From: Chthoniobacteraceae bacterium
Lineage (GTDB): Bacteria > Verrucomicrobiota > Verrucomicrobiia > Chthoniobacterales > Chthoniobacteraceae
Assembly: GCA_031409655.1 (NCBI GenBank)
Contig: JANNXQ010000107.1
Location: 32,001 to 96,000, forward strand
Length of the DNA stretch: 64,000 nt
Direction: 5' to 3'
In this document: in pieces, positions 1 to 64,000 of the stretch
Layout: the number at the start of each line of letters is the position of its first letter
Position numbering within the stretch: the stretch's first letter is position 1
Position numbers and translations under genes: made by a program
Notes under the pieces: generated by a model
Seen by the model: only the letters and a program-made list of their open reading frames with translations
Told to the model about the DNA's origin: nothing
Database searches by the model: none

Positions 1-522
1 CGAGAGACCGGTTGGACACACCGGATGCTGCGTGAGCGCCGAAAGTTCACTGGCAAAGCCGAGGGTGTCGCCTTCGTGAAAGTAATACAGCGGCTTCTTC
101 CCGAAGCGGTCGCGCGAGCCGAACAGCCGCCGCCGCGCGCGATCGTAGATCACGAACGCCCACATCCCATTCAGCCGCTCGACGAAACCATCGCCCCACG
201 TCCGGTAGCCGTGCAGCAAGACCTCGGTGTCGCTGTGATCGGTGACAAACTCGCAGCCCGCCGCCTGCAACCCCGCGCGCAGTTCCGCGTGATTGTAGAT
301 CTCGCCATTGAAGATCACACTGAGCTGCCCATCGCGCGTCCACATCGGCTGCGCGCCGCCGCCGAGATCGACGATCGACAGCCGCCGATGGCCGAGGAAG
401 ACACCCGCGCTTTCCTCCTGCCAGTGACCCTCAGCGTCCGGGCCGCGGTGGCGGATGGCGTCCGTCATCCGGCGCAGCGTGGCCACATCGCCGCGACCGA
501 CGAAGCCAGCTATCCCGCACAT
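1..522 (-). CDS. asnB: Asparagine synthase (glutamine-hydrolysing)-family amidotransferase, 5' part; continues beyond the window edge
   Basis: Absent from the ORF track (no stop in window). Manual translation from ATG at 522 gives MCGIAGFVG...HRGPD...LGHRRLSIVDL..GAQPM...FNGEIYN...SDTEV...LNGMWAF...RDRFGKKPLYY, the Ntn-GATase N-terminus of AsnB. Confidence 0.92.
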   Translation of the reverse strand, partial: MCGIAGFVGRGDVATLRRMTDAIRHRGPDAEGHWQEESAGVFLGHRRLSIVDLGGGAQPMWTRDGQLSVIFNGEIYNHAELRAGLQAAGCEFVTDHSDTEVLLHGYRTWGDGFVERLNGMWAFVIYDRARRRLFGSRDRFGKKPLYYFHEGDTLGFASELSALTQHPVCPTGLS

Positions 523-532
523 CGGCCCAGAA

Positions 533-626
533 AACGTCGAACATCGAACACCGAACATCGAACATCGAACGGGCAGAGGCCGCAGCCCGTTCGACGTTCG
601 ACGTTCGATGTTCGATGTTCGATGTT
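533..626. repeat. Palindromic heptamer array: 5x AACRTCG-type units, short loop, 5x CGAYGTT
   Basis: Units at 533-567 are mirrored at 592-626, with inner stem AACGGGC/GCCCGTT. Fills the GT2-asnB spacer. Confidence 0.95.
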
Positions 627-628
627 CC

Positions 629-1576
629 TCATTTCCCCGCCAGATTCCTCGTCCCACGCACGAGGTACACGCTCTTATTCTGGCTCTCGTAAAAAGTCCG
701 CATGATCATCTCCGCAAGCAGCCCCATGAGGATGCACATCAGCCCCGTCACCGCGGTAAGCACCGCGCAGAGGAGTAGCGGATTGCGGATAAAAGACTCG
801 CCTTCGACGAGCTTCCGCCACAGCGCCAGGCCGCCGCTCGCGATGCTGACGGACAGCGTCGCGAGGCCGACGGCCCCGAAGAGATACATCGGCTTCTGCT
901 GGAAGCGGTCGAGGAACTTTACCGTCACCAGATCGGCGACCACCTTCAGTACCCGCTCAAGGCCATACTTTGAGTCGCCAGCGGTGCGGGCGGAGTGACG
1001 CACCACGACCTCGGCGATCTCCGCTCCGTGCCAGCGGGCGTAGATCGGCAGGAAGCGGTGCATCTCGCCATAGAGCCGAACGCCTTCGATGACCTCGCGC
1101 CGATACGCCTTCAGCGAACAGCCGAAGTCATGCAGCCGCACGCCGCTGACGAGCGAGATGAGCCGGTTCGCCATGATGCTCGGGAAGTTGCGCTTGATCG
1201 CATTGTCCTGCCGATCCTTCCGCCAGCCGCTCACGACATCGAAGCCTTCGTCGAGCTTCGCGAGGAGCAGCGGGATATCGGCGGGATCATTTTGCAGATC
1301 GCCATCCATCGGGATGATGATCTCGCCGGTCGCGAAATCGAAGCCGGCCATCATCGCGGCGGTCTGGCCGAAATTGCGGCGGAAATGCACCACCTTCACG
1401 CGCGCATCGTGACCCGCGAGTTCGTCGAGTAGTTCGTCCGAGCCGTCCGTCGAGCCATCATTGACGAGCACGAGTTCCCACGGCCCGCCGACTTTCTCCA
1501 TCGCATCGCGCACGCGTTCGTAGAGGGGCTTGAGATTTCCCGCCTCATTGCAGATCGGGATCGTCACGGAAATCAT
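629..1576 (-). CDS. GT2 polyprenol-phosphate glycosyltransferase (ArnC/DPM1-like) with two C-terminal TM helices
   Basis: MISVTIPICNE, VNDGSTD, RRNFGQTAA, MDGDLQNDP, VVSGWR, DFGCSLKAYRRE, MHRFLP. Start reassigned to ATG 1576. Confidence 0.9.
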   Translation of the reverse strand: MISVTIPICNEAGNLKPLYERVRDAMEKVGGPWELVLVNDGSTDGSDELLDELAGHDARVKVVHFRRNFGQTAAMMAGFDFATGEIIIPMDGDLQNDPADIPLLLAKLDEGFDVVSGWRKDRQDNAIKRNFPSIMANRLISLVSGVRLHDFGCSLKAYRREVIEGVRLYGEMHRFLPIYARWHGAEIAEVVVRHSARTAGDSKYGLERVLKVVADLVTVKFLDRFQQKPMYLFGAVGLATLSVSIASGGLALWRKLVEGESFIRNPLLLCAVLTAVTGLMCILMGLLAEMIMRTFYESQNKSVYLVRGTRNLAGK

Positions 1577-1630
1577 CGGGCAACGAACGTAGGAACTCGC
1601 GGAGAGCGGTGGCAATGGAAAAGGCGGGCA

Positions 1631-1686
1631 ATGCTGGATGCTCGATGGCAGCGGCACGTCCCAGCGAGCATCCCGCATCCAGCATC
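1631..1686. repeat. Short inverted heptamer array (GGATGCT/AGCATCC type)
   Basis: ATGCTGG ATGCTCG ATGG ... AGCATCC CGCATCC AGCATC in the divergent intergenic region. Confidence 0.65.
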
Positions 1687-1906
1687 TTCCCTCTGAGAAA
1701 GATGCTTCCCGATTTCCGCCGCGCACGCCACGCTCAGAGTTTCCAGAGCTGCCGGAGATCCGCGGATTTTTCCCCGAGCCCGCAGGCCCGCGCCGCTCGC
1801 CCACCATCCATTCATCCTCATGGTCTTGTTGAAATCATCGACGAGCGGCCAAGGGCGGCAGCTTGCCGAGATTTGGGTGCAAAAGTGCCGCCGCGAACTT
1901 TCACTC

Positions 1907-2023
1907 GGAGAAAACATCGAACATCGAACATCGAACGTCGAACATCGAAAGGCGGATCGAGCGCGCACGGATTCCCTGCGTTCGACGTTCAGTGTTCGAC
2001 GTTCGATGTTCGATGTTTTCTCC
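1907..2023. repeat. Second palindromic AACRTCG/CGAYGTT heptamer array
   Basis: Five units at 1913-1947, five mirrored units at 1983-2017, outer GGAGAA/TTCTCC pairing; ends 10 bp before the wzm ATG. Confidence 0.95.
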
Positions 2024-2033
2024 ACGCCTGCCC

Positions 2034-2897
2034 ATGTCTGACGCCACCACCGAAGACCTCTCGCAGTGGGACCGGGTGCTCGCCCCACAGCGTCCGTGGT
2101 TCGATCTCCGCCTGCGTGAGATCTGGAAATACCGCGACCTCGTTCTCCTCTTCGTGCGCCGCGATTTCACCTCCACCTACAAGCAGACCCTCCTCGGTCC
2201 GCTCTGGTACCTGATCCAGCCGCTCTTCACCACGTTCACCTTCGCGCTGATCTTTGGCTACTTCGCCAAAGTGCGCACCGACGGTCTCCCGCAACTCCTC
2301 TTCTTCATGTCGGGCGTCGTGGCCTGGAGTTACTTCGCGGATTGCCTGGCGAAGACGGCCAATACCTTCCGCGGCAACGCCGGGCTCTTCGGGAAAATCT
2401 ATTTTCCGCGGCTCATCGTCCCGATCTCCATCGTGATCACGAACATGGTCACCTTTCTCATCCAGTTCGGCCTCTTTCTGCTGATGCTTGGCTTCTATTG
2501 GTGGAAGGGCGCGCCCGTTTTCCCCAACTACCGCGTCATCATCCTCCCGCTGCTCATCCTCCAGATGGCGCTCCTGGGGCTCGGTGTCGGGGCGATCGTC
2601 TCTTCGCTCACCACCCGCTGGCGCGATGTCGGGATGCTCGTTGGCTTTGGCACACAGCTCTGGATGTACGGGAGCAGCGTGGTGCTGCCGCTCTCGGCGA
2701 TCCCGGAGGATCTCCGCTGGATCTTCGTGCTCAATCCCATGGTCCCGATCATCGAGACATTCCGCTTCGCCTTCCTTGGTCGCGGCGTGGTCGAGATCTG
2801 GCAGCTCCTGGTCAGCCTCGCCGTCACGCTGGTCATCTTCTTTGCCGGCATCGTCATTTTCAGCCGCGTCGAGCGCGACTTCATGGACACCGTCTAG
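2034..2897 (+). CDS. wzm: Polysaccharide ABC exporter permease
   Basis: EIWKYRDLV..FVRRD..YKQT.LGPLW..IQPL, KIYFPR, LNPM motifs; about 6 TM; followed by the ATPase. Start ATG 2034. Confidence 0.93.
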   Translation: MSDATTEDLSQWDRVLAPQRPWFDLRLREIWKYRDLVLLFVRRDFTSTYKQTLLGPLWYLIQPLFTTFTFALIFGYFAKVRTDGLPQLLFFMSGVVAWSYFADCLAKTANTFRGNAGLFGKIYFPRLIVPISIVITNMVTFLIQFGLFLLMLGFYWWKGAPVFPNYRVIILPLLILQMALLGLGVGAIVSSLTTRWRDVGMLVGFGTQLWMYGSSVVLPLSAIPEDLRWIFVLNPMVPIIETFRFAFLGRGVVEIWQLLVSLAVTLVIFFAGIVIFSRVERDFMDTV

Positions 2898-2901
2898 CCC
2901 G

Positions 2902-4194
2902 ATGCCCACTGCTATCCGCGTCGAGAATCTCTCGAAACAATATCACCTCGGAGCCATCAATCGGCAGATGCTCTACGAAGAGTTGCAGAGCCGCTGGGCG
3001 CGTTGGCGCGGCCTGGAAGATCCGCATTCCAAAGTCGGCGCGCACGCGAAACGCAACGAAGGCGACGGCTCCTTCTGGGCGCTGCGCAATGTGTCCTTTG
3101 AAATCGAGCAGGGCGATGTCGTCGGGATCATCGGACGCAATGGGGCCGGAAAGTCCACGCTGCTCAAGATTCTCTCGCAGATCACTTCGCCGACCGAAGG
3201 CCGCGTGCTGCTCAAAGGGCGCATGGCCAGCCTGCTCGAAGTCGGCACCGGTTTTCATCCCGAGCTGAGCGGACGGGAAAATGTGTTCCTCAACGGCGCC
3301 ATCCTCGGCATGACGCGGGAGGAGATCGCCAGGAAGTTCGACGAGATCGTTGCCTTCGCCGGCGTGGAAGAATTTCTCGATACCCCGGTAAAACGCTACT
3401 CCAGCGGTATGACCGTGCGGCTCGCTTTTGCCGTGGCCGCGCACCTCGAGCCAGAGACGCTCGTGATCGATGAAGTGCTCGCCGTGGGTGACGAAGCCTT
3501 TCAGCGAAAGTGCCTCGGCAAGATGGACGAAGTCTCCCAGCGCGAAGGCCGCACGCTGCTCTTCGTGAGCCACAACATGGCCGCCGTGAACAGCCTCTGC
3601 CGCAACACCATCGTCATGGACGACGGCCGCATCGCCTTCAGCGGACCGACCCCGGAAGCCGTCGGCTACTACCTCCGCCACATCGCGCTCCAGGACGCCG
3701 ACGATCACAGTAATCCGCTCACGTTTCCCGATGTCCCCGCGCAGCCCATCCAGTTCTCCGAGATCGCGCTCCTCGACGCGGCGACGAACCAGCCCGGGTT
3801 GAAATTCGACTACCTCGCCGGGGCCGCGATCGACATCACACTCACCGTGCGCACTGGCGACCGCGACTACTACACCGCCGTCACGATCGCCGATCCGCTG
3901 GGCAACTGGATCATTTTCACCAGCGACGAAGATCTCGTCGAACCGCCGATCAGCAAAGTCGGCCCCGGCCGCTACCGCTATCGCATCGCCATCCCCGGCG
4001 GCCTGCTCAAGCCGGGCAACTACTCGCTCACCGTCGCCGTCTGCAAACGCCCCGTCGGGCGCATCGAACGCTACGACGGGGTCTTCTCCTTCGACATCGT
4101 GGATGTCACCTCGCGCCGCGCGCTGAAGGGCCTCTACCGCAAGCCCGCGCTCGTCGCCCCGGAGATTCCCTGGCCGCTCGTTTCGGCTCCATGA
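2902..4194 (+). CDS. wzt: Polysaccharide ABC exporter ATPase with C-terminal Wzt_C-like domain
   Basis: Walker A GRNGAGKST, signature YSSGM, Walker B LVIDE, FVSH; beta-rich C-terminal extension. Confidence 0.93.
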   Translation: MPTAIRVENLSKQYHLGAINRQMLYEELQSRWARWRGLEDPHSKVGAHAKRNEGDGSFWALRNVSFEIEQGDVVGIIGRNGAGKSTLLKILSQITSPTEGRVLLKGRMASLLEVGTGFHPELSGRENVFLNGAILGMTREEIARKFDEIVAFAGVEEFLDTPVKRYSSGMTVRLAFAVAAHLEPETLVIDEVLAVGDEAFQRKCLGKMDEVSQREGRTLLFVSHNMAAVNSLCRNTIVMDDGRIAFSGPTPEAVGYYLRHIALQDADDHSNPLTFPDVPAQPIQFSEIALLDAATNQPGLKFDYLAGAAIDITLTVRTGDRDYYTAVTIADPLGNWIIFTSDEDLVEPPISKVGPGRYRYRIAIPGGLLKPGNYSLTVAVCKRPVGRIERYDGVFSFDIVDVTSRRALKGLYRKPALVAPEIPWPLVSAP

Positions 4195-5108
4195 CGGCGT
4201 CGCCATTCTTAAATTGGAACGTCGCGGAAGACTCGGCGAACGTCGTCGATTCCGCCGTCGCCCTGCGCAAGAGCAACGCCGAGATCGTCTATGCGCCGAT
4301 CTTTTCCTCCGAGCAGCGCGCGCAGAAGTTTCTCCAAACGGACCGCGTCGTCTGGCGACGGCGCACGCTGGAGAAGTTCGCGCTTTTCACCGGAAAGCCC
4401 ATCGCGGGAAAAGTGATCGAGATCGGCGCGGGCACCGGTTGGTGTTCGGCCGTGCTCTCCCAGGAACCGGCGGTGGAGGAAGTCTATACGCTGGAATACG
4501 ACCGCTACTGCGTGGAGACGCTCATCCCGATGTCGCACCGCGCGCTCGGTGCCAAGGAAGAGAAAATCCGGCGCGTGCTCGGCAGCTTCAACCTCCTGAA
4601 GTGCGGCGACGGCTTCTTCGATCTGGTGGTCTCCATCGGCGCACTGCACCACTCGGAAAATCTGCGCACGACGCTGCGGGAATGCTTCCGCGCGCTGAAA
4701 CCCGGCGGCTGGCTGCTCGCCACGGAGCCGTGCGAATTCAACTCGATGACGCAGCGCGAGCACTACGAAATCATGCATCGCCCGATCCCCTCCGACGACG
4801 GGCGCACCGTCACGAAGGCCGAGAAGTCCGATCACATCGTGCGCCTCTGCCAATACGAAGCCGCCGCCTACGACGCGGGCTTTGATGTGACGTCGTTCGC
4901 CTTCGACGCCACGCCGAAAAGCGGTGGCCGGCTCGCGTCGATTGCGCGAATGGGTAGCGGATTGCTGCGCGGCGACGCGCTCTTCACCGACGCCCGTTCC
5001 TACACCGGTTTTCAACGGCACGTCGCCTATCCCTACTTCGCAAAAAAATCATTTCCCCCGCGCGAGGCGCTGTATGACAAAGGTCTCTTCTTCCTGCAAA
5101 AACCATGA
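4191..5108 (+). CDS. Class I SAM-dependent methyltransferase
   Basis: VIEIGAGTG, FDLVVSIGALHH, LKPGG. Confidence 0.85.
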   Translation: MTASPFLNWNVAEDSANVVDSAVALRKSNAEIVYAPIFSSEQRAQKFLQTDRVVWRRRTLEKFALFTGKPIAGKVIEIGAGTGWCSAVLSQEPAVEEVYTLEYDRYCVETLIPMSHRALGAKEEKIRRVLGSFNLLKCGDGFFDLVVSIGALHHSENLRTTLRECFRALKPGGWLLATEPCEFNSMTQREHYEIMHRPIPSDDGRTVTKAEKSDHIVRLCQYEAAAYDAGFDVTSFAFDATPKSGGRLASIARMGSGLLRGDALFTDARSYTGFQRHVAYPYFAKKSFPPREALYDKGLFFLQKP

Positions 5109-5878
5109 GCCAGCTCGCGGACATCACCTTCCCAAAAACCACGCCGCTCCCGAAGATCCTCGATGCCATCGACGAGTTCGGCGTGCTCATCATTCCCGAC
5201 TATCTCGACGCGGAAAAAGTCACCGGTCTGACCGAGGAATTTCTCCGCTTCTTCGAGACGGAAGCCGCCTACGTGCAGCGGCTCGAGTATAAGGCCGGAC
5301 GCGCTGTCAGCGTCCGCCGTTCGCAACTCGATACCGCGCTCTTTCCGCTGACCGCCGAGGTCTTCGGCTCGGAATACGTGGAGCGGTGCACGGATCGCTA
5401 CTACCGCGGAAAGCCGCACCTCACGAATTTCGAGATCTTCTGCACGCACGATCAGCCGCGCGAGGAGCCGATCAATCCCATCCATTTCGACAAGCTCCAG
5501 TCGCTGAAATTTTTCCTCTATCTCAAGGACACGACCGCGACGAACGGCGCGTTTGATTGCGCTCCCGGCTCACATCACGCCGCTCGTAAAATTGCCAACC
5601 GCCACTTGCGCCGCGGTGGGCGGATGAAGGAAATCCCGAATCAACAGCTCCCGCCCGAAGGCCTGCCGCTCATCCCGATTGAAGGTCCGGCCGGCGCGAT
5701 GATCATCTTCACCACCGACGCGTATCATCGCGGCGGCGTCGTCTCGCCGGGCACCGAGCGTTTCGTGATGCGCGGACACTGCCGGTCGCAGCCCGCTCCG
5801 GTCTATGAGCCGACGCGCGGCAGCCGCCAATGGTGGCGCGAGTCGGCGTTCAATCCGCTGCGGTATCTCCCTGTCTGA
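5105..5878 (+). CDS. PhyH-like Fe(II)/2-oxoglutarate dioxygenase
   Basis: H-x-D (IHFD), LKFFLYLKD...NGAF..PGSH, GPAG...DAYHRG...R. Confidence 0.8.
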   Translation: MSQLADITFPKTTPLPKILDAIDEFGVLIIPDYLDAEKVTGLTEEFLRFFETEAAYVQRLEYKAGRAVSVRRSQLDTALFPLTAEVFGSEYVERCTDRYYRGKPHLTNFEIFCTHDQPREEPINPIHFDKLQSLKFFLYLKDTTATNGAFDCAPGSHHAARKIANRHLRRGGRMKEIPNQQLPPEGLPLIPIEGPAGAMIIFTTDAYHRGGVVSPGTERFVMRGHCRSQPAPVYEPTRGSRQWWRESAFNPLRYLPV

Positions 5879-6939
5879 TGCTGGAGTTTGATTTGTTGGG
5901 CCGCCGGATCGGCCCCGGACATCCGACCTTCGTCATCGCGGAGGCCGGGGTGAATCACAACGGCGACCCGGAACTCGCGAGGAAACTCATCCGCGCCGTG
6001 CGCGCGACCGGCGCGGATTGCGTGAAGTTCCAGACCTTCAAAGCCGAGCGCGTCGTCACCGCCGCCGCGCCGAAAGCGAACTACCAACTCGGCACCACCG
6101 ACCCTGCCGAATCGCAGCTCGCGATGCTGCAAAAGCTGGAGTTGCCCGAGTCCGCGTATCGCGAACTCATCGCCCTCGCCGCCGCCGAGGGTGTCGCCTT
6201 TTTCTCCACACCCTACAATGAGGAGGACGTCGATTTCCTTGCCGGGCTTGGCATCGGCGCCTTCAAGCTCGCGTCGCTCTCCGTCGTCGAGCCCGCCTTT
6301 CTTCGCTACGTCGCGCAGCAGGGGAAACCGATCATCCTCTCGACCGGCATGGCCACACTCGAGGAAGTCGCGAGTGCCGTCGAAACCATGCGCGCCGCCG
6401 GCAACGAACAAATCGTGCTCCTGCAATGCACGACGAACTACCCCTCGCGGCTCGACGATGTGAACCTCCGCGCGATGCTCACGATGCGCGATGCCTGCCG
6501 CGTCCAGGTCGGCTACTCCGACCACACGCCCGGCCACACCGCCTGCATCGCCGCCGTCGCCCTCGGCGCCTGCGTCATCGAGAAACACTTCACCCTCGAC
6601 CGCACCCTGCCCGGCCCCGACCACACGACATCCTGCGACCCCGAAGAGTTCTCCGCTCTGATGCGCGAAATCCGCGCCACCGAACTCCTCCTCGGCTCCG
6701 CCGAAAAAGCGCCGTGCGAAGTCGAGGGCCGAAACGCCATCGGCATGCGCCGGAGCATCGTCGCCCGCCGCCCGATCGCCGCCGGCGAAGTCCTGCGCCC
6801 CGAGATGCTCTCCTTCAAACGCCCCTCCACCGGCATCCCCCCCGCACAGCTCGAAGAACTCGTGGGCCGCAAAGCTCAATGCGACATCGCTGCGGATACC
6901 TTGGTGACTTGGGAAATGTGCGGCGCTGCGCAAACCTGA
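5878..6939 (+). CDS. neuB: NeuB-family nonulosonic acid synthase with SAF domain
   Basis: IAEAGVNHNG, VKFQ, LSTGM, QCTTNYP, GYSDHT, IEKHFTLD..GPDH, RRSIVA...KRP.TGI. Confidence 0.93.
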   Translation: MLEFDLLGRRIGPGHPTFVIAEAGVNHNGDPELARKLIRAVRATGADCVKFQTFKAERVVTAAAPKANYQLGTTDPAESQLAMLQKLELPESAYRELIALAAAEGVAFFSTPYNEEDVDFLAGLGIGAFKLASLSVVEPAFLRYVAQQGKPIILSTGMATLEEVASAVETMRAAGNEQIVLLQCTTNYPSRLDDVNLRAMLTMRDACRVQVGYSDHTPGHTACIAAVALGACVIEKHFTLDRTLPGPDHTTSCDPEEFSALMREIRATELLLGSAEKAPCEVEGRNAIGMRRSIVARRPIAAGEVLRPEMLSFKRPSTGIPPAQLEELVGRKAQCDIAADTLVTWEMCGAAQT

Positions 6940-6961
6940 CAGCAGCAACAATCCTCCAGCG

Positions 6962-7843
6962 ATTCGCCCGAAAATCTACATCTCCACCGCGGCATTCGGC
7001 GGTGCGCCGCTCGGCGACATCTTCGCGCAGTGCGAGGCGGGCGGCATCACCGATCTCGAACTCAGCTCCGGTGCGCGGCTTGAGGCCGGCTGGCGCGAGT
7101 CCGTGCGCGCAGTGCGGCACCGGGGGATGCGCCTGCTCGTTCACAATTACTTTCCGTCGCCGGACGATCCTTTCGTGCTGAATCTCGCCGCTACCGATCC
7201 GGCCATCCGCGACCGCAGCCTTGGCTTCTGTCGCGCGAGTATCGACCTCACTGCGGAACTCGGCGCGCCTTTCTACAGCGTCCACAGCGGCTTCGCACTC
7301 AATCTCACGCCAGAGATGCTCGGTCATCCGGAAGTGCAGGCCGCGGCTGCGGAGCGGATCGCGATTCCCCGCGACGAGGCGCGGACGACTTTTCTTTCGT
7401 CGGTGCGCGAACTCGTCGGATACGCCCGAAGCGCGGGCGTGCGGTTGCTGGTGGAAAACAACGTTCTCTCGCAACGCTATCGCGAGCGGCAGGAGGGAAA
7501 TCCTTTACTGCTCTGCGATGCCGAAGAAGTCCTGTGGCTCATGCGCGAAGTGGCGGATCCCACGCTCGGTCTTCTTTTTGACACTGGCCACGCGAAGGTT
7601 TCCGCCAACGCGCTCGGCTTTGATCCGAACAAGTTTGTCGAAGCTGTAAGTCCGCACATCGGGGCGTGGCATGTGAGCGACAATGACGGCATCACCGATC
7701 AAAACGCGGCTTGTCGCGAAGACTCCTGGTTTCTGCCCGCCCTGCGCAAACATCCCGCCGCGCCAATCGTCATCGAGGTCGGCAAACTGACGGGCGAGGA
7801 AATCTCGCAGCAGATCGCATTGCTCGAACGTGCCCTTTCGTGA
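6962..7843 (+). CDS. Sugar-phosphate isomerase/epimerase-type TIM barrel (AP endonuclease 2 fold); start uncertain
   Basis: HNYFP, YSVHSG, LLVENN, DTGH.KVS, HVSDNDG..D. The frame is open and protein-like (KIYISTAAFGG..DLELSSG) upstream of GTG 7103, but only ATT 6962 or CTG 6926 are available as starts. Confidence 0.75.
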   Translation: MRPKIYISTAAFGGAPLGDIFAQCEAGGITDLELSSGARLEAGWRESVRAVRHRGMRLLVHNYFPSPDDPFVLNLAATDPAIRDRSLGFCRASIDLTAELGAPFYSVHSGFALNLTPEMLGHPEVQAAAAERIAIPRDEARTTFLSSVRELVGYARSAGVRLLVENNVLSQRYRERQEGNPLLLCDAEEVLWLMREVADPTLGLLFDTGHAKVSANALGFDPNKFVEAVSPHIGAWHVSDNDGITDQNAACREDSWFLPALRKHPAAPIVIEVGKLTGEEISQQIALLERALS

Positions 7844-7859
7844 AACGGTTCCTTAGCCC

Positions 7860-9326
7860 GTGAGCAAAGACATCCAACGCAACCTCCTCCCGCTGGCCGC
7901 CACCCTGCGCGAGGCGCTGGCGCTGCTCAATCAAGGCGTCTCCGGCGCGGTCTTTCTCGTTGATGGCGCGGGCGTGCTTTGCGGGCTCTTCACCGACGGC
8001 GACATCCGCCGCGCGCTGCTCGCCGGGGCGACGCTCGACGACGACGCGGCGCGCTGGATGAATCGCAAATTCACCTCGGGCCGCGCCTCCGCGACTCACG
8101 AGGAAAATCTGCGGCTGCTCAGTAAGTCCATCCGCCACCTGCCGATCCTCGACGACGTTGGGCGGCCCGTGGAGTTTCTCTCGTGGGCGGAAATCTGGAA
8201 GTTGCCAGTGACGCAACCGTCGCTCGGTGGGAACGAGCTGAAATACGTGAGCGACTGCATCACCACGAGTTGGATTTCCTCGCAGGGCAGTTACGTCACT
8301 CAGTTCGAGCAGGCCTTCGCGGATTTTCATGGCGTGCCGTCGGCGCTGACAGTTTCGAATGGCACCACTGCACTGCATCTCGTGCTCGCCGCGCTCGGCA
8401 TCGGGCCGGGCGACGAAGTCATCGTGCCCGATCTCACCTTTGCCGCCTCGGCGAATGTGGTCATCCACTGCGGCGCGAAGCCAGTGCTCGCGGATGTGGA
8501 CGCGCGGACGTGGACGCTCGACCCCGCGGACTTTGCTCGAAAAGTAACGCCGCGGACGAAGGCCGTGATGCCCGTGCATCTTTACGGGCATCCGTGCGAT
8601 ATGGATCCGATCATGGAGATCGCTCGGCGGCACGGACTGTTCGTGGTGGAAGATTGCGCCGAGGCGCTGGGCGCGAAGTACAAGGGACGGCTCGTCGGCA
8701 CCTTTGGCGACGCAGGCTGCTTCAGCTTCTTCGCGAATAAGGTGATCACCACTGGCGAGGGCGGCATGGTCTTCACCGGCGATCCCGCGCTGCATCAGCG
8801 CATGAATGTGTTGCGTGATCACGGCATGGAGAAAGGTCGCCGCTACTGGCACGTCTATCCCGGCTTCAACTACCGGATGACCAATATCCAGGCTGCGATC
8901 GGTCTCGCGCAGATGGAGCGCATCGACTTCTTCCTCGAGCGCCATCGCGAGATCGCGCGTCACTACACGGAGCGGTTGCGCGGATTGCCCGGTCTCGTTT
9001 TGCCGCCGGAGGAAGCGTGGGCTTCGAATATTTTTTGGCTCTACTCGATCCTCATCGACGAAACGCGCGCGGGCCTGTCGCGCGATCAACTCGCGCGCTG
9101 GCTTGCCGAGCACGGCGTGGAAACCCGCCAGCTCTTTTTCCCGCTGCACATCCAGCCGCCGTATCCGCAGGGAACGAGCGCCGACTTCCCCATCTCCACG
9201 CAGCTCTCTGCACGCGGCCTCAGCCTCCCGACCTCGAAGGATTTGGAACCCGCGCAGATCGACCGCGTGTGCGACGCCATCGTGCAAGCGCTCGAATCGC
9301 ACCAAGCCGTCGCCGCCGCGCGTTGA
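7860..9326 (+). CDS. CBS-pair fused DegT/DnrJ/EryC1/StrS sugar aminotransferase (perosamine synthase-like)
   Basis: N-terminal G.FTDGDIRRALL..RHLPILD (CBS), then SNGTTALHL, PVHLYG, EDCAEA, FSFFANKVITTGEGG, GFNYRM. Confidence 0.9.
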   Translation: MSKDIQRNLLPLAATLREALALLNQGVSGAVFLVDGAGVLCGLFTDGDIRRALLAGATLDDDAARWMNRKFTSGRASATHEENLRLLSKSIRHLPILDDVGRPVEFLSWAEIWKLPVTQPSLGGNELKYVSDCITTSWISSQGSYVTQFEQAFADFHGVPSALTVSNGTTALHLVLAALGIGPGDEVIVPDLTFAASANVVIHCGAKPVLADVDARTWTLDPADFARKVTPRTKAVMPVHLYGHPCDMDPIMEIARRHGLFVVEDCAEALGAKYKGRLVGTFGDAGCFSFFANKVITTGEGGMVFTGDPALHQRMNVLRDHGMEKGRRYWHVYPGFNYRMTNIQAAIGLAQMERIDFFLERHREIARHYTERLRGLPGLVLPPEEAWASNIFWLYSILIDETRAGLSRDQLARWLAEHGVETRQLFFPLHIQPPYPQGTSADFPISTQLSARGLSLPTSKDLEPAQIDRVCDAIVQALESHQAVAAAR

Positions 9327-9334
9327 TTACCGCG

Positions 9335-10480
9335 ATGATGCGCTGGCTCGCCGGGCAGCTCTTTGAAGACACCACGCGCAGCGGCAAGCTCGCAGCGATG
9401 GATGGAGTGAGAGGCATCGCGGTGCTCACCGTTTTCCTCAGCCACAGCAGTGGCCGCGATCAGGCGATGGCTCCATGGCTCGCTTTCAACGGCATTGGCC
9501 ACATCGGCGTGTATCTCTTCTTTGTGCTCAGTGGTTTTTTGCTCGCGCACACGCTCCTGCGACGGCGGCAAAGCGCAGGCGAATTTTACCTCCGGCGCTT
9601 CTTCCGCATCTTCCCGCTCTACGCGCTGGTGGTCACCGCGGTGTTCCTCGTGCAGCACCACACCGGGGTTTTGGACACGCGCTATCTCCATGTGAAAGAC
9701 GGCGCGCTGGGTTGGTTGCGGCACCTGACGTTCCTGCAAGGAGACAGCGTCTTCTGGACGATCGCGGCGGAGTTTCAGTTCTACTTTGTGATGCCGTTCA
9801 TCGTTGCCGCATTGGTGCGCTGGGGTCGGCCCGCGGTGCTCGCGACGGTCGCGGTCGCGGTCGCTTACGGCGCGTGGTATCTGGCCATCGTCCACGGGCT
9901 GCTCCCGGCTTCGGCGGCGTTGAAAGTCGCACGGATTGCACATGCCGGGCAGTTCGTGGATGTCTTCCTGTGCGGCGTGCTCGCGGCCTATGCTTTCGAA
10001 AGCGCCGCAATCGCGCGCTGGTTTGCCGCAGCGCGGCGCTGGCTCGAGCCCACCCTCGCGATCCTCGCGGTCGCGGTGGCAGCCACTTCGCTCATCTGCG
10101 TCTCGGAGCACTTTCTCTGGTTCCGCCGACCCCTCTACGGCCTTCGCGATTTCTCGATCGTCTATGGCGCCATCTTCGCGGTCCTTTTGCTGGCCACACT
10201 TTACGACTACCGCCCCTTTGGCCGCGTGCTCATGCATGGCCTCCTGCGTCTCGCGGGGGTCATCGCTTTCGGTTGGTACCTGCTCCACTTTCCGATCTTC
10301 GAGGCGATCAATCGCTCGACCGCCGGCACTCCATTCGCGATTGGTGCAGTGAAGTTTCTGATCAGCTTTCTGCTCTGCATCGTCGCTGGCATTCTGAGCT
10401 ATCTGCTCGTCGAAAAACCCTGCATCCAGCTTTCCAAACGTCTCCTGCAACGCCGCACGCCCGCTCCCGTGCTCGCTTAA
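9335..10480 (+). CDS. Acyltransferase-3 (OafA-like) membrane O-acyltransferase
   Basis: DGVRGIAVL.V..SH, GV.LFFVLSGFL, FYLRRFFRIFPLY, WTIAAEFQFY, YLLH, SYLLVEKP. Confidence 0.9.
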   Translation: MMRWLAGQLFEDTTRSGKLAAMDGVRGIAVLTVFLSHSSGRDQAMAPWLAFNGIGHIGVYLFFVLSGFLLAHTLLRRRQSAGEFYLRRFFRIFPLYALVVTAVFLVQHHTGVLDTRYLHVKDGALGWLRHLTFLQGDSVFWTIAAEFQFYFVMPFIVAALVRWGRPAVLATVAVAVAYGAWYLAIVHGLLPASAALKVARIAHAGQFVDVFLCGVLAAYAFESAAIARWFAAARRWLEPTLAILAVAVAATSLICVSEHFLWFRRPLYGLRDFSIVYGAIFAVLLLATLYDYRPFGRVLMHGLLRLAGVIAFGWYLLHFPIFEAINRSTAGTPFAIGAVKFLISFLLCIVAGILSYLLVEKPCIQLSKRLLQRRTPAPVLA

Positions 10481-10485
10481 AAATA

Positions 10486-11184
10486 ATGTCCACCGTCTGT
10501 CTCATCCCCGCGCGCGGCGGTTCGAAGCGCATCCCACGCAAAAATCTCCGGTTCCTCGGCGGCAAGCCGCTGCTCGCTTACGCCATCGACAACGCGCGCG
10601 AAGCCGGCGTCTTCGACGAAATCGCGGTGTCCTCCGACGACCCGGAAATCCTCGCACTTGCCGAGCAGTGCGGCGTGCGTGCGGATCGGCGCCCCGAGCA
10701 CCTCAGCGGCGACATGACGAAGTTCGTCGAGGTGCTGGACGAATATCTGCGCCGACCCGAAGCCGCCCGCTTTCAGCATTTTGCCGGACTCCTGCCGACG
10801 TGCCCATTTCGCACGGTCGAAGACGTGCGCGCGGCGCTGGCCCTGAGCACCGGGCATCCGGACGCCTTCGTCGTCGGCGTCACCGCGTACGATTTCCCGC
10901 CGCAACTCGCCATGACCTTCGAGCCCACCACGAACGTGCTGACCATGTGCGAGCCGGGGACCTATCGTTTGACCACGCGCAGCCAGTCGCTCGGCACCCT
11001 GCATCATCCGAATGGCTCGATCTACTGCGGCCGCGTCGCCCGTTTCCTCCAGACGGGCACGTATTTCGAGCCCCCGCTCGTTGGCTACGCGATGCCGCCC
11101 GAGCGCTCTTTCGATATCGATTATCCCTACCAATTCGAAATCGCCGAAGCCATGCTCCGCGCCCGTTCACACCCCACCTCATGA
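10486..11184 (+). CDS. neuA: CMP-nonulosonate (acylneuraminate) cytidylyltransferase
   Basis: LIPARGGSKRIPRKN, PTCPFR, NGSIY, DID. Confidence 0.9.
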   Translation: MSTVCLIPARGGSKRIPRKNLRFLGGKPLLAYAIDNAREAGVFDEIAVSSDDPEILALAEQCGVRADRRPEHLSGDMTKFVEVLDEYLRRPEAARFQHFAGLLPTCPFRTVEDVRAALALSTGHPDAFVVGVTAYDFPPQLAMTFEPTTNVLTMCEPGTYRLTTRSQSLGTLHHPNGSIYCGRVARFLQTGTYFEPPLVGYAMPPERSFDIDYPYQFEIAEAMLRARSHPTS

Positions 11185-12107
11185 CCTACGCCGAAGCCAA
11201 AGCCGCCATCCGCGGACCCGTCGCCCCGATCCTCACCCCGTTTAAAAGCGACGACCATTCCGTCGATCACGAAGCCCTCGCGCGGTACGTCGATTTCCTC
11301 GTCGTGAAAGGCATCCCCGTGCTGCTCACCACCGTCGGCACGAGCCGGTTTAATCTTCTCACCACTGCCGAAATGATGGCGGTGAACGAAACCGTGGTGC
11401 GCACCGTGAATGGCCGCGCCATGACCATCGTCGCCGGTCCTCCGGATGGCGACACGCGCGAGAATGTCCGCTTTGCGCAGCACGCCGCGAAGATCGGCGC
11501 GGGCGCTTTCATCGCGATGTTTCCGGAGCGCTGGTATGGCGAGGAACCGCTCGTCCAATTCTTCAAGACGGTGAGCGAAGAATCGAGCATCGGCGTGATG
11601 ATCCACGAGATGGCCATGCGCAATGGGCTCGCCGGCGGACCGGTACAGTATTCGCTGCCGCTGCTCGACGGGCTCACCGATTTGCCAGGAATCATCGGCA
11701 TGAAGGAGGAATGCTGCGACGCGGAGTACAGCTACCGGATTATCCGCAAGGTGAGCCACAAGTGCGCGCTCATCGGCTGGGGCAGCATGAAGCGTTTCCT
11801 GCGCGATCATCATGCCGGCGCACGCAGCTATCTCATGGGCGTCGGCAGCTTTGTCCCGCACATCGAGTTGGCATTTTACGACGCCGTCATGGCGCGCCGC
11901 TACGACGAGGCGGAGAAGCTGGTGCGCGAAAACGAGGAGGATTATTTCCAACTCGCCGTCTCGCTCGGCTGGCATCGCGCGCTCAAGGAGACGCTCGACA
12001 TCTTCGGCCTGCTCCCGCGCACCGAGCGCCCGCCTTTCGGCGAACTCAGCGCTGCCGAACGCGCGCAGCTCGAGTCACTGGTGGAGAAGATCGGCTGGCG
12101 GAAGTAA
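11181..12107 (+). CDS. DHDPS/N-acetylneuraminate lyase-family class I aldolase
   Basis: PILTPF..D..VDHEAL..YVDFL, GTS.F..LT..E, GIIGMKE (Schiff-base Lys), RPPF. Confidence 0.85.
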   Translation: MTYAEAKAAIRGPVAPILTPFKSDDHSVDHEALARYVDFLVVKGIPVLLTTVGTSRFNLLTTAEMMAVNETVVRTVNGRAMTIVAGPPDGDTRENVRFAQHAAKIGAGAFIAMFPERWYGEEPLVQFFKTVSEESSIGVMIHEMAMRNGLAGGPVQYSLPLLDGLTDLPGIIGMKEECCDAEYSYRIIRKVSHKCALIGWGSMKRFLRDHHAGARSYLMGVGSFVPHIELAFYDAVMARRYDEAEKLVRENEEDYFQLAVSLGWHRALKETLDIFGLLPRTERPPFGELSAAERAQLESLVEKIGWRK

Positions 12108-12128
12108 GCGCCGCGCGCTCACGCAACT

Positions 12129-13580
12129 TTGGACCACAAGCACGCCGTCGAAGTGCTCGCCGAGATCGAGCGGCTCGCGGATGTGAATGCCCTGCGCGCT
12201 GGCGGACTTCGCATCTGGCCACTCCTGCGGGATGAATTGTGGAGCCAGCTCCTGCGTCCGACCTCTCACGCTGCCGCTGCTCCAGCGCCCGCTCCGCGTG
12301 CTGCATCCTTCGTGGGTCGCGCCGAAACCCGGTTGCGGCGCTGGGGGGAAAAGTCACGCTTGCGGTCGGTCCCGCGCGCCGATGCGCTTTTCCTCTCGCG
12401 GATCGAGGATTACGGCGACTGCCTCTCGGGTGAGTACTACAACCGGCACACCGACCCGATGCTCGAGTTCTGCCGGGCGCGGATGTCCTGCGTGAAGATC
12501 GAAGGCAGCGATGCAGGCACAGCGCGAACGCTGCCGCGGAAAGTCGGCACGGAAGTCCTGCACATCCAGAGTCTGGGCGCTGCGCCGACGGCACTGCCGG
12601 ACCTGGAAGGCGCGGAACCAGTGCGGGCGGCACTCGAGAAAATCGGCGAGTCGCTCTGGCTCGATGACGAAGCGTTGCGAAGCGCTACCGCCAAAGTGCT
12701 GCACCGCCGCGACGCCTTCCGCGCGGTGCTCAATCACATCCAGCCGCGCATCGCCTTTGTGGTCTGCTACTACGATCTCCGCGTGCTGCCGCTCCTCGCT
12801 GCCTGTCGCGAACGCGGGATTCCGACCGTCGATATTCAGCACGGCAAACAAGGCGTGTATCACGGCCACTACACGCATTGGACGCGGTTCCCGGAGGGCG
12901 GCTACGAGTTGTTGCCGGATTACTTTTGGGTGTGGGGTGAGGCCTCGCGGCGGCACATCGCGCAAGGTCAGCCCACGAGTCTCCAGCGGCATCGTGCGGT
13001 GGTCGGTGGCAATCGCTGGCTGGCACTTTGGCGAAAGGGCGACGCGTTTCCTCCGGACGCCGAGCAGGCGGCCTGGCTGGCCACAGTGCGCAGGGCAAAG
13101 CGCGTGATCCTCGTGACACTGCAACCGATCGACCCGCCGATTCCCGCCTCGGTGCGGGATGCGATCCGGCGCAGTCCCGAAGATTGGCTCTGGCTCTTGC
13201 GGGTGCATCCGCATCGGCGCGGCGACATCCCGAAGCTTGCTGCGGAAATCGCGGGCGGCGGTCGCGTCGAATTCGAGCACGCGAGCAGCGTTCCGCTTTA
13301 CGCCCTGCTCCGGGTCGCCCAGCGCCACATCACCTGCTGGTCGTCAGTGGCCTTTGAAGCGGATGCCTTCGAGGTACCGACGATGATCGTGCATCCGAGC
13401 GGCGCATCGCTTTACGCAGAAGACATTTCCGCCGGCCGCTTCCAATACGCCGAAGCCGCGACCACGCTCGCCGCCTGGATCGCCGGCGAAAATCCCGCTC
13501 GCTCTGTCGCCGAAGCCTACATCGAAACCGACGACGCCCGAGCCGAGTCCGCCCTCGCCACCATCCTCGCGAACGTTTGA
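12129..13580 (+). CDS. Putative GT-B-like nonulosonate transferase / capsule biosynthesis protein
   Basis: VCYY, DIQHG.QG, LPDYFWVWG, R.HP and SSVAFEA motifs; directly follows the neuA module. Confidence 0.55.
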   Translation: MDHKHAVEVLAEIERLADVNALRAGGLRIWPLLRDELWSQLLRPTSHAAAAPAPAPRAASFVGRAETRLRRWGEKSRLRSVPRADALFLSRIEDYGDCLSGEYYNRHTDPMLEFCRARMSCVKIEGSDAGTARTLPRKVGTEVLHIQSLGAAPTALPDLEGAEPVRAALEKIGESLWLDDEALRSATAKVLHRRDAFRAVLNHIQPRIAFVVCYYDLRVLPLLAACRERGIPTVDIQHGKQGVYHGHYTHWTRFPEGGYELLPDYFWVWGEASRRHIAQGQPTSLQRHRAVVGGNRWLALWRKGDAFPPDAEQAAWLATVRRAKRVILVTLQPIDPPIPASVRDAIRRSPEDWLWLLRVHPHRRGDIPKLAAEIAGGGRVEFEHASSVPLYALLRVAQRHITCWSSVAFEADAFEVPTMIVHPSGASLYAEDISAGRFQYAEAATTLAAWIAGENPARSVAEAYIETDDARAESALATILANV

Positions 13581-14494
13581 AAACGCCGCTTGCCATCTTT
13601 GCCTACCGCCGCCCGGCGCATCTCAAACGCACGCTCGCCGCACTGCCACTCTGCGCGCGGCTCGATGAATGTGCAGTCACCATCTTCTGCGACGGCCCGC
13701 GTGACGCCGCTGCAAGGAGCGACGTGGAAGCGGCCCGCAAAATCGCCCGCGCCTGGGCTCACGCGCACGGAGCCGAGGTCCGCGAGGCAGCGGAAAATCT
13801 CGGCCTCGCGCGTTCGATCGTCGGCGGTGTCACGGAACTCTGCGCCGTGCACGATCGGGTGATCGTGCTCGAAGATGACCTCGTGCCCTCGCCCGATTTC
13901 CTCGCCTTCATGCTCACCGCTCTCGACCGCTACGCCACCGAAGCGGAGGTCTGGCAGATCGGCGGATTTCGGCTGCCGTTTGCGTGGAGTGGAAATGCGG
14001 ACGCGCTTTTCCTGCCTTGCACGACGACGTGGGGCTGGGCCACGTGGCAGCGCGCGTGGCGGCACTTTCAGTGGGCGCCGCCCGACCTCGCGCAACTCGA
14101 CGACGAAGCCGTGAGTCGCGCCTTCGATCTCGAGGGTGCCTATCCCTACTCGCAGATGCTCCGCGATCGGCTCGCGGGCCGGAACGACTCGTGGGGCATC
14201 CTCTGGTGGTGGACGGTCTTTCGCGCTGCCGGGCTCGTCCTCTATCCGCGCGAATCCTTGCTCACGGTCGGCGGCTTTGACGGCAGCGGCACGCACTGCG
14301 GCGGCGACGGCGCGCTCGTGCGCGATCAGGCTTCCGGCACTTTTCCGCAGCGCGCTGCGCGTTTTCCTGAGCAGACGGCAGTGGACGTTGCCGCGCTCAC
14401 CGCGCTGCGCGAGCACTTGCGCAGAGCGGCTCGTCCCGCTCGTCCGAAGAGATCCTGGTGGCAGCGCGCGCTTTCACTTTCCACCGCGCCATGA
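13577..14494 (+). CDS. GT2-like glycosyltransferase
   Basis: [49 protein letters not shown]. Confidence 0.85.
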
Positions 14495-15090
14495 TCACCA
14501 GCCTCCGCCGAATCGCTGCGCGTCTGCTCGGGAGTCCAGCGCCGTTGCCGCCCGATTGGTCCGCCAGCGCCCGGCTCGCCTCCACCGCGCGCATTCATCC
14601 CGAAGCCTCCCTGCAAAATCTTTGCAAACGTCCGGAAAATATCGTCATCGGAGAGAATTCCCACGTGCGCGGTGAACTGCTGCTCTTCTGGGAAGGCGGC
14701 GGCATCCGCATCGGTGCGTGGAGTTACCTCGGCCACAGCAGCCGGGTGTGGTCGCGCCACTCCATCGAGATTGGGGATCACGTCCTCATCTCGCACGGCG
14801 TCGATATTCATGACACGGACAGCCACCCGATCGATTGGCGCCAACGGCGGCACGACATCGAGTGCGTGCTCAGTGGCCGGCCCGGCGAACGCACCGCGGA
14901 GATCCCGGGCGCGCCCGTGGTGATCGAAGACGACGTCTGGATCGGCTGCAAAGCCACGATCCTGAAAGGCGTGCGCGTCGGTCGCGGAGCCGTCGTCGCC
15001 GCGGGCGCGGTCGTCACGCGCAATGTGCCGCCCTTCACCGTCGTTGCCGGGAATCCCGCCCGCGCGATCCGCACCCTGCCTCATGACTGA
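14491..15090 (+). CDS. Hexapeptide-repeat (LbH) O-acetyltransferase
   Basis: [51 protein letters not shown]. Confidence 0.9.
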
Positions 15091-15859
15091 ACGCGTCGGC
15101 GACAGCCGCTTCTTTCCCGCCCTGCGCCAGCACTACCTGCAAGTGCCGAGCATCCTGCTCTGCCGCGTGCCCGAGTTGGAATACGCCGCGGCTCTCCGGC
15201 TCGGGACGGCGGCGCTCGATCACTGCTGCGGCGATGCGCGTTTCGCCAGCCTGGGCTGGCCAGGGGAAAAGTTCGCCGCTGGTTGCGACCTCGATGCGCC
15301 GGCGATCGAGAAGGCGCGCGCGTTTTCGCTGCACGAGCGCCTCGATGTCTGCGACGCCGCGCAGCGCCTGCCTTACGCAGACGCCACCTTCGATCTCGTC
15401 TTCAACAACAGCGCGCTGGAGCACATCCCCGATCTCGAACGCGCGCTCGCCGAAGTCGCGCGCGTCACCCGCCCCGGTGGCCGCTTCGCCTTCAATGTGC
15501 TCAATCACCGCTACTTTTCCTGGTGGCCATCCGACGCGCCGCCGGCTGCGGACTACCGCGCGTGGCAGCCCTTTTTCCACGCGCTGGATCTCGGCGAATG
15601 GACGCACCGACTGGCCACGGCGGGCTTCGATGTCCGCAAGGTGCAGGGTTACTTCGATGAAGAGGCGTCCCGCGTTCTCGCCTTACTCGACAGCGAATTC
15701 TCCGGTCACTTTTTCAAGCGGCACGTGAGCCGGCTCGTGCAGGAATATCAAAGCTCGCGCTGGAGTCGTTGGCAGTGGCGGCGGAAAATCGCCGGCCTGC
15801 GCTGGCCCACTGACGCGGATGCCGGGGCCGGATACTTCTTCGAGTGCGTGCGCCGGTGA
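15083..15859 (+). CDS. Class I SAM-dependent methyltransferase
   Basis: [33 protein letters not shown]. Confidence 0.82.
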
Positions 15860-16698
15860 GTGACCGGACGCAGCTCTCCTGGGAGGAAGCGGTGCGCTGG
15901 TATCGCACCCAGCCAGACAATGAAGCCGCCATCCGCGCAAACTTCTTCGACCTGCCTGTTATACAGGCGGCGGAGCGTTACGCGGCCTGCGAGGAATTTG
16001 CCGAAGTCGCACAGCTCCTCCGACCCGGCAAAGGTCGGACCATCCTCGACCTTGGCGCCGGCCATGGCATCGCGAGCTATGCGTTTGCCAGGGCCGGGTG
16101 GCGGGTCACTGCCTTGGAGCCGGACCCGAGCATGGAGGTCGGTGCGGGAGCGATCCGCGAAATCCAAGCCACCACTGGCTTGCCCATCACGATCGTTACG
16201 GAAGTCAGCGACACCCTTCCTTTTGCCGAGGCCAGCTTTGATGCCGTCTTCGCTCGCCAGGTGCTCCACCACGTCCCCGATCTCCGCCAGACGATGCGGG
16301 AACTTTTCCGCATCCTGCGTCGGCGAGGTTGCGTCCTCGCCATCCGCGAACATGTCGTCCACGACGATGAGGAACTCGCCCGCTTCCGCGCCAGGCACCC
16401 GCTCCACCATCTTTACGGAGGCGAAAACGCCTACCCCTTGGGCACCTACCTCGGGGCCGGATCGACGGCGGGCTTCAGCGTCGAGAGGACTTGGGGTCCG
16501 CTCGAGTCGATCCTGAACTTTGCGCCCGGCACTGAGGACGCCCGCCAGCGCTGGATCCGCCACCTCGCCCGGCGCCGCTTCTTCGGGCTCGGACGACTCT
16601 TCGCGCGCTCCCCTCACTCTATCGACGCCGCCCTCCGCGCCGAGGAGCGGACGAATCCCACTCCGGGCCGGATCCACTCCTTTCTCTTCCGAAAGTGA
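15856..16698 (+). CDS. Class I SAM-dependent methyltransferase
   Basis: LDLGAGHG, LPFAEASFDAVFARQVLHH; GTG start overlaps the upstream TGA. Confidence 0.85.
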   Translation: MSDRTQLSWEEAVRWYRTQPDNEAAIRANFFDLPVIQAAERYAACEEFAEVAQLLRPGKGRTILDLGAGHGIASYAFARAGWRVTALEPDPSMEVGAGAIREIQATTGLPITIVTEVSDTLPFAEASFDAVFARQVLHHVPDLRQTMRELFRILRRRGCVLAIREHVVHDDEELARFRARHPLHHLYGGENAYPLGTYLGAGSTAGFSVERTWGPLESILNFAPGTEDARQRWIRHLARRRFFGLGRLFARSPHSIDAALRAEERTNPTPGRIHSFLFRK

Positions 16699-17292
16699 AT
16701 GCGGCCCTTGCCGTTCATGCCCGACACTTTGCTCAAAGTTCTGAATTTGCGCTCCGCCGCCGTCCCCACTAAAGATCGCCGCCTGCCGAGCAGCAGCCCC
16801 GTCTTGAAAACCGTCCAGCACACCACGATCCGCCCCTTCTCCCAGGGTGATGCTTCTCCTTTAGCCAGCGTCCTCAGCCACGCGAGCGCAGCGTACACGC
16901 GCTTCTTCCATCCCTTCGTCTTCGAGACGGAAGTCATCGCAGACCTGACGGCCAACTCCGTCATCGACCAGTGGTTCATGATCGAAATCTCGGACGGCAC
17001 GGTTTCGACACCCGTCGGTTTCTACATGCTGCGCGGGATGGACGAGGGTTTTGAGGATCCCATGTATGGCGTCTTCATCGCCGAGAGCCATGCCGGCCGC
17101 GGCCTGGCCCGGCTCACCCTGGCCCACGCGGAAGCTCAGTGCCGACTGAATGGCTGGAAAAACATCCGCCTCAAAGTGGACCCCGAGAACGCCCGCGCGC
17201 ACCAACTCTACCTCGCGTGCGGTTTTAGATTTGAGTCCGACGATCCGAAAAACAGCGACCAGGTCGTCCTCATCCGTCAGGTCTCCAAATAA
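16699..17292 (+). CDS. GNAT N-acetyltransferase (start may be 16717 or later)
   Basis: HAGRGLAR (motif A), LKVDPENARAHQLY..CGF (motif B). Confidence 0.75.
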   Translation: MRPLPFMPDTLLKVLNLRSAAVPTKDRRLPSSSPVLKTVQHTTIRPFSQGDASPLASVLSHASAAYTRFFHPFVFETEVIADLTANSVIDQWFMIEISDGTVSTPVGFYMLRGMDEGFEDPMYGVFIAESHAGRGLARLTLAHAEAQCRLNGWKNIRLKVDPENARAHQLYLACGFRFESDDPKNSDQVVLIRQVSK

Positions 17293-17391
17293 GGGCGCCG
17301 CCCAGCCCCCGCGGGCCTTCCTCTTCTTACCACTGGCTCGTTTGTTTCATTCTCCTCGGTTGGCGGCGCGGTTTTTTGCGGGTGCGGAAAC

Positions 17392-18327
17392 ATGAAGACT
17401 GTCCTCATCACTGGCGTCGCTGGATTTCTCGGCCGCTTCATCGCGCGGCAGTTTGCCCGTGAAGGCTGGCGGGTCGTGGGCATCGACGTGGCTTCGCCGG
17501 AAAATGCGCAGCTCAGTCCCGGCACCATGTACCATCGGATGCAGCTCCCGAGTCCCGGCCTCCCGGATCTGCTCCGCGCGCTGCCGCCCGATGTCTGCGT
17601 CCACTGCGCGGGCCGGGCCTCAGTCCCTTTCTCGATGAAAGATCCCGCGGCGGATTTTCGCGACAACACCGTGCTCACCTTCGAACTCCTCGACGCGCTC
17701 CGCCGCGAAGCGCCGCGCTGCCATTTCCTCCTCCTCTCGAGCGCCGCAGTCTATGGCAACCCCGCCTCGCTCCCCGTCACCGAGACGCAGCGCACCGCAC
17801 CGCTCTCGCCCTACGGCTATCACAAGCTCCAGTGCGAACTGCTCTGCGAGGAATTCTCCCGGATCTACGCGCTGCCCACCACCGTCGTCCGCATCTTCTC
17901 CGCCTACGGTCCTGGCCTCCGCCGACAGGTGGTCTGGGACATCTGCGAACGCGTGCTCTCGTCGGCTTCGCTCACCCTGCACGGCACCGGTCGCGAGAGC
18001 CGCGACTTCATCCACGCCAGCGACATCGCTCGCGCGCTGGTCCTGCTCGCTGGCCAAAGCACCGCCCAGGCCGAAGTCTTCAATCTTGCCTCCGGCGAAG
18101 AGACGACCATCGCGCAACTCGCCGACATCCTGCTGGCCGCCTTGCTCCGCGACACGAAGCCCGCCTTCGACGGCCAGGCGACGCCCGGAAATCCGCTCAC
18201 CTGGCGCGCCGATATCGCGAAGATCCGCGCGCTCGGCTTCACCCCTTCCGTGACGCTCGAGCAAGGTCTCCGCAGCGTCGCCACTTGGGCGTCCGCCGAG
18301 TTGGCGGATAGTTTCCCTTCCGCCTAA
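17392..18327 (+). CDS. NAD-dependent epimerase/dehydratase
   Basis: TGVAGFLG, SSAAVYG, YGYHK, RIFSAYGP, RDFIH. Confidence 0.9.
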   Translation: MKTVLITGVAGFLGRFIARQFAREGWRVVGIDVASPENAQLSPGTMYHRMQLPSPGLPDLLRALPPDVCVHCAGRASVPFSMKDPAADFRDNTVLTFELLDALRREAPRCHFLLLSSAAVYGNPASLPVTETQRTAPLSPYGYHKLQCELLCEEFSRIYALPTTVVRIFSAYGPGLRRQVVWDICERVLSSASLTLHGTGRESRDFIHASDIARALVLLAGQSTAQAEVFNLASGEETTIAQLADILLAALLRDTKPAFDGQATPGNPLTWRADIAKIRALGFTPSVTLEQGLRSVATWASAELADSFPSA

Positions 18328-18328
18328 A

Positions 18329-19504
18329 ATGCCCACGAAGCGTCAGCACATCGGTCTCGTCGCCCTCGGAGGTTCCGGCTGGCTCGGCGGCGCCGCCTAC
18401 ATCCGCAATCTCGCGCGCGCCATCCGCATTGCCGATCCCGGAGCCCGCCTCACTTTCCTCTGCGCCGAGTCGCGCACCAAAGAGTGGAGCGACGACGGCA
18501 CCGTCGTCACCGTGCCCATCGACCGCCGCCGCGGCTTGCAACGCCTCCTGCCCAGCGGCTTGCCCAGGCTCCGTGAAATCGTCGCGGATGAGCAGATCGA
18601 ATTTCTCTACCCCATCACCTTCGACAACCGCTCCACGCTCGGCCTCGAACTGCCGGTCGGTCGCCAGCTCGGCTCCTGTCAGTGGGCCGGCTGGATTCCC
18701 GACTTTCAGCACCAGCACCTGCCGGAACTTTTCTCCCAGGCGGAACTCGATTTCCGGCGCAAGAACATCGGCGCCCTCGTCGCCGAGGCCCCGCAACTCG
18801 TCTTCAGCAGCGAAAATGCGCGGGCCGATTTCCGCGCGCTCTATCCAGAGCTTGCCGCAAAGGGGAGCGTTTTGCGCTTTGCGACGGCGCCCGATCCGAA
18901 GTGGTTCGCCCCGCCTGCCGTGCCGAAAGACTTCGACGTTCCCGCGCGATTCTTTCTCATCAGCAACCAATTCTGGACGCACAAAAATCACCTGCTCGTC
19001 TTCGAAGCGCTGCGCTTGCTCGCGGAGCAAGGCGTCCAGCCAATCGTCCTCTGCACCGGAAATATCAACGATCCGCGCGATCCCAACTACGTGGCGAAAA
19101 TCCGCGAGACCCTCGCGAGCTCCGGCCTCACGGAGCGCGTGCAGCTCCTCGGCATCATCCCGCGCGAAGCGCAGATCCATCTCATGCGCCGCGCACTCGC
19201 CGTCATCCAGCCATCGCTCTTTGAAGGTTGGAGCACGGTGGTCGAGGATGCGCGCCTCGTGGGCCGGCCGTGCCTGCTTTCCGATCTCGCCGTGCATCTG
19301 GAGCAGAATCCTCCCGGCGCCCACTACTTCCCGCGTCACTCCGCCGAAGCCCTCGCGACGCTCATCGCCGAGGTCTGGAAAAATGGCGCGCCCGGTCCCG
19401 ACGCCGCCGCCGAGGCCAGCGCCCGCGCCGCTGCCGATACGGCCCTGGCAGATTTTGGCGCGCGCTTCCTCGAGATCGCACGCCACACGATGTCGCCCTC
19501 ATGA
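18329..19504 (+). CDS. GT4 glycosyltransferase
   Basis: WIPDFQH, NQFWTHKNH, PSLFEGWSTVVEDA. Confidence 0.9.
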   Translation: MPTKRQHIGLVALGGSGWLGGAAYIRNLARAIRIADPGARLTFLCAESRTKEWSDDGTVVTVPIDRRRGLQRLLPSGLPRLREIVADEQIEFLYPITFDNRSTLGLELPVGRQLGSCQWAGWIPDFQHQHLPELFSQAELDFRRKNIGALVAEAPQLVFSSENARADFRALYPELAAKGSVLRFATAPDPKWFAPPAVPKDFDVPARFFLISNQFWTHKNHLLVFEALRLLAEQGVQPIVLCTGNINDPRDPNYVAKIRETLASSGLTERVQLLGIIPREAQIHLMRRALAVIQPSLFEGWSTVVEDARLVGRPCLLSDLAVHLEQNPPGAHYFPRHSAEALATLIAEVWKNGAPGPDAAAEASARAAADTALADFGARFLEIARHTMSPS

Positions 19505-20433
19505 AGTCCCCACGGCTCGCCGATCTCCCGCCACCACCGCCCGGAAAAGCCGGCTGGCCATGGACCGAGGAAACGCCCGTCGGCGCGCCGACGTCGTCGC
19601 TTCCCCGGATCTCGCTCGTCACCCCCTCTTTCAATCAAGCGCAGTTCCTTGAGGAAACACTCCGCTCCGCACTGCTTCAGGGCTACCCGGAGATGGAGTT
19701 GCTCGTCGTCGATGGCGGCAGCACCGACGGCTCAGTGGCGCTCATCGAAAGGTATGCGCCGCACCTGACCTGGTGGACGAGCGAGCGCGACAGCGGCCAA
19801 AGCCAGGCGATCAACAAAGGCTTCCGTCGCGCCACCGGCTCCGTGCTGGGCTGGCTGAATTCCGACGACGTGCTTTTCCCCGGCGCCCTGCAAGCCATCG
19901 GCCGCGCTGCCCTCGCGCAGCCCGCCGCCGGCCTCATCTACGGCGCCGGCGCAAAGATCAGCCCGTCAGGCGAAGTGCAAAAAGAGATCCCCTTTCGCCC
20001 GGTAAATCTGCGGCTGCTCCGCACCCAGTTTTATCTTTTGCAGCCTTCCAGTTTCTTCACCCGCGCGGCCCTCGACGCCGTCGGCCTGCTCGATGAAGAC
20101 CAGCACTACGTCATGGACTGGGATCTCGCCTTGCGCATCGCCCGTAAATTTCCCCTCCACGCGATCCCCGAAAAGATCGGGATGTGGCGCGACTATCCGG
20201 AGACGAAAACGCGCAGCTCACCAGAGACGCGCTGGTTTGAGATCGTCCGCACCGCGCAAAAATTCAACGGCGTCTGCGACCGCAACGTCATCGTCTTCTG
20301 GTTGCTCTATCTGCTCGCCCGCGCCCGCCGCGCCACGGGCTGGAGGGCCTTTGCGCACCTTGATCGCACGGCTCGCCGGCTTCTGAGCTGCATCTGGAGT
20401 GAAAACTCGTACATGGCGCATTCCTTCCGATGA
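19501..20433 (+). CDS. GT2 glycosyltransferase
   Basis: ISLVTPSFNQ, DGGSTDGS, GQSQAINKG, WLNSDD. Confidence 0.92.
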   Translation: MKSPRLADLPPPPPGKAGWPWTEETPVGAPTSSLPRISLVTPSFNQAQFLEETLRSALLQGYPEMELLVVDGGSTDGSVALIERYAPHLTWWTSERDSGQSQAINKGFRRATGSVLGWLNSDDVLFPGALQAIGRAALAQPAAGLIYGAGAKISPSGEVQKEIPFRPVNLRLLRTQFYLLQPSSFFTRAALDAVGLLDEDQHYVMDWDLALRIARKFPLHAIPEKIGMWRDYPETKTRSSPETRWFEIVRTAQKFNGVCDRNVIVFWLLYLLARARRATGWRAFAHLDRTARRLLSCIWSENSYMAHSFR

Positions 20434-21239
20434 CGAAGTCAGCACAATCCTCCGGCGGGCGTGTTATTCGCGCCCTGGGTGAAGTCGCCGGCAAGCTCTC
20501 CGCGCGCGCCCGCTCGAGCGCCCTCATCACCCGCTTCGGCAGCGCGGCCGAGGCGCTCAGCGCGAAGGATCGCGACCGCCTCTGGCAGATCACGGAAGTC
20601 CTCGATCGCCTCACCCCGCCGTTCCGCACGATCTACGACATCGGCGCCTTCGACGGCGCGTGGTCGGAAGCCTTTGCCATCTACAGCGGCGGCGATGTCT
20701 TTAGTTTCGAGCCGCTGCCGGAGATGGGTCGCGAGGTCGCCGCGCGCGCCGCCCGGCTTCCCCGCATCCATCTGCAACCGATTGCTTGCGGCACGGAAAC
20801 GGCGACTCGCGTGATGCACAAAGACGGGCACAAGACCGCCGCCAGTTCGCTGCTCCCGATGACGGATGTGCATCGCACGGAATTCCCGCTCACCGGAAAA
20901 TCGACCGAAACCTCCGTGCAGATCGCACCCCTCGACACCTGGTGCCGCGAGCACCGTCTGCCCGCACCGGACCTCGTGAAGATCGACGTGCAAGGCTTCG
21001 AACTCGCCGTCCTCGCGGGCGGACGAGAGACCCTCGAGCAGGCTCGCTACCTCTGGATCGAGCTAAACTTCGAAGAGTTCTACGCTGGCGGCAGCACCTT
21101 TGCGAAGAGCTACGCAGCGCTGGAAAAACTCGGCTTCGCGCTCGTCGATCTCGTCGATCCCATCCGCAGCAAAAGCAACGGTCGCCTGCTCTACCTCGAC
21201 GGCGTCTTTCGCAACCTCCGCCCGCCATCGACGCCGTGA
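20430..21239 (+). CDS. FkbM-family methyltransferase
   Basis: DIGAFDG, FEP, KIDVQGFELAVLAG. Confidence 0.9.
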   Translation: MTKSAQSSGGRVIRALGEVAGKLSARARSSALITRFGSAAEALSAKDRDRLWQITEVLDRLTPPFRTIYDIGAFDGAWSEAFAIYSGGDVFSFEPLPEMGREVAARAARLPRIHLQPIACGTETATRVMHKDGHKTAASSLLPMTDVHRTEFPLTGKSTETSVQIAPLDTWCREHRLPAPDLVKIDVQGFELAVLAGGRETLEQARYLWIELNFEEFYAGGSTFAKSYAALEKLGFALVDLVDPIRSKSNGRLLYLDGVFRNLRPPSTP

Positions 21240-22345
21240 GCGCACCGGCGCGCCAACCGGACGTCGTCTTCGCCTTTCGCGGTGGCCGCAGCCAGACGAT
21301 CGCCGCCGTCGCCGCCGCCACCATGCCGGACGAGTTCCTCTACGGCTTCGGCAAAGTGCGCGAACACTTTCCGACGAGCACGTTCATCGAACCCTCCGCC
21401 CGACGCACCCTGCTCCAACGTGCGCTCCGCCCTTTTGAAATGCTCACCGCCCGGCTCGGCTTCCCGATTTTCGCGGCGCCGACGCTGGAGAATCTCCGCA
21501 CCCTGCGCGCCGCTCGGATGCTCGTGGCAACGACCGACGGAACGGCGATGCCGCTGCTTCTGCTAAAAAAATTCGGCCTCTTGCGGACGCCCGTCATGTT
21601 CATCACTCAAGGCCTGCACAGCATCGGCGAATCGACGCGCGCGCTGCCCTGGTCGCGCGCTCTGCAGCGCGGAATCGGTGCCTGCATCGCTCAAGCCGCC
21701 GCGATCATCACCTTCGGCGATGGCGACACCGCAGCGCTGCGGAAGGCCTTTACTTTCTGCGCGCTGCCGGAGATCGCCACGATCCAGTTTGGCATCGACA
21801 GCGGCTACTGGCAGCCGGCGTCGGCTCCGGTCGAGGATTACGTGCTCAGCGTCGGCAGCGATCAGTTGCGTGATTACCCCACGCTCCTTGCCGCGATTGA
21901 TTCCACACCGCTCCGCCTCGTCACGCGGCTGCCGCTTCCCCCCGAAGCGCGGCGGCCAAACATCATCGTGCAAAGCAAACTCGAGTGGGCCGAACTGCGT
22001 GCGCTCTACCAGCGGGCGCGTTTCGTGGTCACGCCGGTGCAAGATCAGCCGCGCGATTCCGGCCACAGCGCCACGCTCCAGGCGATGGCCTGCGGCAAAG
22101 CCGTGATCATCTCGGACACCGCCGGTCTCTGGGATCGCGCCCACATGCGGCACGGCGAGCACTGCCACCTCGTCCGCCCCGGTGACCCCGCCGCCCTGCG
22201 CGCGGCGATTGCGTTTCTCACTGCCAACCCCCACGAGGCCGAACGCCTCGGCCGCAATGCGCGCCGCCTCGTCGAAGAACGCTACACCAGCGCTGCCTTT
22301 GGCTCGCAACTCTGCTTTCTCATCGAAAGGCATCTCCAGGCATGA
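21236..22345 (+). CDS. GT4 glycosyltransferase
   Basis: SVGSD..RDY, SG..ATLQAMACGKAVI, PGD..L; GTG start 21236. Confidence 0.85.
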   Translation: MSAPARQPDVVFAFRGGRSQTIAAVAAATMPDEFLYGFGKVREHFPTSTFIEPSARRTLLQRALRPFEMLTARLGFPIFAAPTLENLRTLRAARMLVATTDGTAMPLLLLKKFGLLRTPVMFITQGLHSIGESTRALPWSRALQRGIGACIAQAAAIITFGDGDTAALRKAFTFCALPEIATIQFGIDSGYWQPASAPVEDYVLSVGSDQLRDYPTLLAAIDSTPLRLVTRLPLPPEARRPNIIVQSKLEWAELRALYQRARFVVTPVQDQPRDSGHSATLQAMACGKAVIISDTAGLWDRAHMRHGEHCHLVRPGDPAALRAAIAFLTANPHEAERLGRNARRLVEERYTSAAFGSQLCFLIERHLQA

Positions 22346-23490
22346 AAATTCTCCTCATCGGCGGCGCGGGTTTCATCGGCACTGCGACGGCGGCGGCCCT
22401 GCTCGGCGCGGGGCACTCCGTGCGCATCGCCGATTCATTCGATCCGCAAATCCATGGCGCGGACTATCACACCTCACCCGCCTACCTGCGGCTCGAGGAG
22501 CACTGCGAAATTCAAGCTGGCGACGTGCGCGACCGCGCGGCGCTGGAGCGCACGCTCGAAGACATCGAGGCGGTGTACTTTTTCGCCGCCGGCACCGGCA
22601 CCGGGCAGTCGATGTATCAGGTCCATCGCTACTGCGATGTGAATGTGCTCGGCACCGCGGTCTTCGCGGAGCTGCTGCCGCAGTTCCGCGATCAGGTGCG
22701 CAAAGTCATCGTGAGTTCGAGCCGCGCGGTCTATGGCGAAGGCGCCTACCGCTGTGCGACGCACGGACGCATCCGCCCCGCCGGACGGACCGCCGAGCGC
22801 TTGCGCGAACGCCGATGGGACGTGCTCTGCCCCCACTGCGCTGCGCCCGCCGAGACCCTCGCCTCCGAGGAAGACGACGCCTGGGCGCCGACCTCCATCT
22901 ACGGCATCACCAAGCTCGCGCAGGAACAAATCCTCCTCCAGACCTGCGCGAACTTCGCCATCCCCGCCGTCCTCTTCCGCTACCAGAATGTGTACGGTCC
23001 CGGCCAGTCGCTGAAGAATCCCTACACCGGCATTCTCGCCATCTTCAGCCAGGTGCTCGCCCGCGGCGAAGAGGTCAACATCTTTGAAGACGGCCTGCCC
23101 ACGCGCGACTTCGTGCAGATCGACGACGTCGTGCATTACAACCTCCGCGCCCTCACCGCGGAGGCCCCGGAGCCGCTCGTGCTGAATGTCGGTTCCGGCG
23201 TGCGCACGACGCTGCTCGAACTGCTCGCCGCTCTCGCCGCCGCGCTCGGCGTGGAGCCGCGCCACCGGATCTCCGGCGACTTCCGGGCCGGCGACATCCG
23301 CCACGCCTGCGCCGATCTCCGCCGGCTCACGGCCACGCTCGGCCCGCGCGAATTCACCACGATTCAGGAAGGGGTCCGTGGCCTTGTCGCTTGGATTCTC
23401 GAGCAGGGGGGTGACGGACTTTCCACCACGGCCTATCGCAGCTCGCTCGATGAAATGCGCCGCGCCGGGATGATGGGCGCGCAGCGATGA
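22342..23490 (+). CDS. NAD-dependent epimerase/dehydratase with Cys-containing insert
   Basis: GGAGFIG, SSRAVYGEG, C..HG...CPHC, YGITK, QNVYGPGQSL.NPYTG. Confidence 0.9.
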   Translation: MKILLIGGAGFIGTATAAALLGAGHSVRIADSFDPQIHGADYHTSPAYLRLEEHCEIQAGDVRDRAALERTLEDIEAVYFFAAGTGTGQSMYQVHRYCDVNVLGTAVFAELLPQFRDQVRKVIVSSSRAVYGEGAYRCATHGRIRPAGRTAERLRERRWDVLCPHCAAPAETLASEEDDAWAPTSIYGITKLAQEQILLQTCANFAIPAVLFRYQNVYGPGQSLKNPYTGILAIFSQVLARGEEVNIFEDGLPTRDFVQIDDVVHYNLRALTAEAPEPLVLNVGSGVRTTLLELLAALAAALGVEPRHRISGDFRAGDIRHACADLRRLTATLGPREFTTIQEGVRGLVAWILEQGGDGLSTTAYRSSLDEMRRAGMMGAQR

Positions 23491-23695
23491 GCCAGCCGTC
23501 TTCGCTCGGCATTCTCATCAGCGTTTACTTCCCGTCTCGCTGGCTTGCGCAGTTCACCTGGCAATTGCTCGAAGCCTTCTGGCCCGCGCCGCCACCCATC
23601 TCGGCCGCAAGGCGCGCCGCCTCGTCGAAGAGCGCTACCCCAGCGCCGCCTTCGGCTCGCAACTCTGCGCCTTGATCGAACGTCACCTCCTGTGA
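23487..23695 (+). pseudogene. Chimeric remnant: 5' end of a paralog of 23692..24630 joined to the 3' end of a paralog of GT4 21236..22345
   Basis: LGILISVYFPSRWL...LEAFWP.PP resembles LCILAPVYHPYRWV...LAEFWP.HPP. 23600-23695 reads LGRKARRLVEERYPSAAFGSQLCALIERHLL*, against LGRNARRLVEERYTSAAFGSQLCFLIERHLQA* at 22247-22345. Confidence 0.85.
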
Positions 23696-24630
23696 TTCCC
23701 CCAACAGACCAGCAGGCGCCCGCACCGCTTTGCATCCTTGCACCCGTCTATCACCCGTATCGCTGGGTCGCACCGCACCTCGCGCGCTGTCTCGCCGAAT
23801 TCTGGCCGGATCATCCGCCGCTCTTCTTCTGCGGGCTCACCGGGGAAGAAGCGGGCTCGCTACCGGCGCTGCCCGTGAAAAGCGCGCACCTGCCACGCGA
23901 CTGGGCAGCCTTCGTGCGCGACGCGACCGACGAGCTTTCGTCGCGCGGATTCACGAAGTGTTACCTCGTTCTCGAGGAGCATCTCCCGCTCGACCAGTGC
24001 CACAGCGAGCACCTCAATCACACCCTCCCGCGGATCCTCGATGAACTCGACGCCGCCTACATCGGCCTCATGGGCTGGGACAATCGCCGCTACGCCACCC
24101 GCGCCCCGATCCTCGGCGCCGACCGCTTCCACTGCATGCATCTCACGCCGCCGAATGCGCCGCGTTTTCATCTTCATCCCTCGCTCTGGCGCATCGCGGC
24201 GCTGCGCGATTGCCTCGATCTTACTTTGCAGGACGACACCCACACACCGTGGCGTTTTGAAAAAATCACCGAGCGCGCGGACGCGAAGCTGCCGGAGCGT
24301 TGGAAAAAAGGCTGCTACCAGGTCTGTGGACGCGAACTCAGCGCGCGAAAATTCACGGCTTGGGAGACCTTCATCCGCCGCTCGAAGCGCGCGATCTTCC
24401 TCAAACTCATGAGCGTTTTTCCGCTGCTGCCCCAGGGCCTCGGGAAAGCGTACTGGCACGCCGTCGGGTTCGATCGCTTCATTTTCGAAGGGCCTTACCC
24501 GATGTTTTTCTCCGGCGTGATGGCCAAAGGCGGCCTGAACTCTTACTTCGTGGACTACATGAAATCGCAGCCCCAGCACCACGCGCTGATCGACTCGCTC
24601 CTCGCCGCGCGCGCCAGCCACACTCCGTAG
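23692..24630 (+). CDS. Hypothetical protein, possibly GT-A-like
   Basis: Long ORF with a GTG start overlapping TGA; YLVLEEH may correspond to an acidic GT motif. Confidence 0.55.
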   Translation: MIPPTDQQAPAPLCILAPVYHPYRWVAPHLARCLAEFWPDHPPLFFCGLTGEEAGSLPALPVKSAHLPRDWAAFVRDATDELSSRGFTKCYLVLEEHLPLDQCHSEHLNHTLPRILDELDAAYIGLMGWDNRRYATRAPILGADRFHCMHLTPPNAPRFHLHPSLWRIAALRDCLDLTLQDDTHTPWRFEKITERADAKLPERWKKGCYQVCGRELSARKFTAWETFIRRSKRAIFLKLMSVFPLLPQGLGKAYWHAVGFDRFIFEGPYPMFFSGVMAKGGLNSYFVDYMKSQPQHHALIDSLLAARASHTP

Positions 24631-24680
24631 CGCCTGATGAAATCCTCGAACTCTCGGCGCCCAGCGCGCCAGCAGCGGAG

Positions 24681-24801
24681 GAGTAGCGCAGGCTTCCAGC
24701 CTGTGGGAGTGCCGCGGGCATCCTTGCCTGCTTTTTGCGTAGCCGAACGAAGCAGGCTGGAAGCCTGCGCCAACCCGACAGGCTGGAAGCCTGCGCTACT
24801 C
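24681..24801. repeat. GTAG-type REP doublet (REPIN-like)
   Basis: Perfect 24-bp inverted repeat GAGTAGCGCAGGCTTCCAGCCTGT (24681-24704 / 24778-24801) plus an internal partial copy at 24752-24770. Confidence 0.85.
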
Positions 24802-24809
24802 ACCTTCCC

Positions 24810-25784
24810 ATGATCGGAAGCGGAATCGTCTGGCAATTCATCAAGTGGCACAAGCTCTCCGGCAACTGGCTGGCGGAGCGGCTCTTTGATCGCCCGCTCC
24901 CTCCGCCCACCGCGCGCGAACTCCAGCTCGCCGCCGAGCTGAAGGAGGAACTGCTGAACGCACCCGCGGCGAACATGCTGCCGAAGTGGGTGACCTTCCG
25001 CGATACGATCCGGCAAAACTTCGAGTCGTATGATCCGCGCACCTTCCTGCGCTGGACGCTGGTCCAGCACACCATGTGCGTCACGAATTCCGGGCAAATG
25101 GTCCGCGAGTGGCCCGCGCTGAGGAGTTCGCGGGACTGGCCACGTTTTGAAAAAGCCGTCCGCGAATCGGATGTCGGCAATCCGATCCGCTTCCTCTACC
25201 ACCCGCAGAGCAGCGGGAATCTCCTGCATCACTGCTACCACGTGATGCGCTTCGAGGAACTGACCGGGCTCAATGTATCGAACCTGGAACTGGTCGTGGA
25301 ATTCGGCGGCGGCTACGGCAGCATGTGCCGCCTCCTGCACAATCTCCGCTTCCGCGGCGCCTACCTCATCTACGACTTGCCCGAGTTTTCCGCGCTCCAG
25401 CGTTACTTCCTGAAGAGCCTCGGCCTGCCCGTCCGTGATCGCGACGACGTGCTATCGACTGATGGCATCTTCCTTTTCTCCGAACTGCCGAAGCTCGAAG
25501 CGACCCTCCAGCGCCTCGGCGCCAGGCAACCATCCGCCTTCATCGCCACGTGGTCCCTCTCCGAGTCGCCGGTCGAGCTGCGCGAAAAATTCCTCCCCCT
25601 CGTGCGCGACTTCGAGGGCTTCCTGATCGCCTTCCAGGACAAATTCGGCCCGGTGGATAACTGCGACTTCTTCCGCAAATTCCGCGAGTCCACCGCCGAG
25701 AAGATCGACTGGACGCCCCGCGCCCTCCGCCACATTCCCAACAACAACTACCTCTTTGGCCGCCAACGATGCGCGAAGCTCTGA
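24810..25784 (+). CDS. Putative sugar O-methyltransferase
   Basis: E..VGNP, VVEFGGGYGSMCR, YDLPE..LQ.YFL, IATWSLSE. Confidence 0.75.
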   Translation: MIGSGIVWQFIKWHKLSGNWLAERLFDRPLPPPTARELQLAAELKEELLNAPAANMLPKWVTFRDTIRQNFESYDPRTFLRWTLVQHTMCVTNSGQMVREWPALRSSRDWPRFEKAVRESDVGNPIRFLYHPQSSGNLLHHCYHVMRFEELTGLNVSNLELVVEFGGGYGSMCRLLHNLRFRGAYLIYDLPEFSALQRYFLKSLGLPVRDRDDVLSTDGIFLFSELPKLEATLQRLGARQPSAFIATWSLSESPVELREKFLPLVRDFEGFLIAFQDKFGPVDNCDFFRKFRESTAEKIDWTPRALRHIPNNNYLFGRQRCAKL

Positions 25785-26560
25785 TCCCGCAGATTCATCC
25801 CGCCTTCTGGCTGAAAACACTCCTGCACCGCGTGATGCCCGGCGGCTTCGGCTACCACCGCAAGCTGCGCACGAAGGTGGATCCCAACTACGTCCACGAG
25901 CGCGACAAACACGCCGTCCGCCACAAGCATCACGGCGCCGGCGGCTGGCAGGAAGCCGACGACACCACCGGCATCCAGCGCCGCGACTACTCGGACTACG
26001 ACGAATACCTCACCCACCAGAAGCTGAAGCTCGATGAGATGCTGAAGACGAAGGGCGGCTTCACGAATGCGGAGATCGTCCACTTCCGGCTGAACTTTTA
26101 CCTCCGCTTCCGTGAGCTCACGCGGCTGCTTCCGCCAGAGGCGAAAATGCTCTGCATGGGCGCGCGGCAGGGCACGGAGGTGGAAGTCTTGCGCGACCTC
26201 GGCTTCGCCCATGCGACCGGCATCGACCTCAACCCAGGCCCCGACAATCCGCTCGTGAAGCCGGGCGATTTCATGCGCCTCGATTTTCCCGATTCGTCGC
26301 TCGATCTGCTCTACACGAATTGCGTCGATCACGCCTTTGACCTCGAGGCGTTCTTCGCCGAACACGCGCGCGCCATGAAGCCCGATGGCTACGTGCTCTA
26401 CGACGTGGGGATCAATATGGAAGAAGGCGGCGGCGCTTTCGAAGCGCTGTCGTGGAAACGCACGGAAGACGTGCTCGAGATCATGCTCCGGCATTTCAAG
26501 CGCATCGTGCGCGTCCAGCGCGAGACGCAGTGGATGTGGATCCTGCTGCAAGGCAAGTAG
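25769..26560 (+). CDS. Class I SAM-dependent methyltransferase
   Basis: LCMGARQGTEV, GIDL, GDF..LDFPDSSLD..YTN.VDH, KPDG. Confidence 0.8.
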   Translation: MREALIPQIHPAFWLKTLLHRVMPGGFGYHRKLRTKVDPNYVHERDKHAVRHKHHGAGGWQEADDTTGIQRRDYSDYDEYLTHQKLKLDEMLKTKGGFTNAEIVHFRLNFYLRFRELTRLLPPEAKMLCMGARQGTEVEVLRDLGFAHATGIDLNPGPDNPLVKPGDFMRLDFPDSSLDLLYTNCVDHAFDLEAFFAEHARAMKPDGYVLYDVGINMEEGGGAFEALSWKRTEDVLEIMLRHFKRIVRVQRETQWMWILLQGK

Positions 26561-26563
26561 CCG

Positions 26564-27361
26564 ATGCCGGAGCGCCAGATCGTCGGGATCGTCCTCGCGC
26601 GCAATGAGGACCTGCAGATCCGGCAAGCGGTCGAAAACGTCGCCGCCTTCTGCGACCGGCTGATCCTCTGCGATCACGGCTCCACGGATGGCACCGCGGA
26701 AATCTTTGCGGATCTCACCGCGCGGCATTCGCAGATCGAGGCGCACCGGCTCATCCATTCGCGCGAATCGCACGCTTTGCTCGAAGTCTATGCCGGCTCG
26801 GAGGCCTGGATCTTCGGGGTGGATGGGGATGAAATTTATGATCCCGCCCGCCTCGCTGTTTTGCGCACGCAGCTTCTGGGCGGACGCTACTCCGACTCGT
26901 GGATGATCCTCGGGAACGTGCTCAACTGCGACTTCGTCGATCCGGCGGGCAAGACGGCCGCTGGCTGGCTCGCCCCACCGTGCCGCAGCATCACGAAGCT
27001 GTATAACTTCAGCGTGATCCGCTCGTGGAGCGGAGTAGAGAAAGAGCGCTTGCACGGCGGCTTTATCGATTTTGCTCCCGGCCACCACGCCTCCGACCGC
27101 TTGTATCTGCACGAGAAAACTTCCTGGGAGGAAGCCCCGCTCCGCTGCCTGCACACGTGTTTCGTGCCCCGCAGCAGCCTCGATCAAGGACAACTCACAG
27201 TGCGGGAAAACATCATGGACCAGCACCACTCCGGCCTGCTCGGCACCGCCCGGCGGTGGTGGAAAAACCTCCGCGGCGTTCCGGTCGAGTCCGCCTGGAA
27301 AAAATCGCGCTACATGCGCGGTGAACGCGTGACCATCGACGCGCGCGCCTTCTTCCCGTGA
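26564..27361 (+). CDS. GT2 glycosyltransferase
   Basis: LARNE, DHGSTDGT, VDGDE. Confidence 0.8.
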   Translation: MPERQIVGIVLARNEDLQIRQAVENVAAFCDRLILCDHGSTDGTAEIFADLTARHSQIEAHRLIHSRESHALLEVYAGSEAWIFGVDGDEIYDPARLAVLRTQLLGGRYSDSWMILGNVLNCDFVDPAGKTAAGWLAPPCRSITKLYNFSVIRSWSGVEKERLHGGFIDFAPGHHASDRLYLHEKTSWEEAPLRCLHTCFVPRSSLDQGQLTVRENIMDQHHSGLLGTARRWWKNLRGVPVESAWKKSRYMRGERVTIDARAFFP

Positions 27362-28332
27362 AGCTCTTCCGTCGCCCGGAACCCGTGGCGAGGGTCGCCT
27401 TTAACACGCGTCCACTCGCCGGACCCTACGGCGGCGCGAACCAATGGGTGACGCAGCTCACGCGTTACCTTGAGCAATGCGGCTACGAAGTCCGTTACGA
27501 CCTGCGGAAGCCGGTCGATTGTCTCATGCTCACCCATCAAGGCACGAGCGGGCGGCTGCTCTTCAGCGCCGCGGAAATCCAGGACTACCGCAGCAAGCAT
27601 CCGCGCGGGCGCGTGATTCAGCGGATCAACGACAACGACCGGCGCAAAGGCACGGACGAAATGAATCACCTGCTCGCCGAGACGAACGCCGTGACCGATC
27701 ACACCGTCTTCGTCTCCGAATGGTTGCGCGAGCATCACGCGGGGCTCTGGTTTGACGGCAAGAAACCCAGCTCCGTGATCCTAAACGGCGCGGACCCCGC
27801 CACCTTTCACCCCATCGGCGGGAGCGCCTACGATGGACGCGGGCCGCTCCGGCTGGTCACGCATCACTGGTCGGATAACTGGAACAAGGGCTTCAAAGTG
27901 TACGCCGAGATCGACGCGATGATCGCCGACGGACGCCTGCCGAATACCGCGCTGCGGGTCATCGGTCGCTGGCCGGCCGAGATTCGGTGGCGCGCGGCGG
28001 AGACCTTTGGCCCGCACTCGGGCCGTCCGCTCGCCCGACTGCTGCGGGAGTGCCACGTCCTCGTCAGCGCGTCGCTCTGGGAGCCAGGAGCCATGCATCC
28101 CGTCGAGGGCATCCAGTGCGGCTTACCGCTGCTCTATCATGCAGACAGCGGTGGCACCGTGGAGCTCGGGCAAAAGTTTGGCGTCAGCTTCCGCGACGAC
28201 CTTGCCGGGGCGATCGAGCAAGTCCGCCAGCGCTATCCGGAACTCCGCGCCCGTGCCGTGTCCGAGCCACCCTCCGGCGACCTCATGTGCCTGGAATACC
28301 GGCGGCTGATCCAGCGTTGCATCGCCTTGTGA
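27358..28332 (+). CDS. GT4-like glycosyltransferase
   Basis: GPYGGANQ, VFVSEW, NGAD..F, HHWS.N.NKG, EP..MH..EG.QCGLP. Confidence 0.8.
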   Translation: MKLFRRPEPVARVAFNTRPLAGPYGGANQWVTQLTRYLEQCGYEVRYDLRKPVDCLMLTHQGTSGRLLFSAAEIQDYRSKHPRGRVIQRINDNDRRKGTDEMNHLLAETNAVTDHTVFVSEWLREHHAGLWFDGKKPSSVILNGADPATFHPIGGSAYDGRGPLRLVTHHWSDNWNKGFKVYAEIDAMIADGRLPNTALRVIGRWPAEIRWRAAETFGPHSGRPLARLLRECHVLVSASLWEPGAMHPVEGIQCGLPLLYHADSGGTVELGQKFGVSFRDDLAGAIEQVRQRYPELRARAVSEPPSGDLMCLEYRRLIQRCIAL

Positions 28333-29435
28333 ATCGGGCCATCTGGTTCTTCAAGGTCGGTTCGTTTTCCCACATCAATGACCATGTCCGGGCGATCCTT
28401 GAGCGGGAGTTTCCGGAGTATTCCGTCCGCGTCATTGATGTCGCCAGCGACATCCTCCGCGGTCGTCCTTTCACCACTGCGCGCTGTCTGCTCGATGCGC
28501 TCCGCATCTATCCGCGCGAGATCTTCGGCAAGCGCCGCAAGCCCACGGATTTTCTCCTCCGCACGCCCACGGCATTCCGCGCGAGCCGGCAGTGGTCGCG
28601 GGAAAATGTGCGCGCCGGCGAGGTGGCGTTTACCTTTCAGACGCAATCCCTCTTCGACGCGAGCGGCGCGGGCGTTCCGCATTTCGTGTACACCGACCAA
28701 ACCTGCCTCGCGAACCGCCGCTATCCCGTGGCGGTGAATCCGGAGTTGCTCGATCCGCGGTGGCTCGCCGTGGAGCGCACCGTGTACGAGTCCGCACGCG
28801 TGACTTTTACCACGAGCACGTTTGCGCTGCGCTCGCTGACGGAAGATTACGGAGTCGAGGAATCTCTGGCGAGCTGCGTGCTTTCCGGGGCCAACGTGGA
28901 AATCGAGGAGCCCAGCGCGAAAGATTTCGGCGGACTCATCCTTTTCGTGGGCGTGGACTGGAAGCGGAAGGGCGGGCTGGATCTCGTGCAGGCTTTTGAG
29001 CAGGTGCTCGTCGCCCATCCGTCCGCGCGCCTGCGCATCATCGGCTGCGCGCCGCACGTGAATCATCCTCGCATCGAAGCACTCGGACGCGTGCCTCTCG
29101 CCGAGATGAACCGTCACTTTCGCGAGGCCGATATTTTCTGCCTGCCGAGCTGCCACGAGCCCTCCGCGTCCGTGCTCGTGGAAGCGATGAGCCACGGTCT
29201 GCCCATCGTGAGCACCCGCGTCGGCGGCACGCCCGATCGCTGCCTTCACGGCGAGACCGGCCTGCTCGTGAACGCTGGCGACATTCCCGCACTCGCCGCC
29301 GCACTCGGCGCGCTGCTTTCCGATCCCGCGCGCTGCCGCACGATGGGAGAAGCTGGTCGCCGCTTCGCCCGCGATCGCTTTTCGTGGGAGATCGTCGGTC
29401 GGAAGATCGCCGCGAAGATTCGCGAGACCATCTGA
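28329..29435 (+). CDS. GT4 glycosyltransferase
   Basis: LFVG.DWKRKG, PS.HEP...VEAMSHGLP, GETGLLV. Confidence 0.9.
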   Translation: MNRAIWFFKVGSFSHINDHVRAILEREFPEYSVRVIDVASDILRGRPFTTARCLLDALRIYPREIFGKRRKPTDFLLRTPTAFRASRQWSRENVRAGEVAFTFQTQSLFDASGAGVPHFVYTDQTCLANRRYPVAVNPELLDPRWLAVERTVYESARVTFTTSTFALRSLTEDYGVEESLASCVLSGANVEIEEPSAKDFGGLILFVGVDWKRKGGLDLVQAFEQVLVAHPSARLRIIGCAPHVNHPRIEALGRVPLAEMNRHFREADIFCLPSCHEPSASVLVEAMSHGLPIVSTRVGGTPDRCLHGETGLLVNAGDIPALAAALGALLSDPARCRTMGEAGRRFARDRFSWEIVGRKIAAKIRETI

Positions 29436-29440
29436 GTCCG

Positions 29441-31222
29441 ATGCCGATCACCCGAGTCCACCTCACCGCTGGCGACAAAGTCGGCTGGGCGATCGACGAA
29501 GATCTCCGGCTCGTCCGCGACTCGCTCGCCGGGGTGTGCGAGGTCACCTCGCTCGCCAAAGCGGAGGTTGTGCACTCAGGCTGGTGGGTGAATTTGCTGC
29601 CGTATTCACCTGCCGATTTCCGCGGGAAGCACGTCGTCTGCACCGCGGAAAACGCGCCCTTCTACTACATCACCGAGCCCGAGTTCTTGAAGGTGCGGGA
29701 GATGGTCACGCAATGGATCGTCCGCTCCCGCGAGGGCGCTGCGCAATTCGCCGCGCTCGGCATCGAGAGTCGCTACGCGCCCTACACTTTTGATCCCGCG
29801 GTCTTCCATCCGCTGCCGCTCGATCACCCGGAGGTGCAGAAACTTGTCCGCAGGTGGAGTATTCCCACGGAGAAATATCTCGTCGCAAATTTTCACCGCG
29901 ACACCGAAGGCGCGGACCTGCGCTCGCCGAAGATCCAGAAGGGCCCCGACGCCTTTCTCGAAATCGTCACGCTGCTGCGCGATCGCGGCGCGGATTTCCA
30001 TGTGCTGCTCGCGGGCCCGCGCCGGTTTTATCTCCGGCGCGAACTCGCTGCTCGCCGGATCCCGTTCACCTTCGTGGGCGAAGACACCGGCGCGAACGAC
30101 GACCTCACGGCGAATACCCTGCACCGCTCGGTGCTCAATCTCCTCTACAGCATCGCCGACGCGCAGGTGGTTTCGTCGCGCTGGGAAGGTGGGCCGCAAT
30201 CCGTCCTCGAAGCGGCCGCGACGTGCTGCAAGATCATCAGCACGCGGGTGGGCCTCGCGCCGGACGTGCTCGAACCCGGCTGCTTGTTCGACACGGTCTT
30301 CGAAGCCGCGGATTTGTTGGAACGCGACATCGCCACCGGCGTGCTGGACGCCAGCGTGGAGCCGCAATTTCAACGCGTGAGTATCGCGCACACTGAGCCC
30401 GCGCTGCGCGAGCATCTGCGCGAAATCTATCGCTCGCTCGAACCACTGCCTGCCTCGGGCTCAGGTTCGGGTCGTTCGATCCGCCGCGTGGCGGATCGTT
30501 TACTCGGTCGCTTCAAAGCCAAGCCCGCCGTGCGTTCCATCGCGCTTGTGCATGAGCCGAAGAAGGAGACGAGCAACGCATTCGACGATTTTCTTCGGCG
30601 CCTCGCCGATGAATTGCGCGAGCGCGGATGCGGGTTGGCGGATGCGGCAGACGGGACTGATTGCGACGCCGTCCTGCTCGGTCGCGTCACGCCGGGAAAC
30701 CCGCATCTGGAAAAACTTTCGCCGTCGGCACTCCCGCCCGTGATCGGATTTCTCGATGACGAATCAGCGGCGAACAGCGCCGCAAGTATTCACCGACAGC
30801 ACTGCGCCTGCGTGTTGCTCTCGTCAATCGAAGCGCTCACGCATCTCCAGACCCGTGGCGAAATCTCGAATCGCACGCTCGTCATTCCACCCGTCGCGAC
30901 GGCCACTCGCGCAACCGCCACCGCCGAACCGGTGCTTCTACGCTCCGACGATCCGTGGGCCGGCGGTCGCATCCAGCAAGCTCTCGCGAGCGGCGCCCCG
31001 ATCCTGTATCCACACGGGTCGCACTATGAATACGCGGTCTGGTTTGGCGGACTGGCGCTCCGCGATGCCGAATCACCGAGCGAGAAACTCGCGACATTTT
31101 CCGCGCACCACGACATCTTCGCGCGACTCGCAGCGCCTGTCTCGATCGCCTCCGTCGCCGACCGCCTGCTGCGCCTCATTTCCACCACCCGCGAACTTTT
31201 GACTGATGAATCCGATGACTGA
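29441..31222 (+). CDS. GT4-like glycosyltransferase with a divergent second GT-like C-terminal region
   Basis: RDTEG.DL..PK.QKGPD, SRWEGGPQSVLEA; C-terminal QALASGAPILY..FGGL. Confidence 0.75.
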   Translation: MPITRVHLTAGDKVGWAIDEDLRLVRDSLAGVCEVTSLAKAEVVHSGWWVNLLPYSPADFRGKHVVCTAENAPFYYITEPEFLKVREMVTQWIVRSREGAAQFAALGIESRYAPYTFDPAVFHPLPLDHPEVQKLVRRWSIPTEKYLVANFHRDTEGADLRSPKIQKGPDAFLEIVTLLRDRGADFHVLLAGPRRFYLRRELAARRIPFTFVGEDTGANDDLTANTLHRSVLNLLYSIADAQVVSSRWEGGPQSVLEAAATCCKIISTRVGLAPDVLEPGCLFDTVFEAADLLERDIATGVLDASVEPQFQRVSIAHTEPALREHLREIYRSLEPLPASGSGSGRSIRRVADRLLGRFKAKPAVRSIALVHEPKKETSNAFDDFLRRLADELRERGCGLADAADGTDCDAVLLGRVTPGNPHLEKLSPSALPPVIGFLDDESAANSAASIHRQHCACVLLSSIEALTHLQTRGEISNRTLVIPPVATATRATATAEPVLLRSDDPWAGGRIQQALASGAPILYPHGSHYEYAVWFGGLALRDAESPSEKLATFSAHHDIFARLAAPVSIASVADRLLRLISTTRELLTDESDD

Positions 31223-32075
31223 ATTCGTAGCCGAGCCCCGACGTGCCGATTGGTTGCAAAGGGCGAGCGACACTGTCTGCCGCGACCGCATCTGGAAGCT
31301 GGGCCTGCTGACGGGACTGAAAGCTGACGCCGACGAGTTCACGCCCGCCAACTTCGAACGCGCGCTCGTGCTCGACCGGCTCATCCAACTGCACCAGCCC
31401 GCGCGCATCCTCGAAATCGGCACCGGGCGCGGACTCGGCAGCATGGCCATGGCCGCCGCCGCACTCGCCCACGGCGTCCAAACGTGCATCACCACGCTCG
31501 ACATCCTCTCCACCGACACCAAGCAGCGCTGGCCGATCGAGATCGATGGCCAGCGCCGGGTCACCGAAGCCAGCCGCCGCGAGATCTGGAGCCAGCACGT
31601 CGATCCCGCCCTCGTGGAACTCGTGACCGAAGTCACCGGAGCCACCACCCGCACCTTGCCGCAGCTCGCCGCGGGCGGGCACAAATTTGACCTCATCTTC
31701 ATCGACGCCGGACACGACCTGTATTCGGTCATCCACGATCTCTCCTACAGCGTGAAGCTGCTCGCGCCACGCGGCGCAATCCTCATGGACGACTTCGCCC
31801 CGATGGAAGAATTCGGCCTCGGCACCTGCATCGCCGCGCAACACGCGCACCGCTACTTTGATCGCGTGGAAATTTTCCCGACCGAGGGACTCGTCTTTGG
31901 CGGCACCGAGCACCCGGAGGCGCCGCGCGGCATGGTGCTGCTGAGCGAGCCGATCGCGCGGGAGGTGGAGGTGAGTCGCCTGCGCCTGCTCGCCTGGCGT
32001 TTTGCGGAGGTGCTGCTGCGAATGTGTCACGCCCCGGCTTTCTTCCCGGTGCGCGTGGCGCGTTCCGCCTCCTGA
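31206..32075 (+). CDS. Class I SAM-dependent O-methyltransferase (Methyltransf_24-like)
   Basis: ILEIGTGRG.G, FDLIFIDAGH, L.P.GAILMDD. Confidence 0.85.
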   Translation: MNPMTEFVAEPRRADWLQRASDTVCRDRIWKLGLLTGLKADADEFTPANFERALVLDRLIQLHQPARILEIGTGRGLGSMAMAAAALAHGVQTCITTLDILSTDTKQRWPIEIDGQRRVTEASRREIWSQHVDPALVELVTEVTGATTRTLPQLAAGGHKFDLIFIDAGHDLYSVIHDLSYSVKLLAPRGAILMDDFAPMEEFGLGTCIAAQHAHRYFDRVEIFPTEGLVFGGTEHPEAPRGMVLLSEPIAREVEVSRLRLLAWRFAEVLLRMCHAPAFFPVRVARSAS

Positions 32076-32085
32076 CTTTCGATCC

Positions 32086-33237
32086 GTGCTCACGGATTTC
32101 CTCGCCCGTCTTTTGCCACGCCCGGTGCGGCGCGCGCTGCGAGCACCGGCGGATGCAGTTTCGCGCAGGAGGTTTCGCGCGCAGCTCGCAGCGTCGGATT
32201 TCACCCTGGCGCAGGGCGCGCCGGCTCTCCACTACGGCGGCGCTCTGCCGCGCGGCTCCGGCGCACTCGTGAGCGGTGGCCGGGTGAAACTCACGCACCT
32301 CGACCGTGCCTTTCCCGAACAACACACGAGCTATAATGTGCTCTACCTCGTCAGCAGCGCGATCCCGGCGCAGGCGCTGGAACTCGTGCGCTGGGCCAAG
32401 TCGCGCGGAGTGCGCTTCGTCTGGAATCAAAACGGCGTCGCGTATCCGGCGTGGGCGGGAAAGTTCACCCGCGATGTGAATGATCCGATGCGGGCGCTGC
32501 TGCAGGCGGCGGACTTCGTGGTCTATCAAAGCGAGTTCTGCCGCGAATCCGCGGATCGACACCTCTGCCGCGCGAGCTGCGAATCCGCGGTGCTTTTCAA
32601 TCCCGTCGATCATGCCGTCTTTGCGCCAGCGCCAACTCCCCTGCCCCCCAGCCCGCTGCGACTGCTCACAATGGGCACGCACACCTACGCCGATCGCGTG
32701 CTGGTGACGCTGCGTTGTCTGGCGGACCTCCGACGCGGGGACCGCGATGCCACCCTCACGATCGCCGGACGGCTCCAGTGGGAGAACGCAGAGTCCGACG
32801 TGCGCGACGAAATCTCCAAGCTCGGCCTGCGCGAGCACGTCACGCTGCGTCCCGCGTTTTCCCAGGCGGAAGCCGCGGAACTGTGCCGATCGCATCACCT
32901 GCTCCTGCATGCGAAGTACATGGACCCATGTCCCACCGTAGTGATCGAGGCGCTCGCGTGTGGCCTTCCCGTGGTCGGCTTGGAAAGTGGCGGCCTGCCG
33001 GAACTGGTGGATGCGCGGAGTGGGCGGCTGATTCCGGTTCCGCGGGATTGGGACACCATGCATACGCCGTCTCCCACGCAGTTCGCGCGAGCGGTAAAAG
33101 AGATCGCGGATCGCCGGCCCGAATTTAGCGCGCACGCGCGGCGGGGCGCCGAGGAACGATTCGCGGCAGAGCGATGGGTGGACCGGCATCGGGAGATTTT
33201 CACGCAAGTCCTCAAGTCCGCGAAGGTGTCCGCTTGA
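32086..33237 (+). CDS. GT4 glycosyltransferase
   Basis: NQNGV, YQS.FC, NPVD..F, DPCPTVVIEALACGLPVV..SGGLPELV. Confidence 0.88.
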   Translation: MLTDFLARLLPRPVRRALRAPADAVSRRRFRAQLAASDFTLAQGAPALHYGGALPRGSGALVSGGRVKLTHLDRAFPEQHTSYNVLYLVSSAIPAQALELVRWAKSRGVRFVWNQNGVAYPAWAGKFTRDVNDPMRALLQAADFVVYQSEFCRESADRHLCRASCESAVLFNPVDHAVFAPAPTPLPPSPLRLLTMGTHTYADRVLVTLRCLADLRRGDRDATLTIAGRLQWENAESDVRDEISKLGLREHVTLRPAFSQAEAAELCRSHHLLLHAKYMDPCPTVVIEALACGLPVVGLESGGLPELVDARSGRLIPVPRDWDTMHTPSPTQFARAVKEIADRRPEFSAHARRGAEERFAAERWVDRHREIFTQVLKSAKVSA

Positions 33238-34700
33238 TGCCGCGGAAAAGCTTCATCTGGCTCGCGGCGCTCTTGGCGCTGATCGCCGCTGGATCGCTCA
33301 CCCACCGGTCGCATCGCAAGCACGAGAAAGCCCTCGCGGCAGCCCAGAAGAAGGCCGCGAAAGCCGCGAAACCCCGGAAATTTCAACGCGCCGCAACGCC
33401 TGTCATCTCCCGCGACGGGCTCCCGACGCTCGCGCGAAAGGTCCAGGCTGAACAACCGTTGAGGGTCGCATTCCTCGGTGGTTCGATCACGCAGAACGCC
33501 AGCCGCGGAGGCTTCGTCGCGGAAGTGAAGGCGTGGCTGGAGCGCTCCGCTCCCGGTGTTTCCGTGGAGGTGGTAAACGCAGGCATCGCCGGCACGGGCT
33601 CGGACTTCGGCGCGCAGCGCGTGGATCGCGATGTCCTCGAGCAATCCCCGGATGCGGTCTTCGTGGAGTTCGCGGTGAACGACTCGGATCGCGAGTGTAC
33701 CGCCGACATGGAGCGCATCGTGCGGAAGACGCGCCTCGCGAATTCGGCCACAGATCTCGTCTTCATCTACACCGTCACCAGTGAATCGCTTCCGATGCTG
33801 GAGCGCGGGAAATTTCCGCCCTCCGTGCTGCGACACGAACGCGTGGCGGAGCACTACGGCATCCCGACCGTGGCGCTCGGCTCGGAAGCAGCGCGAAGAA
33901 TTCGGGCGAACGAGTGGACGTGGAGCAATTTCTCGGCGGACACCTGCCACCCGACGCCAGCGGGATACGCGAGCTACAATACGGACATCGCTGCCGCACT
34001 CGAATTGCTCCTCCAAGCTCCCGCTCAGCGCTCGGGCTCGCTGCCTCCCAGCATCACACCAGACCTCTTGTTGCGCCCGCCGCCCGCCACCGCCGTATCG
34101 CAGACAGAGCCGGCACCGTTCGTGGGCAGCGATGGAAAACCTGCCCTCGAAACAAGCGAACTCCCGCTCTTCGGCGTCCACTGGATCGAAACCCCAACCT
34201 TTGCGAACCAATGGGAGCTTTTCTACCGGCCTCTCGATCGCACCGTCCCCGACGCGCAAGACCGCCAAACCTGGAAGCGCGCCCGCTGGTTTGACGAATT
34301 GCGCTGGTTCACCGGCAGCACGTCGCACGCGCTCGCACGCTCCAACGTCGAGTCGGAGAATTTTTTCGGCTCCAGTCCCACCGAGGCCGCGGTGCTGACC
34401 TGGCGCGCAAAAGCTCGCGGGCGCCACGTCGTTCGCGTGGCCGCTGCCACGCTCGAAGGTCCGCGTGCGAGTGAGGTTGCAAAGTGCGAAATCCATCTGC
34501 TGCATTTTCCCCACGGCGAACGCACAGGCTCCACGGTCGCCGCAGAGGCCACCGACGGCGCTTTCGACTTCACCCGCTCCTTGAATCTCGAGCCAGGCGA
34601 CGAACTCGCATTTGCGATCGATCCACGAGGCTACAAATTCGCGCACTACCGCGGATTTCGGGTGACGGTCGGCTACTTCGGAGAAGCGCCAACGCCTTGA
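33237..34700 (+). CDS. Exported/anchored SGNH/GDSL hydrolase
   Basis: N-terminal hydrophobic segment; FLGGSIT, NAGIAGTGS, EFAVND, DTCHPT..GY. Confidence 0.85.
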   Translation: MPRKSFIWLAALLALIAAGSLTHRSHRKHEKALAAAQKKAAKAAKPRKFQRAATPVISRDGLPTLARKVQAEQPLRVAFLGGSITQNASRGGFVAEVKAWLERSAPGVSVEVVNAGIAGTGSDFGAQRVDRDVLEQSPDAVFVEFAVNDSDRECTADMERIVRKTRLANSATDLVFIYTVTSESLPMLERGKFPPSVLRHERVAEHYGIPTVALGSEAARRIRANEWTWSNFSADTCHPTPAGYASYNTDIAAALELLLQAPAQRSGSLPPSITPDLLLRPPPATAVSQTEPAPFVGSDGKPALETSELPLFGVHWIETPTFANQWELFYRPLDRTVPDAQDRQTWKRARWFDELRWFTGSTSHALARSNVESENFFGSSPTEAAVLTWRAKARGRHVVRVAAATLEGPRASEVAKCEIHLLHFPHGERTGSTVAAEATDGAFDFTRSLNLEPGDELAFAIDPRGYKFAHYRGFRVTVGYFGEAPTP

Positions 34701-35713
34701 GCAGCCCTGCCATCACGGTGCTGATGACGATGTTCAATGCGTCGCGGCATCTCCGCGCGGCGGTCGACAGCATCCTCCGCCAGACCTTCGCCGACTTTGA
34801 ATTTCTCATCATCGACGACGGCTCGACCGACGACTCAGCGGAGATCGTGGGCAACTACGACGACGATCGCATTCGCCTCATCCGCAATGCGACGAACCGA
34901 GGCCAGACGCCCTGCCTGAATCAAGGACTGGAGCTCGCTCGCGGGGAGTGGATCGCGCGTCAGGATGCGGACGATCTCTCACATCCGCGGCGGCTCGAAC
35001 GCCAGATCGCGAGGCTCCGGGTGGACGAAACTCTCGCCCTCCTCGGCGCGCAGGCGTGGATCGTGGATGACCGCGGGCGCTTCAGCGGCATGCTCACGGT
35101 CCCAACGGAAGCGGACAGCATTGGATGGGCGATGCTTTTTGAGAATCCCTTCATCCACACCGCAGCCGTCTTCCGGCGCGATGTGGCGCAAAGGCTCGGC
35201 GGCTACGACGCGGCATTCCGCATCTGCCAGGACTACGATCTTTGGTTGCGCATCACGGCAGCCCATCGCGCGGCGAATCTGCCGGATCGGCTCGTCACCT
35301 ACCGCCACTCCCCATCATCGCTCCAGCACGCGAGCCGGGATGTGGTGCGCGCGGAGTCTGAGAATGTGGTGAGGCGCGCGTGGGCTGCGGCCTTTACCGA
35401 ACGCCAACCTTCGCAGGCGGAGATAGAAACGTTGCTCAGTTTTCGCACCGGCATCGCGCCCAATGATGTCGAGACGTTTCGCGACTTCTACGGCTCCACG
35501 CTTACAGAATATCTCCGCGCGCATCGTGGTCGTTCACTTCACGATCTGCGGCGGACGGTGGCGCTGCATCAGGCGAAGATTGGCCGTGACGTGGCTTCGC
35601 TCGACCGAGCCAAGGCCGCGGCTTGCCTCACCCGCACCTTTACCGAGCACCCTGCGGTGCTGACTCGGCTCGCGCTCGAACGGCTCGCGGGACCATTCCT
35701 CGTGCAGCGGTGA
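34697..35713 (+). CDS. GT2 glycosyltransferase
   Basis: SIL.QTF.DFE.LIIDDGSTD, LNQGL, ARQDADD.S.P.RL..Q, QDYDLW. Confidence 0.92.
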   Translation: MSSPAITVLMTMFNASRHLRAAVDSILRQTFADFEFLIIDDGSTDDSAEIVGNYDDDRIRLIRNATNRGQTPCLNQGLELARGEWIARQDADDLSHPRRLERQIARLRVDETLALLGAQAWIVDDRGRFSGMLTVPTEADSIGWAMLFENPFIHTAAVFRRDVAQRLGGYDAAFRICQDYDLWLRITAAHRAANLPDRLVTYRHSPSSLQHASRDVVRAESENVVRRAWAAAFTERQPSQAEIETLLSFRTGIAPNDVETFRDFYGSTLTEYLRAHRGRSLHDLRRTVALHQAKIGRDVASLDRAKAAACLTRTFTEHPAVLTRLALERLAGPFLVQR

Positions 35714-36819
35714 AGTTTCTCTTTCTCTCCAGCCATGCGCATCTCGCGCTCGATCCTGATGCGAAGCAGGTCTCCGGCGGCGCCGAGTTGCAAGTCGCAC
35801 TCCTTGCGGCCGAGCTGGCTGCGCGCGGGCACGAGGCGATCATCGTCGGTGGAGATACGGGGCAGCCGGATCAGCGCACCTTGCGTGGCGTGCGGACGCG
35901 GCTCGGTGGAAAGTTTCACACCGGCGGTTTGGCGGACACCTTCGCCGCGCTGCCCATTGTGTGGCGCATTCTGCGCGAAGAGCGGCCGGACTACGCGCTG
36001 ATCCTTGGCTGGACGACGTGGATGTTTTTCCTCGGAGCGATGAAGCGTTTTGTGCCCACGAAGACGGTCTTCATCTGCGGTCTGGATACCGAGGTGAATG
36101 GCGAGTTTCGCCGCGCGAATCCGGTGCGGGGCGCGCTCTTCGAATACGGCGTGCGGCACGCGGAACTCCGCTACGCGATGACGGACTATCAGCGCGATCA
36201 ATTCCACCGCGCCGGTCTCGACTGCGGCCTTTACCGCAATCTCATTCTCCCGCGAACCACGCCCGCGAGTGCGGCCAAGGACATCACGTTCCTGTGGGTC
36301 GCACGCTGTCAGCCCATCAAACGTCCGCACCTCTTCCTCGATCTCGCGGAGCGTTTCCCCAGCGCACGCTGCACGATGATCTGTCCCGATGAAGATCGCC
36401 CTCTTTGGGAGACGCTCGAGGAGCGTGCCGGCAGGCTGCCGAACGTCAAATTCCTGAAGCGCGTGCCCTATCACGAGATTCAGGGGATCTACGATCGCGC
36501 GGCGATCTTCGTGAATACTTCGGTCGCAGAGGGTTTCCCGAACAGCTTCATCCAGGCAGCGATGGGCGGCGCGGCGATCCTTTCACTCGCCGTCGATCCC
36601 GATACGGTACTCGCACGCTTCGGCGCCGGCCTCTGCGCAGGCGATGACGCCGCAAAATTCCAAGAATGCGCGGCGCGACTGCTGGCCGATCCGGCGGAGC
36701 TCTCGAAGTATCAGCAGCAGGCGGTGCGTTTCGTCACCAAGCTTCACGACAACGCGAAAAATGTGGAAGCCTTCCTCGCCGGGCTCCAGCCGGCGGGCAT
36801 TCAGCGCGCCCGCTCGTGA
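35710..36819 (+). CDS. GT4 glycosyltransferase
   Basis: GGAELQ, KRP..F, NTS..EGFPNSFIQA. Confidence 0.88.
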   Translation: MKFLFLSSHAHLALDPDAKQVSGGAELQVALLAAELAARGHEAIIVGGDTGQPDQRTLRGVRTRLGGKFHTGGLADTFAALPIVWRILREERPDYALILGWTTWMFFLGAMKRFVPTKTVFICGLDTEVNGEFRRANPVRGALFEYGVRHAELRYAMTDYQRDQFHRAGLDCGLYRNLILPRTTPASAAKDITFLWVARCQPIKRPHLFLDLAERFPSARCTMICPDEDRPLWETLEERAGRLPNVKFLKRVPYHEIQGIYDRAAIFVNTSVAEGFPNSFIQAAMGGAAILSLAVDPDTVLARFGAGLCAGDDAAKFQECAARLLADPAELSKYQQQAVRFVTKLHDNAKNVEAFLAGLQPAGIQRARS

Positions 36820-37922
36820 ACGCGGCGCGCCAAATCCGGGTGCTGCATGTGATCGACAGCTTTGACCTCGGCGGCGCGCAGACGGCGCTGCTCAATCTCG
36901 TCCGCGCGATGGACCGCACCCGTTTTTCGGCGGAGATCGCCTGCATGCATGGGCGCGGGGTTTTCTGGGAAAATTTCTCGGCGCTCGGCGTCCCGGTGCA
37001 TTCGCTCTCGCCGGCAAAGTGGCTGCCGCTCTACGTTCCGCGGCTGATGCAACTCATCATTCAGCGTCGCTTTGATGTCGTGCATTGCCATCTTTTCGGC
37101 GCGAACTGGATCGCGAAACCAGTGGCCGCAGCGATGCGCGTGCCGGTGCTGGTGAATCACGATCAATGCAACGATCGCCTGCGCCACGACAGCAGCGGCG
37201 CGCGCTGGATCGACACCGCGACGAATCGACTCTCGAGTCACGTGTGCGCCGTCTCGCGCTCGACCCGCGACTTTCTCATCGAACAGGAACACCTGCCAGG
37301 CTCCCGCGTGTCCGTCGTGTATAACGGAGTGGACACTGCGCACTTCACACCCGCGCCGCGAATCGCTCCGCCAGAGGCCGGAGCGTTGATCGCCGGAGTC
37401 GGGCGTCTGCATCCGCAGAAGGATTTCACGCTCTTCCTCGATGTCGCCGCGGCCCTCGCAAAGCAGCATTCAACCGTGCATTTCCTGATCGCCGGCACCG
37501 GACCGGAAGACGCTGCGCTCCGCGACCACGCCGCCGCGCTCGGTATCGCGGATCGCGTGACCTTCGCCGGCCACGTCTCCGATATGCGCGAGGTGTATGG
37601 AAAGGCCGACCTGCTCCTCATGACTTCGCGCTACGAAGGCACGCCACTCACCGTGCTCGAAGCCATGGCCAGCGGCGTGCCGGTGGTAGCCTCGCGGCTG
37701 GACGGCATTGCGGAAGTGATCACCGATGGCGCGGATGGCTTCCTCATCACGCCGGGTCTGCGCGATGAATTTGTGAGGCGGGTGTCGGCGGTGCTGGCGG
37801 ATGCGGAGTTGCGCGGACGTGTCGCGCAGGCGGCGCGGGAGACCGTCGTCGCCAATTTTTCCGCCAAGGCCATGACCGCGCAGGTCGAAGCCATCTACAC
37901 CGAATGCCTCGCGGCGCGATGA
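36816..37922 (+). CDS. GT4 glycosyltransferase
   Basis: GGAQ, YNGVD, GRLHPQK, SRYEGTPLTVLEAMASGVPVV. Confidence 0.92.
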   Translation: MNAARQIRVLHVIDSFDLGGAQTALLNLVRAMDRTRFSAEIACMHGRGVFWENFSALGVPVHSLSPAKWLPLYVPRLMQLIIQRRFDVVHCHLFGANWIAKPVAAAMRVPVLVNHDQCNDRLRHDSSGARWIDTATNRLSSHVCAVSRSTRDFLIEQEHLPGSRVSVVYNGVDTAHFTPAPRIAPPEAGALIAGVGRLHPQKDFTLFLDVAAALAKQHSTVHFLIAGTGPEDAALRDHAAALGIADRVTFAGHVSDMREVYGKADLLLMTSRYEGTPLTVLEAMASGVPVVASRLDGIAEVITDGADGFLITPGLRDEFVRRVSAVLADAELRGRVAQAARETVVANFSAKAMTAQVEAIYTECLAAR

Positions 37923-38410
37923 ACGGAATTTTCCAAGACTGGGACGCGAACGCCGGAAACCCGAAAGGCCAACTCGTGCTGGTCCTTTTTCGGCTGGCCC
38001 AGTGGGTGCGCGGCTGGCCCGATCCCTGGTGGCTGCTCGGCGCGCCGTATCTCGCGTTTTACCGCGTCGCGGTCGAGTGGGTACTCGGCATCGAGCTGCG
38101 CTTCAAGACGCGCGTCGGTCCGCGGCTGCGGCTCTTCCACGGTCAGGGACTCGTGGTCAATGAAGGCACCGTGATCGGCGCGGAAGTCTCGCTCCGCCCG
38201 AACACGACGATCGGCAGCAAGACGCTGCGCGATGGTTCGGAGAGTGGTTGCCCGGTGCTCGGAGACCGCGTGGATGTCGGGGCAAATGTGGTGATCATCG
38301 GCGCGGTGAAGATCGGCGAGGGCGCGGTGATCGGCGCGGGCTCGGTGGTGGTGAAGGATGTGGCGGCAGGGACGGTGGTGGCCGGCAATCCGGCGCGGGT
38401 CTTGGTCTGA
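37919..38410 (+). CDS. WcaB-like serine-acetyltransferase-family O-acetyltransferase
   Basis: QDW.AN.GN.KG...LFR.A, W.LGIEL, LFHGQGLVVN, TTIG.K, hexapeptide repeats. Confidence 0.85.
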   Translation: MNGIFQDWDANAGNPKGQLVLVLFRLAQWVRGWPDPWWLLGAPYLAFYRVAVEWVLGIELRFKTRVGPRLRLFHGQGLVVNEGTVIGAEVSLRPNTTIGSKTLRDGSESGCPVLGDRVDVGANVVIIGAVKIGEGAVIGAGSVVVKDVAAGTVVAGNPARVLV

Positions 38411-38460
38411 AACCACGAAAAATCCCGGCGGCATTCGCCATTCGGGAACAGTCGGTTCCG

Positions 38461-40230
38461 CTACGGTTTCGCGGGCCGCGTAAACACTTCGAAGCGGTCG
38501 CTGCTCACGGGGAAGGTTCCCTGCCCTTCGTAGTTCTGCTCTATCCAAGCCCGGGCAGCGCCTGCCCAGGCGCTGAAACGCGACTCATCGTGCCCATTCA
38601 CGGCCCACTCACTCAGGATGATGACGGCCGGCCGGTTTTGCTCGATCCGCGCGATCGCCTCCTGGCTCCAGCGCGCGCCGCGCGTGGCGTTGTCCACATA
38701 GACATCGCGCTCATAGGTCCGGAGGTTCGAGAGAAGATTCAGCGCCGGGTGATACGGGTACGCGACGAGATAATCGCCCGGCTGCGAGTGCGCGCGGATG
38801 GTCTCGCGGAGCGCGGCGAGGTTGAGCGCCTCACGTTTCGTGAGAAAAACGCGGACGCCATTTTCCGCTTCAAAGAGCGTGCGGCGATCCTTTCGCACCC
38901 AGATGGTGCCGGCCCAGCGATCCGGCCACATCCGCCAGAGGAAGATGGCGGCGTGACCGAGCAGCAACGCCGCGCAGAGGCGCGCGGTCCAGCCACGGAG
39001 ACCGAGCAGAAAGGGCGCGGTGGCGACCGCCGCCCAGAATGCGGGCGAAAATTCTGAGAGGTGCGGCGAGTCCGGACGGAAGAAAAAATACTGAGGAAAG
39101 ACAGTCAGCGCACCGCCAATCACGAGCAGCGCGGCGAGCGCCCTCGGGGCGGCATCCGGGACGGTTGACCCGAGCGCGCGGACCCACTGCCCCAGCGCTC
39201 CGATGGCGAGCGGCACCAGGCTGAAGAGGGGCAGATAGAGCAGCACCGCGAGCAGGCGTTGGTCTGCCGTCGGCGCGGCAAAGATGTCGCGCCAGCCTTT
39301 GCGGCGGAGGATTCCGCGACCGGCTGCGGCTTTCGCGATCGGCGCCTTGGCCGCTACGGGCTCCACAGGCGCGACTTTGGCCGCAGGCAGGGCAGGGCGC
39401 GGGGCCGGCGCGAGTCTGCGCAATTCGCCCACCATCATCTTCGGCCAGAGCGAATACTGCGCCGTGAAGGAAGCATCGTAGCCGCGCTTTCTCGCATCCG
39501 CGTAAAACGGCAGATGACACGCTACGACGATGCCAGTAAGCGCGAGCGGAGCACCGAGCACCGAGGTGATCCTGGCCCGTGCCGTGAGGCCGCGGTGGAG
39601 CGCACCGAGGATGCCGCCGCCCAGCCAGAGCGCGGTGAAAAAAATCCCGAGATCGACGCGGATCAGCCACGTCGCACCGAGGACGCCGCCACCGACGACC
39701 AGCCGCCACCACCGGTCGCGCCCTGCGAGCGTGAAGCCGAGCAACGCGGCGCTGTTCGCAACGGCCAGCAGCGGCATGTAATTCTTAAACGTCATGCCCG
39801 GCACGAGCACCGCCATGGTCGCGACGAGGAAGGCGAGCCACGGACGACGACTGGCGCGATCCACCATCCAGAAGACGAGCAGCGCCGTGATCGTCGCCAG
39901 CACAAAGCAGAAGGCCCGCAACGCCACGAAATCCACCCCGACCGTCTTGAAAAGACCGACAACCGGCCAGAACCAGAGCACATTGTAACCGCCGAGCGCG
40001 ACGTCGGTGAACGGGCGTTCGCCCGCGAGCATCCTCTGGGCGACGAGGGCCACCGTGCCCCCCTCGTCCCGGAAGTTCAGCCCGTGCTGGAAGTAGCTGG
40101 CGTAGTGGCTGACGGCGAAGATGCAGAGCAAGGCGAACCAGGCGCGCCGACTGGCGGCAAGTTGACGGAGGCGACCGTGCGAGGGTTGTTCAGTGGCGCA
40201 CGGCGCTCCGGCGCTGGGCGCATCGTTCAT
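38461..40230 (-). CDS. Multi-TM membrane protein, possible GT-C (ArnT/PMT-like) glycosyltransferase
   Basis: DEG...A.RML.GE.P..D after the first TM, many TMs, soluble C-terminus. Confidence 0.6.
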   Translation of the reverse strand: MNDAPSAGAPCATEQPSHGRLRQLAASRRAWFALLCIFAVSHYASYFQHGLNFRDEGGTVALVAQRMLAGERPFTDVALGGYNVLWFWPVVGLFKTVGVDFVALRAFCFVLATITALLVFWMVDRASRRPWLAFLVATMAVLVPGMTFKNYMPLLAVANSAALLGFTLAGRDRWWRLVVGGGVLGATWLIRVDLGIFFTALWLGGGILGALHRGLTARARITSVLGAPLALTGIVVACHLPFYADARKRGYDASFTAQYSLWPKMMVGELRRLAPAPRPALPAAKVAPVEPVAAKAPIAKAAAGRGILRRKGWRDIFAAPTADQRLLAVLLYLPLFSLVPLAIGALGQWVRALGSTVPDAAPRALAALLVIGGALTVFPQYFFFRPDSPHLSEFSPAFWAAVATAPFLLGLRGWTARLCAALLLGHAAIFLWRMWPDRWAGTIWVRKDRRTLFEAENGVRVFLTKREALNLAALRETIRAHSQPGDYLVAYPYHPALNLLSNLRTYERDVYVDNATRGARWSQEAIARIEQNRPAVIILSEWAVNGHDESRFSAWAGAARAWIEQNYEGQGTFPVSSDRFEVFTRPAKP

Positions 40231-40303
40231 GCATTCTGAAATAGGTGGGCAGGGGCGGCGTGTCCATGCCGCACGCAGGGCTTTTCCGCTTCAGGCCTGG
40301 GGT

Positions 40304-40340
40304 AAAAAAATGGGCGGCCCGGTTTTCACCGAGCCGCCCA
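40304..40340 (-). terminator. Rho-independent terminator of the thioredoxin-like gene
   Basis: Stem TGGGCGGC..GG / CC..GCCGCCCA followed by T7 on the minus strand, about 30 bp after the stop at 40372. Confidence 0.8.
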
Positions 40341-40371
40341 CCCAACCAATCAGGAAAATTTTACCGGGCGC

Positions 40372-40815
40372 TTATTTGCTCTTCAGTTCGTCGAGCTTCG
40401 CGAGGAAGGCTTTCGGTCCACCCTCCATGTAACCAAGTTGGCCGACCTTTTTCCCCTCGGGATTCAGGACGACGATCGTCGGATAGCCCCTCACGCTGTG
40501 CTCTTTCTGGAGCTTTTCATTTTGCTCCACGACCTTCTTTGGGAGCTTTTTGCCCTGCGGAAAATCGACCTCGACCAGGACCAGATTGTCCTTCGCGTAG
40601 GCTTTGAAGTCCGCCTTCGAGAAAACCTCCTTGTCGAGCTTGATGCACCAGCCGCACCAGTCCGAGCCGGTGAAATCGAGGAGCACCATTTTCTTCTCCG
40701 CTTTCGCCTGAGCGACGGCCTTTTCATAGTCATCGCCCCAGCCCGCAGCGGCCAGAGCAGCGGAGGTCAGGAGGGAAAGCACCGCGAGCGACGAAAGCAT
40801 GGATTTCATGAACAT
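40372..40815 (-). CDS. Exported thioredoxin-family thiol-disulfide protein
   Basis: Signal peptide; DFTGSDWCGWC, GYPT. Confidence 0.92.
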   Translation of the reverse strand: MFMKSMLSSLAVLSLLTSAALAAAGWGDDYEKAVAQAKAEKKMVLLDFTGSDWCGWCIKLDKEVFSKADFKAYAKDNLVLVEVDFPQGKKLPKKVVEQNEKLQKEHSVRGYPTIVVLNPEGKKVGQLGYMEGGPKAFLAKLDELKSK

Positions 40816-40928
40816 AGAGTGAATGGAAGTGAGGCTGAGACGCTCCCTTCTTTGGCCTGTTCAAAACTTTCCGGAAAAACTTTCCAGCCGCCTTTCCTCC
40901 TCCTCAAAAGCAGGAACTTTCCCGCCCG

Positions 40929-41588
40929 CTACACGCGTTCGCGCAACGGCTCAAAACCGATGTCGAAGAGATTCCCAGCGTTCTCCATCATCGTCGGCAC
41001 GGACGAGAGAAAGGATTCCCAGTCCTGCTCATTCACAAACTGCGTATCCCACATCGCGAAGACGCCGTCCGGCACCACATTGGAGGACTCGATCATCACG
41101 CGGATGTCCTTTTCCCAGTCCGCGATCTGGACGTAGCCGAGCACCGCGGACCGGCTGATGAGCGGACTGTAGGAGAAGCGCCCGAGCCAGGCGTCGCGCT
41201 CCTCCTGGGAGGGGAATTTCGCGTGGACGTGCGCGGACAGGGAGGTCACCGAGGTCGCCGGGAAATCCAGGAGCGCGTAGAAGCGCTGGAGCAGGTCGCA
41301 CATGATCTTCCAATCTCCCGCCGTGCGCGCGTTGCGGACGCCGAACTTCACCCGTTCCGCAGTGCGGCTGAAGGTGCCATTTTCGCCAAAAAACTGCGCC
41401 GAAAGCTCGTAGCCGAAGAGTTCATCCCAACGCTTCGTGCGCATCTGGTCCACGCGCAGGTTCAGCCCTTTGGCCGGGTCACAAAGCTTTGCGCCGAATT
41501 CCTCGAGCCGCGCCTGATTAAAGCCAACTGGCGAAAGAAAAGGGACATCGACGTTGATGCCGAAGATGTCGATGGGGACGATTTCCAT
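40929..41588 (-). CDS. Hypothetical protein
   Basis: 219-aa ORF with protein-like composition and strong GC3 bias; no motif recognised. Confidence 0.7.
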   Translation of the reverse strand: MEIVPIDIFGINVDVPFLSPVGFNQARLEEFGAKLCDPAKGLNLRVDQMRTKRWDELFGYELSAQFFGENGTFSRTAERVKFGVRNARTAGDWKIMCDLLQRFYALLDFPATSVTSLSAHVHAKFPSQEERDAWLGRFSYSPLISRSAVLGYVQIADWEKDIRVMIESSNVVPDGVFAMWDTQFVNEQDWESFLSSVPTMMENAGNLFDIGFEPLRERV

Positions 41589-41683
41589 GGGGCGGAGAGG
41601 CTACGGAAGACCGGTCTTTCTGCACGCTCAAATTTCCCCGGCGCGAGCGAAGTCTCGCAGCGTCCCGAGTCGCGCGCCGTTTT

Positions 41684-42016
41684 TCAGATGCCCATGTTGG
41701 AAAGCGTCACCGCGATGCGATTGACGATTTCGACGAGCCGCGGATGGGATGCCTCGAAGCCCTCCACCGAAGCCGTGAGTCCCTTGAGCGCCGCTTCCGT
41801 CTGGTCCGGCTTGCGAGCCTGGCGCGTGGCCTCGTGGACGGAGGCATCCGTGAAGCGCGCGATGCTCTGCGCGTCCTCGCGGTGGTCGCCCGTCAGCGGC
41901 GCCACCTCGGCTTTGAGGTCCGCGAGCAGGCTCAGAAGTTCGGCCCGTGTGGCCTCCGGCAAATTCCCCGCGCTCTGGAGCGTGGCTTCGATCTTCGCGA
42001 TTCGGTCTTGGATCAT
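41684..42016 (-). CDS. DUF4404-like small protein
   Basis: C-terminal FEASHPRL...VN.I...LSNMGI. Confidence 0.75.
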   Translation of the reverse strand: MIQDRIAKIEATLQSAGNLPEATRAELLSLLADLKAEVAPLTGDHREDAQSIARFTDASVHEATRQARKPDQTEAALKGLTASVEGFEASHPRLVEIVNRIAVTLSNMGI

Positions 42017-42059
42017 GGATGAAAGGGTAAGTGATGCTGCGCGTTTGGCGAAGACCCGA

Positions 42060-42758
42060 TTAGCGCGGGCGGACGATCAGCTCTTCGACGATCGCGCGCG
42101 ATGGCAGATGAATCGCGAGCAGCGCGCACTCCGCGATGTCTTCGGGCTGCATCATCCGCGCCCGGGCGGCCGCGTCGGGTGGCGCGGGACGCTTGTCGAG
42201 GATCGGCGTATCGATGTCGCCGGGAAAAATGGAGGTGGCGCGGACGCCCCGGCCGCGCTCCTCGGCGTTGATCGCCTGCGTGAGTCCCGCCATGCCGAAT
42301 TTTGAAATAACGTAGCCCGGTCCAGCCTTCGGGCTCGCGATGCGCCCCGCCTCGGAGACGATGTTCACAATCGTGCCCGAGCCCCGCGCGCGCATGTCCG
42401 GCAGCACCGCCTGCACACAATAGTACGCGCCGTTCAGGTTCGCGTTCATCATCTCGTGGTAGTCCGCATACGTGAGCACCTCCAGCGAGCGCTGCGGGAC
42501 ATTGGTGCCGGCGGCATTCACGAGCACCTCCACGCTCCCGAGTTCGGCGAATACCTTGCGTCCCATAGCGTCCACGGCTTCCGCGTCACCAATGTCGCAG
42601 GGGCAAACGAATCCGCCACTGGCCTGCGCCGCGACGGCTTCGAGCACTTCGCGCCGGCGCCCGACGAGAGCCACGCGCCATCCTTCTTTCGCAAGCGCGC
42701 TGGCGATGGCAGCACCGACGCCGCTGCCCGCTCCGGTGATGAGAGCTGTCTTCGGCAT
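42060..42758 (-). CDS. SDR oxidoreductase
   Basis: TGAGSGVG, VNAAG, YVISK, PGDIDT. Confidence 0.92.
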   Translation of the reverse strand: MPKTALITGAGSGVGAAIASALAKEGWRVALVGRRREVLEAVAAQASGGFVCPCDIGDAEAVDAMGRKVFAELGSVEVLVNAAGTNVPQRSLEVLTYADYHEMMNANLNGAYYCVQAVLPDMRARGSGTIVNIVSEAGRIASPKAGPGYVISKFGMAGLTQAINAEERGRGVRATSIFPGDIDTPILDKRPAPPDAAARARMMQPEDIAECALLAIHLPSRAIVEELIVRPR

Positions 42759-42760
42759 AC

Positions 42761-43843
42761 TCAGGAGGCTGGCACTTCAACCCACGCGCCCGTTTCCGCC
42801 GAGCGCACTGCGGCATCGGTGACGGCTTGGGTGCGCACGCCATCGTAGAAGCTCGGAACGCACGGACGCTCATTGCGGATGGCATCGATGAACTCGAACG
42901 CCTGATCGTAGCGGAAGGTGACGAGCGGATCGCCTGCAAAGGGATCGCGCGGCGAGCCGGGCCACACCCAGAATTCCTCCGGCACGCCGATCGGCATCAA
43001 GCCCGGTCCGCCGCGCTTCCCATACATCAGCTTGCGCCAGTTGCCGGTCGTGAATTCGAAAGTGCCTTCGCTGCCGTTCAGCTCCACGGAATCGAGCGAA
43101 CGCCACGATTCATTCCGCCCGCTGGCCAGCTTCGAACTCTCCAGTACGCCCGTCGCGCCATTTTGAAATTCACCGAGGATCGCCACCCAATCGTCGAGGT
43201 CGCTCGGGTGTCCCTCCCGGTCGTGGACGAGATTTTTCGTCTGCGCCACGAGGCGCTTCATCGGTCCCACAAGATGCTGCGCAAAGTCGATCCGGTGCGA
43301 GAGCATGTCGCCGAGTTCGCCAGTGCCCGCGAGCTTCTTCACCTGCCGCCAGCCGAGATTGCGCGTGCCCCAATCCTGCAACCGGCAGGAGCGGTAGTGA
43401 TACGGCTGGCCGAGGTCGCCCCGCTTGATGAGGTGCCCGAGGTAGCGCATCGCGGGGACGAAACGATACGTGAAGGCCGTCATGTGCCGCACCTTCGCGG
43501 CGTCGGCAGCATCGGCCATCCCTTTCGCCTCCGCATGGCTCATCGCGAGCGGCTTCTCGGAGAGCACGTGTTTGCTGGCGGCGATCGCCGCGTGGGCGAT
43601 CGGCGCGTGCAGAAAATTTGGCGTAGCGATGATCACTGCATGGACGTCGTCGCGCTGCACGATCTCTTCGTAGTTCGTGGAAGTGACAGTGATGCCGGTG
43701 TCGCGGCTCGCGCGCTCGAGGGTCTCGGGATTGCTGTCGCAGAGCGCGATGACCTTGGTCTCGGCGCAGAGCGCGATACCGGGCAGATGGTTTTGCAGCG
43801 TGATTCCGCCGCAACCGACGATGGCGATGCCGAGGGGTTTCAT
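42761..43843 (-). CDS. Gfo/Idh/MocA oxidoreductase
   Basis: IVGCGGI, ATPN..H, HVLSEKP, G.LGD..SH.ID. Start ATG 43843. Confidence 0.92.
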   Translation of the reverse strand: MKPLGIAIVGCGGITLQNHLPGIALCAETKVIALCDSNPETLERASRDTGITVTSTNYEEIVQRDDVHAVIIATPNFLHAPIAHAAIAASKHVLSEKPLAMSHAEAKGMADAADAAKVRHMTAFTYRFVPAMRYLGHLIKRGDLGQPYHYRSCRLQDWGTRNLGWRQVKKLAGTGELGDMLSHRIDFAQHLVGPMKRLVAQTKNLVHDREGHPSDLDDWVAILGEFQNGATGVLESSKLASGRNESWRSLDSVELNGSEGTFEFTTGNWRKLMYGKRGGPGLMPIGVPEEFWVWPGSPRDPFAGDPLVTFRYDQAFEFIDAIRNERPCVPSFYDGVRTQAVTDAAVRSAETGAWVEVPAS

Positions 43844-43884
43844 GGAAGCGCGCGGTTGTCGCAGTCGTGCCGGTGCGCCGCAAG

Positions 43885-45072
43885 TCAGCTTTTCTCCGCG
43901 CCGCCGCGGATCGTCTTCTGAAAAAGTTCGATGAGGGCGCGCGCCGCCCGCAGGCGTTCGTAGCGCGCGTCGAAGCAAGCGCGCGCCCGCGCCCGCATCT
44001 GCGGCTTCGCCGCTTCGTCGAGATCGATCCAGCGCTGCAGCAGCCGCGTGGTGCCCGCGAGATCGTCGCGATCGGCAAAGCCCGCGCCGTCGCCCACGAC
44101 CTCGCGCCAGATGTTCACTTGGTTTGAAGTGAGCACCGGTGTGCCGCAGGCCAGAGCTTCGACCACCGCGACGCCGAAATTTTCCTGATGCGACGGCAGG
44201 ATAAACGCATCCGCCGCGCGAAAGGCGCCCCACTTCGCCTCGCCGGAAACCATGTCGCCCCAAAGGATGTCGGGCGCTCCGGATTCGTTCCGCGACTTCT
44301 CCTCCAGCCGCGCGCGATAACCCGGATCGGCACACGGCCCCGCGAGCACGACGCAATATTTCTCCCGCTGCCACGCCTCCTGACTGCGCACGGCGCGGAG
44401 TGCTTCGACCAGCAGATCACATCCTTTCTTCTCGTGAATCCTTCCGAGAAAAAGCAGCACCCGGCGGCCTCGCGCCGCGGGCAGCCACTCGTGGAAAGCC
44501 TGCTTTTGCCGCTCCGCATCGCCCGTCGGCGCCGCGATCCCGAGCGGCACCACGGCCTTCCGACAGCGGAAGGGCGTAAAGGAGCACCGCGAATTTCGCC
44601 ACTCCTCATCGGACGTGAAAATGACCGCCGCAGCCTGCTCCATCGCGCGATGCTGCCACAGCCACCAATACACACATTTCTTCAGATGCTTCAGCGGGTA
44701 AGTGCGTCGAAACCAGACATCCAGCATCCCGTGCGGGAAGAGAAAATAGGGAGTCCTCGTGCCAGCCAGGGCTTTGGAAGTGCCGACGCTGTGGTGCTGC
44801 CAAACGCCATTCGCGATGACGACGTCGTATTCCCCAGCATGCTCGCGCAGCCACGGCACGAAACGCGCCGAGTAGCCAAAGCTCCCCTTGCCCGGCCCGA
44901 GCGCATGCACTTTCACCGCGCACTGCCCGACCCACGGATCATCCGGCCTATCCAGCGAGGCGATCTCGACGCTGTGCCCGAGTTCCCGATGCGCCGCCGC
45001 CAATTGTACGACCGCCTCACTGGTCCCGCCGGTCGCGGGATTGATGCTATGGATGGTGTGCAGGATGCGCAC
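43885..45072 (-). CDS. GT4 glycosyltransferase
   Basis: RILH..S..P..GG, PHGMLD, LGRIHEKKG, PSHQENFG..VVEALACG. Confidence 0.9.
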   Translation of the reverse strand: MRILHTIHSINPATGGTSEAVVQLAAAHRELGHSVEIASLDRPDDPWVGQCAVKVHALGPGKGSFGYSARFVPWLREHAGEYDVVIANGVWQHHSVGTSKALAGTRTPYFLFPHGMLDVWFRRTYPLKHLKKCVYWWLWQHRAMEQAAAVIFTSDEEWRNSRCSFTPFRCRKAVVPLGIAAPTGDAERQKQAFHEWLPAARGRRVLLFLGRIHEKKGCDLLVEALRAVRSQEAWQREKYCVVLAGPCADPGYRARLEEKSRNESGAPDILWGDMVSGEAKWGAFRAADAFILPSHQENFGVAVVEALACGTPVLTSNQVNIWREVVGDGAGFADRDDLAGTTRLLQRWIDLDEAAKPQMRARARACFDARYERLRAARALIELFQKTIRGGAEKS

Positions 45073-45170
45073 GAAGGCGGGATGAGGTGACGGACGGAAA
45101 TGCAGCGGCACTTTCTCGGTGAGAAATGCACCGCCCGTCGAGCCCGCCGTGGCAACCCCGCGATCCGCCC

Positions 45171-47396
45171 TTACTTCGCCGCCACCGTCGGCGCGACCGG
45201 CGAGAAGGTCTCGATGTAGCCGATCATCATCTCCTCATACGTCTGCTGCCCCCAGTGGACGGTCTTCGTCGGATCGGGGTTCGCCTTGTTCGCGGGGCTG
45301 TTGTCAAACACGGCCGTGACGCGCAGGGTGCTGCCGCGCGGAATGAAACGCGGCTCGGCGAGATCGTAGCGGATCTGCCAGTTGAAATCGTAACGCGGAA
45401 TATCGAGCAGCGTCTCAGCGGTGCCGTCGGCCTTCATCAACTCGTATTTGAAGGCTTTCCCGCGCACATGCATGTGCGCGACAAAGGCCATCACGTTGAG
45501 GTCGATCGGCACTTTCCGCGACGCGGTCTCCACGTGGTCCGCGGCTCCCGGTGGAATGTTCAGATCGCGATCCGGCAGCGCGACGGTCTCGACCAGATAA
45601 CGTGGCGTCTCTTTCGCGAAGATCAGGCCCATGCGCAATTGGTCCTGAGTCGCCTTGCCACTCGGGGTGTAATGAATCTGAAAGCTCACCCTGCTCCCTG
45701 CGGGCAGCTTGCGCGCAAAGCCCGAGGGATAGACCTGCGAGCCATTCCCCGGGACATACGCCGCCCAATAACCACCAAGGCCTTCCTCCCGGTCGCGCAC
45801 CTTACCGGTGCCTTTCGCGTGTACGTTCACGATGACGTGATGCACCACACTGCGATCCGTCGGGAGGATCTCGTAACCTTGCACCCATTTATCTTCAGTC
45901 AGTGTCGTCTCCGCGGTGATGAATTGATAAGGCATATACCCCTCCGCCTTCACCGCGATGGGTCGCGGTAGTTGCACAATGTAATCCGGCTTCCCGATCG
46001 TCCACTCTTCTGGAAAGACGAGCTTCGCGGGGGCCTCGGCGGGATTTCCCAGCGGACGATCCGCCGACCCGATCCACGCGAGCAGGTCCGCCTTGTCGCG
46101 TTCGGCAAGAGAGCAGTCATTCGCCCAGGGGTTCGGCGAGCCCGCCTTCACCGGCGCGGCAAACCACGGCGGCATCGTCCGCTCCGAGACCACGCGTTCG
46201 ATGACCTTCGCGCGATCCTTCACTTCCGCGAGGTCATCAAGAGGGAAAGGCGCGATGCCCTGGTCGCGATGGCACGTCACGCAATTCAGCTGCAAGATCC
46301 GCGCGACATCGCGGTGATACGTCACCTCAGTCGTCGCGCGATTTCCCGCCTCCGGAATGTCCAGTTCACAGCCCGGAGCTTCGGTCGCGACGATCGCGGG
46401 CCGCTGGCTCGCGAGCATCGCGGTGACCGCGTCGCGGAGATACTTCGTGCGCGGAGCGTCGAGGTTGTAATTCACGCCATACTGATCATCGAGCGCACCG
46501 CGGTAGAGCAGCGTGCGCGTCGCATCGAGGAGGAAAACCTCCGTCGTCGTGCGAGCACCGAGCGCAGTGGCGAGCTTCTTTTCCTGGTCACGCACATAAG
46601 GTGCCGCAAGCCCGGCCGCCATGAGTTGCGCCTGGATGTCCTCCCGGCGATCGCTCGCATAGGGATTCACGAGCAAAAGCCCCACGCCCTGCACCCGCAG
46701 ATCCTTCTCCAGCGTCGCCAGCGAAGGCGCATAGCGTTTACTCACCGGGCACGTCGCACTCGTCATCGCGATCACCAATCCATTTTTCCCCGCGACCTCG
46801 CTCAGCTTCCGCGGCGCGCCCTGCAGATCCACAAAGTTCAGCTCCTCGATCATCCGGCCCACGCCGACATCTCCGCCTTTCAAGATCCGCGGCCCACTCG
46901 TCACCGGCTGCGCCACCGCAGGCGCCGTGCTGGCGGGAGTCGTCGGCAATTCGCCACCGAGTCGGCTGTACCTTTCCAGTGCCTCCGATGCCTCAGCACG
47001 CGTGATGCGGCCATCACCGTCACCGTCCACCGCGAGCAGTCGCCGGGCCTTTCCGGGCAGTTCATCGGCCGTCAGCGCGCCATCGCCATTTGTGTCCAGA
47101 TATTTGAAAAGTTGTTCTCCCGTTTGCTTTCCGGAGTCCGACTCCGCCGGCGAGACCGCGCCGGCCACCAACCCACGCGTCGTCTCCTCGAGCGTGATCA
47201 CTCCGTCCTTGTCCCGATCAAATCGCGCGAAGGTCGCCGCGTCCGGCAATTCGTCAGGAGTCACCTTGCCGTCGCTGTTTTTATCAAAGCGCTTAAAGAC
47301 CGCACCCACCCCGCCCAGCCCCTGGGCATTTGCAACATGGGAGGCCGCGAGGGCGGCAACGACGAGGAGTGGCAATTTCAGGCGTGGAAAGTTCAT
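45171..47396 (-). CDS. Secreted EF-hand + redoxin + c-type heme + Cu type II monooxygenase-like multidomain protein
   Basis: Signal peptide; four DxxxDG loops; TCPVS..YRGALDDQY..GC; CVTCH; VHH, QIHY, HMH, EEMM. Confidence 0.8.
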   Translation of the reverse strand: MNFPRLKLPLLVVAALAASHVANAQGLGGVGAVFKRFDKNSDGKVTPDELPDAATFARFDRDKDGVITLEETTRGLVAGAVSPAESDSGKQTGEQLFKYLDTNGDGALTADELPGKARRLLAVDGDGDGRITRAEASEALERYSRLGGELPTTPASTAPAVAQPVTSGPRILKGGDVGVGRMIEELNFVDLQGAPRKLSEVAGKNGLVIAMTSATCPVSKRYAPSLATLEKDLRVQGVGLLLVNPYASDRREDIQAQLMAAGLAAPYVRDQEKKLATALGARTTTEVFLLDATRTLLYRGALDDQYGVNYNLDAPRTKYLRDAVTAMLASQRPAIVATEAPGCELDIPEAGNRATTEVTYHRDVARILQLNCVTCHRDQGIAPFPLDDLAEVKDRAKVIERVVSERTMPPWFAAPVKAGSPNPWANDCSLAERDKADLLAWIGSADRPLGNPAEAPAKLVFPEEWTIGKPDYIVQLPRPIAVKAEGYMPYQFITAETTLTEDKWVQGYEILPTDRSVVHHVIVNVHAKGTGKVRDREEGLGGYWAAYVPGNGSQVYPSGFARKLPAGSRVSFQIHYTPSGKATQDQLRMGLIFAKETPRYLVETVALPDRDLNIPPGAADHVETASRKVPIDLNVMAFVAHMHVRGKAFKYELMKADGTAETLLDIPRYDFNWQIRYDLAEPRFIPRGSTLRVTAVFDNSPANKANPDPTKTVHWGQQTYEEMMIGYIETFSPVAPTVAAK

Positions 47397-47497
47397 CGGG
47401 TACTTGAACGCCGGTCACGGCCAACGGTTACGCGCAACGAGTATTTAATTCCAACCCGCCAGCCTTGGACCCAATCCGCAGCGGCCAAGCTCCCCTC

Positions 47498-48415
47498 TCA
47501 TTTTCGCGCCTTTTGACCCGCTCGCTGGGTCAGCGCCACAATGGCTGGGTGGGTGAGACGGCGCTCGGCGGTGATTGCGAAAAACTGGGTCACGATCGCA
47601 GGCGTCCGCCCGAGGGAGACGAAACCATACCGCTCGATGGCTTCCGCGGCGACGGCGGTGGGAATCACCACGAACCCCAAGCCATCCGTGCCCGCGATCT
47701 TGGCCAGCGCATGATCTTCAAACTCGCCCACCACGCGGGGCTCGATCGCCACGCTCCGGAACCATCGCTCAAGGTCCCGCCGGAGACTGCAATTTTGCGT
47801 GGGGAGCAGCCCCGGGGCTTCGTGAAGATTGCGGGGAAACCTTCCCTTCAGCGTCCGCGCGAGGCCCGGCATCGCGCAAAAGGTGATGTCGCTGCTGCTC
47901 AGCAAATGGTTGAAGACCTTGCCGCTCTGGCTCGGGGAAGCAGGCTCGTCGGAGAGCACGACATCGACCCGGTGCGTGGTGAGTTGGGCCAAAAGTTCCG
48001 CCAGCTTGCCCTCATGACAGGTGAGGTGGATGGGTGGGTCGTGCTCAAAGATCGGCCGCAGGATGTCGAAGCTCATCAGTTTCGGAAACGAATCGACGAT
48101 GCCCGCGTGCAGCCGCAGTGAACGCGCCGTGGGCGCCTGCTTCGCCGCGCGCAGCACTTCGCCCCCGAGGGTGAAGATCTCCTCCGCGTAGCCGAAAATG
48201 ATCTGCCCAAACTCGGTGAGCACCGACGACCGGCCACTCGGGCGGAAGAGATCTTCGCCGAGCGCCGTCTCGAGGAGCTGGATCTGGGTGCAAATGGACG
48301 GCTGCGAGACGTGCAACCTCTCCGCCGCGCGGCGGAGGCTGCCTTCTTTCGCCACCGTCCAAAAGTACCGCAGGTGGTGGTAGTTGAGAAATTCGGGAGC
48401 GGGCGAGTGTTCCAT
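47498..48415 (-). CDS. nhaR: NhaR-like LysR regulator
   Basis: LNYHHLRYFW.VAKEGS, YAEEIF.LG.E, L..H.VDVVLSD.P, EFED.AL.K, ERRL.HPA. Confidence 0.82.
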   Translation of the reverse strand: MEHSPAPEFLNYHHLRYFWTVAKEGSLRRAAERLHVSQPSICTQIQLLETALGEDLFRPSGRSSVLTEFGQIIFGYAEEIFTLGGEVLRAAKQAPTARSLRLHAGIVDSFPKLMSFDILRPIFEHDPPIHLTCHEGKLAELLAQLTTHRVDVVLSDEPASPSQSGKVFNHLLSSSDITFCAMPGLARTLKGRFPRNLHEAPGLLPTQNCSLRRDLERWFRSVAIEPRVVGEFEDHALAKIAGTDGLGFVVIPTAVAAEAIERYGFVSLGRTPAIVTQFFAITAERRLTHPAIVALTQRAGQKARK

Positions 48416-48498
48416 TTAGCAGAAGTGTTCGTGAGTGAGTTCGTCATATTCAAACCACGGGAGTCTGTCGAGATTGGCGCCCTTCCAAAATCCATCCG

Positions 48499-48852
48499 AT
48501 GAAACTCGTCCTCAAACATCTCCATCACACGCCCTCCGCCTCCCTCAATGCCTTGATCGACAAGCATCTGGAAGAATTCGGGAAATCGCTGCAGATCGAA
48601 GAAGCACGAGTCGTGGTCGAGCGCCGCCTCAACGCGAGTCCCGCCTTTCACGTCAGCGTGCATTTCGTCACACCCGGCCCGGATGTCTTCGCGGAGGCGA
48701 TGGACCACACCCTGCGCGCCGCGCTGCAAAAGACGGTCGAGAAACTCGAGACCTCCATCGGTCACCGGCACGACAAGCAAAAGCGGCCTCCTCGCGCCTC
48801 TCTCAAGAGCGCGCCAACGGCCCGGATCACATCCGCTGCAACTCGCCGCTGA
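48499..48852 (+). CDS. HPF/RaiA (S30AE)-like protein
   Basis: Short beta-alpha-beta-beta-beta-alpha-like pattern (PGPD..AE..D.TL.AAL.K..KL) and position divergent from nhaR. Confidence 0.6.
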   Translation: MKLVLKHLHHTPSASLNALIDKHLEEFGKSLQIEEARVVVERRLNASPAFHVSVHFVTPGPDVFAEAMDHTLRAALQKTVEKLETSIGHRHDKQKRPPRASLKSAPTARITSAATRR

Positions 48853-48885
48853 TCGCGAATACTCACCCACACTTCACCCATCTTC

Positions 48886-49848
48886 ATGACTAATACCCTC
48901 TGGCTCTGGATCGGCTTCAATGTCTTCGTCCTCCTCATGCTCGCGCTCGACCTTGGCGTCTTCCATCGGAAGGCGCATGTGGTCTCCTTTCGCGAAGCCA
49001 TCGCCTGGACGATCGCCTGGGTCACCCTGGCCATGCTCTTTAATATCGGCATTTGGTATTATGCCGGAGCGCAGAAGGCCCTGGAATTCACCACTGGCTA
49101 CGTCATCGAATACTCGCTCAGCGTGGATAACATCTTCGTCTTCGCGATGCTGTTTTCGTATTTCGCGGTGCCGCCGCTCTATCAGCACCGGGTGCTCTTC
49201 TGGGGCATCCTCGGCGCGCTGGTCCTGCGGGCTCTGATGATCGTCGCGGGCACCGTGTTGATCACGAAGTTTGCGTGGATCATCTATGTCTTCGGCGCGT
49301 TTCTGATCATCACCGGCATCAAAATGATCGTTAAGCGCGAGGAGGAGATTCACCCCGAGCGCAACCCGGTGGTGCGCTGGTTTAAGAAACTCATGCCGGT
49401 GACCAGCGACTATCGCGGCGATAAGTTCTTTGTGCGCGAAAACGGCGTGCGCATGGCCACGCCGCTCTTCGTGGTGCTCTTGCTGGTGGAAGTCTCCGAC
49501 GTGATTTTCGCGGTCGATTCCATCCCGGCGATCTTCGCGGTCACCAAGGATCCATTCATCGTCTATACGTCGAATGTCTTCGCCATCCTCGGTCTGCGCT
49601 CGCTGTATTTCGCGCTGGCGGGAGTGTTGGACAAATTCCACTACCTCAAGATCGGTCTCGGTGTCGTGCTGACCTTTGTCGGCGTGAAGATGCTGCTCGG
49701 GCACACCGCTTACAAGATCGACACGCTCGTCTCGCTCGGCGTGATCGTCGGCGTGCTTGCCGCGTCGATTATCGTGTCGCTCATGCGGCCGAAGAAAGCG
49801 GAGCTGCAGCTCGGCCACGCTCCAGATGTGACCCCTCCGCAACCCTGA
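48886..49848 (+). CDS. terC: TerC/Alx-family membrane protein, copy 1
   Basis: E.SLSVDNIFVF, QHRVLFWGILGA..R, D.IFAVDSIPAIFAVT.DPFIVYTSN.FAILGLR. Confidence 0.93.
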   Translation: MTNTLWLWIGFNVFVLLMLALDLGVFHRKAHVVSFREAIAWTIAWVTLAMLFNIGIWYYAGAQKALEFTTGYVIEYSLSVDNIFVFAMLFSYFAVPPLYQHRVLFWGILGALVLRALMIVAGTVLITKFAWIIYVFGAFLIITGIKMIVKREEEIHPERNPVVRWFKKLMPVTSDYRGDKFFVRENGVRMATPLFVVLLLVEVSDVIFAVDSIPAIFAVTKDPFIVYTSNVFAILGLRSLYFALAGVLDKFHYLKIGLGVVLTFVGVKMLLGHTAYKIDTLVSLGVIVGVLAASIIVSLMRPKKAELQLGHAPDVTPPQP

Positions 49849-49937
49849 TGCGCATTGCCCTCGCCGTCCGCGCGCTATTTTAAAGCACCGCAGATCGCGG
49901 CCAACTTAGCCATACTTCCACACTCCCATCGTAACTA

Positions 49938-50900
49938 ATGACTAATAACCTCTGGCTCTGGATCGGCTTCAACGTCTTCGTCCTCCTCATGCTCGCGCTC
50001 GACCTTGGCGTTTTCCATCGGAAGGCACACGTCGTGACTTTCAAGGAGTCGATGGCGTGGACCGTCGTCTGGGTCACGCTCGCGCTGATCTTCAACCTCG
50101 TTGTGTGGCACTACATGGGGCCGCAGAAGGGGCTCGAGTTCTTCACCGGCTACGTCATCGAGAAGTCGCTCAGCGTGGATAACGTCTTCGTCTTCGCGCT
50201 CCTCTTTACCTACTTCGCGGTGCCGGCGCTTTATCAGCACAAGGTGCTCTTCTGGGGGATCCTCGGCGCGCTGATCATGCGGGCGATCATGATCTTCCTC
50301 GGGGCGGCTCTGATCGAACGCTTCACCTGGATCATCTACATCTTCGGCGCGTTCCTCATTCTCACGGGCATCAAGATGATCGTGAAGCGCGAGGAAGAGA
50401 TTCATCCCGAGCGCAACCCGCTGGTCCGCTGGTTTAAGAAGCTGATGCCGGTGACGAACGACTATCGCGGCGACAAGTTCTTCGTGCGGGAAAACGGCGT
50501 CCGCATGGCCACCCCGCTCTTTATCGTGCTGCTGCTCGTCGAGTTCTCCGACCTGATTTTTGCGGTCGATTCGATCCCCGCGATCTTCGCGGTCACCAAG
50601 GATCCGTTCATCGTCTATACGTCGAACGTCTTCGCCATCCTCGGCCTGCGCTCGCTCTATTTCGCCCTCGCCGGAGTGATGGACAAATTCCACTACCTCA
50701 AGATCGGCCTGGGTGTCGTGCTCACCTTCGTCGGCGTGAAGATGCTGCTCGGGCACACGCCTTACAAGATCGACACCCTGGTCTCGCTCGGCGTCATCGT
50801 CACCGTGCTCGCCGCCTCGATCGTCGTGTCGCTGCTGCGACCCAAGAAAGCAGTCATGAAAATCGGCCACGCTCCGGGGACGACCCCTGAGCAACCCTGA
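49938..50900 (+). CDS. terC: TerC/Alx-family membrane protein, copy 2
   Basis: Same motifs (EKSLSVDN); same 320-aa length as copy 1. Confidence 0.93.
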   Translation: MTNNLWLWIGFNVFVLLMLALDLGVFHRKAHVVTFKESMAWTVVWVTLALIFNLVVWHYMGPQKGLEFFTGYVIEKSLSVDNVFVFALLFTYFAVPALYQHKVLFWGILGALIMRAIMIFLGAALIERFTWIIYIFGAFLILTGIKMIVKREEEIHPERNPLVRWFKKLMPVTNDYRGDKFFVRENGVRMATPLFIVLLLVEFSDLIFAVDSIPAIFAVTKDPFIVYTSNVFAILGLRSLYFALAGVMDKFHYLKIGLGVVLTFVGVKMLLGHTPYKIDTLVSLGVIVTVLAASIVVSLLRPKKAVMKIGHAPGTTPEQP

Positions 50901-52237
50901 TGAGCATCGTCCTCGTCGAGATTCTCATTGTGCTTGCGCTGTTCATTGCCAATGGGGTTTTCGCCATGAGCGAGATGGCCGTCGTGTCGTCGCGAAAGTC
51001 GCGGCTCAAGCAGATGGCTGCGGACGGCAACGCCGGTGCGACTGCCGCGCTCCGTCTGGCAGAGGCCCCGAATCGTTTCCTGCCCACCGTGCAAATTGGC
51101 ATCACGCTGATCGGCCTGCTGGCCGGTGCCTTCAGCGGCGCCACGCTGGCGGGCGAGTTGGCCGCGAGGCTGAAACCGCTGCCTGGCTTCGCGCCGTTTG
51201 CCGATGCGGTCAGCGTGGGGCTCGTCGTGGTCGCGCTTGGGTTCCTGTCGGTCATCATCGGCGAACTCGCGCCAAAGCGCATCGCGCTGGCGGCCCCGGA
51301 GAAGATTGCCAGCCGGCTCTCGCGACCGATCGAGTTAATTAGTCGCCTCGCCCAGCCAGTTGTCGAACTGTTGAGCGGCGCAACCGGCCTCCTGCTCCGC
51401 ATGTTACGGATCAAGCCTAGCCAGCCGGACGGCGTTTCCGAAGACGAAGTGCGGCTGCTTTTGCATGAAGGCCGGGAAAGTGGCGTCTTTCTTAGGGAAG
51501 AGCCGCGCATGGTCGAGTCCGTGCTCTCGTTTGACCGTCGTCCGGTCCGGGAAATCATGACGCCGCGGCCCAAGCTTGTCTTTGTAAGCCTGGCCGATAC
51601 GCAGGAAACGCTGTGGCATAAGATCGTCGTGTCCGGTCATTCGAGTTACCCGGTCTGTGCGGAGGATCGCGATCATATCGTCGGCGTGGTCACGGTGAAA
51701 TCCGTCTATGCCAACCTCGCGGCTGGCACCCCCGTTCGCGTGATCGACCTCCTGACCAATCCGCTCTTCGTCACGCCAGACGAGCCGGTGCTGGATGTCC
51801 TGAACCATTTCAAGCGCACCGGCGTGCATCTCGCCGTGGTCCGTGAAGCCGACGGTCGCTCGGTCGGACTCGTTACGCTCGTGGATGTGCTCGAAGCCAT
51901 CGTCGGCGACATTCCCTCTCTTGAAGATCGGCTGCGGCCCGAAGCCCGGCAGCGCCCGGATGGCTCCTGGTTGGTCGATGGCCAATACCTTCTCGAGAAA
52001 CTCGCCGCCCTGCTCGGCGTCGCCTTCGCATCGCCGACCTCCGATGCGGGCGCCACGCTTGCCTCGTTTGTCGGCGATCAACTTGCCAGCCATCCCCGCG
52101 AGGGCGATTGCTTCGACTGCGCCGGCCTGCATTTTGAGATCATCGATATGGACCGCACCTCCGTGGACAAGGTCCTGATCCACGCCACACCTGCGGCAGT
52201 AGCGCCTCGGACCACGGAAACCTCGGTCGCCGAATGA
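50900..52237 (+). CDS. HlyC/CorC (DUF21-CBS-CorC) transporter
   Basis: NG.FAMSEMA.VS.RK.RL, TVQIGIT, GELAPK, IMTPR, G.VT..D.LEAIVGD, DGSWLVDG. Confidence 0.9.
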   Translation: MSIVLVEILIVLALFIANGVFAMSEMAVVSSRKSRLKQMAADGNAGATAALRLAEAPNRFLPTVQIGITLIGLLAGAFSGATLAGELAARLKPLPGFAPFADAVSVGLVVVALGFLSVIIGELAPKRIALAAPEKIASRLSRPIELISRLAQPVVELLSGATGLLLRMLRIKPSQPDGVSEDEVRLLLHEGRESGVFLREEPRMVESVLSFDRRPVREIMTPRPKLVFVSLADTQETLWHKIVVSGHSSYPVCAEDRDHIVGVVTVKSVYANLAAGTPVRVIDLLTNPLFVTPDEPVLDVLNHFKRTGVHLAVVREADGRSVGLVTLVDVLEAIVGDIPSLEDRLRPEARQRPDGSWLVDGQYLLEKLAALLGVAFASPTSDAGATLASFVGDQLASHPREGDCFDCAGLHFEIIDMDRTSVDKVLIHATPAAVAPRTTETSVAE

Positions 52238-53070
52238 CGCACCTTGCACAGCGCCTCGTCGCTTCCAGGTCGTTCCGCGCATTAATCATCGCGGTGATCC
52301 TCCTCGCTGGCGTGCTCGCGGGCGTGGAAACCAGCGCCGCCATGCTCGCGCAATACGGCCCGCTCCTGCACGCGCTCGACTTGGCGGTGCTCACCATCTT
52401 CATCATCGAGATCGTGTTGAAGCTCACCGCCTGCGGCCGCCGGCCGCTCGACTACTTCCGCGATGGCTGGAACGTCTTCGACTTCACCATCGTCGCGCTC
52501 TGCATCCTGCCCGTCGGCGGACCGTTCGCCGCGGTGCTGCGCCTCGTCCGCACGCTCCGCTTGCTCCGGCTCGTCACCGCGCTGCCGAAGCTGCAGCTCC
52601 TCGTCGGCGCACTCATCAAGAGCCTGAGTTCCATGGGTTACGTCGGACTGCTCCTCGGGCTGATTTTCTACATCTATGCCGTCACCGGGGTTCACTTATT
52701 CGGGAAGGCATCCCCCGAGTATTTTGGAAGCCTCACCGCCGCCCTGCTCGCGCTCTTCCAGATGATCACCCTCGATGACTGGAGGACCATGTATGACAGC
52801 GCGCAAGCCGCCGCGCCCTTCGCCGCCACCCCTTACTTCGTCAGCTTCATCCTGCTCGGCACGATGATCATGCTGAATCTCTTCATCGGCATCGTTATGA
52901 ACTCCATGGCCGAGATGCACACCGAACTCGACGAATTGAAGGAGGCCGCCCGAGCCACTACGGAAAAGGGCAGCGTTCTCAGCGACGTGACCGCGCTCGA
53001 CCAGCAGCTCGCCGCGTTGCGCTCCCAACTCGATGCGCTCCGGGCGAAGCTTTCGCAACCTTCCTCATGA
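52234..53070 (+). CDS. Prokaryotic 6-TM voltage-gated cation channel (BacNav/Cav-like), filter TLDDW
   Basis: WNVFDF, S4 RLVRTLRLLR, P-loop FQMITLDDWRT, S6 LNLFIGIV, C-terminal coiled coil. Confidence 0.9.
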   Translation: MTHLAQRLVASRSFRALIIAVILLAGVLAGVETSAAMLAQYGPLLHALDLAVLTIFIIEIVLKLTACGRRPLDYFRDGWNVFDFTIVALCILPVGGPFAAVLRLVRTLRLLRLVTALPKLQLLVGALIKSLSSMGYVGLLLGLIFYIYAVTGVHLFGKASPEYFGSLTAALLALFQMITLDDWRTMYDSAQAAAPFAATPYFVSFILLGTMIMLNLFIGIVMNSMAEMHTELDELKEAARATTEKGSVLSDVTALDQQLAALRSQLDALRAKLSQPSS

Positions 53071-53312
53071 AAACCAAACACTGGCTTCTCGCGCTGTGGG
53101 TGCTGATCGTCTTCGCGCTCCATCAGGATGTGTGGAACTGGACCAAGTCCAGCCCGCTCCTCTTCGGCTTGCTGCCTCCGGGGCTGACTTACCACTTAGG
53201 TTACTCTGTGCTGGCCGCTTTCACCATGGCGCTGCTCGTGCGCTTTGCCTGGCCCACGCATCTCGAAGATGAAGCGCCCAACGACCAACAGCCTCCCGCG
53301 ACGAAGCCATGA
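53067..53312 (+). CDS. Small 2-TM partner of solute:sodium symporter (DUF3311-like)
   Basis: LHQDVWNW...LFG.LP.GL.YH; overlaps the symporter start. Confidence 0.75.
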   Translation: MKTKHWLLALWVLIVFALHQDVWNWTKSSPLLFGLLPPGLTYHLGYSVLAAFTMALLVRFAWPTHLEDEAPNDQQPPATKP

Positions 53313-54880
53313 TCCCCGCGATCGTCGTCTTCATCTATCTCGCGATCATCCTCTACGTGGGGATGTTTGCCTTCCGCAAGAGCACCGGCTCGAAGGAGGA
53401 TTTCTTCCTCGCGAGCCGGTCGCTCGGGCCGTGGGTTTTTCTGCTCACGGTCTTCGGCACAAACATGACGGCCTTCGCCATCCTCGGCAGCTCGGGCCTC
53501 GCATATCAGCGCGGCATCGGCGTTTACGGGCTCATGGCTTCGTCGTCCGGGCTGATTATTCCGCTCACCATTTTCCTCATCGGCACGCGGCTGTGGTCGC
53601 TCGGGAAAAAGCATGGCTATATGACGCAGGTGCAGTATTTCCGCGACCGCTGGGAGTGCGATGCCATCGGCACGCTCATCTTCGCCGTTACCGCGCTGAT
53701 GATGATCCCGTATGTCGTCATCGGCATGATGGGCGGCGGCCACACGCTCGATAGTCTCAGCGATGGATGGGTGCCCTACTGGCTTGGCGGCGCGATCGTC
53801 GCGGTTGTGGTGATGCTCTACGTTTTCTTTGGCGGCATGCGGGGCGTGGCGTGGGTGAATGCGCTCCAAACCGTGCTCTTCCTGTGCTTCGGCGCGATCG
53901 CCTTCTACCTCATCTCGCGCAACCTCGGCGGCTACGACCGGATCATGGCCGAGATCGCCGCGAACCCGAAGGACTCCACGCTGCTCACCCGCGCGCGCAT
54001 CTCGCCGCAGGAGTTCTTCAGCTACACCTTCATCCCGCTCTCCGCGATGATGTTTCCACACATGGCTATCATGTGCATGACGGCGGAAAAGGTGACGTCC
54101 TTCAAGCGCACGGTCATCTGGTATCCCATCTGCATCCTGCTCATCTGGCTGCCCAGCGTGTATCTCGGCGTCATCGCCGCGCATCAGTTCCCCGGCCTCA
54201 AGCTCGGCGAATCCGACGACGTCATCCTGCGCCTGCTCAGCGACAACACCGATGTCGTCGTAGCCGGCATTCTCGGCGCGGCGATCATGGCCTGCGTCAT
54301 GGCGACCGATTCGCAGATCATGGCGCTGAGCACCATGTTTAGTCAGGATGTCTTCGCGCACTACGGCGGCGCGAAGAAATACGGCGAGAACGTGCAGGTC
54401 TGGATGGGTCGCGCGTTTGTCATCGTCATCGCCATCGTCAGCTACGCCCTCGCGCTCGCGCTGGAGGGACAGAAATCCATCTTCGATCTCGCCATCCGCT
54501 TCGGCTTCTCCGGCTTCGCTGCACTCGCACCGGTGATGCTCGCCGCGCTCTTCTGGCGGCGGAGTAATAAATGGGGCGCCCTCGCCGCCGTGCTCTGGGT
54601 CGTCTCCTCCATGACCCTGCTCTGGTGGCTGCAACTCCACTCCAACGGTCTCGCACCCAAACCCGGCCAGCCGCCCGTGCCCATCTTCGCCGAACTCGGC
54701 AGCCTCTTCCTCCGCACGCCGATGAACGTGACCATCTTCGGCTACATGCCCGTGATGTTCATGTGCCTCGGCTCCGCGTTCTGGATGGCGCTCGTGAGCC
54801 TGCTCACACCCGCTCCTTCACGACCCACGATCGAGAAATTTTTCCCATCATCCAAACCCAAGCTTCTTCCCGCCGCATGA
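53309..54880 (+). CDS. Sodium:solute symporter (SSF)
   Basis: DFFLASRSLG, Y..FGGMRGVAW.N.LQ, A.MAT.DSQ.MALSTMF..D. Confidence 0.92.
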   Translation: MIPAIVVFIYLAIILYVGMFAFRKSTGSKEDFFLASRSLGPWVFLLTVFGTNMTAFAILGSSGLAYQRGIGVYGLMASSSGLIIPLTIFLIGTRLWSLGKKHGYMTQVQYFRDRWECDAIGTLIFAVTALMMIPYVVIGMMGGGHTLDSLSDGWVPYWLGGAIVAVVVMLYVFFGGMRGVAWVNALQTVLFLCFGAIAFYLISRNLGGYDRIMAEIAANPKDSTLLTRARISPQEFFSYTFIPLSAMMFPHMAIMCMTAEKVTSFKRTVIWYPICILLIWLPSVYLGVIAAHQFPGLKLGESDDVILRLLSDNTDVVVAGILGAAIMACVMATDSQIMALSTMFSQDVFAHYGGAKKYGENVQVWMGRAFVIVIAIVSYALALALEGQKSIFDLAIRFGFSGFAALAPVMLAALFWRRSNKWGALAAVLWVVSSMTLLWWLQLHSNGLAPKPGQPPVPIFAELGSLFLRTPMNVTIFGYMPVMFMCLGSAFWMALVSLLTPAPSRPTIEKFFPSSKPKLLPAA

Positions 54881-54952
54881 ATGGAGCGCCGCGAGTGCGG
54901 GCACCGTTTTCAAGTGCGCGAGCAAAAGTTCGTCGAGTGAGTGGTCGAGCAT
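54881..54952 (-). pseudogene. Possible 5' stub of the next prophage gene, truncated at the symporter stop
   Basis: ATG 5 bp after the upstream TAA; MLDHSLDELLLAHLKTVPALAALH then runs into the antisense of the symporter. Confidence 0.35.
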
Positions 54953-55117
54953 GGCGTTTAGTCCTCCGGCTCGACGACGAGCACGATCATCGGGAATTGC
55001 GGGTGGTCGGTGACTCGCGTGATGCGGTAGGTCACGCCCTGGAACGCCAGCGTTTCGCCGAGCTTGGGCCGATCCGCACCAAGCTCAGAGCGCAGCACCT
55101 TCATCGTGCAATCACCG

Positions 55118-55224
55118 TTGCCAGCGACTCGCCCACCCGCCCACCTCCCTATTCCCTTCCTCCTCCTCGGCCTTCCGGCGCGGCCCTTCGGGCTGCCTGC
55201 GGCAGGCTGTCTCGCTCCGCTCGG
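55118..55224 (-). mobile_element. 63-bp hairpin element E carrying a nested 44-bp R element
   Basis: Excision restores the host frame. Hairpins CTGCC-GCA-GGCAG and CCC-GAA-GGG; GCGCC-GGAA-GGCGC is re-formed when R is removed; ends GGCAA. Confidence 0.75.
55126..55169 (-). mobile_element. G-rich 44-bp element R (copy c)
   Basis: CGAGGAGGAGGAAGGGAATAGGGAGGTGGGCGGGTGGGCGAGTC, flanked GC|GC. Confidence 0.75.
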
Positions 55225-55432
55225 CTCGCATCGAATCCACCAAGGCCGAGGTCTTGGCTCAGCGGGTTATCGGACACGAGCGCGTGAAGCGTTCGCCCCT
55301 TCCAAACAATTTCCTCGCCAATGGCGGCGAGAACCTCGGCGAGCGCGGCGGCTTTTTCATCGTGAAGACTCATGCCGCTGCGCGGCTGTCAAAGGCTCCG
55401 TTTTCTGATCGCGGCGATTCGCCGCCTCCGCG

Positions 55433-56350
55433 CTATCGATTGAAGACTGGAATGGAATACGCGCGTGAAGACGTGCGGTATTCGCGGGGAGCGCTGCCGA
55501 TGTGCCGAGTGAAGCAGGCGGTGAGGTGGCTGTGGCTGGAAAAGCCGCAGTCGAGCGCGATGGTGGTGATGTCCTTTTGCGTGCTGATCAACTGGTGTTG
55601 TGCGCGACGCAGGCGCTGACGAATGATGTATTGGGCGGGCGTGCTGCCGAACGCTTTGCGGAAGGCGACGAGAATCTGGTGCGTGGTGAGGGCCGCGAGC
55701 GCCGCGAGTTCGGCCAGCGTGACGCGTCCGTCGAGACGGGCGTCGATGTGATCCCGCAGCAGGCGGATCGTGCGCGCATCGAGGCTGGGGCCACGTTCCC
55801 GTTTGCGATCCGCAACGAGTCCGTCGGGAGCAAGCGACCGCAGCAAGTGGAGGCCGATGCTTTGGCTGAGCGACTCGGCAAGCATCGCGGAGACATCGTC
55901 GCTCGAATGCGTGGCTGCGAGGAGTGCGCGCACGGCGTGGTGCAGGAAGTCATCCCGCACGCCGGCCACGGGCGCGATGTCCTGCCGCCCGTTCGTGGAG
56001 CCGCGCACGAGGTCACCCGCATCGGGTCGAAGGCGAAGCACCGCATATTCGATGGCCTGGCCGCACGCGTGGCTCGCATACCTGCGCCCGGCGGGAACCG
56101 TCCAGATTTCCCCCGGCAGGGCCGGACCGTTGCTGCCCCCGAATCCGTCGAGTTCCGTTTCGAGACGGTCCATGTGCCCGCTGAGATGGATGACGATGGA
56201 ATGCACAGGCTCGCAGATGCGCCAATCTGTAGGCCGACGAATGTCGTCGCCGCGGTGAATGACCTCGAGGCCGGGGAAACGCGTTTGCGTTTCCTCCAGC
56301 ACGACGGCGGCGGCACCATCGCCGATGCGGGTAGCGGGCTTGCGAGGCAT
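55433..56350 (-). CDS. AraC-family transcriptional regulator
   Basis: LAELA..F.KAFG.TP.QY....RL..A...L...IALDCGFSSHSHLT..F....G..P..YR. Confidence 0.9.
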   Translation of the reverse strand: MPRKPATRIGDGAAAVVLEETQTRFPGLEVIHRGDDIRRPTDWRICEPVHSIVIHLSGHMDRLETELDGFGGSNGPALPGEIWTVPAGRRYASHACGQAIEYAVLRLRPDAGDLVRGSTNGRQDIAPVAGVRDDFLHHAVRALLAATHSSDDVSAMLAESLSQSIGLHLLRSLAPDGLVADRKRERGPSLDARTIRLLRDHIDARLDGRVTLAELAALAALTTHQILVAFRKAFGSTPAQYIIRQRLRRAQHQLISTQKDITTIALDCGFSSHSHLTACFTRHIGSAPREYRTSSRAYSIPVFNR

Positions 56351-56466
56351 GGCCGGAGTGTGTGGTGCGCCATGTGCGCGGCAAGTTTGAAAGTGCGCCG
56401 GAGAAATTGAAAGCGGATCGCCGCCGCCGTCGCTAAAAGTGAATTTGAAACCCAAACAACAAACTT

Positions 56467-57240
56467 ATGAGCAAGCACAGCATCAAAGACAAAGTCGTCC
56501 TCGTCGGCGGCGGAGCCAAGAACCTCGGTGGCCTCATCAGCCGCGACCTCGCCGCGCAGGGCGCGAAAGCCGTGGTCGTCCACTACAACAGCGCTGCCAC
56601 AAAAGCGGCCGCGGATGAAACCGTCGCGGCAGTGAAGGCGCTCGGCGCGGGAGCCATCGCCGTCGCCGGAGACCTCTCGAAGCCCGCGAACAACGCGGCG
56701 CTTTTCGCCGCAGCGGTCAAGGAATTCGGCGGCGTGGACATCGCGATAAACACCACCGGCATGGTCATCAAGAAACCCATCGTGGATGTCACCGAGGATG
56801 ACTTCGACAAAATCTTCGCCGTGAATGCCAAAGCCGCATTCTTCTTTATGCAGGAGGCCGGCAGAAAGCTGAACGACGGCGGAAAAATCTGCACCATCGT
56901 GTCGTCGCTGCTCGCGGCTTACACGGACGGCTACTCGATCTATCCCGGCTCGAAGGCACCCGTGGAGCACTACACGCGTGCGGCCTCAAAGGAATTCGGC
57001 CCGCGCTGTATCTCCGTCACCGCCGTCGGCCCCGGTCCGATGGAGACGCCGTTCTTTTACGGTCAGGAAACGGATGCCTCGGCGAAATACAACCAGACCG
57101 CCGCAGCGCTCAGTCCCTTCACCAAGACGGGCCTCACCGACCCCGCCGACATCGTGACGCTCGTGCGCTACCTCGTGAGCGACGGCTGGTGGATCACCGG
57201 CCAGACCATCTTTGCCAACGGCGGCTACACGACACGATGA
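56467..57240 (+). CDS. SDR oxidoreductase
   Basis: GGAKNLGG, YPGSK, GPGPMETPFFY, WITGQTI.ANGGY. Confidence 0.92.
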   Translation: MSKHSIKDKVVLVGGGAKNLGGLISRDLAAQGAKAVVVHYNSAATKAAADETVAAVKALGAGAIAVAGDLSKPANNAALFAAAVKEFGGVDIAINTTGMVIKKPIVDVTEDDFDKIFAVNAKAAFFFMQEAGRKLNDGGKICTIVSSLLAAYTDGYSIYPGSKAPVEHYTRAASKEFGPRCISVTAVGPGPMETPFFYGQETDASAKYNQTAAALSPFTKTGLTDPADIVTLVRYLVSDGWWITGQTIFANGGYTTR

Positions 57241-57241
57241 G

Positions 57242-57514
57242 ATGCACACGCTGCTAGTCGTTGCCGGGGGCTTCCTGCTGCTCGGGCTTTGCCTGCTCGT
57301 GGCGAAACTCATGGGTGGCGCACCCGCGGCGTTCGCGCGCGCCGCGCTCGTATTCCTTCCGCTCTGGTTCGTCGGCGCCGGCGTGAACCTGTGGATTGGC
57401 GTGGCCACAGCCGGCTACACCGTGCGTGAGGAACTGCCCATCTTCGCACTGGTCTTTACGGTGCCGGCTGCGGTTGCGATGCTGGTGTGGTTCGCGTATC
57501 GCGACAGACATTGA
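57242..57514 (+). CDS. Small 3-TM membrane protein
   Basis: F.PLW....NLWIGV..AGY...EELPI...F.VP. Confidence 0.7.
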   Translation: MHTLLVVAGGFLLLGLCLLVAKLMGGAPAAFARAALVFLPLWFVGAGVNLWIGVATAGYTVREELPIFALVFTVPAAVAMLVWFAYRDRH

Positions 57515-57517
57515 TTT

Positions 57518-58105
57518 ATGGAAAAAGGACGACTCGAAGCCTTCAGCGATGGCGTCATCGCAATCATCATCACGATCATGGTGCTGGAGATGAAAGTGCC
57601 GCACGGCGCGGACTGGGCCACGCTCCAGCCGCTGCTGCCCGTCTTTCTCTGTTATGTGCTGAGCTTTCTCTACGTCGGCATCTATTGGAACAATCACCAC
57701 CATCTCCTGAAGGTCTGCCGCCGCGTGACCGGCGGAATCATGTGGGCCAACCTGCACCTGCTGTTCTGGCTCTCGCTCTTTCCATTTGTCACCGGCTGGA
57801 TGGGTGAAAATCACTTCGCCGCCAGCCCGACCGCCCTCTACGGCGCGGCGCTCTTCTGCGCCGCCATCGCTTACTACATTCTGCAGAGGCTCATCCTCAT
57901 TCACCACGGCAATAAGTCGCGGCTGGCTGAGGCGATTGGCTGCGACTGGAAAGGCAAGCTCTCCCCCGTGCTTTATCTTGCCGGTATCGGCCTGTCGTTT
58001 TGGCAGCCTGTCCTGGCGGGCGCGATTTATGTTCTCGTCGCGCTGATGTGGCTCGTGCCGGATCGCCGAATTGAACGCGCAATCGAAGGTGGCGATGAAG
58101 GATGA
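57518..58105 (+). CDS. TMEM175 (DUF1211) family K+ channel
   Basis: RLEAFSDGVIAIIITIMVLE, YW.NHH, L.PF.T. Confidence 0.9.
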   Translation: MEKGRLEAFSDGVIAIIITIMVLEMKVPHGADWATLQPLLPVFLCYVLSFLYVGIYWNNHHHLLKVCRRVTGGIMWANLHLLFWLSLFPFVTGWMGENHFAASPTALYGAALFCAAIAYYILQRLILIHHGNKSRLAEAIGCDWKGKLSPVLYLAGIGLSFWQPVLAGAIYVLVALMWLVPDRRIERAIEGGDEG

Positions 58106-58256
58106 AACCCCGCTGCCGTTTCCAGCAGTGGAGCTCGCAACCACCGAATGATGTCAGCCGCACTTACGGCTTCACGATGCGCTTGATGCCGCCGGCGATG
58201 GCCTGCTTCCAGCCGTAGAGGCACTCGACCGTGACGAAGATGCGGTTGCTGCTCGT

Positions 58257-58321
58257 TTGCCGCTCCGGCGGCTATGCAGTATCCGCTCCGCGTTTGTGGG
58301 AGAGCGCTTCCGCGCGGCGCA
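58257..58321 (-). mobile_element. 65-bp hairpin element Y at CCGAA^AC
   Basis: Same conserved blocks as X; removal rejoins YTE|TSS in frame. Confidence 0.85.
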
Positions 58322-58357
58322 TTCGGTGTAGCGCAGGTAGCCGAAGGTGAGGCCAGT

Positions 58358-58423
58358 TTGCCGCTCCGGCGGCCATGCAGAGAGCGCTCCGCGAGTTCGG
58401 CCGTGCGCTTCCGCGCAATTGCA
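58358..58423 (-). mobile_element. 66-bp hairpin element X at CCGAA^AC (in frame)
   Basis: Removal rejoins DPE|TGL. Confidence 0.85.
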
Positions 58424-58492
58424 TTCGGGGTCGGTGACGGCACCGGCCTCGTCGTATTCGGCGACGGGTTCGAGGTAGCGCATGGCGACCGC

Positions 58493-58536
58493 CGAGGAGG
58501 CGGAGGGGAATAAGGAGGCTGGTGGACGGGCGAGCC
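58493..58536 (+). mobile_element. G-rich 44-bp element R (copy b)
   Basis: CGAGGAGGCGGAGGGGAATAAGGAGGCTGGTGGACGGGCGAGCC, flanked GC|GC; 35/44 identical to copy c. Confidence 0.75.
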
Positions 58537-58586
58537 GCTGGAGACGAGCGTTTCGAGGACGTTGAGCGCCGTCTCGCTCGCCTCGC

Positions 58587-58631
58587 TGCTCGCCCGCCCG
58601 CTGACTACCTCTATTCCCTTCCGCCACCTCG
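58587..58631 (-). mobile_element. G-rich 45-bp element R (copy a)
   Basis: CGAGGTGGCGGAAGGGAATAGAGGTAGTCAGCGGGCGGGCGAGCA, flanked GC|GC. Confidence 0.7.
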
Positions 58632-58961
58632 GCGGTGTAGCTGCCGGCGAACTCGCTGGACTGCGACGGAGCGCCGACCACGGGCACGCGCACGGTGTCG
58701 AGTTTGTCCGCCGGTTCCGGCGAGAAGTTCGTGGAAAAGGCGCGCAGCGGGAGCAGTCCGGCCACAAGCTGCGACGGCATTAATGAGTCCAAGGACGCGC
58801 CCACGATGGCCCCGTCAGATGCGTTCGCGCCGCACATCAGGCGCTGCCGGCGGCACGGCGCATTTGCATCTCCAGACGGCGAACGGACGGTTGTGCTCTT
58901 GCGCGCGAGCGCCGATCAATAGGCTATTCTTATCATCCAAACCCACGCCGCTTCCATCCAC

Positions 58962-59885
58962 ATGAATACACTGACCACGACCGAAACCGAAGCCATCCTC
59001 ACCCTTTGCCTCATCGCGTCCTTCGCCGATGGCGACAAACACGAACGCGAACGCCAGCAACTCAAGAAGATCACCGACTCGCTCGCCGGCGGGGAGGTGG
59101 ACATCACCGCGCTCTATCAGCAAGTGCTGCTGAACAATCCCGACGTCGCCGCAGTCGCCGCGCGCCTGCTCACTCCCGGTGCCCGCCAGCTCGCCTACGA
59201 GATGGCCGTGTGCGTGTGCGATGCGGATGAAGTGTGCAACCCCGCCGAACAGCAATTCCTCGATGAACTGCGCACCGCGCTCGCCCTGCCCACCGCCAGC
59301 ACGCAACCGGTGGACGCCGAAGCCACCGCGCTCGCCACCATTCCCGTGGCCTCACCCGCGCCCGCGCAATCCGAGGAAACCGACGCCATGATCCTGCGCT
59401 ACGCCATCGTCGGCGGCGCTCTGGAGCTACTCCCGCAGACCCTGGCCACGCTCGCCATCGTGCCCATGCAGACCAAGATGGTCTATCGCATCGGCAGCCA
59501 GCGCGGCGTCGAACTCGACCGCAAATCCATCGTCGAGTTCATGGCCACGGTCGGCATCGGCATGGCCTCGCAAGTCTTCGAAGGCTTCGCGCGGCGGCTC
59601 ACCAAAGGACTTGGCAAAGCCGTCGCCGGCAAAATGGGCGGCAAGATCGGCGACGCCGTCGGTGGCATCGCCATGTCCTTCGGCGCCACCTACGCGCTCG
59701 GGCAACTGGCGAAACTCTACTACGACAGCGGCCGCAGCCTGAGCATGGAGACGCTCAAAGCCAAATACCCGCCGCTCCTCGCCGAAGGAAAAACGCTCGC
59801 GCAAAAATACACCACGCAGATCACCGAGCAGAGCCAGCGGCTCCAGGGGGCCGGCCTCAGCACGCTGTTGAAGAAGGTGATCTAA
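58962..59885 (+). CDS. TerB-like domain fused to a DUF697/YcjF-like domain
   Basis: ASFADG.K...ER, AYEMAV.VCDAD....E..FL..LR..L; then GALELLPQ.LA..AI.P.Q.KMVYRIG. Confidence 0.75.
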   Translation: MNTLTTTETEAILTLCLIASFADGDKHERERQQLKKITDSLAGGEVDITALYQQVLLNNPDVAAVAARLLTPGARQLAYEMAVCVCDADEVCNPAEQQFLDELRTALALPTASTQPVDAEATALATIPVASPAPAQSEETDAMILRYAIVGGALELLPQTLATLAIVPMQTKMVYRIGSQRGVELDRKSIVEFMATVGIGMASQVFEGFARRLTKGLGKAVAGKMGGKIGDAVGGIAMSFGATYALGQLAKLYYDSGRSLSMETLKAKYPPLLAEGKTLAQKYTTQITEQSQRLQGAGLSTLLKKVI

Positions 59886-60039
59886 ATGGACGCCAGCGAG
59901 GCCAGCCTGCTCTTGCCGGCAACACTCCCGCTGCGTGCCACAGCACCTCCTCCGCCGCGCTCCCATAGAACGCACGGCATGCGCGAAAAGCTCGCCCACT
60001 TCGGTCTCCACTCCGCCCAGGGGCAGGCGTAGATAGGTC

Positions 60040-60249
60040 ATGCGTATTGCCCTCAGCATCGCTGCCGGCGCGGCTATTTTTCTTGGCCTCTGGCTGATCG
60101 CTTCTGGATTCACCGAGTCCGCGCCAGAGACGGCACCATCCTCCTTAGTCGTCTCCGCACCGCCCCAGACTGCGACCCCCATCGTGCTTGGTACGGCCCT
60201 GCTCGCGGGCGGTGTCATTTTTCTCGTGCTGATTTTGAGGAGAAGGTAG
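60040..60249 (+). CDS. Small 2-TM membrane protein
   Basis: 69 aa, two hydrophobic segments, basic tail. Confidence 0.5.
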   Translation: MRIALSIAAGAAIFLGLWLIASGFTESAPETAPSSLVVSAPPQTATPIVLGTALLAGGVIFLVLILRRR

Positions 60250-60336
60250 CCCCGAAAAGGAAATCGCTCTTGCCTGCCGGAAGGACGGGGCGCGTCCGTC
60301 ATCCCATCTTCCGGCAATGACCTGACTGTTCGCGCC

Positions 60337-60434
60337 GTGAGAACGGCGACATCGAGCCAGCGGCGTTCCGAGCGCTCGCCGAATTGCGGCGAGGCCAGCA
60401 GGCGATCCACGACATTCTCAAACGCCGCGGGCAA
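60337..60434 (-). pseudogene. Fragment of a DUF1549 (PSCyt2) domain gene
   Basis: AFENVVDRLLASPQFGERSERRWLDVA matches the DUF1549 motif VDRLLASPxYGERWxRxWLDxA; no continuation on either side. Confidence 0.7.
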
Positions 60435-60538
60435 GGTGTCTCAGAGGAAGGCGCCGATCTCCTGCGGTCCTTCCGCGGCGTTCCAAACCCTGCAACGCCG
60501 CAGAGTTTGCACTTCGTTTTTTCCGAAGGCCGGTGCGG

Positions 60539-61804
60539 CTAGGGCTGCGGGCGCAGCCGGTAGAAATGCCGCGCGGACAGCGGCGGCTCGAGGCGTTCGA
60601 GGAAGGGGCCTCCCGCCCACGGCAGCGGCGCCCACGATTGCAGATCGGGGGAGGTCTCGAGCGAGCCACCCTGCCAGTCGAGCTTCAGGAAATCTCCGGT
60701 GCGGGCGAGTGCGAGCGGACTCGGCGACGCGAGCGGTGGCAAGCCCACGGCGTCGATCGCCGTCCGCACATGGGTGAGGACGCGGAGATTGTTCAACCCG
60801 GTCGCGGAGAAACCGCTGGCTTGAAACAGGAAGATGATGCCGCGCAGATCGCGCTTCCGATCCACCCATGGAAATGTCCCGAACGCGCCCGGGCTGGTGA
60901 CTTCCTCGACGATACCGCTCACCGGATTCTGCGCGAGAATCCACGAGCCCATCCCGTAGTCCGGACGTTGCGGATAGGGGTAGTAGAGCGACGGCGGCCA
61001 AGGACTGTAATACTCCGGCAACCCAAGCGTCTGATTCGTGAAAAATTCCTGCACGCTACGGCTCGACATCACCGGCATCCCAGTCGTCGAAAGCCCGTTG
61101 TTCGTTACCATGCGAAGGAATTTCAGATAATCCTCCGCGCTGCAGCGGGCGCCGCCGGCGATGGCGGGATTCGGATCGAAGTAGAGGTAGTCCGCCGTCG
61201 TCATCCCGAGCGGATCGAACAGGATTTCGCGTGCGAGCGCTCCCCAACTCTTGCCAGTGGCGACTTCACAAATCCGCCCGACGACCTGCATCCCATCGCC
61301 CTCGTAGGAGAGCTGAGTGCCGGGTGGAAAAGCCACGGGCGTATTCTGCGCGATGAGATCGACGGATTGCGCCAGCGTCAGCGTGCGATCGGTCTCGTAC
61401 TCCGGCGCGTCGAGTTGCAGTCCCGACTTCATGGCAAAACATTGCCGGATGGTGATGTCGCCCTTTCCGTAAGTGTCGAAGATCGGGAGATAGTGCCCGA
61501 TGCGATCTTCGAGCCGGAAGTATCCGCGCTCCGCGCAGATGAGCACGACCGCGCCGGAAAGCCACTTGGTGCAGGAAGCAATGCCCGCCTTGGTATTCGG
61601 CCCGATCGCGCCCGCCTGAAAGCGAAAGATCTCGCCGCGGTCGCCCTGCTCGATGAGCGCGATCACGCGGTTGCCGTAGAGGGTCAGGTTATCCTGGAGC
61701 TGTGCGGTCGCGGCGGAGAGATCGTAAGTCTGCGCGCGGGCCCAATGATTCGTGAGCAGCGCAACGGAAGCGACCAGGATTGCGGAGCGAAAGTGCGGGA
61801 TCAT
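60539..61804 (-). CDS. Secreted beta-lactamase-family serine hydrolase
   Basis: IASCTK (SxxK), FPPG..LSY, SPGAFG..PWVD; C-terminal L.W.G..LE.S.DL..W...FYRL tail. Confidence 0.85.
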   Translation of the reverse strand: MIPHFRSAILVASVALLTNHWARAQTYDLSAATAQLQDNLTLYGNRVIALIEQGDRGEIFRFQAGAIGPNTKAGIASCTKWLSGAVVLICAERGYFRLEDRIGHYLPIFDTYGKGDITIRQCFAMKSGLQLDAPEYETDRTLTLAQSVDLIAQNTPVAFPPGTQLSYEGDGMQVVGRICEVATGKSWGALAREILFDPLGMTTADYLYFDPNPAIAGGARCSAEDYLKFLRMVTNNGLSTTGMPVMSSRSVQEFFTNQTLGLPEYYSPWPPSLYYPYPQRPDYGMGSWILAQNPVSGIVEEVTSPGAFGTFPWVDRKRDLRGIIFLFQASGFSATGLNNLRVLTHVRTAIDAVGLPPLASPSPLALARTGDFLKLDWQGGSLETSPDLQSWAPLPWAGGPFLERLEPPLSARHFYRLRPQP

Positions 61805-62823
61805 GGCCGCGCAGACGGCGCCGGATGCGACGCGAAGAAACTCCAGATGGCGTCCGTGGCGTTCAGCCGGTTCGTCGCTTTGCCGAGGATGAATTCCGGG
61901 AGCGGCCTCTTCGCGCCAGGCCAGATATGACCGTGCCCGGCGATGGTCGTGAAGACGACTTCCGCTCCTTCGCGTCCGCCCCCATGGCGGACGCTGTTGA
62001 CCCCTTCCACGGAACACGCGAGCGGCTCCGCTTCCGCGGCTGCGCCGATGAGCTTAACCCACTCCGCCACGTTTTCGCGCACCGGCGGCTTGGCCTTTTC
62101 GGGCACGCCCTTGAAGCCTGCGCCGGAGGCCATCTTCGGCACGCCGCCTTCCATCGGGTTGATGGGATCGGCGGTGCCGGTGAGGTAGAGCAGCGACACG
62201 GGCCGCGCGCTTTTCGGCTCCGCAATCCAGAGCGCACCGGAGACCGGCGCGATGGCGGCGATGCGCTCGGAGAGTTCGAGCCCGACGCGGAAGGTCATCG
62301 ATGCGCCATTGGAAAAGCCAGTCGCGAAGACGCGGCGGCGGTCCACGGCAAATTTCGCTTCGAGGTGATCGAGCAGCGCGGCGATGAAAGCCACGTCGGC
62401 GACCTTGCGCTCGCCTGCGTGAAAGCGTCCGGAGCCGTCGTTCCAGGCAGGATTGTTGCGGCCAAACTTTGCCGGCTGCGTCGGGTCTGGTCGCGTCGCT
62501 TTGGGAAAGGCGACGATGAATCCCGCCGCATCCGCTTTCGCCACCCACTCCGTCTCCTTCACGCTCGCCTCGGGTGTTCCGCCCTTGCCGTGAAACATAA
62601 GCACAAGCGGCAGCGCCGTCTTGCCATCGTAAGCCGGTGGCAGGTGAAGGAGCGCGCTCCGCTCCAGATCGCCCGCCGTCAGCGCGACGGTCTGCAACTT
62701 CGCCGCCGCGAGGAACTCGGCGTCATCGCGAACTCGCTGCGCTCGCACCGCGGCCAAAGTGGTGATGACGAACATCCCGCAGCCGAGGACCGCGGCGGAG
62801 GCGCGAAGGGTGCAGCGTTGCAT
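61801..62823 (-). CDS. PHB-depolymerase/LpqC-like esterase
   Basis: PLVLMFHG.GG, DV.FI, ATGFSNGA.M, GTADP, GH.WPG. Confidence 0.88.
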   Translation of the reverse strand: MQRCTLRASAAVLGCGMFVITTLAAVRAQRVRDDAEFLAAAKLQTVALTAGDLERSALLHLPPAYDGKTALPLVLMFHGKGGTPEASVKETEWVAKADAAGFIVAFPKATRPDPTQPAKFGRNNPAWNDGSGRFHAGERKVADVAFIAALLDHLEAKFAVDRRRVFATGFSNGASMTFRVGLELSERIAAIAPVSGALWIAEPKSARPVSLLYLTGTADPINPMEGGVPKMASGAGFKGVPEKAKPPVRENVAEWVKLIGAAAEAEPLACSVEGVNSVRHGGGREGAEVVFTTIAGHGHIWPGAKRPLPEFILGKATNRLNATDAIWSFFASHPAPSARP

Positions 62824-62875
62824 GGTGAATGAGACGTTCAACCCACGTTGTGCGTTACAGTTTCCTGTCCGCGAA

Positions 62876-63904
62876 TCAGGGCGCGGGCTTGAGGTGCTGG
62901 TTGAACCATTCGAGTTCCAGCCGGGTTGCCTCCTCGAATCCCTCGCGATACACCCCGTAATGGGTGATGCCTTTGATCACTTGGTATTCCGCCCGCACGC
63001 CGCGCTCTTTCAACGCCGCGGCGATGCGCTCGACGTTCGCGTTGCTGCTCAGCTCTTCATTCTCCGCAACGACAAAGAGAATCGGCGTGGAGATTTTCTC
63101 CGCCGCCTCCGCGGGTGAGTAGCCGAGGCCCTTCGTCGGGTTCACGCGCATCTGCGTGTAGGTCGCCATCTTGCCCGTCATCTTCCCGGTCTCAAAGGGC
63201 ACCGGTTCGACTTCGCCGCGCGCCTGCTTGCTGAGATAATCAAAGGTGCGCGCGACGACTTGGGGCGTGCGCGGCGCACCCATGCCGGGAACTTGTGCGG
63301 CGGTGCATTTCACGCGCGGGTCGTTGCCGGCGGTCCACGTCACGAGACCGCCGCCGTAGCTGCTGCCCCAGCTGCCGATGCGCTCTTTGTCCACCTGCGG
63401 TTCGCCGGCGATGAAGCTGATCGCCGCGCGGATGTCCATGGCCTGATCGGCGAAATCCATCTGCCAGCGCACCGCGCGCGCCTTCACCTCGACGTTCCCA
63501 TCCGCGTCCGGGCGCGGCTGCTTTTCCGGGGTGATGAGCTTGCTGTCGCTCTCGCCCCAACCGCGATAATCGAACGCCAGCGCGACATATCCATGCTGCG
63601 CAAAGATCACGCCGAGCCGCGCTCCCGATCCACGCTTCGTGCCGCCCGTGCCCGCGCAAAGCACGATGCCCGGCAGCTTCGCACCCGCTCCGCGCGCCTT
63701 CGGAAAATAGAGATCACCCGCCAGGCGAGTACCATCGCTCCAGACGGTCACCGCGCGTCGCTCGACATCCGCCGGCAAGGTATCACGCGCCGCCACATCG
63801 CCATTGCGATCGAGCACCTTCACTCCGTCGGACAAACCACCATCTTGGGCGGAATTCGTCAGCGAGCTAATCGCTAGCGCAGGAATCAGGACGAGCATTT
63901 TCAT
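62876..63904 (-). CDS. Secreted alpha/beta hydrolase (S15/S9-like)
   Basis: FDYRGWGES, RIG.WGSSYGGG, terminal HY. Confidence 0.85.
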   Translation of the reverse strand: MKMLVLIPALAISSLTNSAQDGGLSDGVKVLDRNGDVAARDTLPADVERRAVTVWSDGTRLAGDLYFPKARGAGAKLPGIVLCAGTGGTKRGSGARLGVIFAQHGYVALAFDYRGWGESDSKLITPEKQPRPDADGNVEVKARAVRWQMDFADQAMDIRAAISFIAGEPQVDKERIGSWGSSYGGGLVTWTAGNDPRVKCTAAQVPGMGAPRTPQVVARTFDYLSKQARGEVEPVPFETGKMTGKMATYTQMRVNPTKGLGYSPAEAAEKISTPILFVVAENEELSSNANVERIAAALKERGVRAEYQVIKGITHYGVYREGFEEATRLELEWFNQHLKPAP

Positions 63905-64000
63905 CCCTCATCTATCCGGGAAACGCTTCGTGATTAGATACGGGTGAACGCTTCCACCGCACGCGATCCGTGAGCAGTCTTCAAGTTGCTCGCTCGGAGC

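What the first reader, a model, noticed from the sequence alone, without database searches (positions are those of the whole stretch)
54881..58780. Prophage structural genes riddled with tiny site-specific insertion elements
Seen: about 1.1 kb of phage-like coding sequence holds six insertions of 44-66 bp (X, Y, E and three R). Removal restores the frame at X, Y, E+R and R-b; R-a is the exception. I saw no copy of these elements in the ~55 kb of host genes. None has terminal inverted repeats or a consistent target duplication, and no transposase is in the window. Known: insertion beside a short motif without duplication, guided by DNA hairpins, is how HUH enzymes (IS200/IS605 TnpA, RAYT) act on ssDNA. 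Inference: a trans-mobilised micro-element system that disables prophages, or that can be precisely excised as a switch. The simpler alternative is neutral accumulation in unselected DNA.
Basis: partly seen in the sequence, partly recalled or inferred. Interest (0 to 1): 0.88.

Follow-up and report, generated by a model that had tools for sequence, protein, structure and literature searches.

The report
Cloverleaf micro-elements riddling dead phage genes
The six tiny inserts in this prophage remnant belong to three families of 44-66-base, protein-free jumping DNA of Verrucomicrobia. Two of the families fold as single strands that join their own two ends, and all three pile up in dead mobile genes of many kinds, so they look like an undescribed kind of very small mobile element rather than a phage switch.

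Summary
All six inserts are real, in a truncated capsid gene and a head-closure gene of a prophage relic; 80 of 80 related viral loci lack them. They form three families (E, XY, R; 37 copies in this genome; 130 E sites across the Verrucomicrobiota loci fetched). E folds as a single-strand four-arm cloverleaf whose two ends pair with an internal segment (N1-N17 98/103, M20-K 101/103); XY shares that junction helix. Insertion is at S-A|A-H without duplication, and Lys AAG targets end up as A[element]AC, so removal would not restore the gene. R-a and R-b sit on 75- and 372-nt deletions. Prophage targeting and an excision switch are not supported: E flanks are mostly IS and restriction genes (34/41 mobile or defence, 2 phage), a second relic here has none, and two host genes carry in-frame copies. 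Uniform neutral decay also fails: copies cluster (13/37 within 300 nt), the relic shows almost no point decay, one capsid codon was hit independently in four genomes, and hsdM genes are riddled all-or-none (4/26). The mobilising enzyme is not identified. The scan earlier noted similar, unmatched micro-insertions on other DNA.

The parts
58632..58765 (-). Major capsid relic, 5' piece (first ~25 codons missing)
   Evidence: 92-98% nt identity to intact viral loci; PHROG major head for intact homologue L001
58588..58632 (-). R-a, purine-rich R element (43-nt core plus one base each side) at a 75-nt capsid deletion between two CACCGC repeats
58536..58587 (-). Capsid relic, middle piece
   Evidence: 94-96% nt identity to the closest intact loci
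58492..58535 (+). R-b, R element (42-nt core plus 2) in opposite orientation at a 372-nt capsid deletion between GCGGTC repeats
58359..58424 (-). X, XY-family element, 66 nt, in the Glu codon of D-P-E-T
   Evidence: spanned by a contig without differences in run X2
58258..58322 (-). Y, XY-family element, 65 nt, in the Glu codon of Y-T-E-T; a hot site also hit in three other genomes
58164..58491 (-). Capsid relic, 3' piece (interrupted by X and Y)
   Evidence: 0 amino-acid differences to nearest homologues in the segments compared
58105..58155 (-). Terminator-like hairpin after the capsid gene; a native phage feature, not an insert
   Evidence: present after the intact capsid in 12 viral loci
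55433..58105 (.). Cargo slot between capsid and head-closure genes: AraC regulator (-), short-chain dehydrogenase, small membrane protein, TMEM175 channel (+); intact, no insert
   Evidence: Pfam; slot length varies among intact phages
54958..55373 (-). Head-closure (Hc1-like) gene, interrupted by E+R-c
   Evidence: intact paralogue on C109; 103 codons without internal stop when the insert is left out
55119..55225 (-). E element (63 nt, four-arm cloverleaf) with R-c nested in its fourth arm; sits in a Lys codon (AAG/AAA in 9 of 9 intact genes), right junction reads AC
55127..55170 (-). R-c, 44 nt, nested in E
   Evidence: independent R-in-E nests in L159 and L287
54885..54952 (-). First ~23 codons of the next phage gene; right end of the relic

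Best explanation
X, Y, E and R are non-coding, non-autonomous mobile elements of 44-66 nt that move as folded single-stranded DNA. SHOWN by covariation: on one strand E folds into four hairpin arms, and its last bases (K-C-A) and first base pair with an internal N-A-G-M segment. That puts both ends side by side in one helix with an A.A mismatch at the joint. XY has the same junction helix with different arms; R is purine-rich, has no such fold that I could show, and is a separate family. SHOWN: E and XY enter at S-A|A-H on either strand of a gene, without duplication, and AAG targets come out as A[element]AC. INFERRED: a trans-acting enzyme that recognises folded ssDNA joins this end-to-end unit (probably a circle) into the target and overwrites one or two bases at the 3' joint. 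My odds for the enzyme: Y1 HUH of the TnpA/RAYT kind about 40%, integron-type tyrosine recombinase about 25%, other about 35%. INFERRED: insertion is genome-wide but very uneven (hot codons, and new copies landing in or near old ones). Selection then removes frame-breaking copies from useful genes, so they survive in dead mobile DNA, repeats and redundant tRNA arrays, and in frame in some host genes. Recombination between two copies, or between two target-like sites, gives the deletions. The prophage relic is one such sink, probably kept for its cargo genes; it is dead, not switched off.
For: Fold: 37 gap-free 63-nt E copies, 96% of cells paired, 13 of 21 pairs with two-sided changes, 0/500 shuffles, slid controls 27-41%; XY 12 copies, 93% paired, N1 pair AU 7/CG 5. 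End pairing: N1-N17 Watson-Crick 98/103, M20-K 101/103. Junction: -1 A 100/103, -2 G/C 96/103, +1 A 100/103, +2 G 0/103; six further XY junctions parsed obey it 6/6. Base change: intact Lys codons at head-closure (AAG 7, AAA 2), hsdM Y-K-H (13, 1), D-K-L (11, 3), D-K-x (8, 6) never read AAC, filled copies mostly do. Both orientations: 25 sense, 16 antisense. Selection filter: complete sulfatase and rtcB ORFs with in-frame inserts; elements in capsid relics of 3 other genomes but in 0 of 22 near-full-length genomic capsids and 0 of 80 viral loci. Hot site: four divergent capsid backbones hit at one codon by copies only 74-89% alike. Clustering: 13 of 37 copies within 300 nt of another; simulated means 0.13 (whole genome) and 1.4 (10% permissive). 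A deletion joining two known E sites is seen in L222.
Against: No enzyme or autonomous partner was found. No circle or excision was observed. The search patterns fix arms H1 and H3 of E, so their invariance is not evidence, and related copies inflate covariation counts. 27 of 130 E sites were set aside because arm 4 did not parse. Clustering is only marginal if 2% of the genome is permissive (54/2000). Replacement at +1 is less secure than at +2: Glu can be GAA natively and one copy (C270) keeps G. Shared site-specific variants and the in-frame bias in hsdM are not explained by this model alone. R's fold and boundary are only partly resolved.
Confidence: 0.65

Rival explanations
1. A host defence that actively aims these elements at incoming or resident mobile DNA (phage, IS, restriction-modification, tRNA arrays) and riddles it in a burst, possibly helped by riddled resident fragments that pass insertion alleles to intact newcomers by recombination.
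For: 34 of 41 Pfam-identified E flanks are mobile or defence genes. hsdM loci picked by protein homology are all-or-none: 4 of 26 with 4-8 profile hits, 22 with none. The relic has six inserts and two deletions but 0 amino-acid differences in 119 capsid codons. Riddled hsdM copies from several genera share site-specific variants in incompatible combinations on backbones that differ mostly at synonymous sites. SMR-A repeats of Haloquadratum were proposed to play such a role (PMC3119063, passages).
Against: The C109 relic of the same phage has no insert in 6.4 kb. Copies also sit among ordinary host genes and in host ORFs. Dead DNA is where any insertion survives. No guide-like match between element loops and targets was seen at the capsid hot site.
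Confidence: 0.2
2. Plain neutral accumulation: rare random insertions that survive only in unselected DNA, at an even rate.
For: Inserts are confined to relics among capsid copies; the cargo genes between the phage genes are clean; host-gene copies are in frame.
Against: One codon hit in four independent capsid backbones, among about 110 S-A-R sites per intact gene; almost no point decay in the relic; another relic with a frameshifted portal gene has none; clustering beyond a 10%-permissive model.
Confidence: 0.1
3. A reversible switch: elements are precisely removed from DNA or RNA to turn the phage genes back on.
For: The fold juxtaposes both ends. X, Y and E+R removal reopens the frames. 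One riddled hsdM stays open for 527 codons, and most hsdM inserts are multiples of three. One 66-nt skip at X appears in runs X1 and X2.
Against: The capsid is truncated and twice deleted. Lys-to-Asn change at filled sites. The two unfilled sites inspected in partly riddled alleles show no AAC scar. Both orientations occur. The other skip joints whose inner letters are shown carry those of intact relatives, and the 66-nt skip has unknown letters between.
Confidence: 0.04
4. Assembly or sequencing artefact.
For: The genome is a fragmented assembly (306 contigs, 5.26% contamination) and many copies lie near contig ends.
Against: Copies diverge with compensatory changes; E occurs in two cultured isolates, Chthoniobacter flavus Ellin428 and Luteolibacter marinus NBU1238; contigs of two runs span X, R-a and both relic borders (possibly the source samples).
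Confidence: 0.01

Closest known systems
PATEs and SMR-A small mobile repeats of Haloquadratum (Dyall-Smith et al. 2011, PMC3119063; passages read)
   Same: Transposase-free, no target duplication, down to 52 bp (PATE); SMR-A preferentially hit other mobile elements and their palindromes, mechanism unknown.
   Different: PATEs are fused IS605 ends with a matching autonomous element; none was found here. SMRs have terminal inverted repeats; E, XY and R do not. The passages read describe no end-joining cloverleaf or base replacement.
IS200/IS605 Y1 HUH peel-and-paste, and REP/REPIN-RAYT (Bertels and Rainey 2011, PMC3116915; Di Nocera et al. 2013, PMC3733652; passages read; IS608 guide scheme recalled)
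   Same: Strand-specific hairpins, no duplication, an internal segment pairing with the cut site, probable ssDNA circle; a 'clover' fold was proposed for REPIN excision.
   Different: The internal segment pairs with the element's own two ends, not with the target; junction bases change; no GTAG or CGTC tag; mostly intragenic; R inserts into REPs rather than being one.
Integron attC cassettes inserted at attG sites (Loot et al., bioRxiv 10.1101/2022.09.11.507474; passages read)
   Same: Folded single-strand donor, very short target consensus, hot spots, avoidance of essential genes, deletions on off-site excision; E is shaped like a cassette with three hairpins as cargo.
   Different: No RYYYAAC/GTTRRRY boxes; the joint lies one base 5' of the AA|C cut; integron insertion leaves homogeneous junctions; copies are not arrayed behind ORFs.
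Small dispersed repeats (SDR) of Nostoc (Elhai et al. 2008) - paper not held; seen only through citing passages in PMC4390886 and PMC2884548
   Same: Very small, apparently mobile, site-precise repeats of unknown mechanism.
   Different: About 20 bp, SDR5 enters HIP1 sites; E/XY are about three times longer and use S-A|A-H. A structural comparison was not possible.
Rickettsia palindromic elements (recalled; mentioned in PMC3733652 passages)
   Same: In-frame passengers in otherwise complete host ORFs.
   Different: CGTC-tagged single palindromes; most E/XY/R copies are in broken mobile genes.

Membership tests
IS200/IS605 derivative (PATE) | No terminal inverted repeat, no target duplication | tested here: met
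IS200/IS605 derivative (PATE) | Target tetranucleotide read by base pairing with an element guide | tested here: not met
   M20 does not covary with target -2 or -3; it covaries with the element's own end
IS200/IS605 derivative (PATE) | Insertion leaves the target bases unchanged | tested here: not met
   AAG becomes A[..]AC at four sites with intact controls
IS200/IS605 derivative (PATE) | Ends shared with an autonomous TnpA element | tested here: inconclusive
   No E left-end motif beside any of 13 Y1 genes in this genome (flanks partly cut from view); Y1 in 9/9 E-positive and 29/32 other genomes
IS200/IS605 derivative (PATE) | Cleavage and strand transfer by a Y1 HUH enzyme | not testable with these tools
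   needs biochemistry
REP/REPIN | GTAG or CGTC tag, palindromic doublet, mainly extragenic | tested here: not met
   alignments A1, A2; intragenic sites
Integron cassette / attC | Recognised as a folded single strand with little sequence constraint in the arms | tested here: met
Integron cassette / attC | RYYYAAC and GTTRRRY boxes, cut at AA|C, target GWT | tested here: not met
   junction helix is KCA|N with NAGM; N1 belongs to the element
Integron cassette / attC | Integron integrase present | tested here: inconclusive
   one intact IntI here; 6/9 E-positive vs 13/32 other genomes
MITE / SMR | Terminal inverted repeats | tested here: not met
IS91-type (Y2 HUH) derivative | Y2 transposase co-occurs | tested here: inconclusive
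   2/9 E-positive vs 6/32 other genomes; disfavoured, but assemblies are incomplete
IS110 mini-element | Fixed guide-matched target of about 14 nt and a shared 2-nt core | tested here: not met
   no information beyond -2..+2 over +/-25 nt, variants pooled; the core rule is recalled
Retro-element or self-splicing intron | Reverse transcriptase present; sense orientation; Rfam match | tested here: not met
   no RVT_1 match in this 94.9% complete genome; 25 sense/16 antisense; no Rfam hit near a gathering score
Nostoc SDR | Sequence and structure as defined by Elhai et al. 2008 | not testable with these tools
   paper not held

The most novel reading that the evidence does not exclude
E and XY define a new class of mobile DNA: a ~63-nt single-stranded minicircle folded as a four-way junction and integrated by an undescribed chemistry that overwrites junction bases. 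It is used as a host silencing system that riddles foreign genes in bursts and spreads the damage between copies by recombination with riddled resident fragments.
Probability: 0.18. Interest if true: 0.92.

Novelty: new variant of a known kind. Interest (0 to 1): 0.7.

Why it matters
How repeats under 100 nt move is an open question (SMR, SDR, CGTC repeats). These families give a testable substrate: a covariation-supported fold, exact ends, a junction rule with a diagnostic base change, recurrent hot sites, and two cultured carriers. If the enzyme is found, it would be a ssDNA integrase needing a payload of about 60 nt and a 4-base target. The elements also shape the decay of prophages, IS and restriction systems in Verrucomicrobiota and add 21-residue inserts to host proteins that annotation will miss.

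Tried and rejected
Target-hairpin mimic: the capsid Y hot site can fold like the donor junction (score 9, top 0.3% of background, noticed post hoc), but 96 E sites show no enrichment (mean 3.20 vs 3.17) and six new XY sites score 2-5; rejected as a general rule. The repeat at 58105-58155 is the phage's own terminator. Whole-insert folding energy with flanks is not unusual (z -1.3 to +1.0); the fold rests on covariation. No Rfam family. No cargo-bearing or autonomous form: 23 left-end motif hits in this genome were short elements or chance; 96 ORFs drawn from 40 E loci showed no recurring recombinase. IS91, IntI and Y1 co-occurrence did not discriminate. The R pattern was mis-specified (it missed this genome's own copies) and is discarded; the corrected pattern found R in 0 of 300 other class genomes and an R pattern in 0 viral contigs, although R occurs in E- and XY-bearing loci. 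A canonical G-quadruplex pattern fits only 5 of 19 R copies. The capN segment was off-frame and was redone. No RNA holder listed. One search used contigs only, so rare excision products cannot be seen. The empty integration site of the relic was not found: three congeners gave no match to the flanking symporter, and G012's copy is followed by other DNA. Literature searches returned no description of these families; most subscription papers, Elhai 2008 and all supplements were not seen.
Full report
Locus. The window is G000:C107:32001-96000 of a 6.85-Mb, 306-contig assembly. Named records that share the E element are nearly all Verrucomicrobiota, so I infer that lineage. The finding covers a prophage relic on the minus strand: a capsid piece, its terminator, a cargo slot with four intact genes (AraC, dehydrogenase, small membrane protein, TMEM175), a head-closure gene and about 23 codons of the next gene. 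The capsid N-piece retrieved 94 related viral stretches, 80 kept, and none holds E, XY or R. Intact homologues match PHROG major head and head closure.

Observation. Six inserts are present. Leaving out X and Y, or E+R, reopens the frames. R-a and R-b are not clean insertions: they lie at deletions of 75 and 372 nt between short repeats, and the capsid start is missing. R-c is nested in E. Against the best-matching homologue per segment (a choice that biases low), 651 nt show 33 base and 5 residue differences, none in 119 capsid codons. The relic therefore gained six inserts and two deletions with almost no point decay.

Families. Profiles find 17 E, 6 XY and 14 R copies in this genome, with no hit on reversed sequence; further variants were seen by eye. 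An XY pattern matched 5 of 41.

Structure. Of 130 distinct E sites parsed from 143 loci, 103 had a well-formed fourth arm and were counted; 27 were set aside. The first base pairs with base 17 in 98/103, and base 20 with the third-last base in 101/103. Arms 2 and 4 vary freely but keep pairing: 37 gap-free copies give 96% paired cells and 13 pairs with two-sided changes, no shuffle reaching that (relatedness inflates these numbers, and arms 1 and 3 were fixed by the pattern). The result is a four-arm fold in which both ends meet in one helix across an A.A mismatch. Its G-N-A and G-N-N-A loops and tandem G.A pairs are, from my own knowledge, stable in single-stranded DNA, and the circular form of this strand folds better than its complement in 88/103. 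XY has the same junction helix with other arms. R is 72-86% purine with a 42-46-nt core; I could not establish its fold.

Junction rule. E flanks read S-A on the left and A-H on the right: G never occurs at +2 (0/103), and no other position within 25 nt carries information. Intact genes show what was there. Lys codons at the head-closure site and three hsdM sites are AAG or AAA in all 51 intact cases read, while filled copies read A[element]AC in all but one AAA-type case and two mutated ends. Two R copies in a REP-like repeat read AC where intact repeats read GG. At Y, 32 of 38 intact genes have GAG and the relic has GA[element]A. Removing an element would thus leave a changed base at such sites. 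How the overwrite happens is unexplained.

Where they land. Of 135 E flanks scanned, one best frame each, 41 hit Pfam: 20 IS, 9 restriction or defence, 2 integrase, 1 reverse transcriptase, 2 phage, 7 other. Orientation is 25 sense to 16 antisense. In this genome they lie in hsdM, hsdR, an MmeI-like gene, IS genes and REP-like repeats, and in frame in complete sulfatase and rtcB ORFs. A second relic of the same phage has no insert in 6.4 kb. Prophage specificity is therefore not supported.

But not evenly. Thirteen of 37 copies have a neighbour within 300 nt, against 0.13, 1.4 and 6.3 expected if 100%, 10% or 2% of the genome were open. Among 50 capsid loci or regions from a 151-genome family search, three relics carry an XY at the Y codon and none of 22 near-full-length genes carries any element. 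The four Y-site copies are 74-89% alike, about as much as copies at other sites, and their capsid backbones differ, so the hits are independent; five other broken copies spanning that codon are empty. Among 26 hsdM loci chosen by protein homology, four carry 4-8 profile hits and 22 none. Riddled hsdM copies share site-specific variants in incompatible combinations, on backbones differing mostly at synonymous sites, which suggests recurrent insertion plus recombination between alleles. New XY loci again came with neighbours, including a tRNA array with several interrupted genes.

Mechanism. The fold, the strand specificity and the lack of duplication point to a trans-acting enzyme working on folded ssDNA. 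This genome has 13 Y1 HUH matches, one intact integron integrase, one IS91, four IS110 matches and no reverse transcriptase match. None is flanked by an E end that I could find, and co-occurrence does not discriminate. I favour a Y1 HUH enzyme slightly because a guide-like segment pairs across the joint, with an integron-type recombinase second because of the short consensus, hot spots and deletions reported for attG sites (10.1101/2022.09.11.507474, passages). Defining features of both families failed here, so I claim resemblance, not membership.

Reads. Contigs of four DNA runs from two studies were laid. Two runs, possibly the source samples, span X, R-a and the relic borders. Joints that skip the inserts and show their inner letters carry those of intact relatives; one 66-nt skip at X is unresolved. 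Contigs cannot reveal rare excision.

Verdict. The elements are real, structurally well defined and, in eight library searches, undescribed; very small transposase-free mobile repeats as such are known (PMC3119063, PMC3116915, PMC3733652, passages; Elhai 2008 not seen). Earlier scan notes report similar micro-insertions in other genomes, one with a base-replacing rule; a sequence look-up found no match to these. Best reading: selfish ssDNA micro-elements with hot sites and local pile-up, filtered by selection (0.65). Active targeting of mobile DNA remains open (0.2).

Noticed in passing
L281, L283, L287, L293; G000 C66, C256, C291: Riddled hsdM alleles: founder inserts of 24, 30, 45, 63, 66, 69 and 81 nt are all multiples of three, and L281 stays open for 527 codons with eight inserts, whereas the four capsid Y-site inserts all break the frame. 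Unexplained.
   Followed up: partly
G000 C66:61820-61850, C256:5164-5232 and about 5340-5420; C9:14400, C39:39258, C99:66402, C233:114, C289:45811: Further family members with the same junction rule: a 30-nt mini-E, 69- and 81-nt types, and single-stem intergenic forms, some inside heptamer repeats.
   Followed up: partly
L355:300-3044, L353, L351: tRNA arrays in related genomes with several tRNA genes interrupted by XY and E, some apparently in the T-loop.
   Followed up: partly
L247 (G000 C213) and L240 (G000 C11): Complete rtcB and sulfatase ORFs carry in-frame 21-22-residue inserts made by XY and E.
   Followed up: partly
L081, L211: E inside genes that look like thiC (family recalled from the peptide, no Pfam hit obtained).
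   Followed up: no
window 54821-54882 and 58906-58967: A 62-nt, 73% identical direct repeat brackets the relic plus a non-phage stretch at 58766-58905; it may mark the integration event.
   Followed up: partly
G000 C109:1-6400 (L268): Second relic of the same phage, lacking the capsid, with a frameshifted portal gene and a different cargo gene in the same slot.
   Followed up: yes
window 521-645, 1895-2031, 24681-24801: Inverted heptamer-repeat blocks and a GTAG REP doublet; separate repeat types.
   Followed up: no
L253 (G000 C132:500-2544): Intact integron integrase with an AT-rich upstream region and an attC-like site; E copies elsewhere (L087, L093, L097, L125) sit inside attC-like sequences (judged by eye).
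   Followed up: partly
window 48886-50900: Tandem TerC-family paralogues, 80% identical over the first 300 nt.
   Followed up: no
L349, L350 (G012): The symporter left of the relic is 97-99% identical in a genome of another genus but was not found in three congeners, hinting at transfer or binning noise.
   Followed up: no

What the first reader, a model, noticed from the sequence alone, without database searches (positions are those of the whole stretch)
58257..58423. Elements X and Y: invariant hairpin blocks with fully variable, length-conserved linkers at the same target
Seen (minus strand): X = TGC aatt GCGCGGAAGCGC acggccgaact CGCGGAGCG ctct CTGCAT g GCCGCCGGAGCGGCAA; Y = TGC gcc GCGCGGAAGCGC tctcccacaaa CGCGGAGCG gata CTGCAT a GCCGCCGGAGCGGCAA. 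All 46 block positions are identical while the linkers (4/3, 11, 4, 1 nt) are almost unrelated. Both sit at CCGAA^AC, 36 bp apart. The blocks form GGAA/GGA-loop mini-hairpins inside a TGC..GCA closure, plus a 3' hairpin. Known: GNA-loop DNA mini-hairpins are unusually stable. Inference: this pattern fits selection on a folded structure recognised by an enzyme better than decay of a duplication. The 11-nt linker could be a guide or spacer, but I could not match it to the flanks.
Basis: partly seen in the sequence, partly recalled or inferred. Interest (0 to 1): 0.82.

Follow-up and report, generated by a model that had tools for sequence, protein, structure and literature searches.

The report
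Tiny structured jumping DNA in Chthoniobacterales
X and Y are two separate insertions of a previously undescribed 65-base folded mobile element, found only in one family of soil and sediment Verrucomicrobia, that lands after GA in tRNA T-loops, RNA-repair genes and phage genes and keeps its shape long after landing.

Summary
X (58358-58423) and Y (58257-58321), both on the minus strand, share 46 of 46 block positions, have unrelated linkers and lie 36 bp apart.

They are not a decayed duplication. They are two insertions into a dead remnant of a prophage major-head gene; seven intact copies of that gene in four related genomes are empty at both sites.

A covariance model finds the element in 55 of 151 genomes of the same family, at 1-13 copies each, and in almost none of the genomes searched outside it.

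- **Insertion:** copies sit at GA^A(W)CC without a clear target duplication.
- **Location:** they cluster in spare tRNA arrays (inside T-loops and variable loops), rtcB and rlaP RNA-repair genes, phage genes, IS transposases and methylase genes, in either orientation.
- **Structure:** helices P1, P2 and P4 covary. Blocks stay conserved at shared sites while linkers drift.
- **Relatives:** I found no autonomous relative, Rfam match or published description.

Best reading: a new miniature non-autonomous element, probably moved as single-stranded DNA by an HUH-type enzyme acting in trans.

Unexplained: a frameshifting copy in rlaP leaves the downstream frame under purifying selection, so an intron-like or reversible behaviour is not excluded. 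The guide/spacer idea for the linker is not supported.

The parts
58358..58423 (-). Element X, 66 nt. Read on the minus strand: TGC 58423-58421, linker 58420-58417, hairpin P2 58416-58405, 11-nt linker 58404-58394, CGCGGAGCG 58393-58385, linker 58384-58381, CTGCAT 58380-58375, G 58374, hairpin P4 plus AA 58373-58358. Because of the AA ambiguity the inserted segment may be shifted 1-2 nt towards higher coordinates.
   Evidence: R1 hit of 74.4 bits. The site is empty in seven intact gene copies.
58257..58321 (-). Element Y, 65 nt. TGC 58321-58319, linker 58318-58316, P2 58315-58304, linker 58303-58293, CGCGGAGCG 58292-58284, linker 58283-58280, CTGCAT 58279-58274, A 58273, P4 plus AA 58272-58257.
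   Evidence: R1 hit of 88.8 bits. The same site is filled in three other genomes (L046, L091, L101) and empty in seven intact copies.
58322..58357 (-). 36 nt of host gene between X and Y (codons for TGLTFGYLRYTE). It ends in the second CCGAA target.
58172..58780 (-). Decayed remnant of a prophage major-head (capsid) gene that hosts X and Y. Only residues about 22-65, 93-108 and 233-297 of the 297-aa protein remain; the frame is broken by Y.
   Evidence: The intact homologue matches phrog_283 'major head protein' at E 5.6e-24.
58585..58635 (-). Z unit 1: an unrelated repeat of about 50 nt inserted in the same remnant. It forms a long hairpin with Z unit 2.
58488..58538 (-). Z unit 2, the inverted copy of Z unit 1.

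Best explanation
X and Y are two independent insertions of a lineage-restricted, non-autonomous miniature mobile DNA element of 60-69 nt (mostly 65-66 nt). The element is one self-contained fold. A 4-bp closing helix P1 (N-YGC with GCR-N') encloses a GNNA-loop hairpin P2, a free linker and the invariant CGCGGAGCG. One purine follows, then a 5-bp hairpin P4, then one or two A. It inserts after GA in GA^A(W)CC, a motif that matches the tRNA T-loop/T-stem TTCGA^ATCC. It leaves no target duplication beyond the ambiguous A(A). The most likely mechanism (inferred, not shown) is single-strand 'peel and paste' by an HUH/Y1-type enzyme supplied in trans. That enzyme would recognise the hairpins and cut after the similar motifs GA(A) on the left and GCA(A) on the right. 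In the window, the two copies landed at two look-alike CCGA^AAC sites, 36 bp apart, in a prophage head gene that is now a dead remnant. Shown: discreteness, precise boundaries, target motif, fold, distribution. Inferred: the enzyme class, the single-stranded intermediate, and why the blocks stay conserved after insertion.
For: Discrete insertions:
- Seven intact copies of the head gene (G007 x3, G022, G026, G012 x2) are empty at both sites. They read GAA, GAG or GAC there; filled sites always read GAA.

Family and range:
- R1 hits 55 of 151 genomes of the family, 1-13 copies each, with 4 in G000.
- In a phylum-wide sample, 1 weak hit in 150 other genomes.
- 35 pattern matches in the 185,579-species collection, all titled Verrucomicrobiota, mostly Chthoniobacterales.

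Target:
- 73 distinct sites; G60 A71 A61 ^ W58 C42 C42 of 73.

Fold:
- 95.2% of cells paired against 88.5% in shuffles (0 of 500 shuffles reach it).
- 97 double-change cells against 18.2.
- P4 covaries at 5/5 pairs, P1 at 2/4, P2 at 2/4. P1 was not part of the model's structure.
- The first base of the insert covaries with its partner; three genomes at one site show G:C, T:A and C:G.

Likeness to IS200/IS605:
- Subterminal hairpins, a short fixed target on the 5' side, a similar motif at the 3' end and no duplication. The paradigm is taken from abstracts only (PMC5027513, PMC3201880; listing).
- Y1 transposase genes are plentiful: 13 in G000 and 29 in five other carriers.

Mobile-DNA habitat:
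- tRNA arrays, phage head, terminase, IS and methylase genes and predicted viral contigs.
- 56 of 124 copies have a neighbour copy within 1.5 kb.
Against: - No autonomous parent was found. G000 has no isolated left or right halves, and none of its 13 Y1 genes has element-like ends nearby.
- The right-end pattern gave 55 places in 151 genomes. By my reading of the coordinates, all lie inside full-length hits.
- Copy number is very low for a MITE or REP.
- Blocks are conserved at shared sites (0.947) far above linkers (0.656) and flanks (0.756, ungapped). At 11 of 23 shared sites, copies differ by compensatory pair changes. A purely selfish DNA should decay in place, unless the same sites are hit repeatedly.
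- At P1's second pair, C.A (37-48 copies) is common and T.G (1 copy) is rare. That is the reverse of what folding of this strand predicts.
- A 68-nt frameshifting copy in rlaP is compatible with continued selection on the downstream frame. Plain insertional inactivation does not explain this.
Confidence: 0.6

Rival explanations
1. Intron-like intervening sequence. The element is mobile DNA, but it is made harmless because the folded 65 nt are removed from the host RNA. It would be cut at both ends and the ends rejoined, for instance by the RtcB ligase that is encoded beside most copies. Selection on the host gene would then keep the element's fold intact.
For: - rlaP site (f): eight genomes carry a 67-68-nt copy that splits a Tyr codon. 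The downstream frame stays open for 75 to more than 160 codons.
- Across five of these copies, over 66 codons, dN is 0.007-0.027 and dS is 0.12-0.36, with changes mostly at third positions.
- Across seven of these copies there are 5 synonymous and 0 non-synonymous changes in the 11 codons before the first in-frame ATG.
- A restart at the element's own TTG is blocked in 3 of the 8 copies.
- tRNA-Cys genes with a T-loop copy keep their T-stem by compensatory change: CCCGG/CCGGG against TCCAG/CTGGA.
- After in-silico removal, ARAGORN restores an intact tRNA at 13 of 124 copies.
- Blocks are conserved in place.
- Copies concentrate in tRNA arrays next to rtcB and rlaP.
Against: - Copies lie in both orientations relative to host genes. 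They are antisense in rtcB, rlaP site (f) and the methylase, and 4 of the 13 tRNA-internal copies are antisense. One RNA fold cannot serve both.
- The three other Y-site-filled head genes found (L046, L091, L101) and the window copy are all dead remnants, while intact copies are empty.
- The rtcB copy in G003 goes with a stop codon.
- No tRNA-intron endonuclease (PF01974) in G000. No ribozyme or other Rfam match.
- The only 'skipping' RNA contigs at the rtcB site carry 16-26 mismatches, and the same joint is present in DNA. They are therefore empty paralogues or relatives.
Confidence: 0.13
2. A functional cis element that also moves. The fold is a binding or processing site (DNA or RNA) used by the tRNA-array and RNA-repair islands or by their phage carriers. 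Examples would be a nuclease or nickase site, a processing signal, or a multi-GGA-loop protein sponge. It would be conserved in place for that reason.
For: - In-place conservation and compensatory change also occur at an intergenic site just upstream of tRNA arrays. That site is shared by four to five genomes, all with the derived P4 loop CGGC.
- Loop letters are conserved in a strand-specific way: GNNA in P2, GGA in P3, NGGA in P4.
- Strong clustering.
Against: - Copies sit inside coding frames and tRNA bodies, in either orientation, in unrelated hosts such as IS transposases, a methylase and a capsid remnant. No common function is apparent there.
- X and Y lie in a dead gene.
- No partner protein was identified.
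Confidence: 0.15
3. Tolerated 'selfish DNA in genes' of the Rickettsia-palindromic-element or intragenic-REP kind. Copies persist only where the host product tolerates them, either translated in frame or in dispensable or split genes. The apparent conservation would reflect repeated re-insertion at a few hot sites.
For: - 66-nt copies are read through in frame without stops in G000 rtcB (a 22-residue insert; the paralogue on C77 is empty) and in a terminase gene.
- The Y site holds both 65-nt and 68-nt variants in different genomes.
- At rlaP site (f), element distance (0.169) is three times the flank distance (0.055) and uncorrelated with it (Mantel r -0.19).
- Intragenic REPs are on record, including in a verrucomicrobium (PMC3733652, passages read).
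Against: - Only 43 of 124 lengths are multiples of three.
- Copies at one site share derived features: all 67-68 nt at site (f), and the P4 loop CGGC at the leader site. This argues for descent, not re-insertion.
- A target of about 6 informative bases cannot by itself explain identical sites being hit in several genera.
Confidence: 0.1
4. Chance similarity or a locally duplicated segment that has decayed.
For: None beyond proximity (36 bp apart, same strand).
Against: 0 of 100 shuffles give even one match. There are 124 distinct family members elsewhere. Each site is empty on its own in relatives. The differences are confined to the linkers.
Confidence: 0.01

Closest known systems
IS200/IS605-derived miniature elements (PATEs) and the IS608/ISDra2 single-strand 'peel and paste' mechanism
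   Same: Subterminal hairpins on one strand. Insertion just 3' of a short fixed motif. A similar motif at the element's own 3' end. No target duplication. The enzyme acts in trans for the miniature forms.
   Different: No autonomous IS with these ends was found in 151 genomes. The element is a single compact multi-helix fold, not two separate ends. The cut sites lie directly at the helix bases. Copy number is 1-13. The 'PATE' label and the IS608 site motifs are recalled; only abstracts were seen.
REP / REPIN elements mobilised by RAYT (TnpA_REP)
   Same: Short structured repeats thought to be moved by a Y1 enzyme in trans. Some lie inside genes (PMC3733652, passages read).
   Different: No GTAG or CGTC tag. 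Composite at about 65 nt rather than a 20-40-nt palindrome. Few copies. Not next to any Y1 gene in G000. The Z units in the same remnant are the better REP candidates.
Rickettsia palindromic elements (RPE)
   Same: Small palindromic elements that sit inside protein-coding and RNA genes without destroying them. In-frame copies add a peptide.
   Different: No sequence relation was tested or seen. RPEs are longer (recalled) and are described as in frame; here 81 of 124 lengths are not multiples of three, and tRNA T-loops are a preferred site. Only a search listing was seen.
IStrons and programmed-bypass 'byp' insertions (recalled, no paper read)
   Same: Mobile insertions in genes that are neutralised after transcription, which is what the rlaP data hint at.
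   Different: IStrons carry a group I ribozyme of several hundred nt. Byp elements need matched take-off and landing codons, which are not present at the rlaP site. Neither works in tRNAs or in antisense.
[quoted passage not shown]
   Same: The main habitat of the element: horizontally spread spare tRNA arrays, seen also on phages and plasmids, next to RNA-repair genes.
   Different: In the passages I read, that paper does not mention any inserted repeat or interrupted tRNA in such arrays.

Membership tests
IS200/IS605-type miniature element (PATE) | Hairpins near both ends, on the same strand | tested here: met
   P1/P2 on the left and P4 on the right, with compensatory changes.
IS200/IS605-type miniature element (PATE) | Insertion 3' of a fixed tetra- or pentanucleotide, without target duplication | tested here: met
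   G-A-A precedes 60-71 of 73 sites. Empty against filled alleles show no duplication beyond the 1-2 ambiguous A.
IS200/IS605-type miniature element (PATE) | A full-length IS with the same ends and a tnpA (Y1) gene | tested here: not met
   No half-elements in G000 and none near its 13 Y1 genes. 55 right-end matches in 151 genomes, all inside full-length copies.
IS200/IS605-type miniature element (PATE) | Orientation tied to the lagging-strand template | not testable with these tools
   Draft assemblies without replication origins. Neighbouring copies are 30 same-strand against 26 opposite-strand.
REP/REPIN with RAYT | A 20-40-nt palindrome tagged GTAG or CGTC, at high copy number and mostly extragenic | tested here: not met
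   A 60-69-nt composite fold with no such tag. 1-13 copies per genome. Many copies are intragenic.
REP/REPIN with RAYT | Copies flank a RAYT gene (REPtron) | tested here: not met
   Y1 genes lie on other contigs or far from the copies.
Classical TIR-MITE (DDE transposase) | Terminal inverted repeats and a target-site duplication of 2 nt or more | tested here: not met
   The ends (N-YGC... and ...GCGGCA) are not inverted copies of each other. There is no duplication other than the ambiguous AA.
RPE-like in-frame coding insertion | Length a multiple of three, read through as a peptide | tested here: inconclusive
   True for rtcB in G000 (66 nt, 22 residues, no stop) and for a terminase. However, only 43 of 124 lengths are multiples of three.
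tRNA/mRNA intron (protein-spliced or self-splicing) | Removed from RNA, and always sense to the host gene | tested here: inconclusive
   Both orientations occur, which speaks against it. The RNA data were uninformative. PF01974 is absent from G000. The selection pattern in rlaP speaks for some form of neutralisation.
Any Rfam family | Match to a curated covariance model | tested here: not met
   No hit on X or Y at E up to 10. Only tRNAs at gathering score in six carrier loci.

The most novel reading that the evidence does not exclude
The 65-nt fold is a new kind of bacterial intervening sequence. It would be a mobile insert in tRNA T-loops, variable loops and mRNAs of horizontally spread tRNA-array/RNA-repair islands that is cut out (or precisely excised on demand), with the host molecule resealed, possibly by the neighbouring RtcB. 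This would give bacterial RtcB a splicing-type substrate. It would also explain why the fold is kept intact in place and why a frameshifted rlaP stays under purifying selection.
Probability: 0.13. Interest if true: 0.95.

Novelty: new variant of a known kind. Interest (0 to 1): 0.66.

Why it matters
If the main reading holds, this adds a compact, well-defined family of hairpin-guided mobile DNA with no known parent element or enzyme.

- **A clean target and substrate:** the target (GA^A, T-loop-like) and the 65-nt substrate could be synthesised and used to fish out the responsible HUH-type enzyme.
- **A new target class:** it shows that tRNA T-loops and variable loops in spare tRNA arrays are colonised by mobile DNA, which I did not find described.
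- **An open puzzle:** the fold is conserved, and compensated, at sites shared across genera, and a frameshifted RNA-repair gene still evolves like a working gene. A simple experiment can test this: compare RNA against DNA across a filled site.
- **A practical point:** these inserts break gene and tRNA calls in Chthoniobacterales MAGs. ARAGORN misses the interrupted tRNAs.

Tried and rejected
- **Linker as guide or spacer.** I compared the longest common substring between each linker and the 32-nt target, same strand and complement, at 49 parsed sites of 73, against 1000 permutations. There was no excess: 3.98 against 3.81 (p 0.10), and the complement was below the null.
- **Known RNA family.** Nothing in Rfam.
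- **Exceptional thermodynamic stability.** Not seen.
- **RNAalifold's alternative helix** (GCGG with CYGC). It clashes with P1, which has the better covariation, so I did not adopt it.
- **Autonomous parent.** None found.
- **tRNA-splicing endonuclease.** None in G000.
- **RNA evidence.** One run search and one lay of three metatranscriptome contig sets plus one DNA run on the G000 rtcB locus. The only joint at the element is also in DNA and comes from diverged empty alleles. No precise-excision form of the filled allele was listed. This says nothing either way about splicing or excision.
- **Best spanning ORF after in-silico excision as a gene finder**. Unreliable at 64% G+C; replaced by Pfam on natural ORF pieces.
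- **Translational hop at rlaP.** No matched take-off and landing codons.
- **Restart at the element's TTG.** Blocked in 3 of 8 copies.
- **Mantel tests of element against flank distance.** Underpowered and mixed.
- **Not tried.** Protein searches of the large databases and structure prediction were not needed.

Full report
**1. The observation**

- The five blocks (46 positions) are identical and the linkers differ.
- 36 nt separate the two elements.
- Both follow CCGAA and precede AC.
- The two-block pattern is found twice in the window and never in 100 shuffles. The 3' 16-mer has two exact matches. Neither occurs elsewhere in the 6.85-Mb draft genome.
- As single-stranded DNA, neither element folds better than its shuffles.

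**2. Where X and Y sit**

The 0.85 kb between a TMEM175-type channel gene (57518-58105, +) and a TerB/DUF533 gene (58962-59885, +) holds pieces of one minus-strand gene.
- Relatives carry the intact gene, a 297-residue ORF (L026, L029). It matches PHROG 283, 'major head protein', at E 5.6e-24.
- The window keeps only about residues 22-65, 93-108 and 233-297.
- The remnant also carries two inverted copies of another repeat of about 50 nt, here called Z.
- Seven intact copies of the gene in four genomes are empty at both the X and the Y site. At the X site they read GAG, GAA or GAC before AC; at the Y site they read GAA or GAG.
- X and Y are therefore two clean, separate insertions, X between codons E^T of ..DPE^TG.. 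and Y between E^T of ..YTE^T...
- Y breaks the frame, and the host gene is dead anyway.

**3. A family**

BLAST against 40 relatives turned up look-alikes of X and Y.
- Fifteen look-alikes plus X and Y gave alignment A1 and covariance model R1.
- R1 finds the element in 55 of 151 genomes of the same family, at 1-13 copies each. G000 has four: X, Y, C20:135-209 and C213:12258-12333.
- In 150 other genomes drawn across the phylum there is one weak hit.
- An exact-pattern scan of one genome per 185,579 species gives 35 stretches. All are titled Verrucomicrobiota, mostly Chthoniobacterales, Chthoniobacter or 'Spartobacteria'.
- Three predicted viral contigs match. Two of them carry a 12-tRNA array with the element in a spacer.
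- After fetching most hits, I had 125 matches, 124 of them distinct.
- Lengths are 65 nt (38 copies), 66 (25), 68 (14), 64 (13), 63 (8), 67 (8) and 60 (7). Only 43 of 124 are multiples of three.

**4. Anatomy**

Counting pairs on the 124 copies:
- 95.2% of cells are paired, against 88.5% in shuffles (0 of 500 shuffles reach it).
- There are 97 cells changed on both sides, against 18.2 expected.
- P4, the 3' hairpin, covaries at all five pairs. P2 (GCGC-GNNA-GCGC) covaries at two of four pairs.
P1 was not in the model's structure, so this result is independent of the model fit.
- The CGC-GGA-GCG block never varies, so it has no evidence either way.

The base I first took for the last A of the target pairs with the last base of GCAT and covaries with it. 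Examples are C with G, T with A and G with C; at one shared site, three genomes carry G:C, T:A and C:G. Given the AA ambiguity at the junctions, the inserted segment is most simply N-YGC...GGCA and the target is GA^A.

The whole insert is thus one closed fold whose two ends lie at the bases of P1 and P4.

One oddity remains. At P1's second pair, C.A is common and T.G almost absent. That would suit the complementary strand, whereas the conserved loop letters (GNNA, GGA, NGGA) suit this strand.

**5. Target**

The 122 usable copies fall into 73 distinct sites.
- The flanks read G (60/73), A (71/73), A (61/73), then the element, then W (58/73), C (42/73), C (42/73).
- This is the T-loop/T-stem motif of tRNAs.
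- Filled alleles read GAA where empty alleles often read GAG. This holds at the head-gene sites and at the rtcB site.
- The linkers bear no relation to the target.

**6. Habitat**

In other genomes the copies sit in large tRNA arrays, with up to 16 tRNA genes in 3 kb.
- After in-silico removal of the element, ARAGORN finds an intact tRNA across the joint at 13 of 124 copies. Most are at positions 56-60, the T-loop. One is at position 44 of tRNA-Glu.
- Nine of those 13 are sense and four antisense. Twenty more copies lie within 200 nt of a tRNA.
- By eye, further interrupted tRNAs with unusual T-loops are missed by ARAGORN.

Pfam on natural ORF pieces identifies other hosts:
- RlaP nucleotidyltransferase, at two sites (one sense, one antisense).
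- RtcB, at two sites, both antisense.
- An N6 DNA methylase.
- ISL3, IS3 and IS4/5-type transposases.
- A terminase large subunit (66 nt, in frame).

56 of 124 copies have another copy within 1.5 kb, with a median distance of 254 nt. The habitat is therefore the horizontally moving part of the genome. L-arrays are reported to spread horizontally, to occur on phages and plasmids, and to be co-regulated with rtcB (PMC8421152, passages read). The passages I read there mention no such insert.

**7. What moves it**

The layout resembles the single-strand transposons of the IS200/IS605 family. It has subterminal hairpins, a short fixed motif on the 5' side, a similar motif (GCA(A)) at the 3' end and no duplication. 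My knowledge of that paradigm comes from abstracts seen (PMC5027513, PMC3201880) and is otherwise recalled.
- Y1 transposase genes are abundant in carriers.
- No longer element shares these ends. There are no isolated halves in G000 and nothing near its 13 Y1 genes.
- All 55 right-end matches in 151 genomes fall inside full-length copies.
- The enzyme class is therefore an inference.

**8. The unexplained part**

At the 23 sites shared by two or more genomes, blocks are 94.7% identical, linkers 65.6% and ungapped 60-nt flanks 75.6%. At 11 of the 23 sites, copies differ by compensatory pair changes.

Copies at one site share derived traits: all are 67-68 nt at rlaP site (f), and the copies at the array-leader site share the P4 loop CGGC. 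This argues for descent with the fold kept in place.

At rlaP site (f), eight genomes carry the element antisense, splitting a Tyr codon TA|T.
- The upstream ORF ends ..GALATEF and the downstream ORF begins SPRRCFAHYLHMAFG...
- The downstream frame is open for 75 to more than 160 codons.
- Across five of these copies, over 66 codons, dN is 0.007-0.027 and dS is 0.12-0.36.
- Across seven of these copies there are five synonymous and no non-synonymous changes in the 11 codons before the first in-frame ATG.
- A restart at the element's TTG is possible in five copies but blocked in three.
- tRNA-Cys genes with a T-loop copy keep their T-stem by compensation.

These facts fit an element that is somehow neutralised, either removed from RNA or precisely excised.

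Against RNA removal:
- Both orientations occur.
- The window copy and the three other Y-site-filled head genes are all remnants, while intact copies are empty.
- The G003 rtcB with a copy also has a stop codon.
- No splicing endonuclease was found.
- The RNA contigs were uninformative.

Against simple descent:
- The Y site carries 65-nt and 68-nt variants.
- At site (f), element distance is three times flank distance and uncorrelated with it.

I cannot settle this with the tools at hand.

**9. Known or new**

- No Rfam family matches.
- Searches for tRNA arrays in Verrucomicrobia, REPs in Verrucomicrobia (PMC3733652 passages), Chthoniobacter repeats (listing only), MITEs in tRNA T-loops (listing) and RtcB with bacterial tRNA introns or arrays (listing) found no description.
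- Earlier notes of this scan on the same genome describe the spare tRNA arrays and a Y1 unit inside alaS, but not this element.
- It fails the one decisive membership test for an IS200/IS605 derivative (no parent). It also fails the defining tests for REP and TIR-MITE.

I file it as a new variant of the known kind 'miniature hairpin-bearing mobile element', with an open possibility of something stranger.

**10. Verdict**

The guide idea does not. The mechanism is inferred, not shown.

Noticed in passing
window 58488-58538 and 58585-58635 (minus strand): Two inverted copies of another repeat of about 50 nt (Z) sit in the same head-gene remnant and form a 167-nt hairpin that Rfam weakly mistakes for miRNA precursors. 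The unit recurs in many relatives. In rlaP genes of relatives, in-frame peptide inserts (for example LARPPS..LRHLG) resemble the Z-encoded peptide of the window (likeness judged by eye). About 8 places in G000 by strict BLAST. It is a possible GTAG-type REP.
   Followed up: partly
G000:C213:12258-12333 (L085 1501-1576) against G000:C77:3154-4674: G000 has two near-identical RtcB genes. The one on C213 carries the element antisense as a 66-nt, stop-free, in-frame insert of 22 residues in its N-terminal region. The one on C77 is empty and reads GAG instead of GAA at the site.
   Followed up: yes
L020 (G003:C236:248-1127): A single rlaP gene carries two copies of the element (63 nt sense near the GS motif, 67 nt antisense mid-gene) plus a 14-residue in-frame insert. 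The flanking frames are nevertheless still open.
   Followed up: partly
L072 1639-2181 (G075:C61): Four copies on one strand at a spacing of about 156 nt, each after TTCGA and before ATCCCC..CCACCA. This is a tandemly repeated unit made of a tRNA 3' part plus the element.
   Followed up: no
L078-L082 (G164, five contigs): A 60-nt variant is present in five nearly identical copies (element distance 0.05), each embedded in the same short flanking repeat but in different wider contexts. It may be a composite repeat that has recently multiplied.
   Followed up: no
L108 531-605 (G127:C62): A sense copy sits between the HTH_21 part and the rve part of an IS3-family transposase, which is where these IS have their programmed frameshift.
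   Followed up: no
L044, L053, L055, L139 (tRNA arrays): Many tRNAs of these arrays have non-canonical T-loops (for example TGCGATG, CGCGATA, AGCATTA in place of TTCGAAT), and some are missed by ARAGORN. This agrees with the earlier scan note on a 'recoded elbow'.
   Followed up: partly
G007:C5, C2, C4 (L026-L028): The intact head gene is present three times in one genome, and twice on one short contig of G012, so its prophage or element is itself multi-copy.
   Followed up: no
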